DNA from: a virus
Length of the DNA stretch: 64,000 nt
Strand: one strand, 5' to 3'
Virus record (IMG/VR): IMGVR_UViG_3300027365_000009
Coordinates: 32,001-96,000 of that record
This document shows positions 1-64,000 of this stretch, piece by piece. The position numbers and the translations under genes are program-made. Below the pieces are notes generated by a model that ran no database searches, was not told where the DNA came from, and was given only the letters and a program-made list of their open reading frames with translations. Positions within the stretch are counted from its first letter, which is position 1, and each line of letters opens with the position of its first letter.

Positions 1-1
1 T

Positions 2-1318
2 GGGATTACGGTTGATACCGAATACACCCCTTCATCGGCATTGTTGACTTGGGTGGAAGGGTCCAATTGGACCGTGGATTACTTCTCCCAAGTGTTGGGA
101 AGTGATAGTGAGCCAACCCCCCAGGACATCAACCGCGACCCCATCTACCAGCAGTACAAACGGATTAAGGGGATGGACCTTAAGGTCACCTCCCCGCTGA
201 CATTCACCCAAGACCCTCAGCTCCGTCATATGGAGGTGCGGGGGTCGGGCATTACCTACCCCTTCCTGGTCCCTAACAAAGGCGACATGTTTGTGGCCGA
301 TGTCGGTGACGGTCGGGTAGGGGTATTCACAGTGACCGAGGCGGTGCGCTCCACGATTCTACGTGATAGCGTCTACACTGTCGAATACATCATGGTCGCA
401 GAGCTTGACCAGGCCCGTCTTAAAGACCTGGAACGCAAGACCATTGAGACGTATCACTACTCTCAGGATTCTTTAATCCGGGGATGTGGTCCGTTTGTTA
501 CTGAGCAGGAGAAAACCCGTTCGAGTCGGTACCTGGAACTTCGACAGGAGCTGATTTCTCGGTACCTGACGGATTTCTTGAGTCAGGAACACTCAACACT
601 GCTGGTACCTGACCAACTACGAAAAACGTATGACCATTTCGTCACGAAGGCGGTATTGGCGTTGGTGGGTACTCAGGACGATATGCGTGTACGGCGTATC
701 CGTGAACTCAATGTCACTGCCGAGCCCGTAATGTCACAACCCACTTTTTGGGATGCGCTTTTACGGCTTGACGATTCACGTCTGTACGGGGTATCGCAGA
801 AGGCGACGTGTCTTTCGACGAACTACTTCAAAGGACGACCGACGCTTCAAGCCATCGGGTATACCGGCATTCCTCGTCTGGTGTATCCCATGGATGCCCC
901 AACAGATGTTGACTCCCAATACGACAGTGAAGACGTTTCCGTTCCAGAAGGCATCCCATTCCGTGAAGGGCGTCCACGCCGTCCTTTATCTGGCACCCAC
1001 AGAAGTCAATCCGAAAGAAACTTGATCTTCTTTCAGACCACCCCAATGAGCTATGGTTTAGAGCCATGGAAGATCCCAGCCGACATTCATCCGGTGGTCA
1101 AGGACGAATATTACGCACTGTCCGGTGCCTTTTATAGCGACAAAAAGGACTACCAGTCGAAGCTCGAACAGCTGATCTGGCAAGCCCTTCGTAATGAGGC
1201 ATTGAACCTCGACCAGTTAGATGCGGTGGTCGAACGTTGTCGGGATTGGGATAACCTCGAGCGCTTCTACTATCATCCGATATTGTTTGCTCTACTTCAG
1301 TTAGGTCGTCAACAATAA
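2..1318 (+). CDS. Virion structural protein, phiKZ gp99-like position (5' truncated by window edge)
   Basis: Frame is open from position 2 (GITVDTEY...LLTWVEGSNWTVDYFSQ); motifs PNKGDMFVADVGDG and LERFYYHP resemble phiKZ-like structural proteins; synteny. Confidence 0.6.
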   Translation, partial: GITVDTEYTPSSALLTWVEGSNWTVDYFSQVLGSDSEPTPQDINRDPIYQQYKRIKGMDLKVTSPLTFTQDPQLRHMEVRGSGITYPFLVPNKGDMFVADVGDGRVGVFTVTEAVRSTILRDSVYTVEYIMVAELDQARLKDLERKTIETYHYSQDSLIRGCGPFVTEQEKTRSSRYLELRQELISRYLTDFLSQEHSTLLVPDQLRKTYDHFVTKAVLALVGTQDDMRVRRIRELNVTAEPVMSQPTFWDALLRLDDSRLYGVSQKATCLSTNYFKGRPTLQAIGYTGIPRLVYPMDAPTDVDSQYDSEDVSVPEGIPFREGRPRRPLSGTHRSQSERNLIFFQTTPMSYGLEPWKIPADIHPVVKDEYYALSGAFYSDKKDYQSKLEQLIWQALRNEALNLDQLDAVVERCRDWDNLERFYYHPILFALLQLGRQQ

Positions 1319-1327
1319 GGAGGTACC

Positions 1328-1909
1328 ATGTCAGAGAAGAAACATACGGCCGCATGGCGACTTTTCCATATCAAGTACGCCGTTAGGGTTCCTCAACTGT
1401 TCATGTACGGGAAGCCGTATCTCGAAAAACATGGCTACCACGTATCGGGCGATCATGGTCTTGATAATGACCGGTTGATGGAATCGACGGTGGTGCGTCA
1501 AACGGCAGCCGGTCTTGCGATCCTTCATGAGGAAGGGGCACCGATTGACATTGTCGATATTCGGGACAGTGTGACGATCTATGACGACATCCAAGAACAC
1601 CTGAGGGACTGGGAGCGTCTTTCTCGTAACGGCGCGCACCCAGGCGACTTCCCCCCATTAGAAGATTTCCGAATGCTGGAGGCGGTTGCCATGGCGCTAC
1701 ACGAAACCGCTAAACATTACGAACCCAACGAAGTGACAGACAACGGACTTCGGGATCGGTTGATGAACATGAACCGTCGCCGTAATCCGGTTCGTACCGA
1801 GCGTTACTTACGCAACCGTATCGTCAATGATCAGGGTGAGCTCAAGCCTTATGTGTCCATCGTGGATCGAATTGAGGAGCGGTTAGTGGGAGGCCAGACA
1901 TGGCTGTAG
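1328..1909 (+). CDS. Conserved jumbo-phage hypothetical protein (gp100-like position)
   Basis: 193 aa ORF, AAGGAGG RBS, overlaps the next gene. Confidence 0.6.
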   Translation: MSEKKHTAAWRLFHIKYAVRVPQLFMYGKPYLEKHGYHVSGDHGLDNDRLMESTVVRQTAAGLAILHEEGAPIDIVDIRDSVTIYDDIQEHLRDWERLSRNGAHPGDFPPLEDFRMLEAVAMALHETAKHYEPNEVTDNGLRDRLMNMNRRRNPVRTERYLRNRIVNDQGELKPYVSIVDRIEERLVGGQTWL

Positions 1910-3249
1910 ACAGCACACTGCTCATGCGGGAAGTGGAGGCAATCACTCAGAGCGGTCAGGGTGTCAGTCACTACCGTGTCGAATGTCGGATTAAAGCCGG
2001 GGATGAATGGATCTCCCCCACCCGTTTGGACTTGTATTCTCTGGAACGGGATTATGAGGACAGTTATGGTGACGTACTGGTGCTGGAGTTCATCACCGGT
2101 CTTGGGACGTACGCTTACCGTTTAGTCCCCAACCGGGATCAACTGCGTGTCGAGGTGACATCGACACCACTGCATGAGACATCCGGTGCCCAGCGCAGCG
2201 ACTTACCACGACGTACCCGTTCTTACCGGGGAATATTAATGGACCAGGATAACCCGGGTCTGGTGGGTCGTTCGCCGCAGTCGTCCTCAGAAGAGGACCT
2301 TAACCTAACCGCTCCCAAACGGGTGGAGCTCCAATTGGTGGATGAGGGGCTCTACCAATCACGCATGATCACCATTGGTCGATTGTACCGTAGTCTTCGT
2401 CCAATGGATGCCTTGAAATCACTGTTTACAGAAACCACTCAGCTGGTGGATGGAAATAACCAACAGCAGATCCAAGGGGTGGAGATCGCCGAGGGGTATA
2501 ACCAGACTCAGCGTCAACATGTTATCCTTCCCCACGGCACGCCCCTCTTCCAGGTACCTGATATCCTTCAGACTGACCAGGGCGGGCTGTACAGCGCCGG
2601 GATTTCTTGCTACTTACAAAATAAAATCTGGCATGTGTTTCCACCATACAACACACAACGCTTCAGTCAGGCCAAACGTACATTAACTATTCTCAACATT
2701 CCCCCTAATCGGTACTACGGGGCGGAGAGAACGTATCGTAAAACCGAGAAGCAAATAGTGATTGTCACTGCTGGAGAAATGGACACCCGAGATACCGCAC
2801 GTTATGAGCAACTCAATGACGGTAACGCGGTACGATTTACCGACGCTCGGAAGTTGTTGACCTTTGGCGAGACACAGCAGAATAAAACCCAGCTGCGACG
2901 CCAGGATAATGTGTTTGAGTTCGAAGGACCGAAAATGGACGGTGGGATGAGTAACGCCCGCTGGTCAAAACAACGTGCCACGGCCAACCCATTTCCACAA
3001 TATACCCAGATGGCACATCGCAACGGACGGTATCTGATGGTAGAATGGATGCATGGGGATGCCAGTCTGTTAACCCCAGGCATGCCGGTTAAATTCATGG
3101 GGGCAGTAAACGATAAGTTGTCCGTGTTTTACGGTGTACTATTAGGTGTCCACGAACAGCGCATTCCTAAAGAGGGGGGTAGTGTGGCTTCTCAATACCC
3201 CGCAAGTATCCGACTTAAAGTGTTTTTAAGTCGGGAACAGGGAGTGTGA
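1900..3249 (+). CDS. Virion structural protein, gp101-like (possible baseplate component)
   Basis: 449 aa ORF, GGAGG RBS, synteny. Confidence 0.55.
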   Translation: MAVDSTLLMREVEAITQSGQGVSHYRVECRIKAGDEWISPTRLDLYSLERDYEDSYGDVLVLEFITGLGTYAYRLVPNRDQLRVEVTSTPLHETSGAQRSDLPRRTRSYRGILMDQDNPGLVGRSPQSSSEEDLNLTAPKRVELQLVDEGLYQSRMITIGRLYRSLRPMDALKSLFTETTQLVDGNNQQQIQGVEIAEGYNQTQRQHVILPHGTPLFQVPDILQTDQGGLYSAGISCYLQNKIWHVFPPYNTQRFSQAKRTLTILNIPPNRYYGAERTYRKTEKQIVIVTAGEMDTRDTARYEQLNDGNAVRFTDARKLLTFGETQQNKTQLRRQDNVFEFEGPKMDGGMSNARWSKQRATANPFPQYTQMAHRNGRYLMVEWMHGDASLLTPGMPVKFMGAVNDKLSVFYGVLLGVHEQRIPKEGGSVASQYPASIRLKVFLSREQGV

Positions 3250-3260
3250 ATGGTAGTTTT

Positions 3261-3276
3261 TTGACATCTACATTAT
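3261..3276 (+). promoter_or_regulatory. Putative early (virion RNAP) promoter TTGACATCTACATTAT
   Basis: Identical 16-mer at 15330 and near-identical copy at 40053; resembles the phiKZ early TATATTAC-type motif. Confidence 0.6.
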
Positions 3277-3334
3277 CCTCTTGATACAGGCTGCGATGAG
3301 GCAGCCTTCTTTTTCTACGTGGGAGGATAATAAC

Positions 3335-3721
3335 ATGACACTGTATTTTGCTATTGACCGAGAATGGTCCATGTTGTGGTTTAGCCTAATCCACGAGGAA
3401 GTGGATTTAGGTGACCCGGATTGTATCGAGACTCTGTATGAGATGACAACGCATTTTATTCATTTGGCGTTACGTCATCCTAACCGGTGGGGACCAGATA
3501 CACTCCCACAGGTCGCGACAGATGTGATGGAAATTTACGGAAGTTTGGATTTTCCTATCGGAATTTTCCTATCGGAATGGAAATCGCTTTTAGGACTCAT
3601 TGAGTGGGTTCTACTGCCGTACTATACCGCGCAGGATTTATGGGTAGATGATCTAACCCCAGTGATTGACACAATGGGGCGTTTATCGGGAGTCTGTCTA
3701 CACATTAACAACTTGAGCTGA
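3335..3721 (+). CDS. Hypothetical protein
   Basis: GGAGGA RBS before ATG 3335 (the track's TTG start at 3281 is less likely). Confidence 0.65.
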   Translation: MTLYFAIDREWSMLWFSLIHEEVDLGDPDCIETLYEMTTHFIHLALRHPNRWGPDTLPQVATDVMEIYGSLDFPIGIFLSEWKSLLGLIEWVLLPYYTAQDLWVDDLTPVIDTMGRLSGVCLHINNLS

Positions 3722-3728
3722 AGGAACT

Positions 3729-4478
3729 ATGTTTCATCCACATGTTTATTTAAATACACTATGCCAGTGGGCCGGGCATAAAGCCAAAGATACTGCATTG
3801 TTTCCGGATGGGCCATCGGCCAAAGAATCGCTCCATCACCATCGCAGTCTTCGGCTAATTAAGGCATTACTGATCAAACGTCCCATTCACCACCCGGTCG
3901 ATATTGGAGGACATTATCACAGCAAAATGTTACCGATTCTCCAAGAGTTACGGAATGGACGTGTGGTTTCTTTGCCTAAGCTTTGGACGTACCGGGAAGC
4001 CGAAGCGTGGTTAATGACCGAAGACCGATCTTATTTAGACACACCTGATCTGGTTACGGACATTCAGCTTGGTGGTGCTGGTGTTTCTCGTCACGCTATC
4101 CCTACCTTTGGGGTCAATGGTGCCAATACCTCACCGCGACACACTCGGGTACTGCAATACTTCTTTGATTACTTTGGGGTTCGACGTACTCTAGCGTTTT
4201 CTCAGCGCGGGATTCTAAAACGCCTAGTTCAAGAAGTGGCCGCTACACGCGAGACGGACCTTGATGGAATGTTTCAAACGGAGAATTTCCAACTGTCCAT
4301 CAATGTAATGGTGGTCAACTATCTACTGGCCTCCACACCGATGCTATATTCACCTGACATTTTGGTCGATATTGTGTTGGATGAATATTTTACCCCCCTA
4401 CCGCTAACACAGCGCGAAGTATTATTACAAGCCCTACACTCCACGACGCTAAGGAACTGTCATGACGTCGATGCTTGA
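3729..4478 (+). CDS. Hypothetical protein
   Basis: 249 aa, AAGGA RBS. Confidence 0.7.
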   Translation: MFHPHVYLNTLCQWAGHKAKDTALFPDGPSAKESLHHHRSLRLIKALLIKRPIHHPVDIGGHYHSKMLPILQELRNGRVVSLPKLWTYREAEAWLMTEDRSYLDTPDLVTDIQLGGAGVSRHAIPTFGVNGANTSPRHTRVLQYFFDYFGVRRTLAFSQRGILKRLVQEVAATRETDLDGMFQTENFQLSINVMVVNYLLASTPMLYSPDILVDIVLDEYFTPLPLTQREVLLQALHSTTLRNCHDVDA

Positions 4479-5319
4479 CCCGACCGTGTTCACTGCTGAT
4501 GTTCAAGCGTATGATACCAATGAGAACCCAACCCTTACGGTGATGTCGCAACCGGTATCCCGTCAGAAGCTGCTAAAGCGTATTAAGATGGCTTGGGGAG
4601 ACTCCGCCCACACTACTTTCCGCCAGTTAATTGATGACGTGTTCAAGGGGTTTGTGTACGATCGGGACTACCCGCGTCAGTTGTGTCTGGATTACGACAA
4701 TAATGTGGTCTGGGCATTTTGTTATAAGCGCCCGAAGCGTCAAGACCCCTCTGGCAACTCCCTGGTCAAGACCGTCATTCAGCTGCCACCAACTTTAACC
4801 TTGGATACGTTGGGGATAGAGGGTGATGTCCCTTGGCTGGCCCTCACCGAGATCCACCAGACGGTTTCAGATCAGAGTGATGTCCTCGGTAGTCGTACCC
4901 CGCTATTGGGGGTGGGGGACTTCAGCCAGGACTTTGTACGCTCTGGTACTGTCCATCAGCATGTGGTGTCTGTTGGGGAAGCCAACAACGAGGCGACCTA
5001 CATCAACTTAGACCTTCGTTGGCTGTTGGCCTCAGGGGAGGCAGAGGTCAATGATGGGGAAATTGCTCAACAAGTAAGTCGTCGCGACTTCTATTATACC
5101 CTCAAAGGCCAGTATCGGGTCTCGACGGACTACCTTACCTTGATCGAACGATATTTAAAAGCACTTGGCGTGACGCCCTACTATCAAATGCTTAGGACGG
5201 ATACCCAACATAACTTTGCATTGCGCTACACCCTGGACGTCAAGCTCGACGATGAGCATTGCTGGCCAGTGCATGGCGGGTTGTTCCTGGCGTGTCGTCG
5301 CCGCAAAGATTTACAGTAA
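4462..5319 (+). CDS. Hypothetical protein
   Basis: 285 aa, AAGGA RBS, followed by a hairpin. Confidence 0.7.
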   Translation: MTSMLDPTVFTADVQAYDTNENPTLTVMSQPVSRQKLLKRIKMAWGDSAHTTFRQLIDDVFKGFVYDRDYPRQLCLDYDNNVVWAFCYKRPKRQDPSGNSLVKTVIQLPPTLTLDTLGIEGDVPWLALTEIHQTVSDQSDVLGSRTPLLGVGDFSQDFVRSGTVHQHVVSVGEANNEATYINLDLRWLLASGEAEVNDGEIAQQVSRRDFYYTLKGQYRVSTDYLTLIERYLKALGVTPYYQMLRTDTQHNFALRYTLDVKLDDEHCWPVHGGLFLACRRRKDLQ

Positions 5320-5360
5320 GGCATAATGTTACAGGGTCCGCTTCGGACCCTGGTTATGTC
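5320..5360 (+). terminator. Stem-loop terminator
   Basis: CAGGGTCCG/CGGACCCTG stem inside a GGCATAA...TTATGTC outer stem. Confidence 0.6.
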
Positions 5361-5375
5361 GCGATCCCATTTTCC

Positions 5376-5391
5376 TTAAGACCTATATCAC
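5376..5391 (+). promoter_or_regulatory. Putative early promoter TTAAGACCTATATCAC
   Basis: Exact repeat at 6918; TATATCAC resembles the phiKZ early promoter core. Confidence 0.7.
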
Positions 5392-5419
5392 TCTCATGCA
5401 AACCCAAAGGAGCACAACA

Positions 5420-5533
5420 ATGCGGTTTATCAAGAAGCTGTACAAGCACCGTCCTCGTGGCCGCCAATGGCGTCGTCTGTGGGCGTACCGTGTGATGCTT
5501 GTGGCAACAAAACGAGAAATGAAAGAAGAATAG
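5420..5533 (+). CDS. Small basic protein, 37 aa (not in the ORF track)
   Basis: AAGGAG RBS right after the promoter; MRFIKKLYKHRPRGRQWRRLWAYRVMLVATKREMKEE. Confidence 0.6.
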   Translation: MRFIKKLYKHRPRGRQWRRLWAYRVMLVATKREMKEE

Positions 5534-5543
5534 GAGGTGATCC

Positions 5544-5948
5544 ATGGGTGGTGTCATTGCGTTACTTCTCCTCATCCTACTCTTTGCCGGTGCTATCGGC
5601 TTGTGGATGAAGATCCTTGATGCGTTACGGGGAAAACGTCCTACCCCTCGAAAACGCCCGCAGGGGCCGTCTGAGGGGCCGTCCTACCATCTCCGTACCT
5701 TCGTCCAGGCACTAGAGAACGAAGGCTATATGGGCCATGTGGCGCTCTCAGAGGGGGATATGGAGTATGTAGACGACCCGGTGTTGTCCAACATGCTTAC
5801 CATCATTGCCAGAGAACGTGATTTGCAGTGGGCGCTCCCGCCTCTGCGCCTCAGGTTGAAAGCAACTCCCCAGAGTGCCCCGGAAGCATTCAAAAGCAAG
5901 TACCGGTGGGTGGTCATGACCCCCACTCACGCCATTGGCTATAAATAA
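5544..5948 (+). CDS. Membrane-anchored hypothetical protein
   Basis: AGGAGG RBS; N-terminal hydrophobic helix. Confidence 0.7.
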   Translation: MGGVIALLLLILLFAGAIGLWMKILDALRGKRPTPRKRPQGPSEGPSYHLRTFVQALENEGYMGHVALSEGDMEYVDDPVLSNMLTIIARERDLQWALPPLRLRLKATPQSAPEAFKSKYRWVVMTPTHAIGYK

Positions 5949-5975
5949 CCGAAAGAACCATAACGGAGAACGACC

Positions 5976-6599
5976 ATGACCCTTATCGTTGTTGATCAAT
6001 TCCGCACCACTGCCGATTCCTACGCCGTGGAACATAAAGGCGGTACCCAAACCATTCACAAGGATTTTCCTAAGGTCCTGAGGATGGTGATGCCTATCCA
6101 CTATACCCAAGTGGGATACGAATCTCACCGCACAGTGGCGTACTGTGGAAACGCCCAAACGTTCGTGCACTTCTGGCGGGAAGTTGTCGATGCCCAAACC
6201 CGCGATGGTATCATTGACGAGCACGACCTCGAACTGATTGCCAGCCAAATTCAGGGCGATCCCTGCCAGGTGATCATTCCGTTCAGCAACGCCGTCTTGA
6301 CACTACTCGTGGGACGAGAACGTCCCCAAGTGGAGTGGCGGGAAGGTCCCATCCATGCATTTGGGAGTGGTTACGTAGAACCTGCTCATGTAGTAAACGA
6401 GTACCGTAGCTGGTACTCGATCTTCTTTGACGCATTGGACGCTGGGAAGATTGCCGGTACGGATATCCACTTTCTTTCACACCAGGGCGAAGAGAAGGAA
6501 GCCATTCAGGACAGCCTGAAACCGGAATCCACGGTGAAACGCGTTCGACGCCGGATGCCGTGGCGTCAGCGGGTGAGTAAGAAAGCCAAACATTCGTAG
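5976..6599 (+). CDS. Putative Ntn-hydrolase (HslV/proteasome beta-like) fold protein
   Basis: Starts MT-hydrophobic...ADS and has a later AFGSG motif. Confidence 0.4.
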   Translation: MTLIVVDQFRTTADSYAVEHKGGTQTIHKDFPKVLRMVMPIHYTQVGYESHRTVAYCGNAQTFVHFWREVVDAQTRDGIIDEHDLELIASQIQGDPCQVIIPFSNAVLTLLVGRERPQVEWREGPIHAFGSGYVEPAHVVNEYRSWYSIFFDALDAGKIAGTDIHFLSHQGEEKEAIQDSLKPESTVKRVRRRMPWRQRVSKKAKHS

Positions 6600-6614
6600 A
6601 TGTAGGAGAATCTC

Positions 6615-6890
6615 ATGAAAAAGAAAACCGTTAAGGACCCTGTATTGAGTTCAATCCTCTCCGGAAACGGGCGTGATGAACTTACACCACAGTCCGACAA
6701 TGAACTGGATCGGGCCACGTGTGGCGAAGAAAAGTGCGAGTGTTGTAGTTATAATGAAGCATTACTCTCCTCACTTATTTCAGCAGTTCAACACAACGTC
6801 GAGTTAATCAACAAAATGAGTTCTCAGTTGGAGGATATCAATATCCAGCAACAGAGGCTAATGAACATGATCGACGACATTACGCGTTAA
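6615..6890 (+). CDS. Hypothetical protein with Cys cluster and coiled coil
   Basis: AGGAG RBS; CGEEKCECC. Confidence 0.6.
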   Translation: MKKKTVKDPVLSSILSGNGRDELTPQSDNELDRATCGEEKCECCSYNEALLSSLISAVQHNVELINKMSSQLEDINIQQQRLMNMIDDITR

Positions 6891-6917
6891 TAGCGGAATG
6901 CCTAGAATCAAACCAAA

Positions 6918-6933
6918 TTAAGACCTATATCAC
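6918..6933 (+). promoter_or_regulatory. Putative early promoter TTAAGACCTATATCAC
   Basis: Second exact copy of the motif. Confidence 0.7.
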
Positions 6934-6993
6934 AGACATGAAGCCAACCACATAAACGGCTTCTTATACAAACGAAAGAATGGAGCTTTTATA

Positions 6994-7203
6994 ATGAGCA
7001 ACGAAAACACCAGCCAGCAGAACACCAATGACCCGAGCAAGAAAACCGGCTTCTGGAAGAAGCATGGCAAGAAAGTTATGATCGGTGCTGGCGCCGTTGC
7101 TGTTGGCGTTGCTGGAGGTGCTATTTATTATGCCTGCCGCAGTGTAGGTGTTGATGCCGCTGAAGCGATCAGCGACATCAAAGACGCCGCTACTGGCGAA
7201 TAG
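6994..7203 (+). CDS. Small single-pass membrane protein
   Basis: Lys-rich segment followed by a Gly/Ala/Val-rich helix. Confidence 0.7.
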   Translation: MSNENTSQQNTNDPSKKTGFWKKHGKKVMIGAGAVAVGVAGGAIYYACRSVGVDAAEAISDIKDAATGE

Positions 7204-7338
7204 TAATGACCTGGAGGGCTAAAATGAGCGCCCTCTAACCTACCCTGGACAGGCCAGGGAGCAGAAGCAAGACCCGGGAGTGGGTAACTACTCCCTCTAT
7301 TGTAGTAAACCAAAAAATCGAAAGAACGGAGAACTACC

Positions 7339-7506
7339 ATGGCCAAGACCAACATGAAGTCCAAGTTCAAGCGTGCCTACAACACCACCAAACGTTTCGG
7401 ACATGAAACGCTGGACGCCACCGCCATCGGTGGAATGGCAGGTACCGCATTGGGTGTCCTGGGTGGGTTGACTTATGTTGCCGTCAACCTGTACACCAAA
7501 AAGTAA
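7339..7506 (+). CDS. Small single-pass membrane protein, 55 aa (not in the ORF track)
   Basis: GGAG RBS; MAKTNMKSKFKRAY...IGGMAGTALGVLGGLTYVAVNLYTKK. Confidence 0.7.
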   Translation: MAKTNMKSKFKRAYNTTKRFGHETLDATAIGGMAGTALGVLGGLTYVAVNLYTKK

Positions 7507-7546
7507 TCGTCATCACTAAAACGAAAGAACCATAAGGAGTTACACC

Positions 7547-7714
7547 ATGTTCACCAAGACCACCGATTTTCAGCAAGACGACAGCAAGAAAAAGAAGGCT
7601 GTCAAAGTAGCTGGTAAAGTATTCAAGGGTGCCGTGGGTGTCGGTACCTGTGTGGGCATGACCCTGCTCGGGGTCGCCACTGCTAAGATGATCGTTGACG
7701 TCAACAACAGTTAA
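7547..7714 (+). CDS. Small single-pass membrane protein, 55 aa (not in the ORF track)
   Basis: AAGGAG RBS; MFTKTTDFQQDDSKKKKAVKVAGKVFKGAVGVGTCVGMTLLGVATAKMIVDVNNS. Confidence 0.7.
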   Translation: MFTKTTDFQQDDSKKKKAVKVAGKVFKGAVGVGTCVGMTLLGVATAKMIVDVNNS

Positions 7715-7722
7715 CGGTCATC

Positions 7723-7756
7723 AAAGGGACGTCGCATTGACGTCCCTTTATTTTTT
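7723..7756 (+). terminator. Rho-independent terminator
   Basis: AAAGGGACGTC/GACGTCCCTTT stem plus T-run. Confidence 0.8.
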
Positions 7757-7779
7757 GTCTTCACTGAGGTTTCTTCTCA

Positions 7780-8226
7780 ATGATCATTGGATCAGTATAT
7801 GCCGGAGATATCTTTGCTACTGGAATGCAAACGATCACATGTCCTACCAACTGCGTCGGTGTCATGGGGAAAGGATTAGCAAAGACAACAAAAGAACGCT
7901 ATCCTAACGTATGGCGGGTTTATCGGCGCGCTTTTGAAGAAGGAGGATTACATCCTCACCGCCCACTTATCGCTACGGCATACCCTGGTCGCCAGGTTTT
8001 ATGTTTTCACACGAAACGACATTGGCGCGATGCGTCAAAGGTAGACGATATTGAGATGGGACTCCGTTACCTCGTCGATAATTATCGGGTAATGTACATT
8101 GATTCGATCGCCATCCCAGCCATTGGGTGTGGGTTGGGCGGCCTTGATTGGGTGACTCAAGTTAAGCCACTTATCTGTCATTACCTTGACCCGATAGACC
8201 TTCCGGTTATGTTATATGAACCATAA
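7780..8226 (+). CDS. Macrodomain ADP-ribose hydrolase (DarG/TARG1-like)
   Basis: GDIF, NCVGVMGKGLA, FHTK.HW and PAIGCGLGGLDW motifs. Confidence 0.88.
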   Translation: MIIGSVYAGDIFATGMQTITCPTNCVGVMGKGLAKTTKERYPNVWRVYRRAFEEGGLHPHRPLIATAYPGRQVLCFHTKRHWRDASKVDDIEMGLRYLVDNYRVMYIDSIAIPAIGCGLGGLDWVTQVKPLICHYLDPIDLPVMLYEP

Positions 8227-8236
8227 GGAGACTCAC

Positions 8237-8512
8237 ATGTATACGACCAAGCGCGATACGGCGAAATATTGGAAAGAACTCCTGATAGGAACAAGCCTCT
8301 TGATATTCCTTTGGTTGGGAAGTGTTGCGTATGGTAAATCCGACACGGTAACAGTGACTGATGTAGTAAATCGTGTCAGTCACGAACGGAACCTAACGGT
8401 AGAAGAACGTTCGCGATTAGCTGAACGGGTATCTGGATGGGTGACCAATAACCCAAACCTCATTAAAACACCGATGGTTGTTTATCATTATTTAGGGGGA
8501 GGTAACCAATAG
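8237..8512 (+). CDS. Hypothetical membrane or exported protein
   Basis: AAGGAG RBS; hydrophobic N-terminal segment. Confidence 0.6.
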   Translation: MYTTKRDTAKYWKELLIGTSLLIFLWLGSVAYGKSDTVTVTDVVNRVSHERNLTVEERSRLAERVSGWVTNNPNLIKTPMVVYHYLGGGNQ

Positions 8513-8553
8513 TATGTCGTAGTGCATCGGTTACCGTGTTACGTCATCACGCT

Positions 8554-8605
8554 ACGGCATACGCCCTCCCCGTTTGGGGAGGGCGTTCTATGCCGTTTTT
8601 TTTTT
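8554..8605. terminator. Terminator between convergent genes
   Basis: CGCCCTCCCC/GGGGAGGGCG stem, ACGGCATA/TATGCCGT outer stem, T-run. Confidence 0.8.
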
Positions 8606-8650
8606 ATTTGTTATCTAAACAAAAACTAGCAAAGGGGACCGCGGTGGTGG

Positions 8651-10186
8651 TTAAGCCCACCAGGCAACTTCATCGTCAGTACCCAGGGCGCCACCACCGG
8701 GCATGGCGAGGGTCACCTCATAGTCTTTATCAATGTCCCATGGAATCGTCCCAACGGGTTTAAAGGGAAGAACGAAATATTGGTCTTTTGGATCAGTTAC
8801 GGCGTTACGATGCTTGCCCCGTTGTACCGTTAAGAACGACTCGCCATTAATCACGACCTTATGAATGAAAAACTCAAGGTCGGGTTCTTGGCCCAAACGA
8901 CGACATCCATCGTAGTAGCCTTTGTTGGCGACGACCTTAACAAAGTCCTCAACATTTTCACGGGTAAGCTGTAATGCGTCCGAACTGAGCTGATGTGGTG
9001 TGATGCAAGTAATGCCTCGCGTGGCAGTGTAATTTCGGAGTTGGCGGAACAATAGCCGGATATCATCACCCGCCACTTTAGCGTCAATCCCGGCCTTCGA
9101 TACCATGTTTAGGTAATCGATGAAAAGACCAATGATTTCGTACCCGTCTGCATAAAGACCATCCAGGAACCCCTTCAGAGATGCCGCACTGAAATCGGTC
9201 GGATCAAAGCGATCCATACGGATTTCAAACCCGGTTTCTCTTAACCGCTCCGAAACATAAGCCGATGCTTCATTGACGTCAACTTCAGAGTCAACTACCG
9301 CTTCTCCGGTGTCATTTTCCTTGAGGTATTTATAAATCCACAGAAGGTTATCTGGGATCTCGTTTTCGAAAGTGATGAACTGCAATAGCGGTTTACGGGT
9401 GCTATCACGGAGATAGGGTTTATTAAACAGCGCTGCATGTGTGAAGAGTGAGAGCATAAAACCGGATTTGAAGTGATGTTGTAGACCACCAACAACAGCA
9501 AACTCCCCGCGTTTAATCGCACCAACCTTACCCAGTGCCCGGTTAAGACCCTTCCAACCAAACTGCAGAGCACCTTCAGTCGACATTGTCACTTTCACGT
9601 CCTCAAAGAGCTTTTCGAGTTCCTCGGGTTCGGCAAAGTCCATGCTACCCATCAACGCCGGATGCTTCTGCCGGCTACGGGCTTTGATAAACGGTTCCAG
9701 TCGTTCTCCCAGCATGGTAACCTCTTCCACGATATCATTCACCTTACCGCGCTGGAAGACCATACGGTGGTGGGTCTCTTTTAAGAGGGAGACAATCTTT
9801 TCATCGTTTAAGAACTGGGACAAGTTGTTACGGTATGACTGAATTATCTTTACGGTCTCTTTCGGAGACTCGTGTTTTTCCATCAATGCCGTCATCACCG
9901 CTTCATACAGGAAGTTCTCTTCCCGACAAGCGACTTGAACCTGCTGAAGCACTTCAGTCTCACTGGGGAAGTTATCGTCTCCGCGACTGTTGAGCCACAT
10001 AACCAGATTGCGTAGTTCAAGGAAGGTTTGACGACTATGGTCGTGATCCACGCTAGCTTCGGGGATCGGCAAGGTCTCAAGAATATTATTGATCAACTCA
10101 TTAGAGGGGGAGGTGGCGACCCCATCGCGGTGTTCGAGACACAGTAGGCTCGTACACGTAATTAATAATTGCTTAGGTGAAAACAT
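8651..10186 (-). CDS. DnaB-like replicative helicase (phiKZ gp118-like)
   Basis: Variant Walker A GGLQHHFKSG, ITFENE, FIDYL, ITPHQLS, RGKHR; start MFSPKQLL with AAGGA RBS. Confidence 0.85.
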   Translation of the reverse strand: MFSPKQLLITCTSLLCLEHRDGVATSPSNELINNILETLPIPEASVDHDHSRQTFLELRNLVMWLNSRGDDNFPSETEVLQQVQVACREENFLYEAVMTALMEKHESPKETVKIIQSYRNNLSQFLNDEKIVSLLKETHHRMVFQRGKVNDIVEEVTMLGERLEPFIKARSRQKHPALMGSMDFAEPEELEKLFEDVKVTMSTEGALQFGWKGLNRALGKVGAIKRGEFAVVGGLQHHFKSGFMLSLFTHAALFNKPYLRDSTRKPLLQFITFENEIPDNLLWIYKYLKENDTGEAVVDSEVDVNEASAYVSERLRETGFEIRMDRFDPTDFSAASLKGFLDGLYADGYEIIGLFIDYLNMVSKAGIDAKVAGDDIRLLFRQLRNYTATRGITCITPHQLSSDALQLTRENVEDFVKVVANKGYYDGCRRLGQEPDLEFFIHKVVINGESFLTVQRGKHRNAVTDPKDQYFVLPFKPVGTIPWDIDKDYEVTLAMPGGGALGTDDEVAWWA

Positions 10187-10345
10187 GTAAGTCGTGTCCT
10201 TACCGGTTACACGAAACGGAAAGAAAGAATTCGTTACCTCGCTCAGGCACATCATAAGAAACTCAGGTAGTTTTCCCCATATGTGTATGAAACGTCTCTT
10301 TTCTGTCCCCATGCTATGTTAGCTGTATAAATCGTGGAGTTACCT

Positions 10346-10873
10346 ATGGTCCGCTTACTGGTGGTACCTGAGGCCATCATGACCATGCTCATTCGAGAGG
10401 GGATACCCTACTCGATCCTCAAAGATGTTGAGTCGATGAGTGGGGCATTGTCCGTACATGATATGGCCGAAATCCATATGGCTCAAAAGCAGTTCCCTTT
10501 TGAGTTTGATCAATCCCTTGAAATTCAATTCGCCCGATCGCCGCTGGTGGAGTTAGCGGAATCGTCGGAGAGTCGTACACTCTATGAACGACTTAATGAG
10601 CGTATTGAGACATTAACACTCCGCGAAAGCGCCGAGCGTGAGTCGTTTACCCCTGTCTATACGCTATATCCTGTAGACGAGACACTTTGGGTCGCAGTGC
10701 TGCAGAGGCAGGACTCACGGGAAGGCGATCCACATCGCGAATTACTCTCGTCCAATCACGCGTTCTTTGACGCGTTAATGGCGCAAACCTTACACCTTCA
10801 TTCGTTCGAACGAGTGTGTAGCACTAACCTCTTCACCTATTATCTGAAAGCTCTTCCCGCACAAGCTGCGTGA
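10346..10873 (+). CDS. Conserved protein upstream of the capsid gene (gp119-like)
   Basis: GGAG RBS; synteny. Confidence 0.6.
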   Translation: MVRLLVVPEAIMTMLIREGIPYSILKDVESMSGALSVHDMAEIHMAQKQFPFEFDQSLEIQFARSPLVELAESSESRTLYERLNERIETLTLRESAERESFTPVYTLYPVDETLWVAVLQRQDSREGDPHRELLSSNHAFFDALMAQTLHLHSFERVCSTNLFTYYLKALPAQAA

Positions 10874-10939
10874 GAGTGTCGTGATGATATGTCGAAGTGT
10901 GTCTCCCTGTAACTTCCTACGCGTAAGGAAATCAACACC

Positions 10940-13210
10940 ATGAGTAACCTCAAGAAGCTGTTTGCTGCTCGTCACGACGCGATGAGCAAAGACTTCCAGA
11001 TCGGCGAGTTCGTCGCCTCCCTGGAGTCTCACTCCGATACCGTGGGCAGCCCCCTGGCTGGCGGTAAGGAACTGGTCGGTCGTATCTCCACCGAAGCGTT
11101 CGGTGATATCGGCACCGAAGAAGCGGCCTCCTGTCAGGAGCTGTACGCTTCCATGCACGAGATGCTCGAGCGTGAAGGCTTCGAGTCTTTCAATGCCAAG
11201 CGTGGCGCCGACGCCCAGCGTGTGGGTGAGAACCAGGTCCTGTCCGCGACCCTGGCTGCCATCGCCGGTAACGACGAAGTTCGCTACAAGCGCTCCCTGC
11301 AGGGCATGCGTAGCGTCCCGCAGTCCAACAACCCGAACGTCATCGCCATCTCCCCGATGATCGACGGCCCGCACGGTCAGATGCCCGTTCTCTCCGAGAA
11401 CACCGGTCTGGAGAACTACAACGAGAAGTCCCAGCGTGACTTCCGTGTGATCTCTGTGGCCTACAACCTGGCCGCTGCTCGTCAGGACGCCTTTGGCGAA
11501 GCCCTGTATCCCACCGTGGTGGTCAACCCCACCGAAGGCGGTGTGACCCAGAACCTGACCTACGCTGCTGTCCTGAAAGACGTGTTCCACGAAGTCACCG
11601 GTGCGCTGTTCGACACCCGTGAAGTGAACATGGTCGAAGCCTTCCGTGACCCGTCCGTCCTGGAAGATGCCAGCACCAAGCTGGTGCCCGTGGTTGACGA
11701 CGCCGACAAGAACGCTCGTGTGTTCGTTGATCCCGCCGTTATCGCACCGCAGGACATCGAGCTCGAGAAAGGCGGTACCGTCAAGACCGCTCCGCTGAAG
11801 ATCGGTGAGAAGTTCGACCTTATCGGTGTGTCCAACCGTCAGCAACTGATCGCTGGCAACCTGCTGGACGTATCCGACACCATCGATCCGGCCATGCGCC
11901 TGAAGCACCTGTACGTGCGTCTGGGTGGCACCACTCCGAAAGTGGTTCGCTTCACCGTTGAGCGTATGCCCACCGCGGTGTTCCAGCCCAGCCTGACCAA
12001 CGACACCCGTCTGGCGCAGCTGAACTTCACCACCGAAGACCTGGTCGTGTCCGCCTCCACCAAGGCCATCGATGGTTCCACCAACGCGGCTATCGACGAG
12101 ATCGTCAACCGCAGCTGGACCATGCGGCTGTCCGTGGGCGTTTCCGGTTCCGTCTCCCTGTCCAAGGGTGATGCCTGGATCAACGCTACCCCGGTCGTGA
12201 TCGAAGACATCTTCGACGACGCCGGTCAGAAGCTGGACAAGTCCGCTGGCGATGCCAAGACCGTGGCCGATGCCTTCGGTGACATGACCGTTCTCGGTTA
12301 CGACCTGGATGCACGCTTCACCAACTCCAACCGTCGTGAGCGTGGCCAGCTGGTGCAGACTCGTACTCTGCAGTTCCGCTACCCGATCCCGATGCACAGC
12401 CCGATCACCCTGCCGATGTCCACCATGGACGAGTCCGGCCCGGGCGACGTGGTCAAGACCCTGACCGTGGCCACCAACATCCGCAACAGCAACAACGCGG
12501 TGACCCGTCTGCTGAACTACCTGGCTCAGCTGCGCGAAGTGGTGCGTTCTGGTTACGACCGTCCGAAATTCGGTGCTGTGGAAGGTGCCCTGTCCGCCAT
12601 GATCCGTCCGACCTACCGGTCTGGCACCCTGGATCTCGAGCAGGCCATCGACACCGTGCGCTCCAAGGATCGTTGGGAAGACGTCTGCGAGACCATCCTC
12701 AACACCATCAAGAGCCTGCTGTTCCCGGCCTACCGTGACTCCAACATCGAGGCGGCCTTCCAGACCGTCACCGGTAATGCTGATGAGCGTCCCAAGTTCA
12801 TCATCGCCACCGATAAGGAGATCGCTCACTACCTGATGCGTGTCGGCGACGACCGTACTCTGGGTTCCTACCTGAAGTACGACATCGTCAGCACCAACAA
12901 CGAGCGCTTCGACGGTAAGATCGTGATCGTGCCGACCCGTGAGAACCCGGTTGAGAACGACATCCTCAACTTCGGTCAGTTCTACTACGTGCCGACCATC
13001 ATCGCGGACCTGCCGATCAGCCGTAACGGTCAGATCTCTCGTGAGATTGCTGCCGTGCCGTTCAACCTGCACGTCAACAACATCCCGTTCGCTATCGAGA
13101 TCGACGTTGTGGGTCTGGACAAGGTGATGGGTTCTTCTCAGTACAACAGCCTCCCGGGCTTCCAGACTGAGCAAGTAGAAATCACCGACACCACCACTAC
13201 TTCTCCCTAA
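10940..13210 (+). CDS. Major capsid protein (phiKZ gp120-like)
   Basis: 756 aa; AYNLAAARQDAFGEALYPT, RTLQFRYPIP and GLENY cleavage site; strongly biased codons; synteny. Confidence 0.9.
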   Translation: MSNLKKLFAARHDAMSKDFQIGEFVASLESHSDTVGSPLAGGKELVGRISTEAFGDIGTEEAASCQELYASMHEMLEREGFESFNAKRGADAQRVGENQVLSATLAAIAGNDEVRYKRSLQGMRSVPQSNNPNVIAISPMIDGPHGQMPVLSENTGLENYNEKSQRDFRVISVAYNLAAARQDAFGEALYPTVVVNPTEGGVTQNLTYAAVLKDVFHEVTGALFDTREVNMVEAFRDPSVLEDASTKLVPVVDDADKNARVFVDPAVIAPQDIELEKGGTVKTAPLKIGEKFDLIGVSNRQQLIAGNLLDVSDTIDPAMRLKHLYVRLGGTTPKVVRFTVERMPTAVFQPSLTNDTRLAQLNFTTEDLVVSASTKAIDGSTNAAIDEIVNRSWTMRLSVGVSGSVSLSKGDAWINATPVVIEDIFDDAGQKLDKSAGDAKTVADAFGDMTVLGYDLDARFTNSNRRERGQLVQTRTLQFRYPIPMHSPITLPMSTMDESGPGDVVKTLTVATNIRNSNNAVTRLLNYLAQLREVVRSGYDRPKFGAVEGALSAMIRPTYRSGTLDLEQAIDTVRSKDRWEDVCETILNTIKSLLFPAYRDSNIEAAFQTVTGNADERPKFIIATDKEIAHYLMRVGDDRTLGSYLKYDIVSTNNERFDGKIVIVPTRENPVENDILNFGQFYYVPTIIADLPISRNGQISREIAAVPFNLHVNNIPFAIEIDVVGLDKVMGSSQYNSLPGFQTEQVEITDTTTTSP

Positions 13211-13239
13211 CCCTTAGGTTAGTGTGAAACAGTGATAAT

Positions 13240-13276
13240 GGAGGCCGCCTTCCGGGGCGGCCTCTATGCCATATTT
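13240..13276 (+). terminator. Terminator after capsid gene
   Basis: GAGGCCGCCT/GGGCGGCCTC stem. Confidence 0.7.
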
Positions 13277-13327
13277 TACTATTGGTTATGTTCTTATGAG
13301 AAACAATCACTTATACGAGGTGTGGTT

Positions 13328-13639
13328 ATGTTTATCTTTCCAGTCAGGTTATGCGGCGTTCGGTATTTGTCACTCCCCAATGGACGTTATTTAAAATACG
13401 ATGATAATGAAAGTACATTCCTGAACATTGATGCTCCACCGAGCGGTGCCTATATTGTGGACGTCGAAAGACACCTTCAGGGCACCGATGGATTCTTACT
13501 GGAATGTCCTAAACAAAACATCTGGTGTGTTAATACCAAGGGAGAATGTTTCAACATCGGAAAATCTTTATGCGTTTGTGGTCCGGTAGGTGGTCGGGAG
13601 CCCACCATTGTTAAAACAAAACCAAACGACGGCTACTGA
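13328..13639 (+). CDS. Hypothetical protein
   Basis: GAGGTG RBS before MFIFP. Confidence 0.55.
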   Translation: MFIFPVRLCGVRYLSLPNGRYLKYDDNESTFLNIDAPPSGAYIVDVERHLQGTDGFLLECPKQNIWCVNTKGECFNIGKSLCVCGPVGGREPTIVKTKPNDGY

Positions 13640-13688
13640 ACGATCGTTTTATCAAACATGATATGACACCCATTTAAGGATTCGTATC

Positions 13689-14102
13689 ATGTTACGTTTA
13701 ATGAAACAACTCTTTGCCCACCCTTCGGTTGTTGATCCTCTGTATGAACGACTCACAGGGAAAGAAGCCGACTATTTAACCGACGACGATAGGACCCAGG
13801 GACTCATTGGGGTGATGCGCACCTATGAGCCCTTTAAGCTCATTCAGCGCTTCTTAGCACTCGTAGTGATCCTTACCTACGTGGGAGTTTGGATACTGAG
13901 CGTTGGCTTGTTCGCCTGGGCAGGCATTGCGTCACTGGCAGGTCACGACACCACCATTTTGGTTAGTATCGCAGATCGGATCACCACCCTCAATCGAGAA
14001 CTGTTAGAGTGGCCCGCCCTGTTGGTCCTCTCTCTGTACTTTGGTGGGGGTGTGGCTGAGGGTATCTTGGAACGCTGGAAAACACGCCGTCCCAGTAAGT
14101 GA
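13689..14102 (+). CDS. Two-TM membrane protein (holin-like candidate)
   Basis: Two hydrophobic segments, LYFGGG, basic C-terminus. Confidence 0.5.
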   Translation: MLRLMKQLFAHPSVVDPLYERLTGKEADYLTDDDRTQGLIGVMRTYEPFKLIQRFLALVVILTYVGVWILSVGLFAWAGIASLAGHDTTILVSIADRITTLNRELLEWPALLVLSLYFGGGVAEGILERWKTRRPSK

Positions 14103-14142
14103 AACTAAAAATACTCGGAGCCTCTATGTAATGAGGGAAACT

Positions 14143-14442
14143 GCCCCGGTGGTGGAATGGTAGACACAGGAGACTTTGGTAACTGAGCCTCCATGGGGAA
14201 ACCTGTGGTTGCACACACTCTCAAATTCAGGGAAACCTTCCAGTTCGGCTGATGGCAATCCTGAGCGAAGCCTCGACAGAGGAACGTGCAGAGACTAGAC
14301 GGGAGTGGGCTACGTCCAGTAATGGATATGCTTGAGGGATAGTCCAGACCCCAAACGCATTCAGGTGCGGTAGTGAAAGCTATAGTGGGTAAGAAAATCT
14401 CCCGACCGTATGGTCGTGCCGATTCGAGTTCGGCTCGGGGCA
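14143..14442 (+). tRNA. trnL: tRNA-Leu(UAA), intron-containing; exons 14143-14176 and 14394-14442
   Basis: Acceptor GCCCCGG/TCGGGGC+A, D-arm GGTGGAATGGTAGACAC, anticodon stem GGAGA/TCTCC with loop CTT|AAAA, long variable arm CGACC-GTAT-GGTCG, T-arm GCCGA-TTCGAGT-TCGGC; CCA not encoded. Confidence 0.93.
14177..14393 (+). mobile_element. Group I intron (IC3, trnL-UAA type), 217 nt, no ORF
   Basis: P AAATTCAGGGAAACC, Q GGCAATCCTGAGC, R GTGCAGAGACTAGACGGGAG, S GAGGGATAGTCC; U before the 5' splice site and a terminal G. Confidence 0.92.
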
Positions 14443-14465
14443 CCCTCCCGATTTCAAAGAACCCA

Positions 14466-15224
14466 GGAAGCTTGAAGGTGGATCACTAGGGATAGTCCGT
14501 CCAACTAAGAACGAGCGGATGGCGTAGGTGTGGAACACGCTTCGGGGACAGCCCCACACAATGCGATCGAAACCTTCACTTTCCCATCCTCAAGATTGTC
14601 GGTTGTCTTGAGGATTACGCATAAACCGACTAGTTATCGGTAAGCCGCATGCCAGGTGCTGAAAAAAAAAAGCACCCTCAACAACGGTGTGGGGTAAAAG
14701 ATACACTCCCGCCATTCCGATAGCGAAAGGGAGAGGTCAGGTATGCTGGTCCGATACATACCGACCTAGGAAGCTGAGACTGGACAAGTCGCGGGGCGTC
14801 TTCCTTTAACGTGGGAAGTTATTGGGCGACATAGGGCGGTGAGTAGGCTGCTGTTGGGTGAATCACCCGATGTCAGTACGAAAGCATCCCATCTCGCGGC
14901 GGGCCTAATCAACTCCGGATGTTACTTAAGTAACGCGGAGTGATAGTGGTACCACGTCGTGTGGGCCACAGATCCTGTGTTCCAGCACAGTTGTTGATGA
15001 ACATGCGGTTGACTGGAGAACCGCATACAAGGCACTAGAACGGTGAGTTGGGAGCCTGACCTAATGCACCTGGGTAACTGGGTAGCGCGATAATGCACCG
15101 TTTAGGAGAGCGTTCTCCCTTAGAGGCAGGTACTGCATTGGGAGATTGTCCGGAAGAAGGATTGACCGGGAAACCGGAGATCGATGGGGTGAGGTAACTC
15201 ACGCCCTACAGCCGGACATTATCC
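14466..15224 (+). ncRNA. Candidate large structured non-coding RNA (about 760 nt; possibly a 120 nt plus a 640 nt unit)
   Basis: No ORF of 60 aa or more; more than 15 helices found by eye, GNRA loops on the + strand, pseudoknots, long-range pairings; bounded by tRNA and terminator. Confidence 0.7.
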
Positions 15225-15256
15225 GCATAATACCCTCCCTACGGGGAGGGGTTATG
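15225..15256 (+). terminator. Terminator ending the tRNA/ncRNA unit
   Basis: GCATAA-TACCCTCCCT-ACG-GGGAGGGG-TTATGT. Confidence 0.7.
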
Positions 15257-15329
15257 TTGCCACCATAACAAAAACACTACCCACATAACGGGTAGGGACT
15301 ATGCCGTCACTTAGGTAAGTCCATTCATT

Positions 15330-15345
15330 TTGACATCTACATTAT
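15330..15345 (+). promoter_or_regulatory. Putative early promoter TTGACATCTACATTAT
   Basis: Exact copy of the motif at 3261. Confidence 0.6.
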
Positions 15346-15385
15346 CTTCGTGACCGTACCGAATGTACTGACATGGAGATTGACG

Positions 15386-16048
15386 ATGTCTTACCGTAAA
15401 TTGGGGCTGGAGGCCTATTACCTCCCGACACTTAAGTCGTACCGCCCGACACCGACGCAGCACAGCATCACACTGCGTGAAGATGACCTGCTGGATGAGG
15501 TGTTTGAGTGCCTCGATGACCTCCCTATGTGGGTCGCTACCCAATGGCTGATGCAATTCCGCAATGGTGCCCGCACCTTGGTGGCAGAGAAGCCCCAAGA
15601 GACTCCCCAACCGGAGGAGGAAATTTCCGCCGACGAAGAGCCCATCCCCCGTCTCGACGATGAAACTGATGAGCCCACTCCCGATGTGGACCACTATACC
15701 TTTCGTATCCAATGTGCCATGTCGATGGAGTCAGCCACTCAGCTGCGCAATACCATCCACGACCTTCGTCCCACTGAGGACCCACCGAATGAAAGATCTT
15801 ACCAAAAGGGAGATCCCCTCCAAAAATTTACCGGGCGGGCAGGGGAAATCCACCACCTCTGTCCGCCCATCGACACCTATCGTCAAGTCGTCCATCGCGA
15901 AACGGCCCAAGCACGAGACCTTGTTGGGAAAACGTCGCCACGGTCGCAAGCGGTACGGAAGGACGTTCCGCCCCCTTCCGTAGTTCCTAAAGCGTTGGAC
16001 TTGACACTCCTGGATGTCCGTATCGAGGTTAACCCACCCAAGGATTAA
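15386..16048 (+). CDS. Hypothetical Pro/Glu-rich protein
   Basis: GGAG RBS before MSYRK. Confidence 0.55.
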   Translation: MSYRKLGLEAYYLPTLKSYRPTPTQHSITLREDDLLDEVFECLDDLPMWVATQWLMQFRNGARTLVAEKPQETPQPEEEISADEEPIPRLDDETDEPTPDVDHYTFRIQCAMSMESATQLRNTIHDLRPTEDPPNERSYQKGDPLQKFTGRAGEIHHLCPPIDTYRQVVHRETAQARDLVGKTSPRSQAVRKDVPPPSVVPKALDLTLLDVRIEVNPPKD

Positions 16049-16051
16049 CAC

Positions 16052-17245
16052 ATGCGACAACTACAACACCTCTTTGCGTCGCTTACCTCGGAGGTGGTGC
16101 CGGGTCCAACGAAACAGCAAGGCCGTCATACCTGCAGTGCCTTCCGTATGGAGATCCGCAATACCATGCGGGTCCCCTTATTTTGGCGTAACGCTTTGGG
16201 CATGGTTGTACATGAACCACCCAGTGCATCGACCACGGCAGGTGAGTATTTTTACATTACGATTGAATACGAGTTCGATCCCGGTGTAAAGATTGACGCG
16301 CGTGAGTTATTAAATGAGTTGGATCTCCCGGAGAACCACACCGAGAGAAAGCAGATATATGAAGCGCTGCAGTCGCTTGAACGTGAGCCCCAATGGCACC
16401 ATCAGCGTAAATTTACCTACACCTTAGGCATTGACCGTGAACGGCTAGAAGCCGCTGGCGGTGTGGCGTATCTGAATGACGTCGATCTGGTCGTGGGTTT
16501 TGCCAAACATGCAAGCGATGCTACCCATCCCTATTCGCCTCCGGGTCAACGGGAGCGAATGAGCAATGCGGTTGATCCCGCAGAAGGGTTTCAGCAACGC
16601 ATGGTGTTGGTGGATAATGCCGGTGTTAATGGTCCTCGTTGGATCAACACGGGCTTTGGGGTATATGAGGTGACACCAGTTGAAGACCCGTCACTACAGG
16701 ATGGGTTTTATCTTACTGTGTTTCACCACCGTTCGGGAGAACCGTCTACCGAACACCACACGTATGAGGTCGCTGAAAAGACCTTTGGTTTATACCGCAG
16801 TCGTGCTGAAGCGGAGGCCTTTGGTAGTCCAGAGGAACGTTTCAAAGCGGAACTCAAAGAAACGGAGCAGCAGATAGCGCGCGACAAGGTGGCACTGGCG
16901 AGAGAGAAGCAACAGGTCGATCGTGAGCGCCATGAGATGGAACGTGAAAAACGCGCCGAGGAAGATCGCAGGGAACGAGAGAAGACGGAGCACGAGGCCC
17001 AACTGGCTCGAGAGCGAGATCAACTCGATCGCGAACGAGAACGCATGAAGTTCGAGAAAGAACGCATGGAGTACGAACGCCAGACGTTTAGTGAACGTCA
17101 AAAGTTTGAATATGACATGCGGTCTCGGGATCGTAAGGATCACTCCGAGCAAACCAAGGCATTGCTGGACATGGCCAAGATCATGTTGGGTCTTGTGACC
17201 ACGGGGCTATCACTCTATGCAGTGATCAAGAAAAACTCGAATTAG
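16052..17245 (+). CDS. Conserved coiled-coil protein (gp122-like position)
   Basis: E/R-rich coiled coil and C-terminal hydrophobic helix; synteny. Confidence 0.6.
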   Translation: MRQLQHLFASLTSEVVPGPTKQQGRHTCSAFRMEIRNTMRVPLFWRNALGMVVHEPPSASTTAGEYFYITIEYEFDPGVKIDARELLNELDLPENHTERKQIYEALQSLEREPQWHHQRKFTYTLGIDRERLEAAGGVAYLNDVDLVVGFAKHASDATHPYSPPGQRERMSNAVDPAEGFQQRMVLVDNAGVNGPRWINTGFGVYEVTPVEDPSLQDGFYLTVFHHRSGEPSTEHHTYEVAEKTFGLYRSRAEAEAFGSPEERFKAELKETEQQIARDKVALAREKQQVDRERHEMEREKRAEEDRREREKTEHEAQLARERDQLDRERERMKFEKERMEYERQTFSERQKFEYDMRSRDRKDHSEQTKALLDMAKIMLGLVTTGLSLYAVIKKNSN

Positions 17246-17253
17246 GACGCAAC

Positions 17254-18879
17254 ATGGATAACGTGTTATTGGAGCGGGTTAAGGCGGTCACGCCGAAGTT
17301 TAACCCGTCCGTGGCGAACGGTCTGGCAGTCGAGCACCTCATGGCCCGTTCTCCCGAGACGGGCACGCTTTCTGTCGTGTCGTACATTGACCGTCTGATA
17401 CACATCACTCAGGAGCTGTTTCCGGAGGGTCTGGTCTATGAGGGCAGTCAGGTCTGCAGTCCGGTGCAGCAGTTCGAGGAGGTAACGCGTGAGTACAATT
17501 CCAAGCGGGTAGCCAACATCGCCAAACACGACACCTTCATGGTGAAGTACCAGTTTTCTTTTAAAGGAGAAATGCTGTTTCCACGCTATATTCTCCTTCC
17601 CTTTGTTCGGGACGGGAGTATTCTTCACCTTAACGGGGCGCTGTACAATATCTCCCCGGTATTAGCTGACGTGGGTTTCTCTGTCCTCAAGGGCAGTATC
17701 TTTATTCCTTTTCAGCGTACGAAACTGACGTTCAATCGGGTAGACCATGCATTTTATGCCGATGGGCGTCGTGAAATCGTGTATGTGATTTGGAGTACGA
17801 TTCATCATGAGAAAAACAAGCTCAACAAGCGGGATCTCGATAACCGACGGGAAATCGAGTCATGCCTTGCCCATTACTTCTTTGCGCGATATGGAGTGAC
17901 GGAAACCTTCCGTCAATGGGCGAATGCCAACGTCATGGTGGGGTGGAAGAAAGACTTTCCCCTCAAGGACTATCCTCGTGACCACTACACGATCTTTGAG
18001 TCCACTAACTTAAAGGATCGTCATCCCACAGGTGAGTTGGTGGTGGTCGTGCCGAAGAGCGACGACACCGACTTTGTGCGGATGTTGGTCGGGGGATTCT
18101 TCTACGTGGTGGATACCTTTCCGGATCGTTTCCGTGAACCGGAATGGGTGGACAATACGATTCACTGGCAGCTGCTGCTCGGGAATGTGATCTTTGGTGA
18201 CTTCCAAGGGTCGGGTACCCTTCAAGAAGACGTCGAGAAACACATGATCTCCATTGAGAACTATCTTGATGAGATCACCCGGGATGACCTACGGGGTCGG
18301 GATATTTACGTGGACAGTGTCTGGGAGTTGTTTCACGTGATCATGACTGACCTTTCCGGACATTTCTACCAAACCAGCAGTGATGAATCCTCCATGTACA
18401 ATAAACGCATGACAATCCTGCGCTACGTCATGGAGGAGTTCAATAACGTCATCTCCAAGTTTGGTTACAGCTTCCAGTCCAACCGTGAAAAGGTGTGGGA
18501 TGCCCAGAACATCAACGATAATCTCAAACACCATTTCAAACTCAACACCTGTGTGTCGCGCCTGACCAGTACCCACGGTGAGATCAACACTGTGAGTTAT
18601 CCGGGAGACAATAAAATGTTCCGGATTACCTGTATGGCGATACCGCAGGATAAAGCCAAGAAATCGAAAGGGTATGGGAAGGGGCTGATTGAAGACGCCT
18701 CACGTCTCCTCCACTCTTCGATTGCCGAAGTCGGTCAGTTCAACAACCAACCGAAGAACAATCCGGATGGGCGCAGTCGTCTGAATCCCAATGTACACAC
18801 CACGGTGGAGGGATTGATTCAACGTAACCCAGACCGGAAAGTATTGATCGACTCCGTCCAAAAGCGCATGATGCGTTAA
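17254..18879 (+). CDS. Non-virion RNA polymerase beta subunit, N-terminal part (phiKZ gp123-like)
   Basis: LPFVRDGSILHLNGALYNISPVL, LHSSIAEVG and PDGRSRLNP motifs; size and synteny. Confidence 0.8.
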   Translation: MDNVLLERVKAVTPKFNPSVANGLAVEHLMARSPETGTLSVVSYIDRLIHITQELFPEGLVYEGSQVCSPVQQFEEVTREYNSKRVANIAKHDTFMVKYQFSFKGEMLFPRYILLPFVRDGSILHLNGALYNISPVLADVGFSVLKGSIFIPFQRTKLTFNRVDHAFYADGRREIVYVIWSTIHHEKNKLNKRDLDNRREIESCLAHYFFARYGVTETFRQWANANVMVGWKKDFPLKDYPRDHYTIFESTNLKDRHPTGELVVVVPKSDDTDFVRMLVGGFFYVVDTFPDRFREPEWVDNTIHWQLLLGNVIFGDFQGSGTLQEDVEKHMISIENYLDEITRDDLRGRDIYVDSVWELFHVIMTDLSGHFYQTSSDESSMYNKRMTILRYVMEEFNNVISKFGYSFQSNREKVWDAQNINDNLKHHFKLNTCVSRLTSTHGEINTVSYPGDNKMFRITCMAIPQDKAKKSKGYGKGLIEDASRLLHSSIAEVGQFNNQPKNNPDGRSRLNPNVHTTVEGLIQRNPDRKVLIDSVQKRMMR

Positions 18880-18916
18880 TCTTAATCGTCAACGAGCCAA
18901 CGAGAAGGAACGTCCT

Positions 18917-21112
18917 ATGTCCTACCAGGCCAACACTCAGTACGGTCAGCCCCAGCAGCCGACCAATCTGCCGGTCCCCGCCGACCGTTATGACCAGAAC
19001 ACGTTCAACCCCAACCTCCCCAATCAGAACGACGTCACGCCCCCGGTAAACCAACCGCCTAACCTGGACGGTCGGATCATGGATCGGATTGCGGCGGAGT
19101 TCCGTTTCGCCGCCCAACAACGGGTGAACCGCACCCCGCTTCACATGTTCACCTACAACATGTGGAGTCAGAACTACTTTCAGAACCAGGAGTATGTCGC
19201 CTGGCTCCAACGGGCCATGGACTTCACTGAGTTTCTGATCGTCGCACGGAGCTACCAACCGGAGCAGGCTGTTCAGAAAGCCGTTCAGCTGATCTATGCT
19301 GGCGCGATGGCTATGTACACTGCCCAGTATCCGACGCTCCAGGGTCTGCTTACCCACCAACAACGCAATGAAATTCCCCAGTTCGGTCAAGAGCTGGAGA
19401 GCATCATTCGCGATATCCAACAGTTCCACGCTAATGGACGTCGTCCCACACAAATGCAATGGGGTCAGCAGGGACAACAGGCGCAGTATGGTGGTACTTA
19501 TCAACAGCCCATTCAGCAGGGAGGTGGGGTTCAACAGCTACCGCCCACTCATCTGAACCCCCATTTCCCGAATCAGTCGGTGGGTTACGGCCAACCCCAA
19601 GGACAGCCGATGCCCCAGCAGGCTCCACTCCAGGGGCCGGCAGGTTACGGAAGTGGTCCTCAAGGTCAACCTAACCCGGTCACATCGACCAATTCGCCCA
19701 GCGCCGGTCGCTACATTGATTTGGACAACCGGCCGAATCAAGCTCAGCCTACTCCCCAAGGAGGTCCGAGCCAACAGACCTGGATGGCGAGCCAAACACC
19801 GGCGTCCCCCGTGGGTGGGATCACACCACCGAGCTTCAATAACGGGAATGGGACACCACAGCCCAGTGCGTCGTTGTTGTCAGCATACGACGAACAGACA
19901 CAGGGAACCTCTCAATCGGTCCCCAATTGTGTGGAAGACATCAACCTGAGCGACTATGTCGACGAGAACGCCTCAGAACGCCCCTGGGACGTGATTCACA
20001 TCCCGGGGGGTATCGAGGTACGCCCTGCCCATCTAACGGACTGGAAACGCACTCGTAGGGACGAGAAACCCTATGCGGTGGCGTACGACCCCCAGCGGTT
20101 TATCCTGTTCTATGTAAAATGGCCGGATGGGATCGTCGATGAGCTCATTGTGGAGAAAAGCACAATGAAGACCATGAACTACCTGCAACATGAGATCGAC
20201 GCTAAGCTGCGTGGTGAGAAGATTAAGCCTGAGGGGAAAGTGGTGGCCAGTCATCATAAGGTGCTGGACATGGACGTGGAAGCCCAGGTGAAGCCGGTAG
20301 AAGAAGTCCGTAAGGCCCTGGACGAAGGACTGGCGTCTAAAGATGCGCTAAACCCAGTCCAGCTTGACGGTTACTTCACCGCTACCAGCGAACTGGAAAA
20401 CGAGGAGGAAGCACGTCTCCAGGTGATGGAGCAGCTGGGGCTTGAGGAGAACGCGAAAGTGCCGGCACATGAATACACCAGTGCCCAGGTATTCCCCATC
20501 AACGTCCCGCAGGAAGGGAAAGATCGCCTTCAGGCCATGGCCACCAGCGATTCTCTGAAACGTCTGGCCACGGCATTGGTGGAAGCGGTGAATGACGGCG
20601 CGATTTCCCAGCGTTACTTCCTGTTCTTTAACCGCCGTATGACGGATGCGGTGAACGCCACCCTGAAGGATAACCTCTCGTTGGATATCGACATCGACAG
20701 CTTCGTTGAAGACATCGATGATCTGTTCGACTATCTGCGGGAGAATCATGGGGATAATCTCTCTACCATCCTTCACGCCCAAACCCAGAACATCCTGACC
20801 CGTTGGTTGAACTTTAAGGAGGAAGTGGATGGGGAAGAGAAGACGTTGTACCTGCTCGATGAAGCGATGAACTTCCAGCTGCCTTGGGAGTACAAGGACC
20901 TGGCCTCACTGACACTGAGTGATGAGCCAGTGGTGGTGAGTGGTGTAACGCACCCCACCATTGCCAACGTCCTTCGTCAGACCTTCAAGCGCCATGCCAA
21001 AACCGGTAACCTGAAAGGTCGTCGTCTGCGCCTGATCACCGTAGATGGCCATTACCTGGAAGCGTTCCGTGGATGGTTGATGGAGGATTCGATTCTAATC
21101 AAGCGTCTGTAA
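18917..21112 (+). CDS. Conserved jumbo-phage protein with Q/P-rich low-complexity region
   Basis: 731 aa, AAGGA RBS. Confidence 0.75.
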   Translation: MSYQANTQYGQPQQPTNLPVPADRYDQNTFNPNLPNQNDVTPPVNQPPNLDGRIMDRIAAEFRFAAQQRVNRTPLHMFTYNMWSQNYFQNQEYVAWLQRAMDFTEFLIVARSYQPEQAVQKAVQLIYAGAMAMYTAQYPTLQGLLTHQQRNEIPQFGQELESIIRDIQQFHANGRRPTQMQWGQQGQQAQYGGTYQQPIQQGGGVQQLPPTHLNPHFPNQSVGYGQPQGQPMPQQAPLQGPAGYGSGPQGQPNPVTSTNSPSAGRYIDLDNRPNQAQPTPQGGPSQQTWMASQTPASPVGGITPPSFNNGNGTPQPSASLLSAYDEQTQGTSQSVPNCVEDINLSDYVDENASERPWDVIHIPGGIEVRPAHLTDWKRTRRDEKPYAVAYDPQRFILFYVKWPDGIVDELIVEKSTMKTMNYLQHEIDAKLRGEKIKPEGKVVASHHKVLDMDVEAQVKPVEEVRKALDEGLASKDALNPVQLDGYFTATSELENEEEARLQVMEQLGLEENAKVPAHEYTSAQVFPINVPQEGKDRLQAMATSDSLKRLATALVEAVNDGAISQRYFLFFNRRMTDAVNATLKDNLSLDIDIDSFVEDIDDLFDYLRENHGDNLSTILHAQTQNILTRWLNFKEEVDGEEKTLYLLDEAMNFQLPWEYKDLASLTLSDEPVVVSGVTHPTIANVLRQTFKRHAKTGNLKGRRLRLITVDGHYLEAFRGWLMEDSILIKRL

Positions 21113-21189
21113 GTCCACATCACTACCTGATTACCAGGGGTGTGGCTGGCCTGGCGCACCCTTGGTGTTTGCCGAAGGTCTACGGCATA

Positions 21190-21224
21190 GTCCCTCCCCG
21201 TGTTGGGGAGGGCTCTTTTTTTTT
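21190..21224. terminator. Terminator between convergent genes
   Basis: CCCTCCCC/GGGGAGGG stem plus T-run. Confidence 0.8.
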
Positions 21225-21225
21225 G

Positions 21226-21672
21226 TTACGGTAAGGTAATTTCCAGCTCCCCTACCCAACGCAGGGAACGAGGATGGGCCTTCAAAGTGTACGTGTTGAG
21301 TCCCACTGGAATGGTTTCATGGAACACGTCATCCCGATCAAACACGATTCCATAGTCGTTCCCTAATTGCCGGGTAATCTTTAAGGTAGTGTCGGGGTAT
21401 TCACTCCCCGTCAGAGAATATGTTCCCCCAAAGTAGGTTCCCAGGTTTAACCGTTGGTAGACCACCGTGAGTTGTTCTGTTGGTGGGAGGAGATTACGCA
21501 GCGAGGTGCTGGGTTTCAACGCCAGTGTGACTTCCAATCGGTTGTCACTTAGTGTCTCCTGTTCCACCAACTCCGCCATTCGGGGATCAATCGTCATCCG
21601 GTAGTGATGATTCACCATTCGAATTAACGCCTCCCATGGTGGGTATTGTAACAATGTTTCGGTCGTGTTCAT
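21226..21672 (-). CDS. Virion structural protein (gp127-like)
   Basis: YQRLNL and LKAHPRSLRWVGEL motifs of a jumbo-phage virion family. Confidence 0.6.
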   Translation of the reverse strand: MNTTETLLQYPPWEALIRMVNHHYRMTIDPRMAELVEQETLSDNRLEVTLALKPSTSLRNLLPPTEQLTVVYQRLNLGTYFGGTYSLTGSEYPDTTLKITRQLGNDYGIVFDRDDVFHETIPVGLNTYTLKAHPRSLRWVGELEITLP

Positions 21673-21688
21673 TGCATAGGGTCCTCGC

Positions 21689-23836
21689 TTAACTTTCCGG
21701 GTACTGATAATGGCCCAGGTCATTGGTATCTGGATCGTCGTGATCCACCACAAAAGACATGGCACGCACCCCCACGTTAGCCACGTTTAACTTCACACGG
21801 CCAAGTTCGGTTTGTTTCAACCACATCCCCACTGTGGGGTCGACATGATAATGGGGTTCAATATGTGCGTCCCAACTCAAGGGCGGTTCATTGATTATTT
21901 GATCGGTATCCAGATGGGTTTGTGTTTTCAGTCCCACACGCTTTGCCGTGATGCGCGACACGGGTGTCCGGAAACGACTGGCTTCTTCTCCCCAGATGTC
22001 CCCCAGGCGAATCACCGGCATACCAATGTACCAGAAATCCTCCTCATTGATGTTGCGTAAATACTGTACGCTGTACGAGGAGAGCTGGCGCATTAGACCC
22101 AATAGGGCTTTCTGGAGTTCAGAGAGGGTCATGCGATTAACAAGGTCGGCGCCGGTAGCCGTTTTCACACAATCCACATATAGCTGCTCTAAGTCCAAGG
22201 GGGAGAGATCAGCAACACCATACCCTTTCTCCTTGAACCACTGTTCAAAGGAAATCACCTCATCGACCAAACTACATTTAATGTGCATGAAGTGACGACG
22301 GACCAGTTGTTCAGCCATCCCACGATTCATGTACTGTTCTTGGAAAGAGTACAGCTCCCACAGTTTCAGGTACTCACGGTGGAGATTGGCACAGTCGTTA
22401 AAAAACTTCTCCGTGGTAATGTACGAGCCCAGCGGTGTGATTCGATCCCGAATCGCTTGGATCATACCTTCCGGGACATACTTTCGATCGACGATGGACA
22501 CAAGCTCGCTGTGGCTCGGTAGAGGGTCTCTCAGGACGTCGTAAGCGATGACCCTAGGGATGGTATCAAATTCGATACCGCGTGCCTTGTTGAAGGCCCA
22601 CAGGCCCACGATGAAGGCATCACGTACTGACATCGACATGTATTGGCCGGTTCCCGGGTTGGGAACGTTCACAAAGGCGTTGTACCGATTGTGTGTGGCC
22701 AAATACAACCATTCATAGAGCAGGATACTCCCAAGGGAACGAACCGATGAGTTAGAACGGTCCACCACCTCGGATTCCAACACTTTGGTGGGGAGACTAC
22801 TGAACTGAGAACTTTCGACCGCTTCGGTGATCTCTAACTCAGCATCATATTGCACAATGGCGTTCTCACGCGCAATATCCCGCTCTCGATTGAGAATGGT
22901 ATGGACAGAAGTCGTATCCCGTCCACTTTGGTTATAACCGAAGTTCAGCGGATATTTAGCCAACTCGACTTCAGGGTAGATGCTATCCGGCATCTCTTCC
23001 GTGTTATGTTGGAATTTATACGCCGCTAAGGGGAGTCCCCGTTTGGTGAGGATGTTCTCGACCAAGTTGTCGAAGATCTCTTGTTTCCCGACATTCCGGT
23101 TGATGTAGCGCAGATTACGGTACAGGTAAAGCTGTTGGAGCTTGTTCAAGAATGGCAGGTACTGATCCAACCGACCATTGGAAGCTAGGTATTCCCGTAC
23201 ATGGAAGCTGTGTGCCTGGGGGGTTTTGGCATTACGCAGACGGATTAACTGAACCACATAGGGGAGGTTGACGTACATGACCCCAAGAAAAGAGGGGATG
23301 TACAGATCGTCCGTCAGGGCGTATTGGATATTGTACCACCGCGCAAAATAGGCATACAACCACTGTTGGAGACGGGGAATAACATTTGTCTCATTGGGCT
23401 CCAAAAAGGTGGGATCATAATACAAAAGTTCCCCATCATCTGCATCAATAGCTTTCGCTATATCCACCGGGGACAGGATGCCGTTGATCAAAGCCACCTG
23501 ATTGGGATAACGTCGCGTCAACTCCATGTAATACCGGGTACCAAACTGGTATTCCCGAAACGTGGCGCGATGGATTCGCAAGTTGTCTTTGGTGAACGCA
23601 ATCTCTTCTAGCGTGTCAATGGAGCGCACGGTCATGGGGATATCGGTACTGTGATACTCACCCGCCAGGTTCAGGTAATATTTCCAAGTCTCTGGCTGGG
23701 ATTCTTTCACCTCGACCCCAATGGCTGACAGTTCCCGATTGAGGGTTTCGGCACTCCCGGTACATTTCACGACCAAAGTGCGGGCGAAATCAATGATCTC
23801 GTCGCGGTATAAACGAAAGTAAGTGTTATTGCTCAT
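21689..23836 (-). CDS. Virion structural protein (gp128-like)
   Basis: TWKYYLNLAGEYH motif; divergent from the portal gene. Confidence 0.7.
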   Translation of the reverse strand: MSNNTYFRLYRDEIIDFARTLVVKCTGSAETLNRELSAIGVEVKESQPETWKYYLNLAGEYHSTDIPMTVRSIDTLEEIAFTKDNLRIHRATFREYQFGTRYYMELTRRYPNQVALINGILSPVDIAKAIDADDGELLYYDPTFLEPNETNVIPRLQQWLYAYFARWYNIQYALTDDLYIPSFLGVMYVNLPYVVQLIRLRNAKTPQAHSFHVREYLASNGRLDQYLPFLNKLQQLYLYRNLRYINRNVGKQEIFDNLVENILTKRGLPLAAYKFQHNTEEMPDSIYPEVELAKYPLNFGYNQSGRDTTSVHTILNRERDIARENAIVQYDAELEITEAVESSQFSSLPTKVLESEVVDRSNSSVRSLGSILLYEWLYLATHNRYNAFVNVPNPGTGQYMSMSVRDAFIVGLWAFNKARGIEFDTIPRVIAYDVLRDPLPSHSELVSIVDRKYVPEGMIQAIRDRITPLGSYITTEKFFNDCANLHREYLKLWELYSFQEQYMNRGMAEQLVRRHFMHIKCSLVDEVISFEQWFKEKGYGVADLSPLDLEQLYVDCVKTATGADLVNRMTLSELQKALLGLMRQLSSYSVQYLRNINEEDFWYIGMPVIRLGDIWGEEASRFRTPVSRITAKRVGLKTQTHLDTDQIINEPPLSWDAHIEPHYHVDPTVGMWLKQTELGRVKLNVANVGVRAMSFVVDHDDPDTNDLGHYQYPES

Positions 23837-23875
23837 TTGTCATCCATTACGGGTAAATTCATTTAAGGAGTGATC

Positions 23876-26545
23876 ATGGCTATCGGACGCCAACGCAATC
23901 AACCGATCTATCCCAAGCTTGCGTACAATCGCAATGCACCTGACCAGGTCAAGGCCATCATGGGGAAACTCACCCGTGATCCTGACCAGCCAAGGGGGAA
24001 GACAGCGGAGAATCCACATCTGAATGTGTCGAGGGATCTGTTTACCAAACTCTCGAAATCGACAGCACAAGATACAGCGGATGCCGATAACGTATTTCAG
24101 CTGCTTCCGGATGTCGAATTAGCCGAACAGATCCTGGTGGGAAGTATTCTGTCTCCCAAGGACATGACCCATGTGGAACTCGGGTTTAAAGTCGAAGAAG
24201 GACTGTTTGACAGCGAAGTGGCGCGGTCGATGCTCGAAGTGATCGAAACCCATTTCAAACAGGACTATAAGATTGACGAGCAGCTCGATCGGATGCTCGA
24301 GGAGATTCTGTTTACCAAAGGCGCGTACATTCAAGCAGTCCTGCCGGAAAATAACTTGGATCGTATCATCAACGGTCAGAGTCGTCTTTCCGTCGAACAC
24401 TATAAGCAGGCAGTGACACGTATCCAGAAAAGCCTACCCTTGGGTTTCTTGGGTCATCCTCGTGAAGCACGCGTTTCCATGGAGTCGTTCCGTGGTCGCG
24501 ATCGTGGGGTAGAATCCATCCAAGGCAGTGTCGCTACCCGGCGTGGCGAGAAATCCGTGACGCTACCGCATGTGGCAGTCAGTGACAACTTCGATCTTTT
24601 GAAAACCCCTGAAATCCAAAAGCGTGGTCGCGCCAATGCCATCGGTAGTCTACTGGGACGTCATACGGCCTCCATGGAGTCGGCCAGCAAGGGCATGACT
24701 CCCGAACAGATCGATGCACTTTATGATCGCCCGAGAGGTCAGGCACAGCAGCTCCATACGGTGATCCCTCAGGAGTACATGGATCGACCCTCAGTAGGAC
24801 ACCCGCTGGTGATGAAACTACCTGTGGAGTCGGTGATCCCGGTATTCCCACCCGGACAGCCTGAGGAACATGTGGGTTACTTTGTAATGATCGATCAGAA
24901 TGGTCGTCCTGTAGTGCGTGATGACCAGAAGGATTATTACGGGGAACTGCGCACGAGCTTCCGGGGTAATCAGCAGGACAATACCTCGGAGCTGGTTCGT
25001 CAAACGCGGGAGGCCATGGGGGGCATAGGCGCCAGCGAAGACCTGGATGTGGATGGCGTCCAGCAAGCGTATAGCACCATCGTTGAGAACGATCTGATCA
25101 ATCGCCTGCGTAATGGGATTTACCAAGAAGAGTTCTCTTTGGGGTCTACCGAAGAACTCTACCGGATCATGCTTCATCGTTCGTTGAAAGGCCAGCGGAC
25201 TCAGCTTCTGTATATCCCCGCCGAGTTGATGACCTACATGGCGTTTGACTTCAACAAGTTCGGCATTGGTCAAACCCTACTGACGAAGTCCAAGATTCTC
25301 TCCAGCATGCGTAGCGTCCTGCTGTTCGCTGAGACCATGTCGGGAGTGCGTAATGCAGTGGGTCGTAAGAAAGCCAACATCAACGTTGACCCAGACGACC
25401 CCGATCCCCAAAAGACGATCAGTGACATCCAGAATGCGATCCTGGAAGGGTCGAAGCGAGGCTTCCCGTTAGCGTCACCCGATCCCGCACAGACGTTGGA
25501 TTTCCTTAACCGTGCTGGGTTTGATTTCTCGATCAATGTGGAGTCGGATAATTACCCCACTACCAAAGTAGATTTTGATGACTACAACACAAATGTCAAC
25601 GGCGGTAACCCGGAACTTCAAGACCGTCTGCGTCGGATGCAAATCTCGTCATGGGGCATGAACCCGGAGTTGGTAGACCCCACCCAGTCGCCGGACTTTG
25701 CGACCAGTGTGGTGAACAACAACCTGATCATGACCCGTCGCGTATTGCGCTACCAGAAGCGTTTCACAGCGTTTCTCACGCAGTTCATCCAGACCTACGT
25801 CCTGCACAGTTCAACGCTCTTAGACAAACTCAGAGAAGAGCTGAAAGGCAATAAACAAAAGCTGATCACTGAACATAAGAAACTGTCGGATGACGAAGTG
25901 ATCGAAGCCTTTGTGGCGGCGGTAACCGCTACCCTACCGGCACCGGATACCACCCGTACCGATCAACAACTCCAGGCCTTCGAGCAATACAGTAATCTGC
26001 TGGATCGTAGTCTGGAAGCCTACATCACACCTGATCTGTTCCCTGCCGAGATGCTGGAACGAGAACCGGATACGGTGAACCACGTCATCAGCGTTGTGCG
26101 GGCTTATTACCAGCGTCTGTGGCTTGAGCAGAATAACGTCATGCCGCAACTGGGTCAGCTCACGGAGATGGATGGACGTAAACCCGGCTTCAGCCTACTG
26201 GATATTCAGCAGGCACAGTTCAAGTCCGTAGGGAATGCCATTCAGAAGTACATGGAGGGCATTGAGAAGTCCAAAGAGAAATGGGCGGAGAAGTACGGTG
26301 AGAAGGTAGAGGAAGAGGAAGCCGCTTCCGGATTCGGCGACGATGCCACCACCGATGAGTTTGGAGACGGTGATGAAGGAGGGGATGACTTCGGTGAAGA
26401 GGCGTCTGATGCGGATGATGACTTCGGTGAGGAAACCGACGACTTCGGTGAAGAGTCTGAAGAGGAAGGCGAACTAGAAGAGGAATCCGAAGAAACAGAA
26501 GAGGAGGAAGAGTCTGACGATGACAGTGAAGACGAAACAAAATAA
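23876..26545 (+). CDS. Portal protein (phiKZ gp129-like)
   Basis: SILSPKDM, GHPLVMKLPVESVIPV, S-x-E cleavage motifs, acidic tail; synteny. Confidence 0.78.
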   Translation: MAIGRQRNQPIYPKLAYNRNAPDQVKAIMGKLTRDPDQPRGKTAENPHLNVSRDLFTKLSKSTAQDTADADNVFQLLPDVELAEQILVGSILSPKDMTHVELGFKVEEGLFDSEVARSMLEVIETHFKQDYKIDEQLDRMLEEILFTKGAYIQAVLPENNLDRIINGQSRLSVEHYKQAVTRIQKSLPLGFLGHPREARVSMESFRGRDRGVESIQGSVATRRGEKSVTLPHVAVSDNFDLLKTPEIQKRGRANAIGSLLGRHTASMESASKGMTPEQIDALYDRPRGQAQQLHTVIPQEYMDRPSVGHPLVMKLPVESVIPVFPPGQPEEHVGYFVMIDQNGRPVVRDDQKDYYGELRTSFRGNQQDNTSELVRQTREAMGGIGASEDLDVDGVQQAYSTIVENDLINRLRNGIYQEEFSLGSTEELYRIMLHRSLKGQRTQLLYIPAELMTYMAFDFNKFGIGQTLLTKSKILSSMRSVLLFAETMSGVRNAVGRKKANINVDPDDPDPQKTISDIQNAILEGSKRGFPLASPDPAQTLDFLNRAGFDFSINVESDNYPTTKVDFDDYNTNVNGGNPELQDRLRRMQISSWGMNPELVDPTQSPDFATSVVNNNLIMTRRVLRYQKRFTAFLTQFIQTYVLHSSTLLDKLREELKGNKQKLITEHKKLSDDEVIEAFVAAVTATLPAPDTTRTDQQLQAFEQYSNLLDRSLEAYITPDLFPAEMLEREPDTVNHVISVVRAYYQRLWLEQNNVMPQLGQLTEMDGRKPGFSLLDIQQAQFKSVGNAIQKYMEGIEKSKEKWAEKYGEKVEEEEAASGFGDDATTDEFGDGDEGGDDFGEEASDADDDFGEETDDFGEESEEEGELEEESEETEEEEESDDDSEDETK

Positions 26546-26559
26546 ACCACGACATAGTC

Positions 26560-26589
26560 GCCTCCCCGGTTGGGGAGGCTTTTTTTTTT
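26560..26589. terminator. Terminator
   Basis: GCCTCCCC/GGGGAGGC stem plus T-run. Confidence 0.8.
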
Positions 26590-27022
26590 ACTCGTAACTG
26601 TCGTGCTTCACAAAACCTTGATCAATCATGATCACGGAATAATTACGGCCATCCGGTAATAAGACATCGGCTTCGACGCGATTATACACCGCCCACCCAT
26701 ACGACCGGATGGTAAAACGGTCAGGAAGTAATTGAATAGCAAAATCGGTAGCGGCTTCTCCATGTGCCGCTTCGGCTTCAGTCTTCGGACGCCAGGTTTC
26801 TGGGGCATCGTAGTCCTTGATACGTAACCGCACATCCATTAACATTCCAAGTCCCATATCGAGCCTGACATCCATGGTATCAGCGTCGACGACGTTTAAT
26901 AACGTGGCATTGTAATACTGAACTTGCTCGAGTTCATCAAAACTCGGCGCATCTGACATGAAAGCGGCTTGGGCAGTGAAAGACAATACCCAAAGGAATA
27001 CCCCGACAAAAAAATGTTTCAT
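26588..27022 (-). CDS. Thermonuclease (SNase) family nuclease with signal peptide
   Basis: VVDADT, RLRIKDYDAPE and YNRVEADV motifs; MKHFFVGVFLWVLSFTAQA leader. Confidence 0.8.
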   Translation of the reverse strand: MKHFFVGVFLWVLSFTAQAAFMSDAPSFDELEQVQYYNATLLNVVDADTMDVRLDMGLGMLMDVRLRIKDYDAPETWRPKTEAEAAHGEAATDFAIQLLPDRFTIRSYGWAVYNRVEADVLLPDGRNYSVIMIDQGFVKHDSYE

Positions 27023-27242
27023 TGTGGTTCTCGCGTATAGTGGTTGTTAACTGGCATTAATTTCCGCTAATACCAAGTCGGTGATACTCACCGGAATAAC
27101 CGGGAGTTCCGATAACTGGGTGGCCTGTTCTACCTGATAGTCCAGGTCCCATGCTTCTCGATAAATCCCTTTATAAACCTCAATGGAATAATGCCCATTG
27201 TTCCTCGTTCCCTTTAAGCGATTGAGTCATATTATCGACATA

Positions 27243-27268
27243 GCAGGGAGGGCGTTTGCCCTCCCTGT
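27243..27268 (-). terminator. Terminator after fibre operon
   Basis: CAGGGAGGGC/GCCCTCCCTG stem. Confidence 0.65.
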
Positions 27269-27271
27269 GTT

Positions 27272-27694
27272 TTATGCGGCCTGAATAGTGCCGTGATCCA
27301 TCACCCACTCGCCGGTACCGACGTCTTGGGTAAAGCCCATGGATTCCATGAACTGACGCATGGCCAGCGGGGTCATGAAGTGGGCAGCACTGTCGGCAGC
27401 TTCCGCTTCGACCTGGGTCGCGGTGGGGTAGTTGTCGACACTACCCAGACCCACATCGGTGGCGCCCAGGACCACCACACCAGTCTGGCCGTTAACGGAA
27501 TCCACCGCACCACCGCCGCCAGAACCGACATCGGTCATGTTGGGGACGACGTGACCACCGGCAGTCAGTCCATCATGCAAACGCACACGCCAGTTGGTGG
27601 TATCGATGGTAATCTCACCGGCAGGACCGGTGTAGTTGTTGTTGGAGGCTTCAGAGCCCCGCAGGAATTTGACACGAAAAGCAGGACCGGCCAT
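27272..27694 (-). CDS. Small fibre-associated protein with Mtd-N-like domain
   Basis: RG...GEITIDT...RLHDGLTAGG; VDSVNGQTG; DVGLGSVDN. Confidence 0.7.
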   Translation of the reverse strand: MAGPAFRVKFLRGSEASNNNYTGPAGEITIDTTNWRVRLHDGLTAGGHVVPNMTDVGSGGGGAVDSVNGQTGVVVLGATDVGLGSVDNYPTATQVEAEAADSAAHFMTPLAMRQFMESMGFTQDVGTGEWVMDHGTIQAA

Positions 27695-27765
27695 AACCGT
27701 TCTCCTTACGTTGGTATTGATTAGACCGGTGGGGTTTCCCCCACCGGCTTATGCCCCGTTACCCG

Positions 27766-28779
27766 TTAGGCGATCGGAGCAACGTACAGGTACTGAACCT
27801 GGACCGTGTTGCCATCCCACTGACCGGAGGTATCCAGGTCAATGGTGAACTCGTTGCTGTTGACGGTGGCCACCAGCGGGGCATCATACGCGGCACCAGT
27901 CGCGCCATCGATGTAGCGTACGGTGGCGAAGTTCAGGATGCCGTCGATGCCGCCCTTCGGTGCGTGAGTCAGCACGATGGTGTCAGTCGCGGTGGTGCTC
28001 TGGTTGACCACCACGGACTCCAACATGACCTCCGGACCGCCGGTACGGGCTTCCTCGTCAGCGTATGCCTTGACGGCTGCAGAGGAGGGTGCCTGATCGG
28101 CCGGAGCGGAGACTTCCAGGTCCTGAATCAGCTCAGCCTTGAGGACGGCGTCATCTAGGTTGATAGCAGCGGTAACCGCCAGAAAGTCCACCTTGGCCTT
28201 GGCGGCGTCGGTGTAGGCGTTGGTATCCGGGTTGGACTCGTAGGTGGTCTTGATGCTGGCCGCGTTGATGGAGTTTTCCAGCGCGTCCTGATCAGAGAGC
28301 TTGATCCACGAGGTGGCCACGCCGTTGACATCGACAGCGCCCGGCTTGTACATGGCCCACTTGGTGTCGCCGTCATCGACGACGAACACGCGGTCAGCGG
28401 TGTCCAGGTTGGTGAGCGCATCACGCTCGGCGATAGTGGCGACGTTGTAGTTGGTGCCCAGCGACAGCTCGGCGGCGGTGATCGCGTCGTCCACTTCAGT
28501 GGTGGAGTACACGTTCAGGTTCGTACGGGCGGTCGGAACGTCCGCGACGTCGCTCAGGTTGTTGGCAATCTTGAGGGATTCACTGCTACCGGTAGAGGCG
28601 GCAGTGTTCACTTCGTTGATTGCCTGAACCAGGGAGGTCTTGTTGGTGGTGTTGAGCAGGCTCAGGTCACCGTCGGCGGTCTGACGGGCGGTGGTCTCAT
28701 CGGTGATGGCCTGATTGATCTGGTTCAGGTCATCGGTAAGGCCGATGATAATACTCTTATGGCGCTTCAAAATTGCCAT
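27766..28779 (-). CDS. Virion fibre/decoration protein, paralog A
   Basis: LNTTNKTSLVQAINE, NNLSDVADVPTARTNL and VATIAERDAL fibre motifs. Confidence 0.7.
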   Translation of the reverse strand: MAILKRHKSIIIGLTDDLNQINQAITDETTARQTADGDLSLLNTTNKTSLVQAINEVNTAASTGSSESLKIANNLSDVADVPTARTNLNVYSTTEVDDAITAAELSLGTNYNVATIAERDALTNLDTADRVFVVDDGDTKWAMYKPGAVDVNGVATSWIKLSDQDALENSINAASIKTTYESNPDTNAYTDAAKAKVDFLAVTAAINLDDAVLKAELIQDLEVSAPADQAPSSAAVKAYADEEARTGGPEVMLESVVVNQSTTATDTIVLTHAPKGGIDGILNFATVRYIDGATGAAYDAPLVATVNSNEFTIDLDTSGQWDGNTVQVQYLYVAPIA

Positions 28780-28832
28780 GGGACTTTCCTCTTTTAGCGT
28801 GTGATAAAACGACTTGACTTAAGATTTAACCG

Positions 28833-29882
28833 TTAGTCAAGGGTGCCTTGATCGGCGTAGCCTTGTTCATCGACGACCGGACCGGACGGTGGGACATGAG
28901 CGTACTGAATGGTAACATCGAAACCATCCCACTCACCGGAGGTCTCCAGCACGAGGGTGAAAACGTTCGGGGTCGCTGTGGACTGCAGCGGAGCGTCATA
29001 TGACACGCCATTGATATCGGTATAACGTACCGTACCGAAGTTCATGATACCTGCCACACCGCCCTTGGGGGCGTAGGTGAGGGTGATGGTATCACTGACG
29101 GTAACAGTCAGGGTTTCTTTGAGGGTAGTGGTTCCCCCAAGACGCACCGACTCACGAATGTACGGCGTCACCGCATCAGCAGACGGTACCTGGGTGGCGT
29201 CTGCTCCGATGGACAGGAGGTCCTGGCCAAGTTCAGCTTTCAGTGCCACATCATCCAGGTCAATCGCCTGGGTCACGCTGAGCAGGTCCACCTTCGCTTT
29301 GGCGGCGTCGGTGTAAGCGTTGGTGTCGGCGTTGGACTCATACTCGGTCTTGAGGGCGGACGCACTGATGGTCGCCTCCAGACTATACTGAGTCATTAAC
29401 GGCGCCCAACCGGTAACCGCGCCAGTGCCTGCATCAAACGTGGTCGGCTTGTAGGTGGCCCAGGTGCCGTCACCGCTGTCTGCCACGAACACCCGATCAT
29501 TGGTGTTCAGGTCCATCAGCGCATCACGCTCAGCAATAGTGGCCACGACGACATTGGTGCCGAGATCCAGTTTTGCTGCCTCAATCGCATTGTTGATTTC
29601 ATCGATTGAGTAGATGGACAGGTTGGTACGGGCGGTAGCGACATCCTGAAGATCGGCCAGGTTCTGGTCAATTTTCAAAGACGCGTCACTACCACTTTCC
29701 GCGCCAGCCAGCAGTGAGTTAATGGCTGATACCAGGTCGGTGGTATTGGTGGTTTCCAGAAGCTGAAGGTCGCCATCGGCAGCCGCACGATCCAGGGCTG
29801 CTTGGTTGATGGCATCGATCAGTGTCTGGAGGTCATCTGACAAGCCGTAAATAATACTCTTGTCTCTCTTCAAGATCCCCAT
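28833..29882 (-). CDS. Virion fibre/decoration protein, paralog B
   Basis: Colinear with 27766-28779. Confidence 0.7.
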   Translation of the reverse strand: MGILKRDKSIIYGLSDDLQTLIDAINQAALDRAAADGDLQLLETTNTTDLVSAINSLLAGAESGSDASLKIDQNLADLQDVATARTNLSIYSIDEINNAIEAAKLDLGTNVVVATIAERDALMDLNTNDRVFVADSGDGTWATYKPTTFDAGTGAVTGWAPLMTQYSLEATISASALKTEYESNADTNAYTDAAKAKVDLLSVTQAIDLDDVALKAELGQDLLSIGADATQVPSADAVTPYIRESVRLGGTTTLKETLTVTVSDTITLTYAPKGGVAGIMNFGTVRYTDINGVSYDAPLQSTATPNVFTLVLETSGEWDGFDVTIQYAHVPPSGPVVDEQGYADQGTLD

Positions 29883-29972
29883 AGGGAAGCCTCCTAAGTG
29901 AATGAAACTGGAATTCTCCCCCGTTCCATAGAAAAGAATTCCATAACATAAGGGAGTGATTACGTGCGGGTT

Positions 29973-30683
29973 TTAAATATTCAAATAGCCGAGAAAGGAC
30001 ACGGTGATACTGACGATTGGACTATGAAGCCACGCTACGTCATCTGGGTCTAGAATCAGCTGTGCTGACCCAGACGAGTTGTAGCCCCAATCCACCCCTA
30101 CCATCTCTGCAACACTCCCATCGGCGAGGTTGGCAATCGCCATTTTCCACACCAGATCCCCAAGAGGTATCTGCGGGAGAACGTAATATCCATCGCCATC
30201 GGGTAAGATATTCTCTGCGGTGACAATACCCACAGAGGTCTTCTTGAGTTCTTGATCGGTGACCCAGCTGTTGTAGTTCTGTAAATAGAACCCAAACCGA
30301 TCAGAGACCTTTTGTGTTTCTGCAGAAGATAGAGGTAAAAGTCCAACACTTGGAAACGGTCGGGTGATAATCCCCGGATAACCGATGACATACCCCAGAT
30401 TGGGGTTAGGGTACTGGTTATCGTTGTCGTCATCGTACTCTGCAATGACTTCGACATTACCGTCCCAAGTGGTGTTCACTACGTGGGTGATGGTGTAGCG
30501 CGTTAAGGTTCCTGTCTCGACGGCCCCGGTATCCAGGACTAAAACGTCTGTCTCCGTCACATCCCGCGCGCGGAACTTCCCTTCATTGTCGACTAACTTG
30601 AAGGTCAATTTCCACGACTGGGATTCTGTGCCTGGTTCGGCAGACGATAGGTCAATCCTGGACTGAAAATGTAGCCGTGACAT
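29973..30683 (-). CDS. Hypothetical virion-associated protein
   Basis: 236 aa, AAGGA RBS, within the fibre cluster. Confidence 0.6.
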   Translation of the reverse strand: MSRLHFQSRIDLSSAEPGTESQSWKLTFKLVDNEGKFRARDVTETDVLVLDTGAVETGTLTRYTITHVVNTTWDGNVEVIAEYDDDNDNQYPNPNLGYVIGYPGIITRPFPSVGLLPLSSAETQKVSDRFGFYLQNYNSWVTDQELKKTSVGIVTAENILPDGDGYYVLPQIPLGDLVWKMAIANLADGSVAEMVGVDWGYNSSGSAQLILDPDDVAWLHSPIVSITVSFLGYLNI

Positions 30684-30768
30684 GGTGTCGTCCTTAAACG
30701 ATGAAAAGACTCATGATGAGAACTTAAAAAGGGATCTACACCATGAGTCTAAACAGTGAAGTTAAGTG

Positions 30769-32928
30769 TTACACGACCACCACACGAAAGCGGGTGCCTT
30801 CCCCATCAATCAAACCAACCTTTTCAATCCGCACACGCCCATCTGGTTCCAATGTGTAGTTCTGAAGCGTAGTGGGCTGCTGTACAGACGGTACCGCATG
30901 GTTGTATTCCACAAAGAAAGGAATATTCATGGTCAGTACGTTCGTATTTCCAAACGGTTCCTTATAGAAAATGTTGAAATACGATGTGGTGTTAAAGCCA
31001 TCATGGTAGATCACCGAGATGTTCTTCAACATGCAGGTGGACGGGACATTGTCAATCTCTAACGTATTCCCGCCACTTTGGGTAATGGTGATCTGGGACG
31101 AGTCAGTTTCTGACCCAAAGATCACCAGGTTAACAAAACATTCAACGCCGTTATGGGTGAATGTGTACTCACGGGCATGAGGAACCCCACTGCCGGCAGT
31201 GCCGCCTGAAGTACCCCCTCCAGGAATATCGACAGTTACCTCACCTGCGCTTTGAGTGGTGGTGACACCCGCTCCGGTGAAATTAAGGTGTGTAGCCGCG
31301 GCGGTGAGCTCAGTTCCTTCATCACTAACCGCAACGGATTGACCAGGTTCGCCTTGCGGGCCCATGGGGCCTTCGGGACCCTGAGGGCCTTCGGGGCCGA
31401 TGGGACCAACCTCCCCCTGAGGACCTTGGGGACCCACAAGTGAAGTCAACCACTCCGTCTCCGTCCCCACGAAGCCGTTTGTTACCGCCACATCATAAGC
31501 ACTGTCGCCCTCTAATGAGACGAGCCATTCGCTTTCGGTACCCACATACCCGTTATTGACGGCGATTTCATAGGCAGATTCAGCACTGGTGACGCCTGCA
31601 TCCAACCAATTCATTCCATCGAAATAGTAGAGCTCGTCGGTACCTACCAGATAGACGGTTCCCTGTGTTGCGTCGGTTGGGAGCTCTCCGAACGTTGCTA
31701 CTTGACCGTCAATCTGTAACCCGTGGCCAGCGGGACCTTGTGGGCCCTCGGGACCCTGAGGGCCTTCAGGACCGGTAGGGCCTTGCGGGCCCATAGGACC
31801 TTCGTCCCCAGCAGGTCCGACAGGACCCTGTTCACCCTGGATGCCCTGCGGACCTACCAATGAGGATAACCATTCGGTTTGGGTGCCCATGAACCCATCA
31901 TTTAAGGCAACCTGATAGGCACTGTCGCCTTTCTCCCCCTTCAGGGTATCGAGCCACTCGGCTTCTGTCCCAGTAAAGCCCTGGGCAACCGCACTGTCGT
32001 AGGCAGAGTCTCCTTGAAGGGTATCCAAGAACTCTTGTTCCGTACCTGTGAATCCCTGCGCTACGGCTAATTCATAAATGCCCTGACCATCTTGTCCATG
32101 GAGGCTGTTCAGCCAGTCATTTAATGTGCCGGTATACCCCTGCTCTACCGCATGGTCATACGCACTGGGTCCGGGTTCACCTTTCAGTGACTCCAGATAT
32201 TCCTGCTCAGTCCCGGTAAAGCCCTGCTCTTGAGCAAGCGCATATGCCGATTTACCCTCCAGTGATGCCAGGTAGGTGGCGAGATCGCCCGTGAAGCCCT
32301 CCTGAACGGCGAGATCGTAGGAAGAGGGGCCAGGGTCCCCCTGAGGGCCCGGCTGGCCCTCAGGGCCTTGTATGCCCTGTATACCGGCATCGCCTTGGGG
32401 ACCCTCTGGCCCAATGGGACCCTCCGGGCCTTGAGGACCCTGGAGACCCATTTCGCCTTGAGGACCTTGGGGGCCCTCCGGGCCTGTGGGTCCCTGGGGT
32501 CCGGGAGGACCCTGAATACCGCCTGCGTTTAACCAGCTCTCTCCTATCCAGACATGGAGTTCACCGTCGATCAAATACGCATCGCTTTGTGTTGCATCGG
32601 TGGGCAACTCCGCGGTTGAAAGTAACTCCCCTTTCAGCACCACCACTGCTGCCGGATCGCCTTCGGGTCCTTGCGGTCCTACGGGCCCTGCAGGGCCTTC
32701 TGGCCCCACCAGACTACTAAGCCATTCCGCTTCTGTTCCGGTAAAACCCTGTTCAATTGCCAGGTCATAGGCAGACTTACCGTCGGTACCCACCATGTCT
32801 TTCAAGCGGTAACGGCGGTTTTGCCAGGGTTCGAAGGTGTCACTACGTTCAATGACCTCAATAAAGACATCGCGTCCTTGGATGTCGACTAACTCACTTA
32901 GCTGGGAAATCTTTCTCGGTCCCGCCAT
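30769..32928 (-). CDS. Collagen-like repeat fibre protein
   Basis: GXY runs and 9 G.SAY..A...GF.GT..EWL repeats. Confidence 0.8.
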
Positions 32929-32961
32929 GGGATTCTCCTTTTACAAACTGGATACATCACA

Positions 32962-32999
32962 ACATAACAGGGCGGGCGACATGGCCCGCCCTGTTATGT
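32962..32999 (-). terminator. 16-bp perfect hairpin
   Basis: ACATAACAGGGCGGGC/GCCCGCCCTGTTATGT. Confidence 0.7.
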
Positions 33000-33009
33000 G
33001 TTAGTGGGT

Positions 33010-36000
33010 TTAGACTGCTGGTGCAATGGTACCTTCGTCGTTGACCCAATCCCCTGCGGCTTCGTCGTAGTAGACGCCGAGTTGATCGAGCAGGAAGGTT
33101 TCCAGGGCTACTGGGGTGACCGCTTTATCGACCACAGTGGTATTGGGTTGCATGTCAGCTGTCGCATCAGCAAAGCCCAGCGGTACCCAAGTCCCATCAC
33201 CTTTCCGCACATACGTCAGAGTCGGGTCGGTATCGGGCACCTCCTCCACTTCGGCAGTCAGGATTGCCCAGGCACCGTCAATACGAACGTATTGCTGTCC
33301 ATCGACAGGGGCTTCTTCCACCTCAGCGGTTTGGACTTCCCAGAGACCATTCTTACGCACGTAAGCCTGATTGTCCTCTGGAGCCTCTTCCACTTCAGCG
33401 GTCAGCACTGCCCATTCGGCATTCAGACGCACATACTGTTGGCCGTCTTGAGGGGCCTCGTAGACGGTACCGCCACCCAGGTAACCCATCGCGGACCAAG
33501 TGGTATCAGAGACCTTCTGGAACCACTGGTTAGTGACTGAGTTGATGGCGAAGTCGCCGATGTCCCCAGTCACGGCGTCGGGGTCGTAATCCCGGGCGAT
33601 CCAGCGGTTACCGTTGAGGCTATCCAGCCAGTCGATCTCAGTACCCACATAGTCAGGGTACTGTTCGAGATAGACTTCATATGCTGACGGACCCCGAATA
33701 TCGCCCATGTCGAGCCAGCTGCCCGCACTGGCTACCCACAGGAAGATGTGATCACCCACCTGGTAGGCTTCACCCTGGAAACTCCCCGCCGTAGGCAGGT
33801 CGGCTTGAGATGCCAATTCGCCTTCGATGATGATACCCAAGGCATCGGCGCCCTGTGGACCTTGGAGGCTATCTAACCACTCCTGCTCGGTCCCAGTGAA
33901 GCCCGCATCGACAGCCACTTGGTAAGCGGACTTACCCTGGAAACCGATCAGGCTATCCAACCACTCCTGACGAGTCCCGACGAAGCCTTCATTAACCGCC
34001 ACTTCATACGCGGAGTAACCGCGCGGACCGACGAGCGTGTCGAGCCATTCTGCCTTGGTTCCGGAGAACCCTTCGGCTACAGCAATGGCGTAGGCACTAT
34101 CGCCTTGGGCACCCTTGATCGACTCGAGCCACTCGGCTTCAGTGCCCACGAACCCACCAGCAACCGCGATGTCGTAGTTGCTGTCACCCTTGTCACCTTT
34201 GAGGGAATCCAGGAACTCCTGTTCGGTGCCCACAAAACCATTATCGAGGGCCACGGCGTAGGCATCACCCCCCTTCAGGGAGTCCAACCATTCGGTTTCA
34301 GTACCTGAGAAGCCCTGCTCAACAGCCACCTCATACGCGGAGGGACCTTCCAGCGACTCAAGCCATTCGGCTTCGGTACCTGTGAAGCCACCAGATACCG
34401 CAGCATCATAGGCTGACGGACCCGTATCGCCTTGGATACCCTGATCGCCCTGCGGGCCTTTCACAGTGCCCAGGTTCTTCCACTGGTCGTTGACCCAAGC
34501 GTACAGGTCCTCACCCACTAGATAACCTTCACCAACGGTACCGGAGGTGGGAAGCTCACCAGTGGTTGCGACACTGTCCACGATATTCAGGCTCGGACCG
34601 GGGTCGCCCATGTCACCCTGCGGACCTTGAGGGCCTTGGGGACCGACCAGCGACTCCAACCACTCACCGGCCGTACCAGTGAAGCCGTTGGCTACAGCCA
34701 CCTGGTAAGCATCATCACCTACCAGTGATGCCAACCATTCACTGCGGGTTCCGGTGAAGCCATCAGCCACTGCGACGTCGAAGGCATCCCCACCCTTGAG
34801 GGATTCGAGCCACTGACCCACACTGCCCGAGAAGCCGTTTTCCACCGCCTGCTCGTAGGCAGACGCGCCGACCAGGCTATCCAGCCACTCTTGTTGAGTA
34901 CCCACGAAGCCTTGATCCAGTGCTACCTGGAAGGCGCTATCCCCGGCCAGCGGACCAGCATTGACCCACTCACCTGCCAGACGCAGATACAGGTCAGACC
35001 CTGCCACGTAGGCTTCGCCGTCTGCACTGTCAGTCGGGAGGTCAGCTTCCGTCGCCACCACACCGGTGATGTTCAGGCCAGTGCCCATCGGACCCGCCGG
35101 ACCTTGCGGGCCGACCAGGGTATCGAGCCACTCTTGCTCGGTACCACTGAACCCCGTGGAGAGAGCCACTTCATAGGCGGACTTGCCAACCAGGGTCTGG
35201 AGCCACTGAGTCTCAGTACCATTGAATCCCTGGTCTTGAGCGTGTTCAAAGGCCGACTTACCGGTAGCGCCTTGGAGGCTGTCCAGGAACTCTTGCTCCG
35301 TTCCCACGAAACCGTTCTGCACCGCTACGGAATAGACGGAGTCGCCCTCGAGGGTACTCAGCCAGTCGCTTTCCGTGCCCTGGAAGCCATTGTTAACGGC
35401 AACGTGATAGGCGCTGTCACCATCATCACCCTTGGGACCCTGAACCCCCTGGATGCCTTGCTCGCCCTGAGGACCGACAACAGGACCCACGTCCAGCCAC
35501 TGGGAGTCGTCCCAGACGTAAAGGTTCTCACCAATGAAGTAGGCATCGCCCGGGGCGTTACCTGATGCCGGAAGGTCGCCCACAGCGGCGACTTTGCCCA
35601 GGACCTTGATGGCCGCAGACGGTTCACCCTTGGGACCTTGAACCCCTTGGATACCCTGATCCCCCTGAGGACCAACGAGGCTATCGAGCCATTCGGCGCG
35701 GGTGCCGGTATAGCCATCAGCCACGGCCACTTCGTAGGCATCGCCCCCTTTCAGGGAGTTAATAAAATCCTGTTCGGTACCCACGAATCCGGTGGAGAGG
35801 GCGACCTGATAGGCGCTATCACCAATCAGGCTGTCGAGCCACTCACTCACGCTGCCAGCAAAGCCATTAGCCAGGGCCAGTTGGTAGGCGCTGTCACCTT
35901 CCAGGTCTGCCAGCCACTTCTGGACGGTGCCTTCATAGCCCTGCTCCACGGCCAGGACATAGGCCGACTTACCGTCCGGACCGGTCTGACCGACAGGCTC

Positions 36001-36903
36001 CCACTCAGTACCTTCCCATACGTACATCATGTAATCGATGATGTAAGCATCACCCGGGGCGTTGTTCTGCATCGGCAGGAATGCCGTGTCTTCAAAACTA
36101 CCCAGGATACGCAGGCCGTTACCGGTACGCCCTTGCAGGGAGGCGAGCCACTCTTCCTCGGTACCAATGAACCCATCAGCGACGGCGATTTCATACGCGG
36201 ACATCCCGCGCTCACCACCAAGGGTATCCAGCCACTCCTGACGGGTGCCGGTGAACCCTTCTTCCACGGCAATCTCGTAGGCGTTCTCGCCTTTGAGCGA
36301 TGCCAACCATTCTGTTTCGGTTCCGGTAAACCCGTCATCGACCGCCACCTCAAAGGCGCTCTTGCCGGTCTCTCCTACCAGGGAGTCCAGGAACTCCTGC
36401 TGGGTACCCACAAAACCTTCAGAGACCGCGAGGTCATACACGGACATCCCGGTCTCGCCCTGAGGACCAACCAGGGATGCCAGGAACTCAGCTTCAGTAC
36501 CCACAAAGCCGTTTTGTTGGGCGAGCTCATAGGCGGAATAACCACGGGGACCTTGGTCACCGGTATCACCTTTCACGCCCTGGATACCTTGGTCGCCTTG
36601 CGGTCCAATCAGGTGGTCAAGCCATTCCTGTTCGGTACCGGTGAATCCGTTTTCCACGGCCACGTTGTAGGCAGACCAGCCACGGGGGCCTTCAGGACCC
36701 ACAAGGGTGTCCAGCCACTCTTGGCGTGTGCCTTCAAAACCTTGATCGACAGCCACCTCATAGGCATCTTTACCGATCAGCTCGCGCACATAAGCGCTGA
36801 GGTTCTCAAATCCGCCACCAAACGAAGGACGGATAACTTCCAACATCTCAGTGCCGGATAAACCACCCGCCGCTTCTAATTGAGAAATCTTCCTGTTGGC
36901 CAC
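33010..36903 (-). CDS. Long repeat fibre protein with collagen segments and foldon-like repeats
   Basis: About 27 SAY repeats, 5 globular inserts, 4 EAP.DG..YVR..G.W repeats. Confidence 0.8.
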   Translation of the reverse strand: MANRKISQLEAAGGLSGTEMLEVIRPSFGGGFENLSAYVRELIGKDAYEVAVDQGFEGTRQEWLDTLVGPEGPRGWSAYNVAVENGFTGTEQEWLDHLIGPQGDQGIQGVKGDTGDQGPRGYSAYELAQQNGFVGTEAEFLASLVGPQGETGMSVYDLAVSEGFVGTQQEFLDSLVGETGKSAFEVAVDDGFTGTETEWLASLKGENAYEIAVEEGFTGTRQEWLDTLGGERGMSAYEIAVADGFIGTEEEWLASLQGRTGNGLRILGSFEDTAFLPMQNNAPGDAYIIDYMMYVWEGTEWEPVGQTGPDGKSAYVLAVEQGYEGTVQKWLADLEGDSAYQLALANGFAGSVSEWLDSLIGDSAYQVALSTGFVGTEQDFINSLKGGDAYEVAVADGYTGTRAEWLDSLVGPQGDQGIQGVQGPKGEPSAAIKVLGKVAAVGDLPASGNAPGDAYFIGENLYVWDDSQWLDVGPVVGPQGEQGIQGVQGPKGDDGDSAYHVAVNNGFQGTESDWLSTLEGDSVYSVAVQNGFVGTEQEFLDSLQGATGKSAFEHAQDQGFNGTETQWLQTLVGKSAYEVALSTGFSGTEQEWLDTLVGPQGPAGPMGTGLNITGVVATEADLPTDSADGEAYVAGSDLYLRLAGEWVNAGPLAGDSAFQVALDQGFVGTQQEWLDSLVGASAYEQAVENGFSGSVGQWLESLKGGDAFDVAVADGFTGTRSEWLASLVGDDAYQVAVANGFTGTAGEWLESLVGPQGPQGPQGDMGDPGPSLNIVDSVATTGELPTSGTVGEGYLVGEDLYAWVNDQWKNLGTVKGPQGDQGIQGDTGPSAYDAAVSGGFTGTEAEWLESLEGPSAYEVAVEQGFSGTETEWLDSLKGGDAYAVALDNGFVGTEQEFLDSLKGDKGDSNYDIAVAGGFVGTEAEWLESIKGAQGDSAYAIAVAEGFSGTKAEWLDTLVGPRGYSAYEVAVNEGFVGTRQEWLDSLIGFQGKSAYQVAVDAGFTGTEQEWLDSLQGPQGADALGIIIEGELASQADLPTAGSFQGEAYQVGDHIFLWVASAGSWLDMGDIRGPSAYEVYLEQYPDYVGTEIDWLDSLNGNRWIARDYDPDAVTGDIGDFAINSVTNQWFQKVSDTTWSAMGYLGGGTVYEAPQDGQQYVRLNAEWAVLTAEVEEAPEDNQAYVRKNGLWEVQTAEVEEAPVDGQQYVRIDGAWAILTAEVEEVPDTDPTLTYVRKGDGTWVPLGFADATADMQPNTTVVDKAVTPVALETFLLDQLGVYYDEAAGDWVNDEGTIAPAV

Positions 36904-36971
36904 AATAGCCTCCTCATTAACATTGACCCAACGTGAAGCTATGCCTCACCACGTCATATAATAGTTAATCT

Positions 36972-37826
36972 TTACGCAACCGACTGACTATATTTATCAA
37001 ACGCTCTGGCCAACCGGGTGTCATAGGGGGGATTATGCTTCGCGTAAGCGGGTCCATTGTAGATTCGTGCAAAACGGGCCCAGTTGCGTTCTTTCAGCGC
37101 TTCGTGTAATCGCTGGTCGGCCCGAATGAATTTCACAAAGGCCATCAAATGGTGGCGTTCGCTTTCTTTCATTAAGCCGACGAACTGATTAACACTTTGG
37201 TAACCTAATTGTTCCCAGTGAAAGCCCATGATTTGGAACAGTCCCCACGAGGCCGACTCGAGGCCACTTTCCTCATGGAGTTGGCATGCAGCGTTTAGCC
37301 GTTGGTGTTCCGCCACGCCCCCGCGATACCCACCGGTTTTGGTGTTGACGATGTTCGGGTATTGATCGACATATGGGCGGGGGTCAATTCCATGGTGCTT
37401 CATGCGCCGAAACATGATGTGTCGTTCATAGAGGATCGTCGGTTTGTCCTCAGTGAAAAACCCACTCCCCCGAGACTCGACGGCGTTGACAGCCATCACG
37501 GAAGCCACCGGGACATCCAACATGACCGCGGCATCTTGGATATCGTCTTGAGATAGGACTTTCGGATCTTTCGGATGGTTATCCAATCGCCATTGGGTTT
37601 TCGGGCCCACCCGACCATCCTGGACCAACCCAACGTCTTTTTGGAACTGACGGATAACCCGTTCGGTACCGGGACCAAACGCGCCGTCGATGGTGATGTC
37701 ATATCCCGCTTCTTTCAGCTGTCGTTGGATGGATTCAACCTGGTGGCCCGAATCTCCCCGCTCCAGCATGATGTCTTGTTCTGGGATAAAATCCACGTCA
37801 TCAAACCAGTGTTGTGTTTCGCTCAT
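36972..37826 (-). CDS. Modular endolysin (PG-binding domain plus DUF3380-type muramidase)
   Basis: DGAFGPGTE..IRQFQ..GLVQDGRVGP; AVESRGSGF, ILYERH, SWGLFQIMGFHW, YNGPAY. Confidence 0.92.
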   Translation of the reverse strand: MSETQHWFDDVDFIPEQDIMLERGDSGHQVESIQRQLKEAGYDITIDGAFGPGTERVIRQFQKDVGLVQDGRVGPKTQWRLDNHPKDPKVLSQDDIQDAAVMLDVPVASVMAVNAVESRGSGFFTEDKPTILYERHIMFRRMKHHGIDPRPYVDQYPNIVNTKTGGYRGGVAEHQRLNAACQLHEESGLESASWGLFQIMGFHWEQLGYQSVNQFVGLMKESERHHLMAFVKFIRADQRLHEALKERNWARFARIYNGPAYAKHNPPYDTRLARAFDKYSQSVA

Positions 37827-37829
37827 CTA

Positions 37830-38045
37830 TTACCTCCGGCTGTCAAAACAGTGTTGTAACTTGGTTAAGGTCAGGGCATCGACTCGACCATGGTAAGGCA
37901 GGCGCAGATCGCGCTGGAAGGCCCTCACACCGCGAATCGTACGTTCATCAGGGGTACAGGCCATGGTGCCTTGAAAATAGCCCAGGCGACGTAACATGAA
38001 CTGGATATCGTAACACCGGGAGTGTAAGTAGTCAGTCGTCGCCAT
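37830..38045 (-). CDS. Stand-alone peptidoglycan-binding domain protein
   Basis: IQFMLRRLGY...VRAFQRDLRL..HGRVD..T. Confidence 0.7.
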   Translation of the reverse strand: MATTDYLHSRCYDIQFMLRRLGYFQGTMACTPDERTIRGVRAFQRDLRLPYHGRVDALTLTKLQHCFDSRR

Positions 38046-38400
38046 GGAATGCTCTCCGATAGGCCCCATACGCTTCGACGGCACCAACCATTAAGGCACG
38101 CCGCCACCAGGTGACCCGCTGGGCTTTTAATGTTTGTCGGAAACGTAGATTGGCGACGCGCCAGCCTACGCCTTGTTTGAGTAGATAGTCATGTAGAATT
38201 GCCGCCGGTAAATACCGACACACGGGAGGAAACACGATCCACATCCAGCGTGGTGTGGTTGCGGCATCGGTTTCAAATCCCAAGGGGACTTGCGTGCCGT
38301 TAATTGACAAGGTCTCTTTTAACCGGTAGATAACCGGGTTCCACCACTTTTCAGGGAGGATGATATCGACCGGATAGGTTTGGCGTAGGGTTAAATCCAT
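38032..38400 (-). CDS. DUF1353-like protein
   Basis: VPLGFETDAATTPR and AAILHDYL motifs. Confidence 0.8.
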   Translation of the reverse strand: MDLTLRQTYPVDIILPEKWWNPVIYRLKETLSINGTQVPLGFETDAATTPRWMWIVFPPVCRYLPAAILHDYLLKQGVGWRVANLRFRQTLKAQRVTWWRRALMVGAVEAYGAYRRAFHGDD

Positions 38401-38537
38401 TACCCCACCTCCATGCGATGAGGGCTCACGGCTTTTTGTTCGATAAAAAGCTCACGTGCTCCAGGTTAGTATGTTTGCGGATTACGTGCGTTCTGGATCA
38501 CAGGATTGGGTAACTTTACCCGGTAGACGACATAAAG

Positions 38538-38557
38538 GACCTCCCCATAGGGAGGTC
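38538..38557 (-). terminator. Hairpin terminator
   Basis: GACCTCCC/GGGAGGTC. Confidence 0.6.
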
Positions 38558-38656
38558 ACTGGTACTCATTTTTACTTGTATTGCTCTGATGTCGACGAGC
38601 GCTAGCAAAGAACCCTACCAAGTACCGACGATCGTCGACGTCCGCTCAGCGGTCTG

Positions 38657-39544
38657 TTAGGCCACTAATTCCAAAGCCGGCCGCCACCCGAAGTTGGTAT
38701 GCGTACCCGCCGCAGTATTGCGAGAGAAGTACGACACACCAATGTAGCCACGAGTGACGCGATTGCCGGTATTATCCCCATTCGTTTCCTGACACCAGCT
38801 GTAGCTGCCGTTACCGTGAGTGTACTCCACTAGCAGGTCGGCATCGCTGTAGCTGGCCCAGCTCGCAAACGGGTCAGCGTTAGGGTCTGAGTGAGTGGTG
38901 GGATTGGAGGTATTGGTATGCTGACCCGAATGAATCGGGTAGAACAATCGGTTCCATTCTGAGCCGTCACCAATCGAGACGTCGAAACCATACCATACCC
39001 CGTCAGGGCCTTGTACGGTGGGGTCGGATCCAGCCCCGCGCAGTAAGCGCACACGGTAGTCAAAGCCATCCACGGTCACCACCGCGTCTTGCAGGCGGGC
39101 GGTACTTGAGGGATTACTGCCGTTGGTGTCGTCGCCGTACACCGCGCCCGCCTGGTAAATGTGTTCCCAACTCACGGAATGACGAAACGTCAGTTTGGGT
39201 ACTAAGATCACTTGGCCATTACTGGCAAACTTTAACCAGTCACTGGTGCTGTGTTGACTGGTGCCAGCACTGAGACCAATCGCGGACGCTAGCGCGTCAC
39301 CGCTGATGAAATCCGTGCTGGCCACTTCCCCATAAAAGCCCCAGGTGGTGTCCCCACCGATGATCGACTGAGGCCCATGGCCCACAGGCTCATAAGCCTG
39401 CTGGCCGACGATTTCAAACCCACCCAGCGTACTGCCGTCATGAATACGCAGTCCTTTGGTTTCGCTATCAAACGACAGCTCCCCGGCGGGTAGCGTCAAC
39501 CCATTGTTTTCAGTACGGTTACCACGTAAAAACCGTGTACGCAT
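38657..39544 (-). CDS. Receptor-binding-like virion protein: Mtd-N-like N-terminus, CLec-like C-terminus
   Basis: GELSFDSETKGLRIHDGSTLGG; C-terminal SWCQE...RG...GWRPALEL. Confidence 0.7.
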   Translation of the reverse strand: MRTRFLRGNRTENNGLTLPAGELSFDSETKGLRIHDGSTLGGFEIVGQQAYEPVGHGPQSIIGGDTTWGFYGEVASTDFISGDALASAIGLSAGTSQHSTSDWLKFASNGQVILVPKLTFRHSVSWEHIYQAGAVYGDDTNGSNPSSTARLQDAVVTVDGFDYRVRLLRGAGSDPTVQGPDGVWYGFDVSIGDGSEWNRLFYPIHSGQHTNTSNPTTHSDPNADPFASWASYSDADLLVEYTHGNGSYSWCQETNGDNTGNRVTRGYIGVSYFSRNTAAGTHTNFGWRPALELVA

Positions 39545-39550
39545 CTGGTA

Positions 39551-39991
39551 TTACTCCTCATCTATGCGGTGGGATTCCATCCGCTTCATAAAATCACTAG
39601 AGGTCTCAGAAATCACGCCGATTTCCTCTTCCCCATCCACCAGTTCATGTTCCCCTAACTTCTCGGGATTGGCCTCGGGTACCGGTACGTGTTCCACACT
39701 TCCATCGGGATTGCGTTCAAACGGGTTGCGGTTCTGTTGCATCAGCACCATTTCCCGCATGGCCTCTGCCACTTCTTTGGAGCTATCCGCGTTACGTTCA
39801 TCAATGTTGTTCTTGCGATCATTGATGGCAGTGGTATCCATGTCCTTTAAGGCTTTCAGGACAATTTCAATGTCTTTCGGGTCATTGGGGATGGTCTCCT
39901 TGATGAAGTTATCCACCACCCGTTTGCGGATGTTTTGAGAATACGCTAACGTCTCCTCATATGACAGCCGGTCTTGGGCGTTATCGCTCAT
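39551..39991 (-). CDS. Conserved hypothetical protein
   Basis: 146 aa, AGGAG RBS. Confidence 0.65.
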   Translation of the reverse strand: MSDNAQDRLSYEETLAYSQNIRKRVVDNFIKETIPNDPKDIEIVLKALKDMDTTAINDRKNNIDERNADSSKEVAEAMREMVLMQQNRNPFERNPDGSVEHVPVPEANPEKLGEHELVDGEEEIGVISETSSDFMKRMESHRIDEE

Positions 39992-40052
39992 CCTGTCTCT
40001 CCTACTACCTAAATTTACCCACCACGTTGATGGTGTGATGAGTAGACGACGT

Positions 40053-40068
40053 TTGACATCTATATCAT
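40053..40068 (+). promoter_or_regulatory. Putative early promoter TTGACATCTATATCAT
   Basis: Hybrid of the two promoter variants. Confidence 0.55.
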
Positions 40069-40132
40069 TGCCACGATGCCCCTAAGACTGGGCGTTTGCT
40101 CCACTAACCCATTCCCATAAGGAGCCACCACC

Positions 40133-40645
40133 ATGTTCGGTCGTCATATGCGACTGCGCCGTTACCTGCGCCAATACGAGGCGTTATCACCCAGTGCCAC
40201 CGACAGTCAAAATGTCGCCACTCAGCTCGCCGCCTTTTGGAAGGGAGTTCGATTACGTGATGTGTTGTCCATGCCCAATGACGTTCGTGGCGTGGCCACG
40301 CTAACGGTATGGTTTCCCAATCTGGAACAGCTGGTCAAGGAGTTGAAGTTACACAACGATCTGATCGCCGAACAAGACGACGGTGGATTGGAGTCCCGTA
40401 ATCGGAAAACCATTCAAGAACGCACCACCGTGATCCTGGATTTCTACTTTGCGGATGCCAATCACTACCCTGTTGATGAAACCCACCTCTTAAGGCGCCT
40501 ACAAGGCCTCTTACAGGAGCATTCGTATTTAGTTGACCAGTATGAGGGGCATTACTACCAACGCCTCTCAGAGCGCTTCTACGACGATGTCATCGCCCTT
40601 ACCCAAACCCTACTCGACGCTAACCGACCCAAGGAGTCTCCGTAA
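40133..40645 (+). CDS. Hypothetical protein
   Basis: AAGGAG RBS. Confidence 0.7.
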   Translation: MFGRHMRLRRYLRQYEALSPSATDSQNVATQLAAFWKGVRLRDVLSMPNDVRGVATLTVWFPNLEQLVKELKLHNDLIAEQDDGGLESRNRKTIQERTTVILDFYFADANHYPVDETHLLRRLQGLLQEHSYLVDQYEGHYYQRLSERFYDDVIALTQTLLDANRPKESP

Positions 40646-40736
40646 CGCCTTATCGCCTACCCCACTACCCTGTGGTGTCATCAGACACCGGGCCTTGCCC
40701 ATTGACCGTTGGTCAACCATTAGAGAGAATACGACG

Positions 40737-41504
40737 ATGTCTAAGACCGTAAAAGAGCTGCTGAGTGACCCTTTAAAGGGGACGAACCGCGCTCACGGGA
40801 TACTTTGCTATCTCTTCCGTCATGTCCTGCTGTGGCGAAAGGTGAATCAGTTCGCCTGGGACAAACGAGCGAAACTCTTCTTTGACAAGCCCCACAACAA
40901 GAACAACCAAGATAAAGGGAACTTGAATAAGGCATTAGTGCATGACGAGTTTACCTGGGCGACGTTTAAAGAAGCCATCGATTTTCTAAACCCAGTGTCA
41001 GCGACCCTGACAATTCAGCTGACCTGGAAAAGCGGACGGATATCACGCTACACTGTCGTGATCGATCCTGCCGAAGACGAGTCTGATCCTGAAGTCAATA
41101 CGTTTGACATGCAAGAAGGAGAAGGCAGTGATGTCTTTGCGAATAAGAAGAAGCCGACCAGTACCTTGGCTCGCCTTTTTCGTAAGATCGTCGCGGAAGA
41201 AGACATCAACGCCACACAGTGGGCGGCATTACTGGAAGCTTATGCGCGTAATCCTGTGAATGGGATTGCCCAGAACAGTCGGGAAATCAATCAAGCGATT
41301 TCCGGTCTCCAGCGCATGTTGCTCTCCCCCCGCATGTCATGGGGGACGTTCCGTAAGGGGCTTCTGGTCCTTGGGCCGAAACAAGAAGACTACATCCTTG
41401 AGATGCGGTGGTCCAAGAAACCCGGAGACGTCACCACCCATGTGGTCACCCTACGTGATCCGCTCACGATGGTACCCCCACCGCTGGAATCGGACTCCGA
41501 ATAA
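40737..41504 (+). CDS. Hypothetical protein with internally duplicated domain
   Basis: L..LFR...M/F.W..F.. occurs twice; likely start MSKTVK. Confidence 0.65.
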   Translation: MSKTVKELLSDPLKGTNRAHGILCYLFRHVLLWRKVNQFAWDKRAKLFFDKPHNKNNQDKGNLNKALVHDEFTWATFKEAIDFLNPVSATLTIQLTWKSGRISRYTVVIDPAEDESDPEVNTFDMQEGEGSDVFANKKKPTSTLARLFRKIVAEEDINATQWAALLEAYARNPVNGIAQNSREINQAISGLQRMLLSPRMSWGTFRKGLLVLGPKQEDYILEMRWSKKPGDVTTHVVTLRDPLTMVPPPLESDSE

Positions 41505-41523
41505 TCAACACTAAGGAAACGGC

Positions 41524-41988
41524 ATGTCGCAGGTAGCTTTCACCTATAACGACGTCACCTCACGCGATGGGGTGGCACACATCAATATCGGCAGTCTGGC
41601 GAAGACCGCCCTGGGGCGGCACCTGGGGTACTACCACGCCAGTCCCAAGTCCACCATCGATGGACAATCGTTCTCTCTGTACGCGGGGTTCTATTACTAC
41701 CTGATCACAGAAGGGGACAATCGGCGTTTTCTCACGGCCACCACACGACAGGAGCTGGGGGCGAAACGGAAATACCGGTGGGAGAACGTGCCAGGTATTG
41801 AGACACACCTCGAAAGTGTGCTGAGCTACAACCTACGGCAGTCGCCCATGGCGATACCGTTAATCATCCGACATCCCTTACCCCTAGTGTGGGAGGAGCC
41901 CGACCGCGCCCTGACGAACGCTGAGAAGCGGTGGTTACGGGTGGTACAACGCACGGTGGACCGTTTGCGGTTTGAACACACCCAGTGA
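41524..41988 (+). CDS. Hypothetical protein, possibly divergent NADAR-like
   Basis: HINIGS.AKT.LGR.L...F.....GFYYYL. Confidence 0.45.
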   Translation: MSQVAFTYNDVTSRDGVAHINIGSLAKTALGRHLGYYHASPKSTIDGQSFSLYAGFYYYLITEGDNRRFLTATTRQELGAKRKYRWENVPGIETHLESVLSYNLRQSPMAIPLIIRHPLPLVWEEPDRALTNAEKRWLRVVQRTVDRLRFEHTQ

Positions 41989-41998
41989 CGGCAGACGA

Positions 41999-42039
41999 CC
42001 CTCCCTACGGGGAGGGCGTTTATCTCGTCTTTTTTTTTT
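41999..42039 (+). terminator. Terminator
   Basis: CCCTCCCT-ACG-GGGAGGG plus T-run. Confidence 0.75.
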
Positions 42040-42078
42040 GTCCCCGATCTTATAGTTCACCCATCAAAGGATTCTCTC

Positions 42079-43059
42079 ATGTCACGTATTGCCAATCCTG
42101 TTTTTAACGGCTCTCCCTTAGATGACCTTCAAGCTGTTGATGTCTACAATGAAGTTGCTGATAGTGTCCGTAATAGCTTCACCACACAGTTTTCTGCCTT
42201 TGGTCAATCCCTCCAAGATAGCCTCGGACAACTGACCGGCGGTCTTGGAAACCTCCGTGGTGACTTAAAAGGGGGACTCGCCGATACCCGAGAAGCCACC
42301 CAGCGTATCCGCGATGCGCTACGAGGTGCTAAGGGCGATCTAGATAAGTTACGCGATAATTTGAAAACTAATATCATCGCATCCACCGGCATCGACGTTG
42401 AGGGCCTAAAAGAACTCAAGGTGACGGTTGAGGGGGAAATTAAACGCTTTAAAACAGCAGACCTGGGAAGTGCTAAAGGCGTCATGTCCCTTGCTCGTGA
42501 CCTCACCGGCAGTGACCTATTTGACGTCGTGGATTTTGGTGCTGAAGTGGGACTTTTCCGTGGGGTGCTGGAAGAAATCTCGGCGTGGGGAGTACCAGAG
42601 CTCATTGATGAGGTCTTAGGTAATATTGATGACCCTGCCATGCGCCGCCGGGTAGTCCAGGAAAGTACCGGTGTCCTGAGCACCAATGGGGATATTGATA
42701 GCATTGAAGCTATCCTCAATCAGGTAGGTGCGGCTCCCTTAACGGCGGGTCGCCCTGACTTCCCCAAGCAGGTCTTACAACGTTATAAGTTCAAGAAGGG
42801 GACCACACCAGCGGATTACCCCGCACGGTTAACCCAACTGACGGGGGTCATGAATCGCCTTCAGTTTGATTGGCTCTGGACGCAACGAGGTGGGGAGGCA
42901 GTATGGAACTTGAGTTTGATCCAACATGCCAGTGACGACGCCCGTACGTTGTTTCTGTCCACTGAAGAGTACCGCACACCAATGTTAATCGCGGGACACT
43001 ATACGTCAGTGCCCGTGACTACATTAATGCGTGAGACCTATCCAGGTATTGCAGTGTGA
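42079..43059 (+). CDS. Virion structural protein (gp174-like position)
   Basis: 326 aa; convergent with the protease gene. Confidence 0.55.
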   Translation: MSRIANPVFNGSPLDDLQAVDVYNEVADSVRNSFTTQFSAFGQSLQDSLGQLTGGLGNLRGDLKGGLADTREATQRIRDALRGAKGDLDKLRDNLKTNIIASTGIDVEGLKELKVTVEGEIKRFKTADLGSAKGVMSLARDLTGSDLFDVVDFGAEVGLFRGVLEEISAWGVPELIDEVLGNIDDPAMRRRVVQESTGVLSTNGDIDSIEAILNQVGAAPLTAGRPDFPKQVLQRYKFKKGTTPADYPARLTQLTGVMNRLQFDWLWTQRGGEAVWNLSLIQHASDDARTLFLSTEEYRTPMLIAGHYTSVPVTTLMRETYPGIAV

Positions 43060-43060
43060 C

Positions 43061-43088
43061 AAAAAAAAAAGCCTCCCCGAAGGGAGGC
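43061..43088 (-). terminator. Terminator
   Basis: A10 followed by the GCCTCCC/GGGAGGC stem. Confidence 0.8.
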
Positions 43089-43098
43089 GTTTCTGCCA

Positions 43099-43863
43099 TC
43101 ACCATCCCAAGTACGCCGGGGTCGACGCTTTTTCGGTGGTCTTCTCCCACCCTAAATCACGGGCCAGAGTTTCATAATCCACTTGAGCCGATTCCATCCC
43201 TGATGCCATCTGAGCCTTTTGTTCTTCGGCCAGGCCCCACAGCATGGTTGGGGTGAGTTCGACCTCTGAGAAGGACTCTAACGCCGGAGAGTAATACTTA
43301 TTGGCGTTATAGATACCGCCTTCGTTGACAAAGTCCCAGGTCACGATATCGCGGGTGTACTTTACGCCGCGCATCATGTCATCCACGGTGAGACTGCGCA
43401 CTGAGAAGTAGACGTTCTCGTGAGGATTATCTAACGCGTCCTTCAGGACTTGGCCATAAGGACCCGAGGGACGTACCTCACCGATGACCACAGTGACAGG
43501 ACGCCCTTTATCGTCCTTCTGGCCCGGTTCAAGACGCAGGTTACGGATATGGAACGCCACCCGATCGGAATCGATCTGGCGAATCCGTCCAATAAAGGCT
43601 TGGTCAGATTGCCCTGCCTGTTTCTCCGGGTGTTTGTACTCACCGCGCAGTACCCCCTTCTCCAACATCCGTATCAGGGGTGAGCCCTGTTGGAAGAACG
43701 GTACTGCCGATTGCAGGTCATAGAACATCCCGGCGCTGTTATACGCCCCATAGGCGCCTAACACGACAGTGTAATACCCATCCTCATCAGGGGTCAGTAC
43801 CCCTTTCTTTTGGGTGCCCATGAGCATGGTACAGCCCATACTCACACTACGTTTCGGTTGCAT
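43099..43863 (-). CDS. Prohead (head maturation) protease, phiKZ gp175-like
   Basis: LRGEYKHP (His), FSVRS (Ser), TWDFVNEGGI and C-terminal ALES self-cleavage site. Confidence 0.88.
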   Translation of the reverse strand: MQPKRSVSMGCTMLMGTQKKGVLTPDEDGYYTVVLGAYGAYNSAGMFYDLQSAVPFFQQGSPLIRMLEKGVLRGEYKHPEKQAGQSDQAFIGRIRQIDSDRVAFHIRNLRLEPGQKDDKGRPVTVVIGEVRPSGPYGQVLKDALDNPHENVYFSVRSLTVDDMMRGVKYTRDIVTWDFVNEGGIYNANKYYSPALESFSEVELTPTMLWGLAEEQKAQMASGMESAQVDYETLARDLGWEKTTEKASTPAYLGW

Positions 43864-43872
43864 GTTTCTCTC

Positions 43873-44589
43873 CTACGTCCTCAATAACTGTTCGATCCGC
43901 TCCACTCGCTCACTGGGATTCACCAACGCTGAAGTCACACCATCGCTAAAGTACGCACCAATTAATTTACTGGTAGTATCGCTCGTATTATAGATCACGC
44001 TTCGGAAGGGCACGACCTTAGGGGCAAGTCGGTATACGTCCTCAACCTTCTTAATGGCGTGACGGTACAACCGTGTGATCTCTTTAGGGTCGCGGGCAAT
44101 GGTAGAGATGATCAACTCCAACACCGCCGGGTTCCCCAAGTTCATCCCTGCGTGTTCTTTTGCCGTTTCAAACAACTTGGCCATATCAAAGTAGTTCATG
44201 AACCACGGGATACGGCCCTTGGCTACAAACTCATCGTAGATATAGTAAGTTAAGGTGTTGTTCTGGACGAGGTCGGTGGAGTCAAACACCCGATCCCCTG
44301 CCTGGAAGTGGAACTCCAGGTAGTTCTCTTCTTCGATCTCTACGGTCTCGGTGCTGGCCGGGTTGATGCGCATCATCGCGTTGGTCAGGGATACCGCGTA
44401 ATCCTGATCCACGATAATGGCAAAGATGCCGAGGATATACACCTCGGCACCAATGCTGGCCAACTGACGATTCAGGTACCGCTCGGGTACCTGAATCTTA
44501 CACGGTTTCGTCGTGACAATCCCGCCGTCCGACGTCTCCTTCAGGACCGCATTGACCGCCTCAGCATTACGCCGGTACGGTGTCGTCAT
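43873..44589 (-). CDS. Conserved virion protein (gp176-like)
   Basis: KGRIPWFMNY and KLIGAYF motifs; synteny. Confidence 0.65.
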   Translation of the reverse strand: MTTPYRRNAEAVNAVLKETSDGGIVTTKPCKIQVPERYLNRQLASIGAEVYILGIFAIIVDQDYAVSLTNAMMRINPASTETVEIEEENYLEFHFQAGDRVFDSTDLVQNNTLTYYIYDEFVAKGRIPWFMNYFDMAKLFETAKEHAGMNLGNPAVLELIISTIARDPKEITRLYRHAIKKVEDVYRLAPKVVPFRSVIYNTSDTTSKLIGAYFSDGVTSALVNPSERVERIEQLLRT

Positions 44590-46210
44590 GCGTCTCGCTC
44601 TCCTCAGCCTTTTCCTCATCGTCAGTGGTGACGTCCGCTTCTTCTTCGCTCACGTCCTCACCACGCTCGGGCTCTTGCGCCGGGTTCTCCGCTTCGTGTT
44701 CAGTGACGACTTCACTGTCAGCCACTTCACGAATATCCGGGGTAAACGGCTCACTGCGAATCTGCTTAGCCAGCCACTGGGCGGTCATCTCGACGGTGGC
44801 GAGAGTTGCCAGCTCACGTGCCGGGATGTCCCCATGAACCTTTGCCATCCGATCCATGGCGGTAAGGAACTCTTCATAAGGCGTATTGGGGTAATACACA
44901 CGACACACCAGACGTACGATAGTCCGCCACGGGTCATCAAAGTGCTCCTCCCGCAGGGCCTTGAGTTCTTTACTTGCCCGCTCGACCAGTTCGTTATACC
45001 CAATCGAAGGCAGGGCTCCAGACAACTCATCGTTCTGATCGTTCAGGTTGGGAGCATCCACCAGCAACATGCGCAGGTTGTCCCGACGCTTCTTCAGGAA
45101 ACGGTCCATCGCTGTCTGACGGATCAGGTGATGACGGCGCTTCCAACGACGCACCAGTTCTTCACGGGCCTCTTCGAGGTCCTTGGCGTGCATGCGGGTC
45201 GGCGCTTCAACAGCCGCCCCCAGCAGTACTTCGATATCCCCACCCTGTTCGAGCCAGTCGGTGTAGATATCGCCGTTAACATGCACGGTAATCATGTCAT
45301 TGCCGTACCGGGCATCACGCTCGACGTCGTAGCGGAACACCACCCGCTCACGTTCCCGTGCCTTGGCGCGAAACTCGTACGCCTGACACAGCAGGGCACC
45401 CATCAGGCTGTGCAGCTGACTCATGCCATGGTGCCATTCGTCGATGGACACCGACTCACCCGCCACGTCCTGCGGCTCTTTACAGAGGTACGCGGTCAGC
45501 AGATAGGCGATCAAGATTTGGTCCAGACAAAACGGCAGGTTACCCCGTGACGCAAACGAAATATCGCTCAGGGTGATTTCCCGACGATGACCAAACAGCA
45601 GATCCCAAACGGCACCGATTTCAAACTCATGGTCCTCTCGCGCCAGCAACCATTCGGTGGTGGTCTTGGCATCAACATGTTTGTTGTCGGCAATCCATTC
45701 CACCAGGGTCTCAACGGAAGGACGATCGATAATGAATGACCGATAACTTTCCTTGGGGCGCTGGTTACAATAGCCTTCCAGGATATGTGTGGTCAGCGTC
45801 GGATCATTGTGGATCTCATGGAAGACAAACGGTTTAACTTCCAGCTTGGGGACGCGCTGGTGGTCGCCAATGGTGTCGTAGTCTTCCTTCATGCGTTTAC
45901 AGACCGGCACCACCACACCACGCACCTGAGTCAGCATGCGCTTCAGGCCCTGGGCCATCAGGTCAGTGAGTTGGTCGAACTCTTCCTCGTTGCCTTCTGA
46001 GGTGGTCTGGTTGGCCTTTTCGATCAAGGTGTTGATCTTCTGGCCCCGCTCACGTGTGAACGGGCAGTAATCGGCATCCACCGCGGTGCGAATCTGAGAA
46101 GCCATCACCCCCACCGGGTAATGGTCAGATTTCGGAGTCAGGACCAGGCGGTTGTCGGTCAGTGCTGCCGCTACTGAGCTGACCACCGGGATCGTGGGTC
46201 GCTTTAACAT
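44567..46210 (-). CDS. Conserved protein (gp177-like)
   Basis: 547 aa; synteny. Confidence 0.65.
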   Translation of the reverse strand: MLKRPTIPVVSSVAAALTDNRLVLTPKSDHYPVGVMASQIRTAVDADYCPFTRERGQKINTLIEKANQTTSEGNEEEFDQLTDLMAQGLKRMLTQVRGVVVPVCKRMKEDYDTIGDHQRVPKLEVKPFVFHEIHNDPTLTTHILEGYCNQRPKESYRSFIIDRPSVETLVEWIADNKHVDAKTTTEWLLAREDHEFEIGAVWDLLFGHRREITLSDISFASRGNLPFCLDQILIAYLLTAYLCKEPQDVAGESVSIDEWHHGMSQLHSLMGALLCQAYEFRAKARERERVVFRYDVERDARYGNDMITVHVNGDIYTDWLEQGGDIEVLLGAAVEAPTRMHAKDLEEAREELVRRWKRRHHLIRQTAMDRFLKKRRDNLRMLLVDAPNLNDQNDELSGALPSIGYNELVERASKELKALREEHFDDPWRTIVRLVCRVYYPNTPYEEFLTAMDRMAKVHGDIPARELATLATVEMTAQWLAKQIRSEPFTPDIREVADSEVVTEHEAENPAQEPERGEDVSEEEADVTTDDEEKAEESETHDDTVPA

Positions 46211-46222
46211 GGTATTCTCTCC

Positions 46223-46423
46223 TTAGGCGCCCAGGATCTTACCCAGACGGCTGGCCAGAAGTTCTTGGATATCACGGGTTTCTTGGGTCTCTCCATTGAT
46301 CTGGGTGGAAGTTTCCTCCCCACCCAGAACTTTCTGAAGAGCTCCCTCACCCAGGGCAACCGCGCCAGCCAGCACGGTTACGTTTTCTGCGTATGCCTTA
46401 TTCGGGCTTTGGGGCTTGGCCAT
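46223..46423 (-). CDS. Small hypothetical protein
   Basis: GGAG RBS; overlaps the end of the RNAP beta gene. Confidence 0.6.
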   Translation of the reverse strand: MAKPQSPNKAYAENVTVLAGAVALGEGALQKVLGGEETSTQINGETQETRDIQELLASRLGKILGA

Positions 46424-46634
46424 CTTTCTCTCCTCGATAAACCGCCGCTACATGTTGGGATAGGCTCCGGAGAAGCCGGTTGGTGGTCCCCATCAGTTTG
46501 GGTGACAATACCATCCGGTCTTCGATACTGGTGTTACCGAATATGGCGTCCAGGGGCTGACCTGATTCAGTACGGTTCTCACCTGACATGACACGAGACA
46601 CCACAGTCTTCATCTGGTTGGCAAAGACGAATTT
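46398..46634 (-). CDS. Virion RNAP beta subunit (gp178-like), exon 3
   Basis: KFVFANQMKTV completes the GD|K motif after splicing. Confidence 0.88.
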   Translation of the reverse strand, partial: KFVFANQMKTVVSRVMSGENRTESGQPLDAIFGNTSIEDRMVLSPKLMGTTNRLLRSLSQHVAAVYRGEKDGQAPKPE

Positions 46635-47012
46635 CTACTGCTTTCATATGGCATCGTTACTACCATACCGTCCCGTCGTTGTATATCCAACGATGGACTG
46701 CTCCAGGCTTTCCCTGGACGTAAAGACTATATCTTCTCCTTCAGCATGACCTGGTCAGGAGGCTCCCATTTCGAGGTCACTTGACCCCTACACCGTGGTA
46801 AACGGTTAGTCGTTGAACGTTCCCCGTGGGGTCCTTTAGGACCCGGTAGGGGCTTCGCTGCTGATTGCCCAATCCTTCTACTTGTCAAGCCGTCAACACC
46901 TGCTTTCGCGGTGCTTGTGGCAAGAAGGCTCTAAGGGGTTCCCAGCAATTAGAGAGCATTCACTTAACCCTTTCGGATTAAGCGGACTGTGTTACTGCAC
47001 TCGGCAGTCACA
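46635..47012 (-). mobile_element. Group I intron, 378 nt, no ORF
   Basis: P AATTGCTGGGAA, Q AATCAGCAGC, R GTTCAACGACTA, S AAGATATAGTC; P1 GAUUGUG/CACAGUC with U-G at the splice site; terminal G. Confidence 0.9.
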
Positions 47013-47933
47013 ATCACCAACCCCCGCAGGGATGTCGTGGTCAATGTACACCTGAATGGCCAGGGTATCCGGATCAAGCGCATTACCTTCCACACGGAAA
47101 CTGGTATCGACTTCCCCGGTAAAGGGAGGTTGACCCAATTGTTTCGCACGCTTCTTGCGTTGCTTGTCCGACCATCCCGCCAGTTCTTGGAGGGATTCTG
47201 AGAGGTCCTCAAATTCCCCGTGGTAGAAACACTCCACACGACTGACCGTACCGACCACCTTCGCTCGGGGTGTCATCGCTGACAGACGCCGTAACGTATC
47301 GAGTGCGGCGTCGTCAAATAACGGATTCTCGGCAGTCTCCGGATCTTCAATCGTACATAAGATTGTCTCGAGGTCAACGTGATCACCCTCTTTAACGAGA
47401 CCTGAGACACTTTGGTCGAACTTCACCTGAATAGTTCGTACCTCCGTGGTCTGGGTGGTCATCTTTTTGGCCATGGCCTCAGAGATCACCGAGCCATCTT
47501 CCAGCGTGTCAATGTTGTCGATCAATGCAGTACGACAAAGGGCTCCCGGCTTTAACGTCACCTGACCAGGATTGAACACATCGGGGGTGAAGTACTTTCG
47601 GTTATAGGCAATGACATCGCCTTGGTTAACCTTATCCCCTTTCTTGAAGTCAGTGACGACCTCGTGCGGGTAAGTTACCCCGGCCGCTTTACCGTAGCGC
47701 TTCCCCAACTCGACCTTCTTGACACTTCCATCTGTATACGTCACGGTAATGGCGGTCTTGGTAACATCAGTGACCTTACCATCGGCCTCCGCCGTGGCCG
47801 CAAACAGATCCGTCATTCGGTGCGGAATGACCTGTTCATAGCCTGTCCGGAGTGGAATCGGCTCATACCCATCAGCATACACACTCTGTTGATTCTGGAT
47901 AGCGACAAAATTTATTCTTTTTGCATCGTCATG
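47013..47933 (-). CDS. Virion RNAP beta subunit, exon 2
   Basis: HDDAKRINF..Q, PLRTGYE, EDGSVIS, GVGD. Confidence 0.9.
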
Positions 47934-49994
47934 CAACTATGTTCAGTTACACCGCTACGTGTAACCCGCGATCCGATTGCTGTGAGGCAACCGAACGCTG
48001 CTCTAGGTCTCCCTAGAAGTTCAGACCATATCTTCTTCCCTTTTAAGGAAGCCTCCCATTTCGGAATCGCTTGATTCCTACTCCCCTGCCGGGGATGGTC
48101 GTTGAACGTTCCCCGTAGGCGCTCTAGGAGCGCCCGTAGGGGCTTCGCTGCTAAAGGGGGTCTTAGACCCCACGGTTGTCCATTGCTGCTCTTGGAGAGC
48201 TTTATCCGTCCCGTTGTTAGACCGTCGACGTCTGCTTTCGCGACGCCTGTGGTGGGACAGCTTTAGGAGTTCCCAGCAATTAGAGAGGTTATCATTCTGA
48301 AATTTCTTTCAGAAGGGACCATGTCGAGTTCATTCCCAATCTTCTTTTGAAGACAGTTTACGAACCTGCGTACCTTTACTATGCACTTCCTTACAGCTCT
48401 GACGCAACCAACTGAACATGGTAGATTTACCCACCCCTATCGCCGTGGCTGCTTCAGTTATACTTCCATAACAGGACACCACTCCTGTAGTAACATCTCT
48501 AACTTCGACGGGTTCTTTATTATTAGGCGCTTCGAGAATTTCTTCTTCGGAAACGTCGCGCCATGGAGACGCATCACTCTTTTTCTTTATTAAAAACCGA
48601 CAATCCCATAACGGCTGTCCGGCAGCTGCAATACGTCGAGTCATTTGTGGTTTAGAAATACCAAGGGCGTGTGCGGCGTCTTTCTGCCTCTCGTATTCCT
48701 TTACTTCGCCACTTACAACGTCTTTAACAAGAACCTTATTGCTGCGACCATAGAGTTGAAGTTCTCGTTCGGGATCGTCTACTTTTCTCCACGGCGTTGG
48801 GTCGTTCTTAAATTTCATTAAAACACCAGGTGGTATGAGGGGCTGATTTTTTCTCTTTAGCCAATAAACCACCGTATTACCCGATACGCCAAATGCTTCA
48901 CCACACTTGTGCATACTCTCATAGGTGGTTATTTCGCCTGTATACACATTCTTAACATCGACCCGACGTTCCCACTTTTCAAAAAGAGGTTCTGTGGCTA
49001 AATCCACATCACGCCACGGGGTTAAATCCGATTTGAATTTAACTTGTATATTACCGACGAAGACGGGCTGGTTAGGGCGTTTAAGATAATCATTAATGAC
49101 CCAAATATCCACCCCTAACTCTTTAGCGCATTGAAGTTTTGAATTATATTCCCTTACGATATTTTCATCCAAATACCGCACCAGAACAGGTTGGGGGGCA
49201 TTAGTAGTATTCTCTCTAATTTTACCTCTATCGCGCGTTGTATTCCACGCATGGATATGATTTTCACTCACTGTTGTCCATTCGAGGTTATCCAACCCGT
49301 CGTTGCCTGGAATACCATCAATATGGTTAACGTGTAATTGTTTATAGTTATTGGGGTAATTCGAATACGCCAACATCATTGCGCGATGCCGACCTAGGTT
49401 TGTCCTTCGATTGTCACTATCGCGTTTTATTTGATAGATAACGTAACCACTATCCATGACTGAATAGGGTGCAACTTCCCCACTCAGTACATGTATCACC
49501 ACACCTTCCCGATTTATTGCATATTGGGTATAATCGGGAATATAAGCGTAGCCTGGCCGAAGGAATGGCTCAAGTCCATTCGGTATTTTAAAATGTAAAT
49601 TATTAGGGTGGTGATTGGTGAGATCACCATCGTCGAAGCCCACCTCAATGAGATGCCAGAATTCTACTGGTATCCATATTGAGTTAAAAGTGAATGCGAT
49701 AAGTCTCGCCACTTTATGGGGTTTGATGTTACCTAGCCAACTGACTTTAGTCCAACGCAAGCCATCTCGGTCAGGGTATGTGTTAATAACCCGTTCCTTC
49801 TTACCTGTGACTTCGCCAAGTCGACTAACAAACAATGTTGCGGTGCTGTAAGGTACTGGCAGTAAGGCATTATCGTCGTAAAACATAGGGCATCCGTTGG
49901 TTGACTGAGATATGCTCATAAAGTTACTTAGGTGAGTGAAAACACACCGAAACTAAATTTCATACTCGTCCAACGGATGGTAACTCAAACGTTA
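47934..49994 (-). mobile_element. Group I intron, 2061 nt, with homing endonuclease gene in L1
   Basis: Core (AATTGCTGGGAA, GTTCAACGACCA, AAGATATGGTC) lies 3' of the ORF; guide CATG-GTCC at 48323-48316 pairs with both exons. Confidence 0.9.
48330..49919 (-). CDS. Intron-encoded HNH homing endonuclease with NUMOD1-like repeats
   Basis: HR...HVNHIDGIPGNDGLDNLEW; four V.V.D..TG....Y.S...A.ALGV repeats; AT-richer than the flanks. Confidence 0.88.
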   Translation of the reverse strand: MSISQSTNGCPMFYDDNALLPVPYSTATLFVSRLGEVTGKKERVINTYPDRDGLRWTKVSWLGNIKPHKVARLIAFTFNSIWIPVEFWHLIEVGFDDGDLTNHHPNNLHFKIPNGLEPFLRPGYAYIPDYTQYAINREGVVIHVLSGEVAPYSVMDSGYVIYQIKRDSDNRRTNLGRHRAMMLAYSNYPNNYKQLHVNHIDGIPGNDGLDNLEWTTVSENHIHAWNTTRDRGKIRENTTNAPQPVLVRYLDENIVREYNSKLQCAKELGVDIWVINDYLKRPNQPVFVGNIQVKFKSDLTPWRDVDLATEPLFEKWERRVDVKNVYTGEITTYESMHKCGEAFGVSGNTVVYWLKRKNQPLIPPGVLMKFKNDPTPWRKVDDPERELQLYGRSNKVLVKDVVSGEVKEYERQKDAAHALGISKPQMTRRIAAAGQPLWDCRFLIKKKSDASPWRDVSEEEILEAPNNKEPVEVRDVTTGVVSCYGSITEAATAIGVGKSTMFSWLRQSCKEVHSKGTQVRKLSSKEDWE

Positions 49995-52900
49995 ATCCGC
50001 ACAGGGTGCCGCTAAGGTACTGGAAGAGAGCAGTTTGGTGGGCCCATCTTCCTTTGGATCAAACCGCCGTGTTTGCCCCCGGAGGTTGGTGAAGTTGGCA
50101 TCCGGTGAGAGATACGCCACCACCCCCACGTCTCCCGAATCAACGGTGGACTCACTGACGACCCCCAGATCCGACTTGTGGTATTTCCGGGTACGTTCCA
50201 CCATCGATTTGCCACCACGACCACCATCACCTCGGTAAGACATGACCTCCTGCTCACGCATATTGGCAAAGGGGTTGGTGTCCTCTACTAGCGAGACCGA
50301 TGGATCTTGCACGATCTTCTGCCAGACAGCATGTGGGTTGAGTTCAACCGCATGATCGCCCATTCCGGCTTTGGCATTAAATGTTTTCGCCGCCCGTGCA
50401 AGTTCACCATACACCATTCCAGCGAAGCGCTCATAGCCGCGATAGCGCATGTACGCACCGTCTACTTCTTCCGGTGAGAAGTCCGTTTGTAGGAGTTCCA
50501 CACCACGTAGGAGCAAGGGACCAAATTCGGTGGGCTCGCCCATCTCTTCCAATAGACCACGGGTGATGGGATCGACCCAGGCTTGGAACAGGGCATCGAT
50601 TTCACGAAGATACCGTACGCCAAGCCCCGCGTCCTCTAGAATGCGATAATAGACGTCTTGACGGTCAAAGTCCCACACGCTGAATTGTTTCAAGGACTGA
50701 TGATACCGATTGAAGCCCGCCATCACCATCATGGCTTTCTTGTCCAGTCGTGAGAACACCAGCGTCTCGTCCTGGAAAACGATACGGTATTCATCTGACG
50801 TATACGGGATATGCTCGCCACGTTTAAAGCGGCTCACCGATGCCCCTACCATCTTAATGAGTTCCGCCAGGCCGAACCGGTAGGCCAACACCACCCCGAC
50901 TGGCAAACTTTTGTTTGCCACGGTCATATCCACCACTTCTAGCGGGGCTTTTCCCAAATCCAATCCCAAGACATCATGAATCGTGCCTGCAACCTCAGTA
51001 CCTTCCTCTGTCACGACGTAAAACACATCGTTATGGTCCACTAAAAGGGGCACATTCCGGTAACGTCCCACGACCACCAGGTCATCGGTCTCGTGGTCAC
51101 TGACGTCAAACCCGGCGGTCTCTTTGAAATGCTTCTCTCGGGAATGATAATCCAAGTAGAAATGGTAATCCCCACTTTTAAATGCACTCATTCGACTGGC
51201 GAGGATCGAATACACTCGGGGGAGGTCCAGGCTTTTATCGAACACATTGGATAGTCTGACATCCCCAATATGATCGTTATCCTGGTCCAGTCCCTGTTCG
51301 GTGATCTGCGCCGTCAACCACTTCGCGTAATTATTGGTCACGCGTTCACTGCGATCCAAGAACGTCTTGTTATAGTACGACGTTAACGCCACACGGTGGG
51401 GATGAACCTTCCGTAAAGGAACGTCAACCCGTTGAAGTCTTAGTCGATTTGACACCCCGTTAGAGATGAACCGTCCATCGTCATCCACCACAGGCAGGCG
51501 AAAACGAACCGTTGACTGACGTCCTCTCACGGGCTTCAGCGTCACCGTATGGACTTCGTAGTGGTTCATGGTGTCTTGAACGGTTTCGACACTATAATCT
51601 TTAACGGCAATCCCCTGTTGCTGAATCGCCAAAACGGATGACACCACATCCTTGTGCATGACATTACGCAGATACTGTTGGTTCATTACCTTCAGTTTGG
51701 AATGTAGCATGGACTTATCGGGGATGGTGTCTCGATCGGGGAACGCCGGAATGTCCGGTAGGGCGAGATCCTCCTGAGATACCTCCAGAAGCGTTTCTAG
51801 GGACTGCCCTGACCCGTAGGGGTCTTTGAGCTTCTTGTACGTCTCAGCGTCCTGTATGGCCCTCTGATAGGCTTTCCCTGACATCAGCCCGATATCGTGC
51901 AATTCCCACGCTTTCTTGGCGATCGGCTGGGTCAGGCGTTCTTCCGTTCCTACCGGCTCAACCTCAATGGGATCGTCCTGGTCAGCAACGTTGGGGAGAC
52001 TAACCTCACTGTTATCGGGACCGTCGGATTCGCGTCCATCAAACGCCGGTTGGGGAACCAACGGATCACTGACCGGTTCGGGCAGTACCAGGTCGTCATC
52101 AAGCCCGTTAAGAAGACTTAAACCGAACGACTCGTCGGGAGTCGATGCCTGGGCCGTTGATGTCTCGGTATCATCCGTTTGGGATGCTGGGGTATCTGAC
52201 GATGGAGTCGATGATGTGGTAGGCGCTGCCTTGGTCTGGGCGGGGCCTTCGTTTCGATCGAGTTGGGTGACACCACCGACCAGGTCGCGTAGTCCATGGA
52301 GTAGACGGAGGAAATACCTCTGTAATGTACTTGCGCTAAGGCCAGAGTCCTGGTCATCATCTTTCTCCTTCCGCCACTCGTTGAGTTTCCCCAAATTAAT
52401 GACAAAGAAGTAGCCCTTTACCTTAATCAGGTAATTGACATGGTCGATGGCGTCGTCAGACAGGACACTTAACGATGACAACTCCCGATCATCCGAAAGC
52501 CACAACCACAGGTCCAGAATGTTGAGTTCGGCAGGCCCTGAAAAAGCCGCCAGTGACTTCTGGGTGATGGTCCGTTCAATCCGTTTGAAGTCCTCAAACG
52601 TCGGAATGCGATCCGGGAGATGGAGGTCCACAAACTGGTGACGTTTAAACCGCCGATGGGTGGCTTCCACGTTATCCCAGAAGGTCCGAGCCACGTTCTT
52701 CCACCGGAAGTATTCCGCCTTATAGGAAGGGATATACCGATAGAGGTGAGAGAGCAGTGCGTAATTCACCACCAGCAGGTTCTTGGGGTTAATGGTGAGG
52801 GCCTGGTCTTTCCGCAGTGGCTTGAACAGACGGTTCTTACGCCGGTATTCGTTCTCCATCATCCGGGCATTGAACACGGTCCTACGTGGACCACCTTCGA

Positions 52901-53135
52901 GATGCCGTAACTCATGGAGGTGTTCGATGAAAATCCGACCTCCTACGTCAGAAAAGATCGGGTCTTGAGGGTTGGGACCATAGCTCACCGTGTCGTCCGG
53001 CCAGAAATGGTACACGCTTTCCAGCGGGAAGGTGAGTTGGTTAATTGGCGTCAGGTGGGGCTTCATCAGTTGGTTACGGTGACGTACCCCAACCTGACGA
53101 TAATACTGTGGATATTTTAACCGCATGGGACTCAT
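49995..53135 (-). CDS. Virion RNAP beta subunit, exon 1 (spliced product about 1432 aa)
   Basis: RYRGYERFAG, GDGGRGG, SESTVDSGDVG; in-frame join APCAD|HDDAKR. Confidence 0.9.
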
Positions 53136-53146
53136 CCCTATTGATG

Positions 53147-53333
53147 TTAGGCAAATGTCTCGACGGGATCGCCGGTCATGAAGCGCAAGGCAAGTTTGAT
53201 GGTGTGGATATCCACACTGAAAGCTAGCCCACCACCTGCGTCGAGGTACGCCTTACGTGTGTTAAAATGTTTTTCCGCTTCTTCATTAGCTTCTTTCGAA
53301 TAAGTCGCCAAATAGGAAATGGTATCGCCGTCA
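53147..53333 (-). CDS. Virion RNAP beta-prime subunit (gp180-like), exon 2
   Basis: Supplies (T)GAC GGC GAT, completing DFDGD; open to TAA at 53147. Confidence 0.88.
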
Positions 53334-53783
53334 CGTTATGTCCACTTGAGGCGCTACCCTCAAGCCGGTGTGCTAAGACACCCGCCCACCGTCACCGGTG
53401 GGGCCAGACCATATCTCCACCCGCCGACGATGACGTCGGGTAGGGTGCCTCCCGTTTCCCCGCCGCTTGGCAGGTACTCTACTCGCTTCTCCCCGTGGGG
53501 TGCTTTCGATGGTCGTTGAACTCATCCCTTAGTGTATCAGCACCTTAGAGACTTCGCTGCGTCGGTTGTGTCTACCATTGACGTTTTTACCATGCCCACC
53601 ACTTCCATTACTGGGGTGGGTATTACACTCAGTTTCCTGGTGTAAGTGGTAGTCAATGACGTAACGACAGTTTCCCGCAATTAGAGAGGTTTTACTAAAG
53701 GTGCTTTCACACCTTGGGACTCTGATCAAATAGCATATTTTTCAATGTCATTTAGATGAGAAAAAATCTACACTATTTTACTA
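53334..53783 (-). mobile_element. Group I intron, 450 nt, no ORF, inside the DFDGD motif
   Basis: P AATTGCGGGAAA, R GTTCAACGACCA, S GAGATATGGTC; guide TCA-GAGTCC pairs with exon GGACTT and TGA; terminal G. Confidence 0.9.
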
Positions 53784-55243
53784 AAGTCCCCACCCAATTG
53801 CCCGAGCGTAATGGGACTGACTGACAATGAATCATGGTATTGAGGATCACCACCAAGCCTTGGGTATTCCAACGCCAAGGGAAGCGAATTATCTCGTTCA
53901 AACTCATGATTCAATGGGTAGCGAAGTTCACCCACCACGGTGGTCTTTACGTAGCTTTTTACCGGAATCGAAGAATACATGCCTGTCACGGGATAGCGTG
54001 TAATAAACGCATGGTTTTTGTACCACATCGAAAGGCCAGTGAGGTATATCAGTTCCACGTACGTGATGGGCCTCACCCACTGGGTGTCCCACCCCTCAGG
54101 GACTTCGTCGATACTCCGGAGGATACGATAGTTCTGTTCATCGTCTACATACACCAGCGCCAGGTAATGGCCTGCCACTTCCACATAACGGTGACGCTTG
54201 TCCACGACTTCTAAGTCGTTGATGACTTTCTCCAACCCTTCGTCTGTACTCCAACGATCCATGTCTTCGTTAGAGACCTCCACCCACACCCGCTGATAGG
54301 TCTTCGGGTCCACCAGCTCGACATTATTCGAGGTACTGGCAAAAATCTCTCCCACCAGGGAGGTTTTCAGGTGATAGATCGTCTTGGGAAGTACTGCCTT
54401 GGCAGCCTGATAGAGACCGACTTGGCAGTCGTTAAACCGTGGTCGATTCGGAGCGTCAAGATCGGGCACCGACGTGTCCATGGAGGAGATCACATTTCGG
54501 GTACCATTAAATACCCGTCGTGACGCCCAACGCCCCTGAATAAAACCTTTCTTACCAGAAATCAGATTTTCAATGTATTCATAGATCGCCTGTAGACGTA
54601 GAGTCAATACGAAACGCGTTCGATCGTACAGAGGGAGATCGCTTTTACCAATCTGGTCTGGAAGGTTACGGACGAGCATAAGCACGTTTTGGTACAGCTC
54701 ATTGATCTCATCCATGCTGACGCGGTTATCGCTGTCGATATCAGCGTCCCGGAGTCCCGCCGGCATTACCAACAAGTGTTTCAGGGTGGCCTGTTGACGA
54801 TACCGATTGATCAGCTCGACACGCATGTCCCGACTGGACGAACCTGTTTTCTTAGGGGACAGCTCCTCCCAGTGTGTCATGAAGAAAGCATACCCCGTCG
54901 CGCCATCCAGTTCAGTGGCGGCTTCAAAATCTTTTTCTTCGGGATTCCATTTGGCGTATTCTTGTCCTGAGAGAATTCCTTTATAAAGACTTTTGAGTTT
55001 GATCAGTCGAGAGTACATGACGGGATGCAGGACAGCAATCTTTAGTGGGATGTACCCAAAGCGACGATCCCGGTCGGGGTCACCCACCCGACCAAACGTG
55101 ACGGTGGAGAAGAGCCCATCATCATGGAAATTTCCACCCGGACCATCAAAGATGTCCAAACTGGTAATCGGACGAAGGCGTTGTAGCTGTTGTGGGGTGG
55201 GTGAGAGTAGGGATAAATTAAAAGGTACACTAACTGATTTCAT
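53784..55243 (-). CDS. Virion RNAP beta-prime subunit, exon 1 (spliced product 548 aa)
   Basis: DGLFS..FG, GKKGFIQGRWASRRVFNGTRNVI, RYP, LGGDF. Confidence 0.92.
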
Positions 55244-55337
55244 AGTCTATCCTGTATAAAAGAATCGTCACAGTATTAGGTAGAAGCGTGAAAGCGCTAG
55301 ACGATATGACAGACTTCCTAGCGCCGGAGGATATTCC

Positions 55338-58300
55338 ATGGCGGATAAAAGAAAAGACCTCGAAGAAGAGAACCTGGATTTACGGATTCTTGACCTCGAT
55401 GCGTTAGACGATGAATTTGATTTTGATCCCCCGAAAGACGATAAACCCGTTAAACGGTTTGCGGTCAATTTTAAGCGGGGGTTTTTACAGCAGACCAAAT
55501 CAAAAGTCCTGCTGCGCAATTTCTTACGCAGTTCTCTACCGGATGGTTATTCCCGACTCTGGGCTGCGGGTGAGAGTGCGTTCTCTAGCGGTAAGTCCAC
55601 GGCAGACGACGTCTTCCGGGAAACCGCGCCTGAGCTGGACAGCATTGCCCAAAAGATGGAAGAGGTCTTGCCGAATATTGAAGGCAGGACACCAAAGCGT
55701 CTTTATGGGCGTATTGAAAAGGGAGTAGGACGTTTCCGTCGGGCGACTCAGGATCAACAAGACTCAGGATTCTCGCGTCGCACCCAGGCGGATGACGATA
55801 ACAGCGAACTTGCCGACGCACTGGATGCGCTTAATGAAACATCGCGTGCTGAAGGTGAACAGGCGTCATTAGAAGCTGAAGAAAGACGCGTCCGCGATAA
55901 GCTGGACGCGGGGCGCTTTGACGTTCTGACGCGCCAGATGGACCGCATCGGGACGGGCGTTGAGCATCAGGTTTCATACCAAGACCAGATTCAGTACAAG
56001 TTCCAACGCAAGTCCTTAGAACTTCAATACCGTTCTTATTTCGCACTGCGCGACCTGCGTAAGTTTGCAGAAGTCGCCCAAGACACGCATGAGACGGCTT
56101 ACAACGCCCTGGTTCACAACAGTGCGTTACCTGATCACCTCAAAATGACGAAAAGTCAGCGGGTGAGGTTTGGAACTCAGGACAGCCTCGTCGGTGCCTT
56201 GGGTACCCAGATGGCGGCCTCATTGCCTGGGTTCTTGGCTTCCTACTACCCCACCATTATGGAGAATATCCGTAAGAGTGCGGTGCAGGGCATTCAAGCT
56301 GCGGGCGGTATGCTCTCTACCACTGACATGATGAGTGGGATGGGCGGCGACAGCGCCAGCACCGCCGGTCAGGTCGCCGGAGATGTCGCTGGGGGCTTTT
56401 TCCGCAATACCCTGGTGTCACGGGCTGCCATGATGGCCAAGCCTGGTATGGAGCGTTTAGGGGACAAGCTGGGTGGTGGGCATCACGTAGTGTCCTATTT
56501 CCTGAATAACCTCCCCGCATTACTGCAGGAGTACACTCAGGATCACTCCCACTCCACCGGGTTCCGTGGCGTTATCCAACGGATGGTGCGTGCTATTGTC
56601 CCGTCCTATTACCAGGACGATACTTTAGAGGACGGTTCCTTTCAGACCATTGATCGACAAGCGGCCTTTAACCAGCTGACACAACGTTCCATCGTTGAGG
56701 TCATCCCCGGATACCTGTCGCGCCTCCTGCAAGAAACCCGGATGATTCGCACCGGAAGTGACGACGTCGAACGTGAAGTGTGGGATGTCACCACTGGTCA
56801 GTTCACTGGTTATAAAGCGGCGAGAAAAGCCCTTCAGGGTCGTGTCATTAATGAGGCCCAGCGCCGCAACATTGATGCCACCCTTAATCAAACCGTCGAG
56901 AACTTTGATCCGGATGGCTACCTGTCCGACACGGCACGTGCTGTCCTGAAAGAACGGATGATGCGGGAAGCCTCCCGTAATGACCGTTTTGATCCCAACA
57001 CCTATGCGTCGGGTGAAGGTTATGGGGAGGAGGTCGATGACGCCACCCTGAAGGAACTGACGTCGTTCTTTAAGGCCCAGTTCGATTTTGACGACCAAGG
57101 CAGTATGGTAGAGGACGCCGAAAACCGTCGGCGCCGTAATGCCTTTTCGGACGCCTTCCTGGAAGTACGTAATACCATCCCCGACCCACGCGCAGAGATT
57201 CAGCGGATTTCAGGGGTGGGGATGCAAGAGATCCTCCACGACCTGGGACTGATGACCAGTGATTACGGTCGTAACCGGGTGAACTACGATCGTGTGTGGG
57301 ATCTGTATCGTGGCGATGGTCCTTCAACGCCCAACCGTAGCGGTCCGCGTCCTGAGGGACCGATCCCCCGTACCCAAATCAAGACCGGGTATGACGAGAA
57401 CGTTACCTTTAAAGAGTCTGTCCAACGGGCTAAAGAGGCGGCCAAGGAGAATCTGCGGTTCAAACGCCTGAAAATTGAACTGCCTAAGTTCGATGACGCG
57501 CTTATCAAGCGTCTACCTGAATTGGATGGGAAAACCCTCGCCAAAGTGGTGGAGTGGCGGCCTGAGCTGCTCGATGCATTAAAACGTATCGATGGGGATA
57601 TTGAACTCCGCCTTGCTCCCCATATTGAGAAATTACGCCAACGGGGCAAACCGAAGAAACTGGATCGTGAGACCGCTGAAGCCCTGTGGACACTCGTATC
57701 AGAAAAATCCCGGCATGAGTGGGATGATGTAAAAGCTAAGGCCAAAAAGCACTACGATCAAGCGGAAGAGGCCACACGGGATTGGCGGATTAATACCGCA
57801 AGCGATGTCCACGAAACCGTAGAGAAAGCCAAGAAAACCTGGGAAGGTGTTGACAAAGACCCTGAGTCTTGGAAAGAGAAGGCGGCCAAGAAAACTCAAG
57901 AAGAGAAACAGCGACTTAAGGAGACTTGGGAAAAGACCCGTACTGCAACTGAGGAGCAAACCGAGCAGCTCAAAGAGCAAGTTCGGGAACACACCGATCC
58001 GATGGTTGAGCAAACGCGTGAGAATGCGAATCGCTGGCGCGAAGAAGCCAGTCGTCGTTCGGAAAATATCCGTGAACAGTTCGCCCAACGGGTACGGGAT
58101 CCACTCCATACACCCAGCGATGAAACGACCCCCGGTTATGGTCAAACCGAATACGATCAATACGTCGATGGTATTCAGCGTATAGCAGAGCGGCAAGCGG
58201 AGACGTCCGATAACATCTTTACCCTGCTACGTGAAGAAATGCAGCGTGGCTTCAAGGTAAGGGAGCTTCCGGAACTAACGTTTGCCGATCAGGATGGTAA

Positions 58301-61300
58301 CGCCACCAAAGCGAAAGGTAAGGCCAAACCTGAGAAGAAATGGTCATCCATCCTGAAACGGGGAGCTGATGGTATTGCGGGGTACTATAAGAACCTATTC
58401 CCGGGCATCGGTAAGGGGATGGGTGGTCTCGTTTCAGGTATGGGACGTGGTACGGGTGCTGTGTTCAGTGGAATGGGACGTGCTGTCGGCCGCATGATTG
58501 GCGGTAAAGAGGACGAGGTATTGCCTGATATCTACGTCAAGGCCCGTCCTGACACGCCTGTTCTGCTAGCACGTGACATTAAAACCGGGCGTTATATTGA
58601 CGCCAACACCAACACCGTTATCAAAAGTATTGATGACATCACCGGTGGGGTGTGGGATACCGTTGAAGAACGCATCGCCATCACCCATACTGAGTTTGAA
58701 GAGGGCCTTTTCACACGAGGAGGCGAGAAAATTAAAACTACTCGGGGCCCTGGGATTTTGGGTACCTTGGGGAGTTTTTATAACAACGCTTACCTCAAGC
58801 CCACCCTCTTTGCGGCAAAACAGCTCCCCAATTTAGGGAATGTGGCCAAAGACATGATCTTCTCCGAACGGGATGCGTATATTCCCGGGGAGAAAGAACC
58901 TCGGATTCGGGCGAACCTACTGAAAAAGGGGATTTATTTCGACCAAGCCACAGGTGATCCCATCACCCGCTATAAGGACATTTCGGGCACCGTGGTGGAT
59001 GCCAACAACAACGTCGTTGTCAATGCTGCCGAAATCCCTCACCTGGTTGGTTATGACGGACGTCCTCTTGAGACAGCCGGTACTAAGCTAGGTGGGGTAG
59101 CCAAAGCCATCGGTGGGGCGTATGTGGGGGCCCTTAAAGCAGGATGGCACGCTACGAAATCGGTAGCGAAAGGTGCTTTTGATCTAGGCAAAGCGGTTTC
59201 GGATCGTGTGATTGGCATGATTCGTGGCAAGCGAGGGAAGCGTGATGAAGAATCCATGTCCCGTGAAGGTCAGATAATCTCCATTCTGGGGGGTATTTAC
59301 GACCTGCTCGATCAGCGTCTTCCTCAGAACCAAAACTTCCGTAAAGGGTCATGGCAGGAAGAACTTGCCAAACGAGCTGAAGAACGGGAAGAGGAGAAAG
59401 ACTTCAAGGAAGAACAAGAGTGGCGAGAAGAAGGTATCTTCGGAAGAATTGGTCGTCGTCTAGGTGGTCTACTGGGAATGTACCAGGACCGTCAGGATAC
59501 CCTCGATGAGATCGCCGAAAACACCGAAGACATGGACGATGGTGGGACTGACATACTCGCGACAGGTGGCGGAGACGGTCCTGATGGCCGACGGCGTCCT
59601 GGTCGCACCCGACGTACCCCTAAGAAGCCTGCACCAAAAGGGTTTTGGCGTAAAGCCGCTCATTACGGCGGTAAAGGTTTCCGTAGTGTGGGTCGCGGTG
59701 CAGCGTCACTTGGACGCGGTGCCCTGAACCTGATGGGTATGGGAGGTCTCGCCAATCCGATCGGTCGTGCCGCCGGTGGTCTCGGTAAGGGTATGGCCTG
59801 GGCCGGTAAGGGTCTGTTCGGTGTTGGGGGCATGCTTGTCCGCGGTGGAGCAATGGCCGCCACGGGCTTGGTCAGTATGTTGGGCGCCCCCGTGGTGCTC
59901 GCCGGTACTGCTGTCGCCGGTGCTGCGGCTGGCGGTTTTTGGTTGTGGAACCGCCACAAGAAGACGGCCGGTAAGTTCCGGCAGTTGCGTCTCGCTCAGT
60001 ATGGTTTCCCCGAAGATGGTGGGTTACAGCGCCGGGTGGTTGCCCTGGAAAACCGCCTGGATGAGGTCACCCAACGCAATGAAGGTTCTGAGCCCACGCT
60101 GAACTTACCGGAAATCGACCCATTAGAGTTAATTGAAATAATGGGCATTTCAGAGGACGATGAACCCGCCCTTCTCGCCTTGGGGGATTGGTTTGCCAAC
60201 CGGATGCTTCCCGTTTATCGCAAGTACCAGCAAGTGATGATGACCCACTTCCCCGATACCCCCTTGGGGGAATTGGATGACGTGGTGGATCATGATACCG
60301 CAGGTGATATTCTGCGCATGGTCTCATTTAGCGACGGTGGGAGTAGTCCTTACCAAGTGCGTGCTAATCCCTTCGATCCCGAGACCCCACTGCCGGATGT
60401 CACATCCATTATTGAAGAACGTAAGGAGGCAATTCGTAAGGAGTATGATACCCCGGAAGCGGTACGTGACGCTTCCCGTGCAACCACCGCAGGGGCGGGA
60501 AGTACCGCGGCAATCATGACGTCAGTTAATCATGCCGTCGTACAAGCCCGTGAACGTGAGCGACGCAATAGACAGGCTGAACAGCAAGGAGGGCGTCAGG
60601 TATTTGGTAACGTGGGAGCTACTGCTGCGTTAGCGGTTGCGGGCGCTACTAACGTTACTGAACTGGCGAGTCGCCGCGCGGCGATCCCCGAGTACCGTCG
60701 CATGACCGGTAGTAACCTCACGGCCCTTCAAGCCATGCGGGTGCGGGGGTATGGCCTAGTTGACCTTAACCGGTCAAAGGTCATTGCGCTACTGACCCTT
60801 GAGGATACGGTAGTCCCTTACTTAACGTTCAGTGGGGATGGGACAGTTGCCTTTGAGGGGAGTATCAATGATGTTTTCCGTGAGGTTGCGCCCCTCTTTG
60901 GTCTATCGTTGTACGGGTCATCCACAGGGGACGAAACACGAACCGACAAGGAAAAGTTCCGTTTGTGGTTTAGGAGTCGCTTTTTGAGTGTCTTCCTCAC
61001 CTACGTCAGTGCAATCCGGCAGATTGACGAAAACGTCGGTATCCCGAACGCGGAGCGTCGATTGGATGACATTGGTAAACTGGACGTCGGAAAGAGCCTG
61101 TACTCCGCCACCTGGGAATCGCGGGAGTCGGGTACCATGTCGGTTTGGGAAGTTCCATGGTTGATCTTTGATCAGCCCGCGGCCTTCTCTGCCAAGGAAT
61201 TGGCGAAGATGGAGTTGATGGTATTGGAACAGGCAGTGAGTGGCGAAACCGTAGGGACAGCCGCACAAAGTGCAGAGCAGGCACGTCAACAGGCCCAAGG

Positions 61301-62798
61301 GAATGTAGCGCTGTCGGCATCGGCAATCAATTCTGCACTCCAAGTCGCTAACAGTGGAACGTCATCTCTCGCCTCACGTCATCTCCAAGCCTCACGAACT
61401 GCAGTGCAACGGGCACAGAACCGTTGGGGAACCGCAGGAGTCGAACCCCCTCGGCGGCCCGGTGGTACCGCTGGCGCGTTAGGAAATACGTTCTCCGGTA
61501 TTGTCCAAGGAAATGGAGGGCAGTGGGAGGAGGTCCCCATGCCGCGCGCTAATAAATCCAAGGAAGCCGCGTTACCGACACTTCAGGCGGTAGAAGCCAT
61601 GACGGGTGTTGATGCCAACCTTCTCATGACGTTCGCCTCGATTGAGTCGGCGTTTGATTACACGGTAAAGGCACCGACTTCATCCGCCACTGGGTGGTTC
61701 CAGTTCATTGACGCCACCTGGGATGGCATGATCGAACAACATGCCGACAAATATGGGATTCCTCATACCGGCATGACCAAGAATGCCATTCGGGAAATGC
61801 GTAAGGACCCCCGTATAAACGCCTTGATGGGGGCGGAGTTCTTGAAAGGGAACTACAAGTACCTGGAACGAAAATTGGGACGCAAACCCACCGATACCGA
61901 CCTCTACCTGGCGCACTTCTTTGGTGCAGGCACCGCATACAAGTTCTTGAAGGCGGACCAGAACGCTGTTGCGGCAAATCTGTTCCGTTCTCAAGCGAAC
62001 TCTAACCGGAATATTTTCTACCGGGGCGGTCAGCCACGCACCATTGCTGAAGTGTATCAGGTCATGGACGAGAAAGTGTCGGGACATCGGTTTGGTGGAA
62101 CCAGCGCCTCTCGTACAGTGGATATGGATGAACCTGATCCGGTGTCGGTTCCGGAAGGGGCGTCCATGGAAGCGGCGAATGATCCCGAAGCAGGGGATGC
62201 GGGGATTATTGAAGAGGGCGGTCGTGAGATGATCCAGCTGGCGCCAGAAGGGGTTAACAATCACCTTCAGGGTGTGGATAACCCCATGCTGACAGAAGGG
62301 CAACGAAATGCCCATCGGCGGCGGCAATCGACCAGTAGTCGCGTTGGGTCAACCATCAATCCAGCAAACGCCGCAGTGGCGGGCGCTGGCTTGGGTGGAC
62401 CACTAGGTCAAAACGCCACACCACCGACTGGGGGTAGATTCTACGGGGCGATCGACTCCGATCCTCAGGATGACCCCGTGGTGCGTCAGCGGGAACGCCA
62501 ACGCCAACAGGCGGAGGTGGCAGATCTCCAACAGCGCGAGCTTGCCGATCGAGATCGGGAAACCAACCGGAATGTGGGTCGTGTTCTCAGTCGCCAACTG
62601 GAAGTCCAGCAAACGATGGCGGATTACCTTAAAGCTATCGCGGAGAATATTACAGGTGGGGCGCGGGAATCCACGACGACGGAACGTCAGGACGACCGTC
62701 AGAATCGCAATGATTCCAGTCGGCCCCCTGAACCGCGTGGGGGTGAACGACGTCAGCATCACGTACCGCCCATCAACATGAGACGGAATTCTCCGTAA
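55338..62798 (+). CDS. Large tail-associated lytic transglycosylase / tape-measure-like protein (phiKZ gp181-like)
   Basis: 2486 aa; C-terminal SLT motifs IESAF, SSATGWFQFIDATW and YLAHFFGAG; synteny. Confidence 0.85.
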   Translation: MADKRKDLEEENLDLRILDLDALDDEFDFDPPKDDKPVKRFAVNFKRGFLQQTKSKVLLRNFLRSSLPDGYSRLWAAGESAFSSGKSTADDVFRETAPELDSIAQKMEEVLPNIEGRTPKRLYGRIEKGVGRFRRATQDQQDSGFSRRTQADDDNSELADALDALNETSRAEGEQASLEAEERRVRDKLDAGRFDVLTRQMDRIGTGVEHQVSYQDQIQYKFQRKSLELQYRSYFALRDLRKFAEVAQDTHETAYNALVHNSALPDHLKMTKSQRVRFGTQDSLVGALGTQMAASLPGFLASYYPTIMENIRKSAVQGIQAAGGMLSTTDMMSGMGGDSASTAGQVAGDVAGGFFRNTLVSRAAMMAKPGMERLGDKLGGGHHVVSYFLNNLPALLQEYTQDHSHSTGFRGVIQRMVRAIVPSYYQDDTLEDGSFQTIDRQAAFNQLTQRSIVEVIPGYLSRLLQETRMIRTGSDDVEREVWDVTTGQFTGYKAARKALQGRVINEAQRRNIDATLNQTVENFDPDGYLSDTARAVLKERMMREASRNDRFDPNTYASGEGYGEEVDDATLKELTSFFKAQFDFDDQGSMVEDAENRRRRNAFSDAFLEVRNTIPDPRAEIQRISGVGMQEILHDLGLMTSDYGRNRVNYDRVWDLYRGDGPSTPNRSGPRPEGPIPRTQIKTGYDENVTFKESVQRAKEAAKENLRFKRLKIELPKFDDALIKRLPELDGKTLAKVVEWRPELLDALKRIDGDIELRLAPHIEKLRQRGKPKKLDRETAEALWTLVSEKSRHEWDDVKAKAKKHYDQAEEATRDWRINTASDVHETVEKAKKTWEGVDKDPESWKEKAAKKTQEEKQRLKETWEKTRTATEEQTEQLKEQVREHTDPMVEQTRENANRWREEASRRSENIREQFAQRVRDPLHTPSDETTPGYGQTEYDQYVDGIQRIAERQAETSDNIFTLLREEMQRGFKVRELPELTFADQDGNATKAKGKAKPEKKWSSILKRGADGIAGYYKNLFPGIGKGMGGLVSGMGRGTGAVFSGMGRAVGRMIGGKEDEVLPDIYVKARPDTPVLLARDIKTGRYIDANTNTVIKSIDDITGGVWDTVEERIAITHTEFEEGLFTRGGEKIKTTRGPGILGTLGSFYNNAYLKPTLFAAKQLPNLGNVAKDMIFSERDAYIPGEKEPRIRANLLKKGIYFDQATGDPITRYKDISGTVVDANNNVVVNAAEIPHLVGYDGRPLETAGTKLGGVAKAIGGAYVGALKAGWHATKSVAKGAFDLGKAVSDRVIGMIRGKRGKRDEESMSREGQIISILGGIYDLLDQRLPQNQNFRKGSWQEELAKRAEEREEEKDFKEEQEWREEGIFGRIGRRLGGLLGMYQDRQDTLDEIAENTEDMDDGGTDILATGGGDGPDGRRRPGRTRRTPKKPAPKGFWRKAAHYGGKGFRSVGRGAASLGRGALNLMGMGGLANPIGRAAGGLGKGMAWAGKGLFGVGGMLVRGGAMAATGLVSMLGAPVVLAGTAVAGAAAGGFWLWNRHKKTAGKFRQLRLAQYGFPEDGGLQRRVVALENRLDEVTQRNEGSEPTLNLPEIDPLELIEIMGISEDDEPALLALGDWFANRMLPVYRKYQQVMMTHFPDTPLGELDDVVDHDTAGDILRMVSFSDGGSSPYQVRANPFDPETPLPDVTSIIEERKEAIRKEYDTPEAVRDASRATTAGAGSTAAIMTSVNHAVVQARERERRNRQAEQQGGRQVFGNVGATAALAVAGATNVTELASRRAAIPEYRRMTGSNLTALQAMRVRGYGLVDLNRSKVIALLTLEDTVVPYLTFSGDGTVAFEGSINDVFREVAPLFGLSLYGSSTGDETRTDKEKFRLWFRSRFLSVFLTYVSAIRQIDENVGIPNAERRLDDIGKLDVGKSLYSATWESRESGTMSVWEVPWLIFDQPAAFSAKELAKMELMVLEQAVSGETVGTAAQSAEQARQQAQGNVALSASAINSALQVANSGTSSLASRHLQASRTAVQRAQNRWGTAGVEPPRRPGGTAGALGNTFSGIVQGNGGQWEEVPMPRANKSKEAALPTLQAVEAMTGVDANLLMTFASIESAFDYTVKAPTSSATGWFQFIDATWDGMIEQHADKYGIPHTGMTKNAIREMRKDPRINALMGAEFLKGNYKYLERKLGRKPTDTDLYLAHFFGAGTAYKFLKADQNAVAANLFRSQANSNRNIFYRGGQPRTIAEVYQVMDEKVSGHRFGGTSASRTVDMDEPDPVSVPEGASMEAANDPEAGDAGIIEEGGREMIQLAPEGVNNHLQGVDNPMLTEGQRNAHRRRQSTSSRVGSTINPANAAVAGAGLGGPLGQNATPPTGGRFYGAIDSDPQDDPVVRQRERQRQQAEVADLQQRELADRDRETNRNVGRVLSRQLEVQQTMADYLKAIAENITGGARESTTTERQDDRQNRNDSSRPPEPRGGERRQHHVPPINMRRNSP

Positions 62799-62809
62799 CG
62801 GTATGACCT

Positions 62810-62840
62810 AGGGCCTCCTAGTGAGGCCCTTTTCTTTTTT
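62810..62840 (+). terminator. Terminator
   Basis: AGGGCCTC/GAGGCCCT plus T-run. Confidence 0.8.
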
Positions 62841-62852
62841 CCGGAGGTAATT

Positions 62853-64000
62853 ATGGGATCACCCACGAACGACAGGCGTTGGATTCGTCACGCCTTCTTG
62901 TTACCCATCAACTCCACTAGTGCTGAGGTGGGTACTAATTCGCGTCGGCGGCTGGCCACTTCCGCCGCCTATAAATTTCAAAACGCTTCCCTAGGAGGTC
63001 ATTACGCTGTTAATGTCCCACCCCAATTCACACGCTTTGCGGACATCCGCGTGCCCGGTAAGGGACGTTCCGAAGACGAGTGGGATAAAGGCATGGGGCG
63101 TTATTACAGTGAAGCGATTGATGACCCCAAGCAGATTGTTCACCTTTCGTTTGGTGTCCCTCGGTATTCGTCGTGGACAAGTTTCTTCACCAACTTCTAT
63201 GACCGACATAGTGCGTTATTGGCCAATACCGGTCGCTCCAGTGGGCCGTTCTATAACCTCGGCCTGGCGGGTGGGTATATCGTCAGTCTCCCGCTGCAGC
63301 CTTTCATTATGGCGTTTAGTGGGGCTTCTAGGGTATGGAACTTCTTGTCCAAAGCCCAACCGAGTAAATGGTACTACTTTAAACCCACCATGCATTCGTA
63401 TTGGTCGTCGGTGAATACCATCGCCAACGAACTGGCCATCAACATGGGATTGATTCCCCGTGTGTTCTCCGATGGTCAATCATCCCTGCAGGAAGGCGGT
63501 GAAATTAGCGATCAAGAAATCAGACGGATGCACGAAATGTTCCCGACCATTTGGCGGGAGGACGGTGGTATTGATGTCATGTCGCTGGCGCGGGAAGCAC
63601 AGCGTCGCTCCGATCATGCGGACCTTGCCGCTAAACGCATGAAAGAAAGTGCCACCAACATTCGAGAACTGGGTGATGCCTTGGTGCAATTTCAACGCCA
63701 AAAAGCAGAAGAGCCCCAACGGAATTTCTCAGATGCAAAAGACTACTTTCTGGCAGCTGTAAAACAAGAAGATTATCGGACGGACGATGGTATTGTCACT
63801 GAAGGTTTCCAATCAACCGGAACAGGTAACGAAGAAGAACCGACCTTCTCCACTTGGAAAGGGCTGAATGGGATGTATGAATTTGTGCGGGCTTCTCAAC
63901 GTGATGGTTCGCAGTTCGCGTCTTTCTATGTTCAGTATAATGGTTCAGTATCGGAATCATTCAATAACTCAACACGTGAGTCCAATATCTCCCAGACACT
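62853..64000 (+). CDS. Virion structural protein (gp182-like), runs off the window end
   Basis: GGAGG RBS; KFQNASLGG..VNVPPQFTRFADIR and GMGRYYSEAIDD. Confidence 0.75.
   Translation, partial: MGSPTNDRRWIRHAFLLPINSTSAEVGTNSRRRLATSAAYKFQNASLGGHYAVNVPPQFTRFADIRVPGKGRSEDEWDKGMGRYYSEAIDDPKQIVHLSFGVPRYSSWTSFFTNFYDRHSALLANTGRSSGPFYNLGLAGGYIVSLPLQPFIMAFSGASRVWNFLSKAQPSKWYYFKPTMHSYWSSVNTIANELAINMGLIPRVFSDGQSSLQEGGEISDQEIRRMHEMFPTIWREDGGIDVMSLAREAQRRSDHADLAAKRMKESATNIRELGDALVQFQRQKAEEPQRNFSDAKDYFLAAVKQEDYRTDDGIVTEGFQSTGTGNEEEPTFSTWKGLNGMYEFVRASQRDGSQFASFYVQYNGSVSESFNNSTRESNISQT

Follow-up and report, generated by a model that had tools for sequence, protein, structure and literature searches.

Immediately downstream of an intron-containing tRNA-Leu gene in a phiKZ-like jumbo phage, a region of ~0.8 kb without genes very probably encodes a genuine RNA that acts in trans and belongs to a new family. 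The region (14445-15255, + strand; coordinates refer to the window, the 64,000-nucleotide stretch of phage DNA that was analysed) is non-coding, its fold is conserved on the + strand, and it matches no Rfam family, which supports the undescribed structured RNA on this strand proposed in the initial annotation. In our full account, to which we assign a probability of about 0.6 on the strength of sequence comparisons, the region represents the long form of a late-transcribed, trans-acting accessory RNA. Five lineages, all of them uncultured phiKZ-like relatives, have the RNA. In two of these it takes a long form joined to a tRNA, about 730 nt in one and ~810 nt in this phage, and in the other three a stand-alone short form of ~290 nt without a tRNA.

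A non-coding region with a conserved fold

The phage had been taken for a phiKZ-like jumbo phage, and the match of its MCP to PF25620 (E 3.7e-222) bears this out. The MCP gene lies just upstream of the RNA locus, in front of a variable cassette region that follows the capsid gene and that, in relatives, is the home of the anti-defence genes Tad3 and Acb3. The tRNA-Leu(UAA) gene (14143-14442, + strand; exons 14143-14176 and 14394-14442) is missed by ARAGORN when unspliced, and the spliced sequence is identified as tRNA-Leu(taa); its 217-nt group I intron (14177-14393, + strand), one of four found in the window with Rfam, is recognized by RF00028 (51 bits, match coordinates 14167-14366). Rfam and ARAGORN thus agree with the earlier identification of an intron-bearing tRNA-Leu directly 5' of the RNA. 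Conservation with L002, a sister phage that is ~70% identical and keeps the fold through compensatory changes, begins immediately after the tRNA, at about 14445, and not 24 nt beyond it as had been proposed. As had also been proposed, the region closes at a terminator-like hairpin, CCCUCCC-uacg-GGGAGGG (15233-15250, + strand), which is kept after the RNA in all lineages; its U tract is poor, so that it can only be presumed to act as the terminator or 3' end.

The characterization of the stretch as ORF-free holds: the ORFs that overlap 14445-15260, on whichever strand, are at most 59 aa long, and substitutions between the window and L002 show no periodicity by codon position (60/62/72, as against 204/70/43 for the MCP gene). 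Of the 16 indels that separate the two sequences, only 1 is divisible by 3.

Folded singly, the + strand reaches -312.6 kcal/mol (z -4.9) and the - strand -284.3 kcal/mol (z -4.5); because both strands beat their shuffles, the single-sequence z-score alone is weak, and single-sequence MFE structures tried on the other sequence gave noise too high to tell the strands apart. The RNAalifold consensus of the window and L002 reaches -174.7 kcal/mol on the + strand and -114.1 kcal/mol on the - strand, against -72.1 +/- 5.3 kcal/mol for column shuffles. It comprises 30 compensatory pairs (column shuffles, 12.2 +/- 3.0, maximum 19; slid partners, 0-4), a count of limited statistical weight with two sequences, from which the structure itself was also derived, along with 50 G-U cells that favour the + strand. 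Across the two forms, the covariance model R1, built from the short forms only (251 positions; the full short-form alignment has 303), finds L002 with 49.4 bits (E 4.7e-15) and matches 14992-15111 of the window with 39.1 bits (E 1.6e-11). Compensatory changes and invariant loops in the core of all five lineages argue for selection on the fold. A non-functional spacer, structured through chance or base composition, would be compatible with the ability of both strands to outfold shuffles and with the very narrow distribution of the RNA, but this reading is disfavoured and, in our view, very improbable considering the consensus energy, the excess of compensatory pairs, the detection of long forms by a model that contains none, and the invariant loops and co-varying loop-loop pairs described below.

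Among the hairpins singled out in the initial annotation, AGGUC-GGUAUG/CAUACC-GACCU, CUCCG/CGGAG, CUGUG/CACAG and ACGGUG/CACCGU are kept, mostly with compensatory changes, whereas AGGAAG/CTTCCT is lost in L002 and gives way to an alternative helix, 14798-14810/14818-14830, with three compensatory pairs. The GUAA loop at 15074 is retained as a GNRA loop in 5 of 5 lineages; the supposed GGGA tetraloop at 14489 is actually the 5' strand of a helix in which GGG 14489-91 pairs with CCC 14553-55. The proposed long-range helices did not survive comparison. CTAGTTA/TGACTGG occupies a hairpin loop that pairs instead with the UUCCAG loop; AGCCGCATG/CATGCGGTT competes with the covarying local hairpin AUGCGGUU/AACCGCAU, and has a 5' partner that L002 does not conserve; and L002 has a deletion of the 5' strand of TCAACAAC/GTTGTTGA. 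The idea of a single 760-nt RNA held by such helices is not supported; what is conserved as a functional unit is a segment of ~130 nt or, in the short forms, ~250 nt.

The shared core and its lineage-specific surroundings

The core shared by the five lineages spans ~130 nt (14975-15101, + strand) and consists of two hairpins and a three-way junction. Hairpin S2 (14975-14990, + strand), with the stem CUGUG/CACAG and the loop UUCCAG (14980-14985), is present in 5 of 5 lineages, and its stem covaries (CUGCU/GGCAG in L003). The stem of hairpin S3 (15003-15026, + strand; AUGCGGUU/AACCGCAU, loop GACUGGAG at 15011-15018) covaries as well, to GCGACU/AGUCGU in L002 and GGUGG/CCACC in the short forms. 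Bases 15013-15018 of the S3 loop are complementary to the S2 loop, as in a kissing-loop contact, and this complementarity is realized in three variants (UUCCAG x CUGGAG; UCCAAU x AUUGGA or UCCAGU x ACUGGA; UUCCAAC x GUUGGAG), with covariation at two positions across the five lineages.

The three-way junction (15040-15101, + strand) is closed by the helix ACGGUG 15040-45/CACCGU 15096-15101, the sequence of which differs in each of the 5 lineages while the pairing is always kept. One of its hairpins, GUUGGG/CCUAAU (15047-52/15060-65), carries an invariant 7-nt loop, AGCCUGA, and the other, 15066-73/15078-86, is capped by GUAA at 15074-77. A candidate pseudoknot, in which AGGC (15030-15033, + strand) would pair with GCCU 15054-15057 of the invariant loop, has modest support from comparison of the lineages: in L009, it is one base shorter on both sides (AGC with GCU), and GGGC in L004 yields a U.G pair.

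The S2-S3 contact could form between molecules rather than within one. If so, the RNA might be a multimerising structural RNA in the manner of the phi29 pRNA or ROOL, forming rings or cages that would serve late in infection, for example in capsid or packaging steps. Each molecule has two loops of 6-7 nt that are complementary and co-vary, in keeping with the logic of pRNA, which is essential for packaging and has interlocking complementary loops of its own. The candidate late-type promoter and the location just past the MCP gene fit this scenario, for which GOLLD and ROOL, reported in a preprint to build RNA-only multimers (bioRxiv 10.1101/2024.12.08.627333), offer a precedent. Nevertheless, S2 and S3 are adjacent, with a linker of 13-17 nt, so that an intramolecular contact is sterically easy, and the pRNA, ROOL and GOLLD models are all unmatched. 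Moreover, the RNA is absent from the MCP-closest relatives of this phage and from 14 of 14 complete phiKZ-like genomes, and an essential role in assembly is therefore unlikely. We consider a multimerising structural RNA an unlikely identity and favour the accessory RNA.

The remainder of the long form is specific to individual lineages: the 5' ~500 nt outside the core are found in two lineages only, and the final ~125 nt only in this phage. Domain A (14445-14787, + strand), a multi-helix element identified by RNAalifold and limited to the phages of the window and L002, has outer helices CCAG 14463-66/CUGG 14780-83 and AGC 14469-71/GCU 14773-75; compensatory pairs support 14495-14502/14544-49 (2 pairs), 14586-96/14605-15 (3), 14633-43/14715-24 (6) and 14734-48/14755-67 (1). 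Domain B (14788-14900, + strand) is closed by GUCGCGGG (14788-95) and CUCGCGGC (14893-14900), and its inner helices, 14798-14810/14818-30 and 14847-60/14866-77, have three compensatory pairs each. Two more + strand hairpins emerge from RNAalifold and covariation, 14912-25/14930-41 with two compensatory pairs and 14946-55/14961-69, in which a single change in L041, G14965A, turns a U.G into a U-A pair. Beyond the core, the 3' domain (15102-15229, + strand) is predicted from a single-sequence fold to comprise the hairpin GGAGAGCGUUCUCC and a UGUCCGG/CCGGACA helix around stems capped by GAAA at 15170 and by GUAA at 15194; it is shared only with one 99.5% identical contig and is absent from L002 and the short forms.

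Comparison with known RNA families

Rfam was searched at gathering thresholds across the whole window and at E <= 10 in 13900-15500, in 14445-15300 and in the L009 short form. No family matched 14445-15300 in cmscan at E <= 10; apart from the group I intron of the tRNA, the matches obtained (mir-3478 at 14.7 bits, Yar_3 and the rnk leader) were discarded as due to chance. The initial annotation favoured the GOLLD/ROOL class, and the likeness is evident in that this is a long, ORF-free, highly structured, multi-domain phage RNA beside a tRNA gene. The size and context of GOLLD (about 800 nt, in phages, often by tRNA genes) correspond to the ~810-nt long form, although not to the short forms of ~290 nt that lack a tRNA, and the complementary loops could in principle support multimers such as those reported for GOLLD and ROOL. 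However, the covariance models do not bear out the assignment. ROOL (RF03087, gathering score 99.1 bits) has no match at E <= 10 in the phage record or in 14 control genomes, and the sole match of GOLLD (RF02032, gathering score 150 bits) in the phage record, at 7.1 bits and E 1.56, lies outside the window (G000:29580-29636). Unlike GOLLD and ROOL, the present RNA has a conserved core of only ~130-250 nt, owes its length to lineage-specific additions, and occurs in a few uncultured phiKZ-like phages. We thus regard a divergent GOLLD/ROOL-class member as highly implausible.

The phi29 pRNA model likewise has no match at E <= 10 in either the long or the short form. The two RNAs have in common that they are phage-encoded and folded, with two co-varying complementary loops, a phage promoter (a candidate in the present case) and a position near structural genes, but the RNA described here differs in having a three-way junction with the invariant AGCCUGA loop and a candidate pseudoknot and in being dispensable among close relatives. 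Another possible parallel is with RNA C and RNA D of phage T4, structured stable RNAs that are co-transcribed with the tRNA cluster and presumably released by tRNA processing. The present RNA is also structured and possibly co-transcribed with a phage tRNA; it is, however, far larger, has a stand-alone form without a tRNA, and shows no sequence or model similarity to RNA C or D.

Other classes were considered and rejected. The group I intron model RF00028 does not match 14445-15300 alone at E <= 10, and an extended group I alignment loops out 14442-14730 for a gain of 1.7 bits. No group II intron family matches at E <= 10, RF01998 (group-II-D1D4-1) finds nothing in the phage record, and RNase P RNA and tmRNA have no Rfam match, nor does ARAGORN detect a tmRNA, in agreement with the previously noted lack of RNase P, tmRNA and group II hallmarks. 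A riboswitch or T-box leader has no family match in the long or short form, the neighbouring genes vary, and the downstream gene has a promoter box of its own. Inspection by eye picked out a GGUGGUACCAC stretch reminiscent of a T-box and, in the linker between S2 and S3, a UGAUGA that recalls a hammerhead; neither motif is conserved in L002 or supported by Rfam. A sensitive blastn search of the RNA against the window yielded no VR-like partner of the kind that a DGR template repeat would have.

Distribution, transcription and proposed role

The RNA is present in one copy per genome at a constant locus and is dispensable, being missing from the same locus in the MCP-closest relatives. L050, with an MCP 87% identical to that of this phage, has the promoter, the tRNA, the hairpin and the downstream box, without the RNA, which was not found in L049, L056 or 14 complete phiKZ-like genomes either. 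A pattern scan of viral contigs for the core motif returned known members only; a metagenome scan produced 15 loci, 4 of them real and all duplicates of known lineages; a search with a domain A 19-mer recovered the L002 contig and two coding coincidences; and a 16-mer scan of genome contigs gave random matches only. Among GenBank phages, matches were confined to the intron and to a terminator-like 39-mer of Pseudomonas phage D6, and a literature search found no description of the RNA.

The flanking genes differ among lineages. Upstream lies the tRNA, an HNH gene with the tRNA, or Tad3; downstream, a 232-aa gene or a 155/162-aa gene. In L002, the gene next to the RNA encodes an HNH endonuclease, a 5' fragment of the tRNA is duplicated there, and Acb3 is located upstream; Tad3 directly precedes the RNA in 3 of 3 short-form lineages, a synteny within one clade that does not amount to independent observations, and no copy of the RNA was found beside 36 more distant Tad3 genes. 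The downstream gene (about 212-250 aa) occurs with and without the RNA, and a homologue search with the 232-aa protein retrieved only itself.

Arguably, such a pattern might result from a selfish or relic insertion, that is, an intron-derived or other mobile RNA that landed past the 3' end of the tRNA and ahead of the terminator and is self-propagating or decaying. Presence or absence at the exact site (window versus L050), the four group I introns in the window, the HNH gene and tRNA fragment next to the L002 RNA, and the difference in domain content between lineages are all in line with an insertion. Yet group I and group II signatures are absent from 14445-15300, there is no ORF, and a clear target-site duplication was not found. 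The constant single-copy locus, the maintenance of the core by compensatory changes with invariant loops in five lineages, and the candidate promoter owned by the short forms also speak against an insertion, which we accordingly judge unlikely.

Transcription signals are consistent with an independent RNA product. A TATG at 14125-14128 (+ strand), 15 nt before tRNA-Leu, may serve the non-virion RNA polymerase as a late promoter, with G14128 as the putative start. L002 and L050 also have it ahead of the tRNA, and it agrees with the consensus described for late promoters of phiKZ, TATG with its G at +1 (PMC4666361), although as a 4-mer it is frequent. In the short forms, TATG is found ~22 nt past the Tad3 stop codon, and helix P1 begins at the predicted +1 G. 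The only terminator-like hairpin of the tRNA-RNA unit lies downstream of the RNA, so that, with TATG before the tRNA, the co-transcription envisaged at the outset is plausible. The outer limit of the unit is a promoter-like box, GACATCTACAT (15332-15342, + strand), followed by the next gene at 15350-16048; exact copies occur at 3263, 15332 and 40055, each upstream of a + strand gene, and the box is conserved in L002, L003, L004, L009 and L050.

This arrangement bears on the possibility of a cis-acting element, which would either control the downstream gene as a riboswitch or attenuator or, as part of a 3' UTR, stabilise what lies upstream (Tad3 in the short forms, the tRNA here). The intricate fold, which resembles an aptamer and includes an invariant loop, the hairpin that follows 20-25 nt further in the short forms, and the position of the short forms, always directly past Tad3, would suit such an element. 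Still, flanking genes vary by lineage on both sides, and the downstream gene, present regardless of the RNA, has its own recurrent promoter box. Furthermore, the same hairpin in L050 follows a bare tRNA, 125 additional nt separate the core from the hairpin in this phage, an alternative pairing sought by eye between GGGAG of the core and the 5' arm of the terminator is impossible in L009, and riboswitch and T-box families are unmatched. A cis-acting role thus appears improbable.

Under the trans-acting account, the non-virion phage RNA polymerase would transcribe the RNA late, from TATG 14125-14128 and jointly with tRNA-Leu. Ordinary tRNA 3' processing would release it from the tRNA, and the hairpin at 15233-15250 would terminate and protect it; the short forms would be the same RNA started from their own TATG. 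The RNA would then act in trans, binding a protein or a small ligand via the invariant loop and the junction. Given its position in the Tad3/Acb3 cassette region, our best guess, a tentative one drawn from genomic context, is an accessory role in host interaction or counter-defence. More speculatively, the RNA might be an RNA-only effector, either a kissing-loop multimer that self-assembles in the manner of ROOL, GOLLD or pRNA, or a decoy or sponge by which a protein or signal of host immunity is neutralised. A decoy or sponge role, if real, would parallel that of the protein inhibitors Tad3 and Acb3 in the cassette region of relatives, and the tRNA-fused 0.8-kb long form would be an elaboration of the 250-nt core.

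To our knowledge, there has been almost no exploration of structured RNAs in phages that form a nucleus (phiKZ-like phages), and no catalogued family covers the RNA of 14445-15255. Its covarying loop contact, invariant 7-nt loop and candidate pseudoknot are features expected of specific binding or assembly, and nature provides variants: a 290-nt stand-alone form, ~730- and 810-nt tRNA-fused forms, and a knock-out relative with the same locus. Even if the RNA is merely a stable by-product of the tRNA transcript, it shows phage tRNA units gaining and shedding RNA cargo; its anti-defence neighbourhood suggests, as an idea open to testing, that an RNA may act in counter-defence or host interaction.

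Non-coding status and conserved fold

The window spans bases 32001-96000 of an IMG/VR virus contig of 149,876 bp, for which completeness is estimated at ~51%. It encodes a PhiKZ-type major capsid protein (MCP; 10940-13210, PF25620, E 3.7e-222) along with a divergent DnaB, so the phage was correctly described in the initial annotation as a phiKZ-like jumbo phage. In some relatives, the DnaB gene, located 5' of the MCP gene, is called as two pieces (L049:4360-6293, L054:2862-6231), with a NUMOD1-type ORF between the pieces in L054, which suggests intron or intein-type insertions. Four group I introns were identified in the window with Rfam models. The one on the + strand (14167-14366) belongs to a tRNA-Leu(UAA) gene (exons 14143-14176 and 14394-14442; GCCCCGG...GGAGACUU / intron / AAAAUCUCC...UCGGGGCA) that is interrupted after U34 by a 217-nt intron (14177-14393); ARAGORN recognizes the spliced sequence as tRNA-Leu(taa) and misses the unspliced gene. 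The orthologous tRNAs of two related loci, L002 (10987-11073) and L050 (about 4031-4117), are intronless, so that the intron is a presence/absence polymorphism among close relatives. The other three introns, on the - strand (46703-47029, 48001-48348, and 53385-53754; 59-67 bits), lie within large - strand genes.

All ORFs that overlap 14445-15260 are 59 aa or shorter, whatever the frame. Folding of the single sequence yields -312.6 kcal/mol (z -4.9) on the + strand and -284.3 kcal/mol (z -4.5) on the - strand, compared to dinucleotide shuffles; because both strands pass, this is weak evidence when taken alone. Among the relatives' loci retrieved via the capsid protein, L002 (MCP 88% identical) contains a homologue (L002:11073-11805) that aligns to 14445-15100 at ~70% identity and is likewise located directly 3' of tRNA-Leu(UAA), uninterrupted there. 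In the substitutions that separate the two, codon periodicity is absent (60/62/72 in the RNA stretch vs 204/70/43 in the MCP gene), and only 1 of the 16 indels has a length divisible by three. RNAalifold produced a consensus of -174.7 kcal/mol, in which 30 of the 160 pairs are compensatory and 50 cells are G-U, compared to -114.1 kcal/mol for the reverse strand and -72.1 ± 5.3 for 30 column-shuffled alignments (12.2 ± 3.0 compensatory pairs, maximum 19); when the 3' partners were slid by 1-3 columns, the compensatory pairs fell to 0-4. Thus, the stretch is a real conserved RNA fold on the + strand.

A compact core with lineage-specific additions

An element of ~290 nt, alignable only to the 3' part of the long form, was found in three more lineages, represented by L003 (also L051, L053, and L033), L004 (also L026, L031, L032, and L037), and L009 (also L039). 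These short forms end with the same kind of hairpin as the long form (CCCCUCCC...GGGAGGGG). R1, a covariance model of 251 positions built from the short forms alone, matched L002 (49.4 bits, E 4.7e-15) and the window (14992-15111; 39.1 bits, E 1.6e-11) and, in a search of 36 loci, nothing beyond these and the short forms; this test is independent of the alignment that yielded the long-form structure.

The core includes two hairpins, S2 (CUGUG 14975-79 / CACAG 14986-90, loop UUCCAG 14980-85) and S3 (AUGCGGUU 15003-10 / AACCGCAU 15019-26, loop GACUGGAG 15011-18), the S3 stem being replaced by GCGACU/AGUCGU in L002 and by GGUGG/CCACC in the short forms. In all lineages, the loop of S2 is complementary to that of S3, and they vary in concert: UUCCAG with CUGGAG in the window and L002, UCCAAU with AUUGGA in L003 and L051, UCCAGU with ACUGGA in L004, and UUCCAAC with GUUGGAG in L009. 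Because of this complementarity and the covariation at two positions (G-C with A-U, and U-A with C-G), there is good evidence for a predicted kissing-loop contact of 6-7 bp. The conserved AAGGC 3' of S3 (15029-33) could pair with GCCU of the invariant loop AGCCUGA (15053-59), which is borne by the stem GUUGGG/CCUAAU; with one base fewer on each side in L009 (AGC with GCU) and a wobble in L004, the comparison lends modest support to this candidate pseudoknot. A three-way junction is closed by ACGGUG 15040-45 / CACCGU 15096-15101, with the equivalents UUGGUG/CACCAA, GUCUCGCG/CGCGAGAC, GCCCCGUG/CACGGGGC, and GUCUCACG/CGUGAGGC in the other lineages, and its third arm (15066-86) always carries a GNRA cap (GUAA or GCAA).

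On the 5' side of the core lie ~500 nt that are common to the window and L002 and comprise a domain closed by CCAG 14463-66 / CUGG 14780-83, a second one closed by GUCGCGGG / CUCGCGGC (14788-95/14893-14900), and two more hairpins, several of the helices having 2-6 compensatory pairs each; these 5' domains are absent from all other records searched. On the 3' side, a 125-nt domain (15102-15229) is present only in the window and in L041, a 99.5% identical contig in which the sole difference within the RNA, G14965A, converts a U.G pair to U-A; in place of this domain, L002 carries an inserted 55-nt hairpin ahead of the junction. Thus, the conserved unit is much smaller than 0.8 kb, a size that results from its elaboration in particular lineages.

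Four of the hairpins originally proposed (AGGUC-GGUAUG, CUCCG, CUGUG, and ACGGUG) and the GUAA loop at 15074 were borne out. The three proposed long-range helices are unsupported: TGACTGG forms the S3 loop; CATGCGGTT makes up the S3 stem, and L002 does not retain the partner AGCCGCATG that was suggested for it; and TCAACAAC is deleted in L002. The suggested AGGAAG/CTTCCT hairpin gives way to a covarying alternative, and what was read as a GGGA tetraloop forms one side of a helix.

Putative transcription unit and genomic neighbourhood

The late promoters of phiKZ contain a TATG motif, with the G as the start site (PMC4666361). Such a motif (14125-14128) lies 15 nt 5' of the tRNA and is kept there in L002 and L050; a similar sequence, ...TATGTCGA..., is found ~50 nt 5' of the MCP gene. 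The short forms start with a conserved TATnnTATG, ~22 nt past the stop codon of the upstream gene, and the predicted +1 G is where their first helix, P1, starts. From these motifs, we infer that the RNA has a late-type, TATG-started transcription unit of its own. The next gene (15350-16048) is preceded by the box GACATCTACAT (15332-15342), which recurs in identical form ahead of other genes (at 3263 and 40055) and is conserved 3' of the RNA in relatives; therefore, the RNA is not the leader of this gene. The recurrent box, (TT)GACATCTAYAT (3263-3273, 15332-15342, and 40055-40065), lies 8-70 nt 5' of + strand genes and probably functions as a promoter element of a single temporal class, distinct from TATG. 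The hairpin CCCTCCCTACGGGGAGGG occurs a second time at 41991-42016, ahead of the gene at 42079 and with a T run after it; the genome uses this terminator sequence at more than one place.

L050 (MCP 87% identical) lacks the RNA but shares the TATG, the hairpin, and the downstream boxes, and its tRNA-Leu(UAA), which is uninterrupted, is separated from the hairpin by ~20 nt; the presence or absence of the RNA between tRNA and terminator is thus a clean polymorphism. The RNA is also absent from L049 and L056 (MCP 85% and 88% identical, respectively). R1 detected one copy in each of five phage records, whereas the 19 other records, 14 complete phiKZ-like genomes among them, gave no match; searches of metagenomes, viral contigs, and GenBank phages yielded duplicates of known members only.

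The syntenic order is MCP, variable cassettes, a fast-evolving gene of 212-250 aa that occurs both with and without the RNA, and a gene of ~400 aa. The Thoeris inhibitor Tad3 (PF25185) is encoded directly upstream of every short form, and the CBASS inhibitor Acb3 (PF25187) is encoded upstream in L002 and L056 (Tad3/Acb3 cassette loci: L003:8998-9618, L004:8401-9051, L009:8384-9031, L054:9627-10316, L002:9639-10412, and L056:3008-3712); other cassettes encode an Mtd_N protein (L049) or a Big_2 protein. In the relatives, this region is a counter-defence and accessory hot spot adjoining the MCP gene. None of the 36 more distant Tad3 genes checked adjoins the RNA, so the link with Tad3 reflects shared ancestry of the locus rather than an independent association. 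Just upstream of the intact tRNA-Leu of L002, a gene for a 162-aa HNH endonuclease (L002:10448-10980; phrog_14913, E 9e-18), preceded by a duplicated tRNA 5' fragment (GCCCCGGTGGTGGAATTGGTAGACA), resembles an insertion of a free-standing homing endonuclease at this tRNA.

Relationship to known RNAs and possible role

Neither 14445-15300 nor a short form has a match in Rfam 15 at E <= 10, the models for group I, group II, RNase P, tmRNA, T-box, riboswitch, and pRNA included. The membership in the GOLLD/ROOL class that had been proposed is not upheld: ROOL (RF03087) produced no match, and the sole match to GOLLD (RF02032), at 7 bits, lies outside the window. The RNA resembles both in context but belongs to neither. 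The stretch thus encodes a real accessory structured RNA that is uncatalogued and has a compact, well-supported core; in this phage, the RNA is extended to ~0.8 kb and is joined to a tRNA-Leu that bears an intron. The main alternative for its mode of action is an intermolecular, pRNA-like role in assembly, suggested by the mutually complementary loops that it has in common with pRNA, although it is not a member of that family. Most likely, the RNA would be a late, trans-acting molecule that binds a partner via the invariant loop and the junction, possibly with a role in host interaction or counter-defence.
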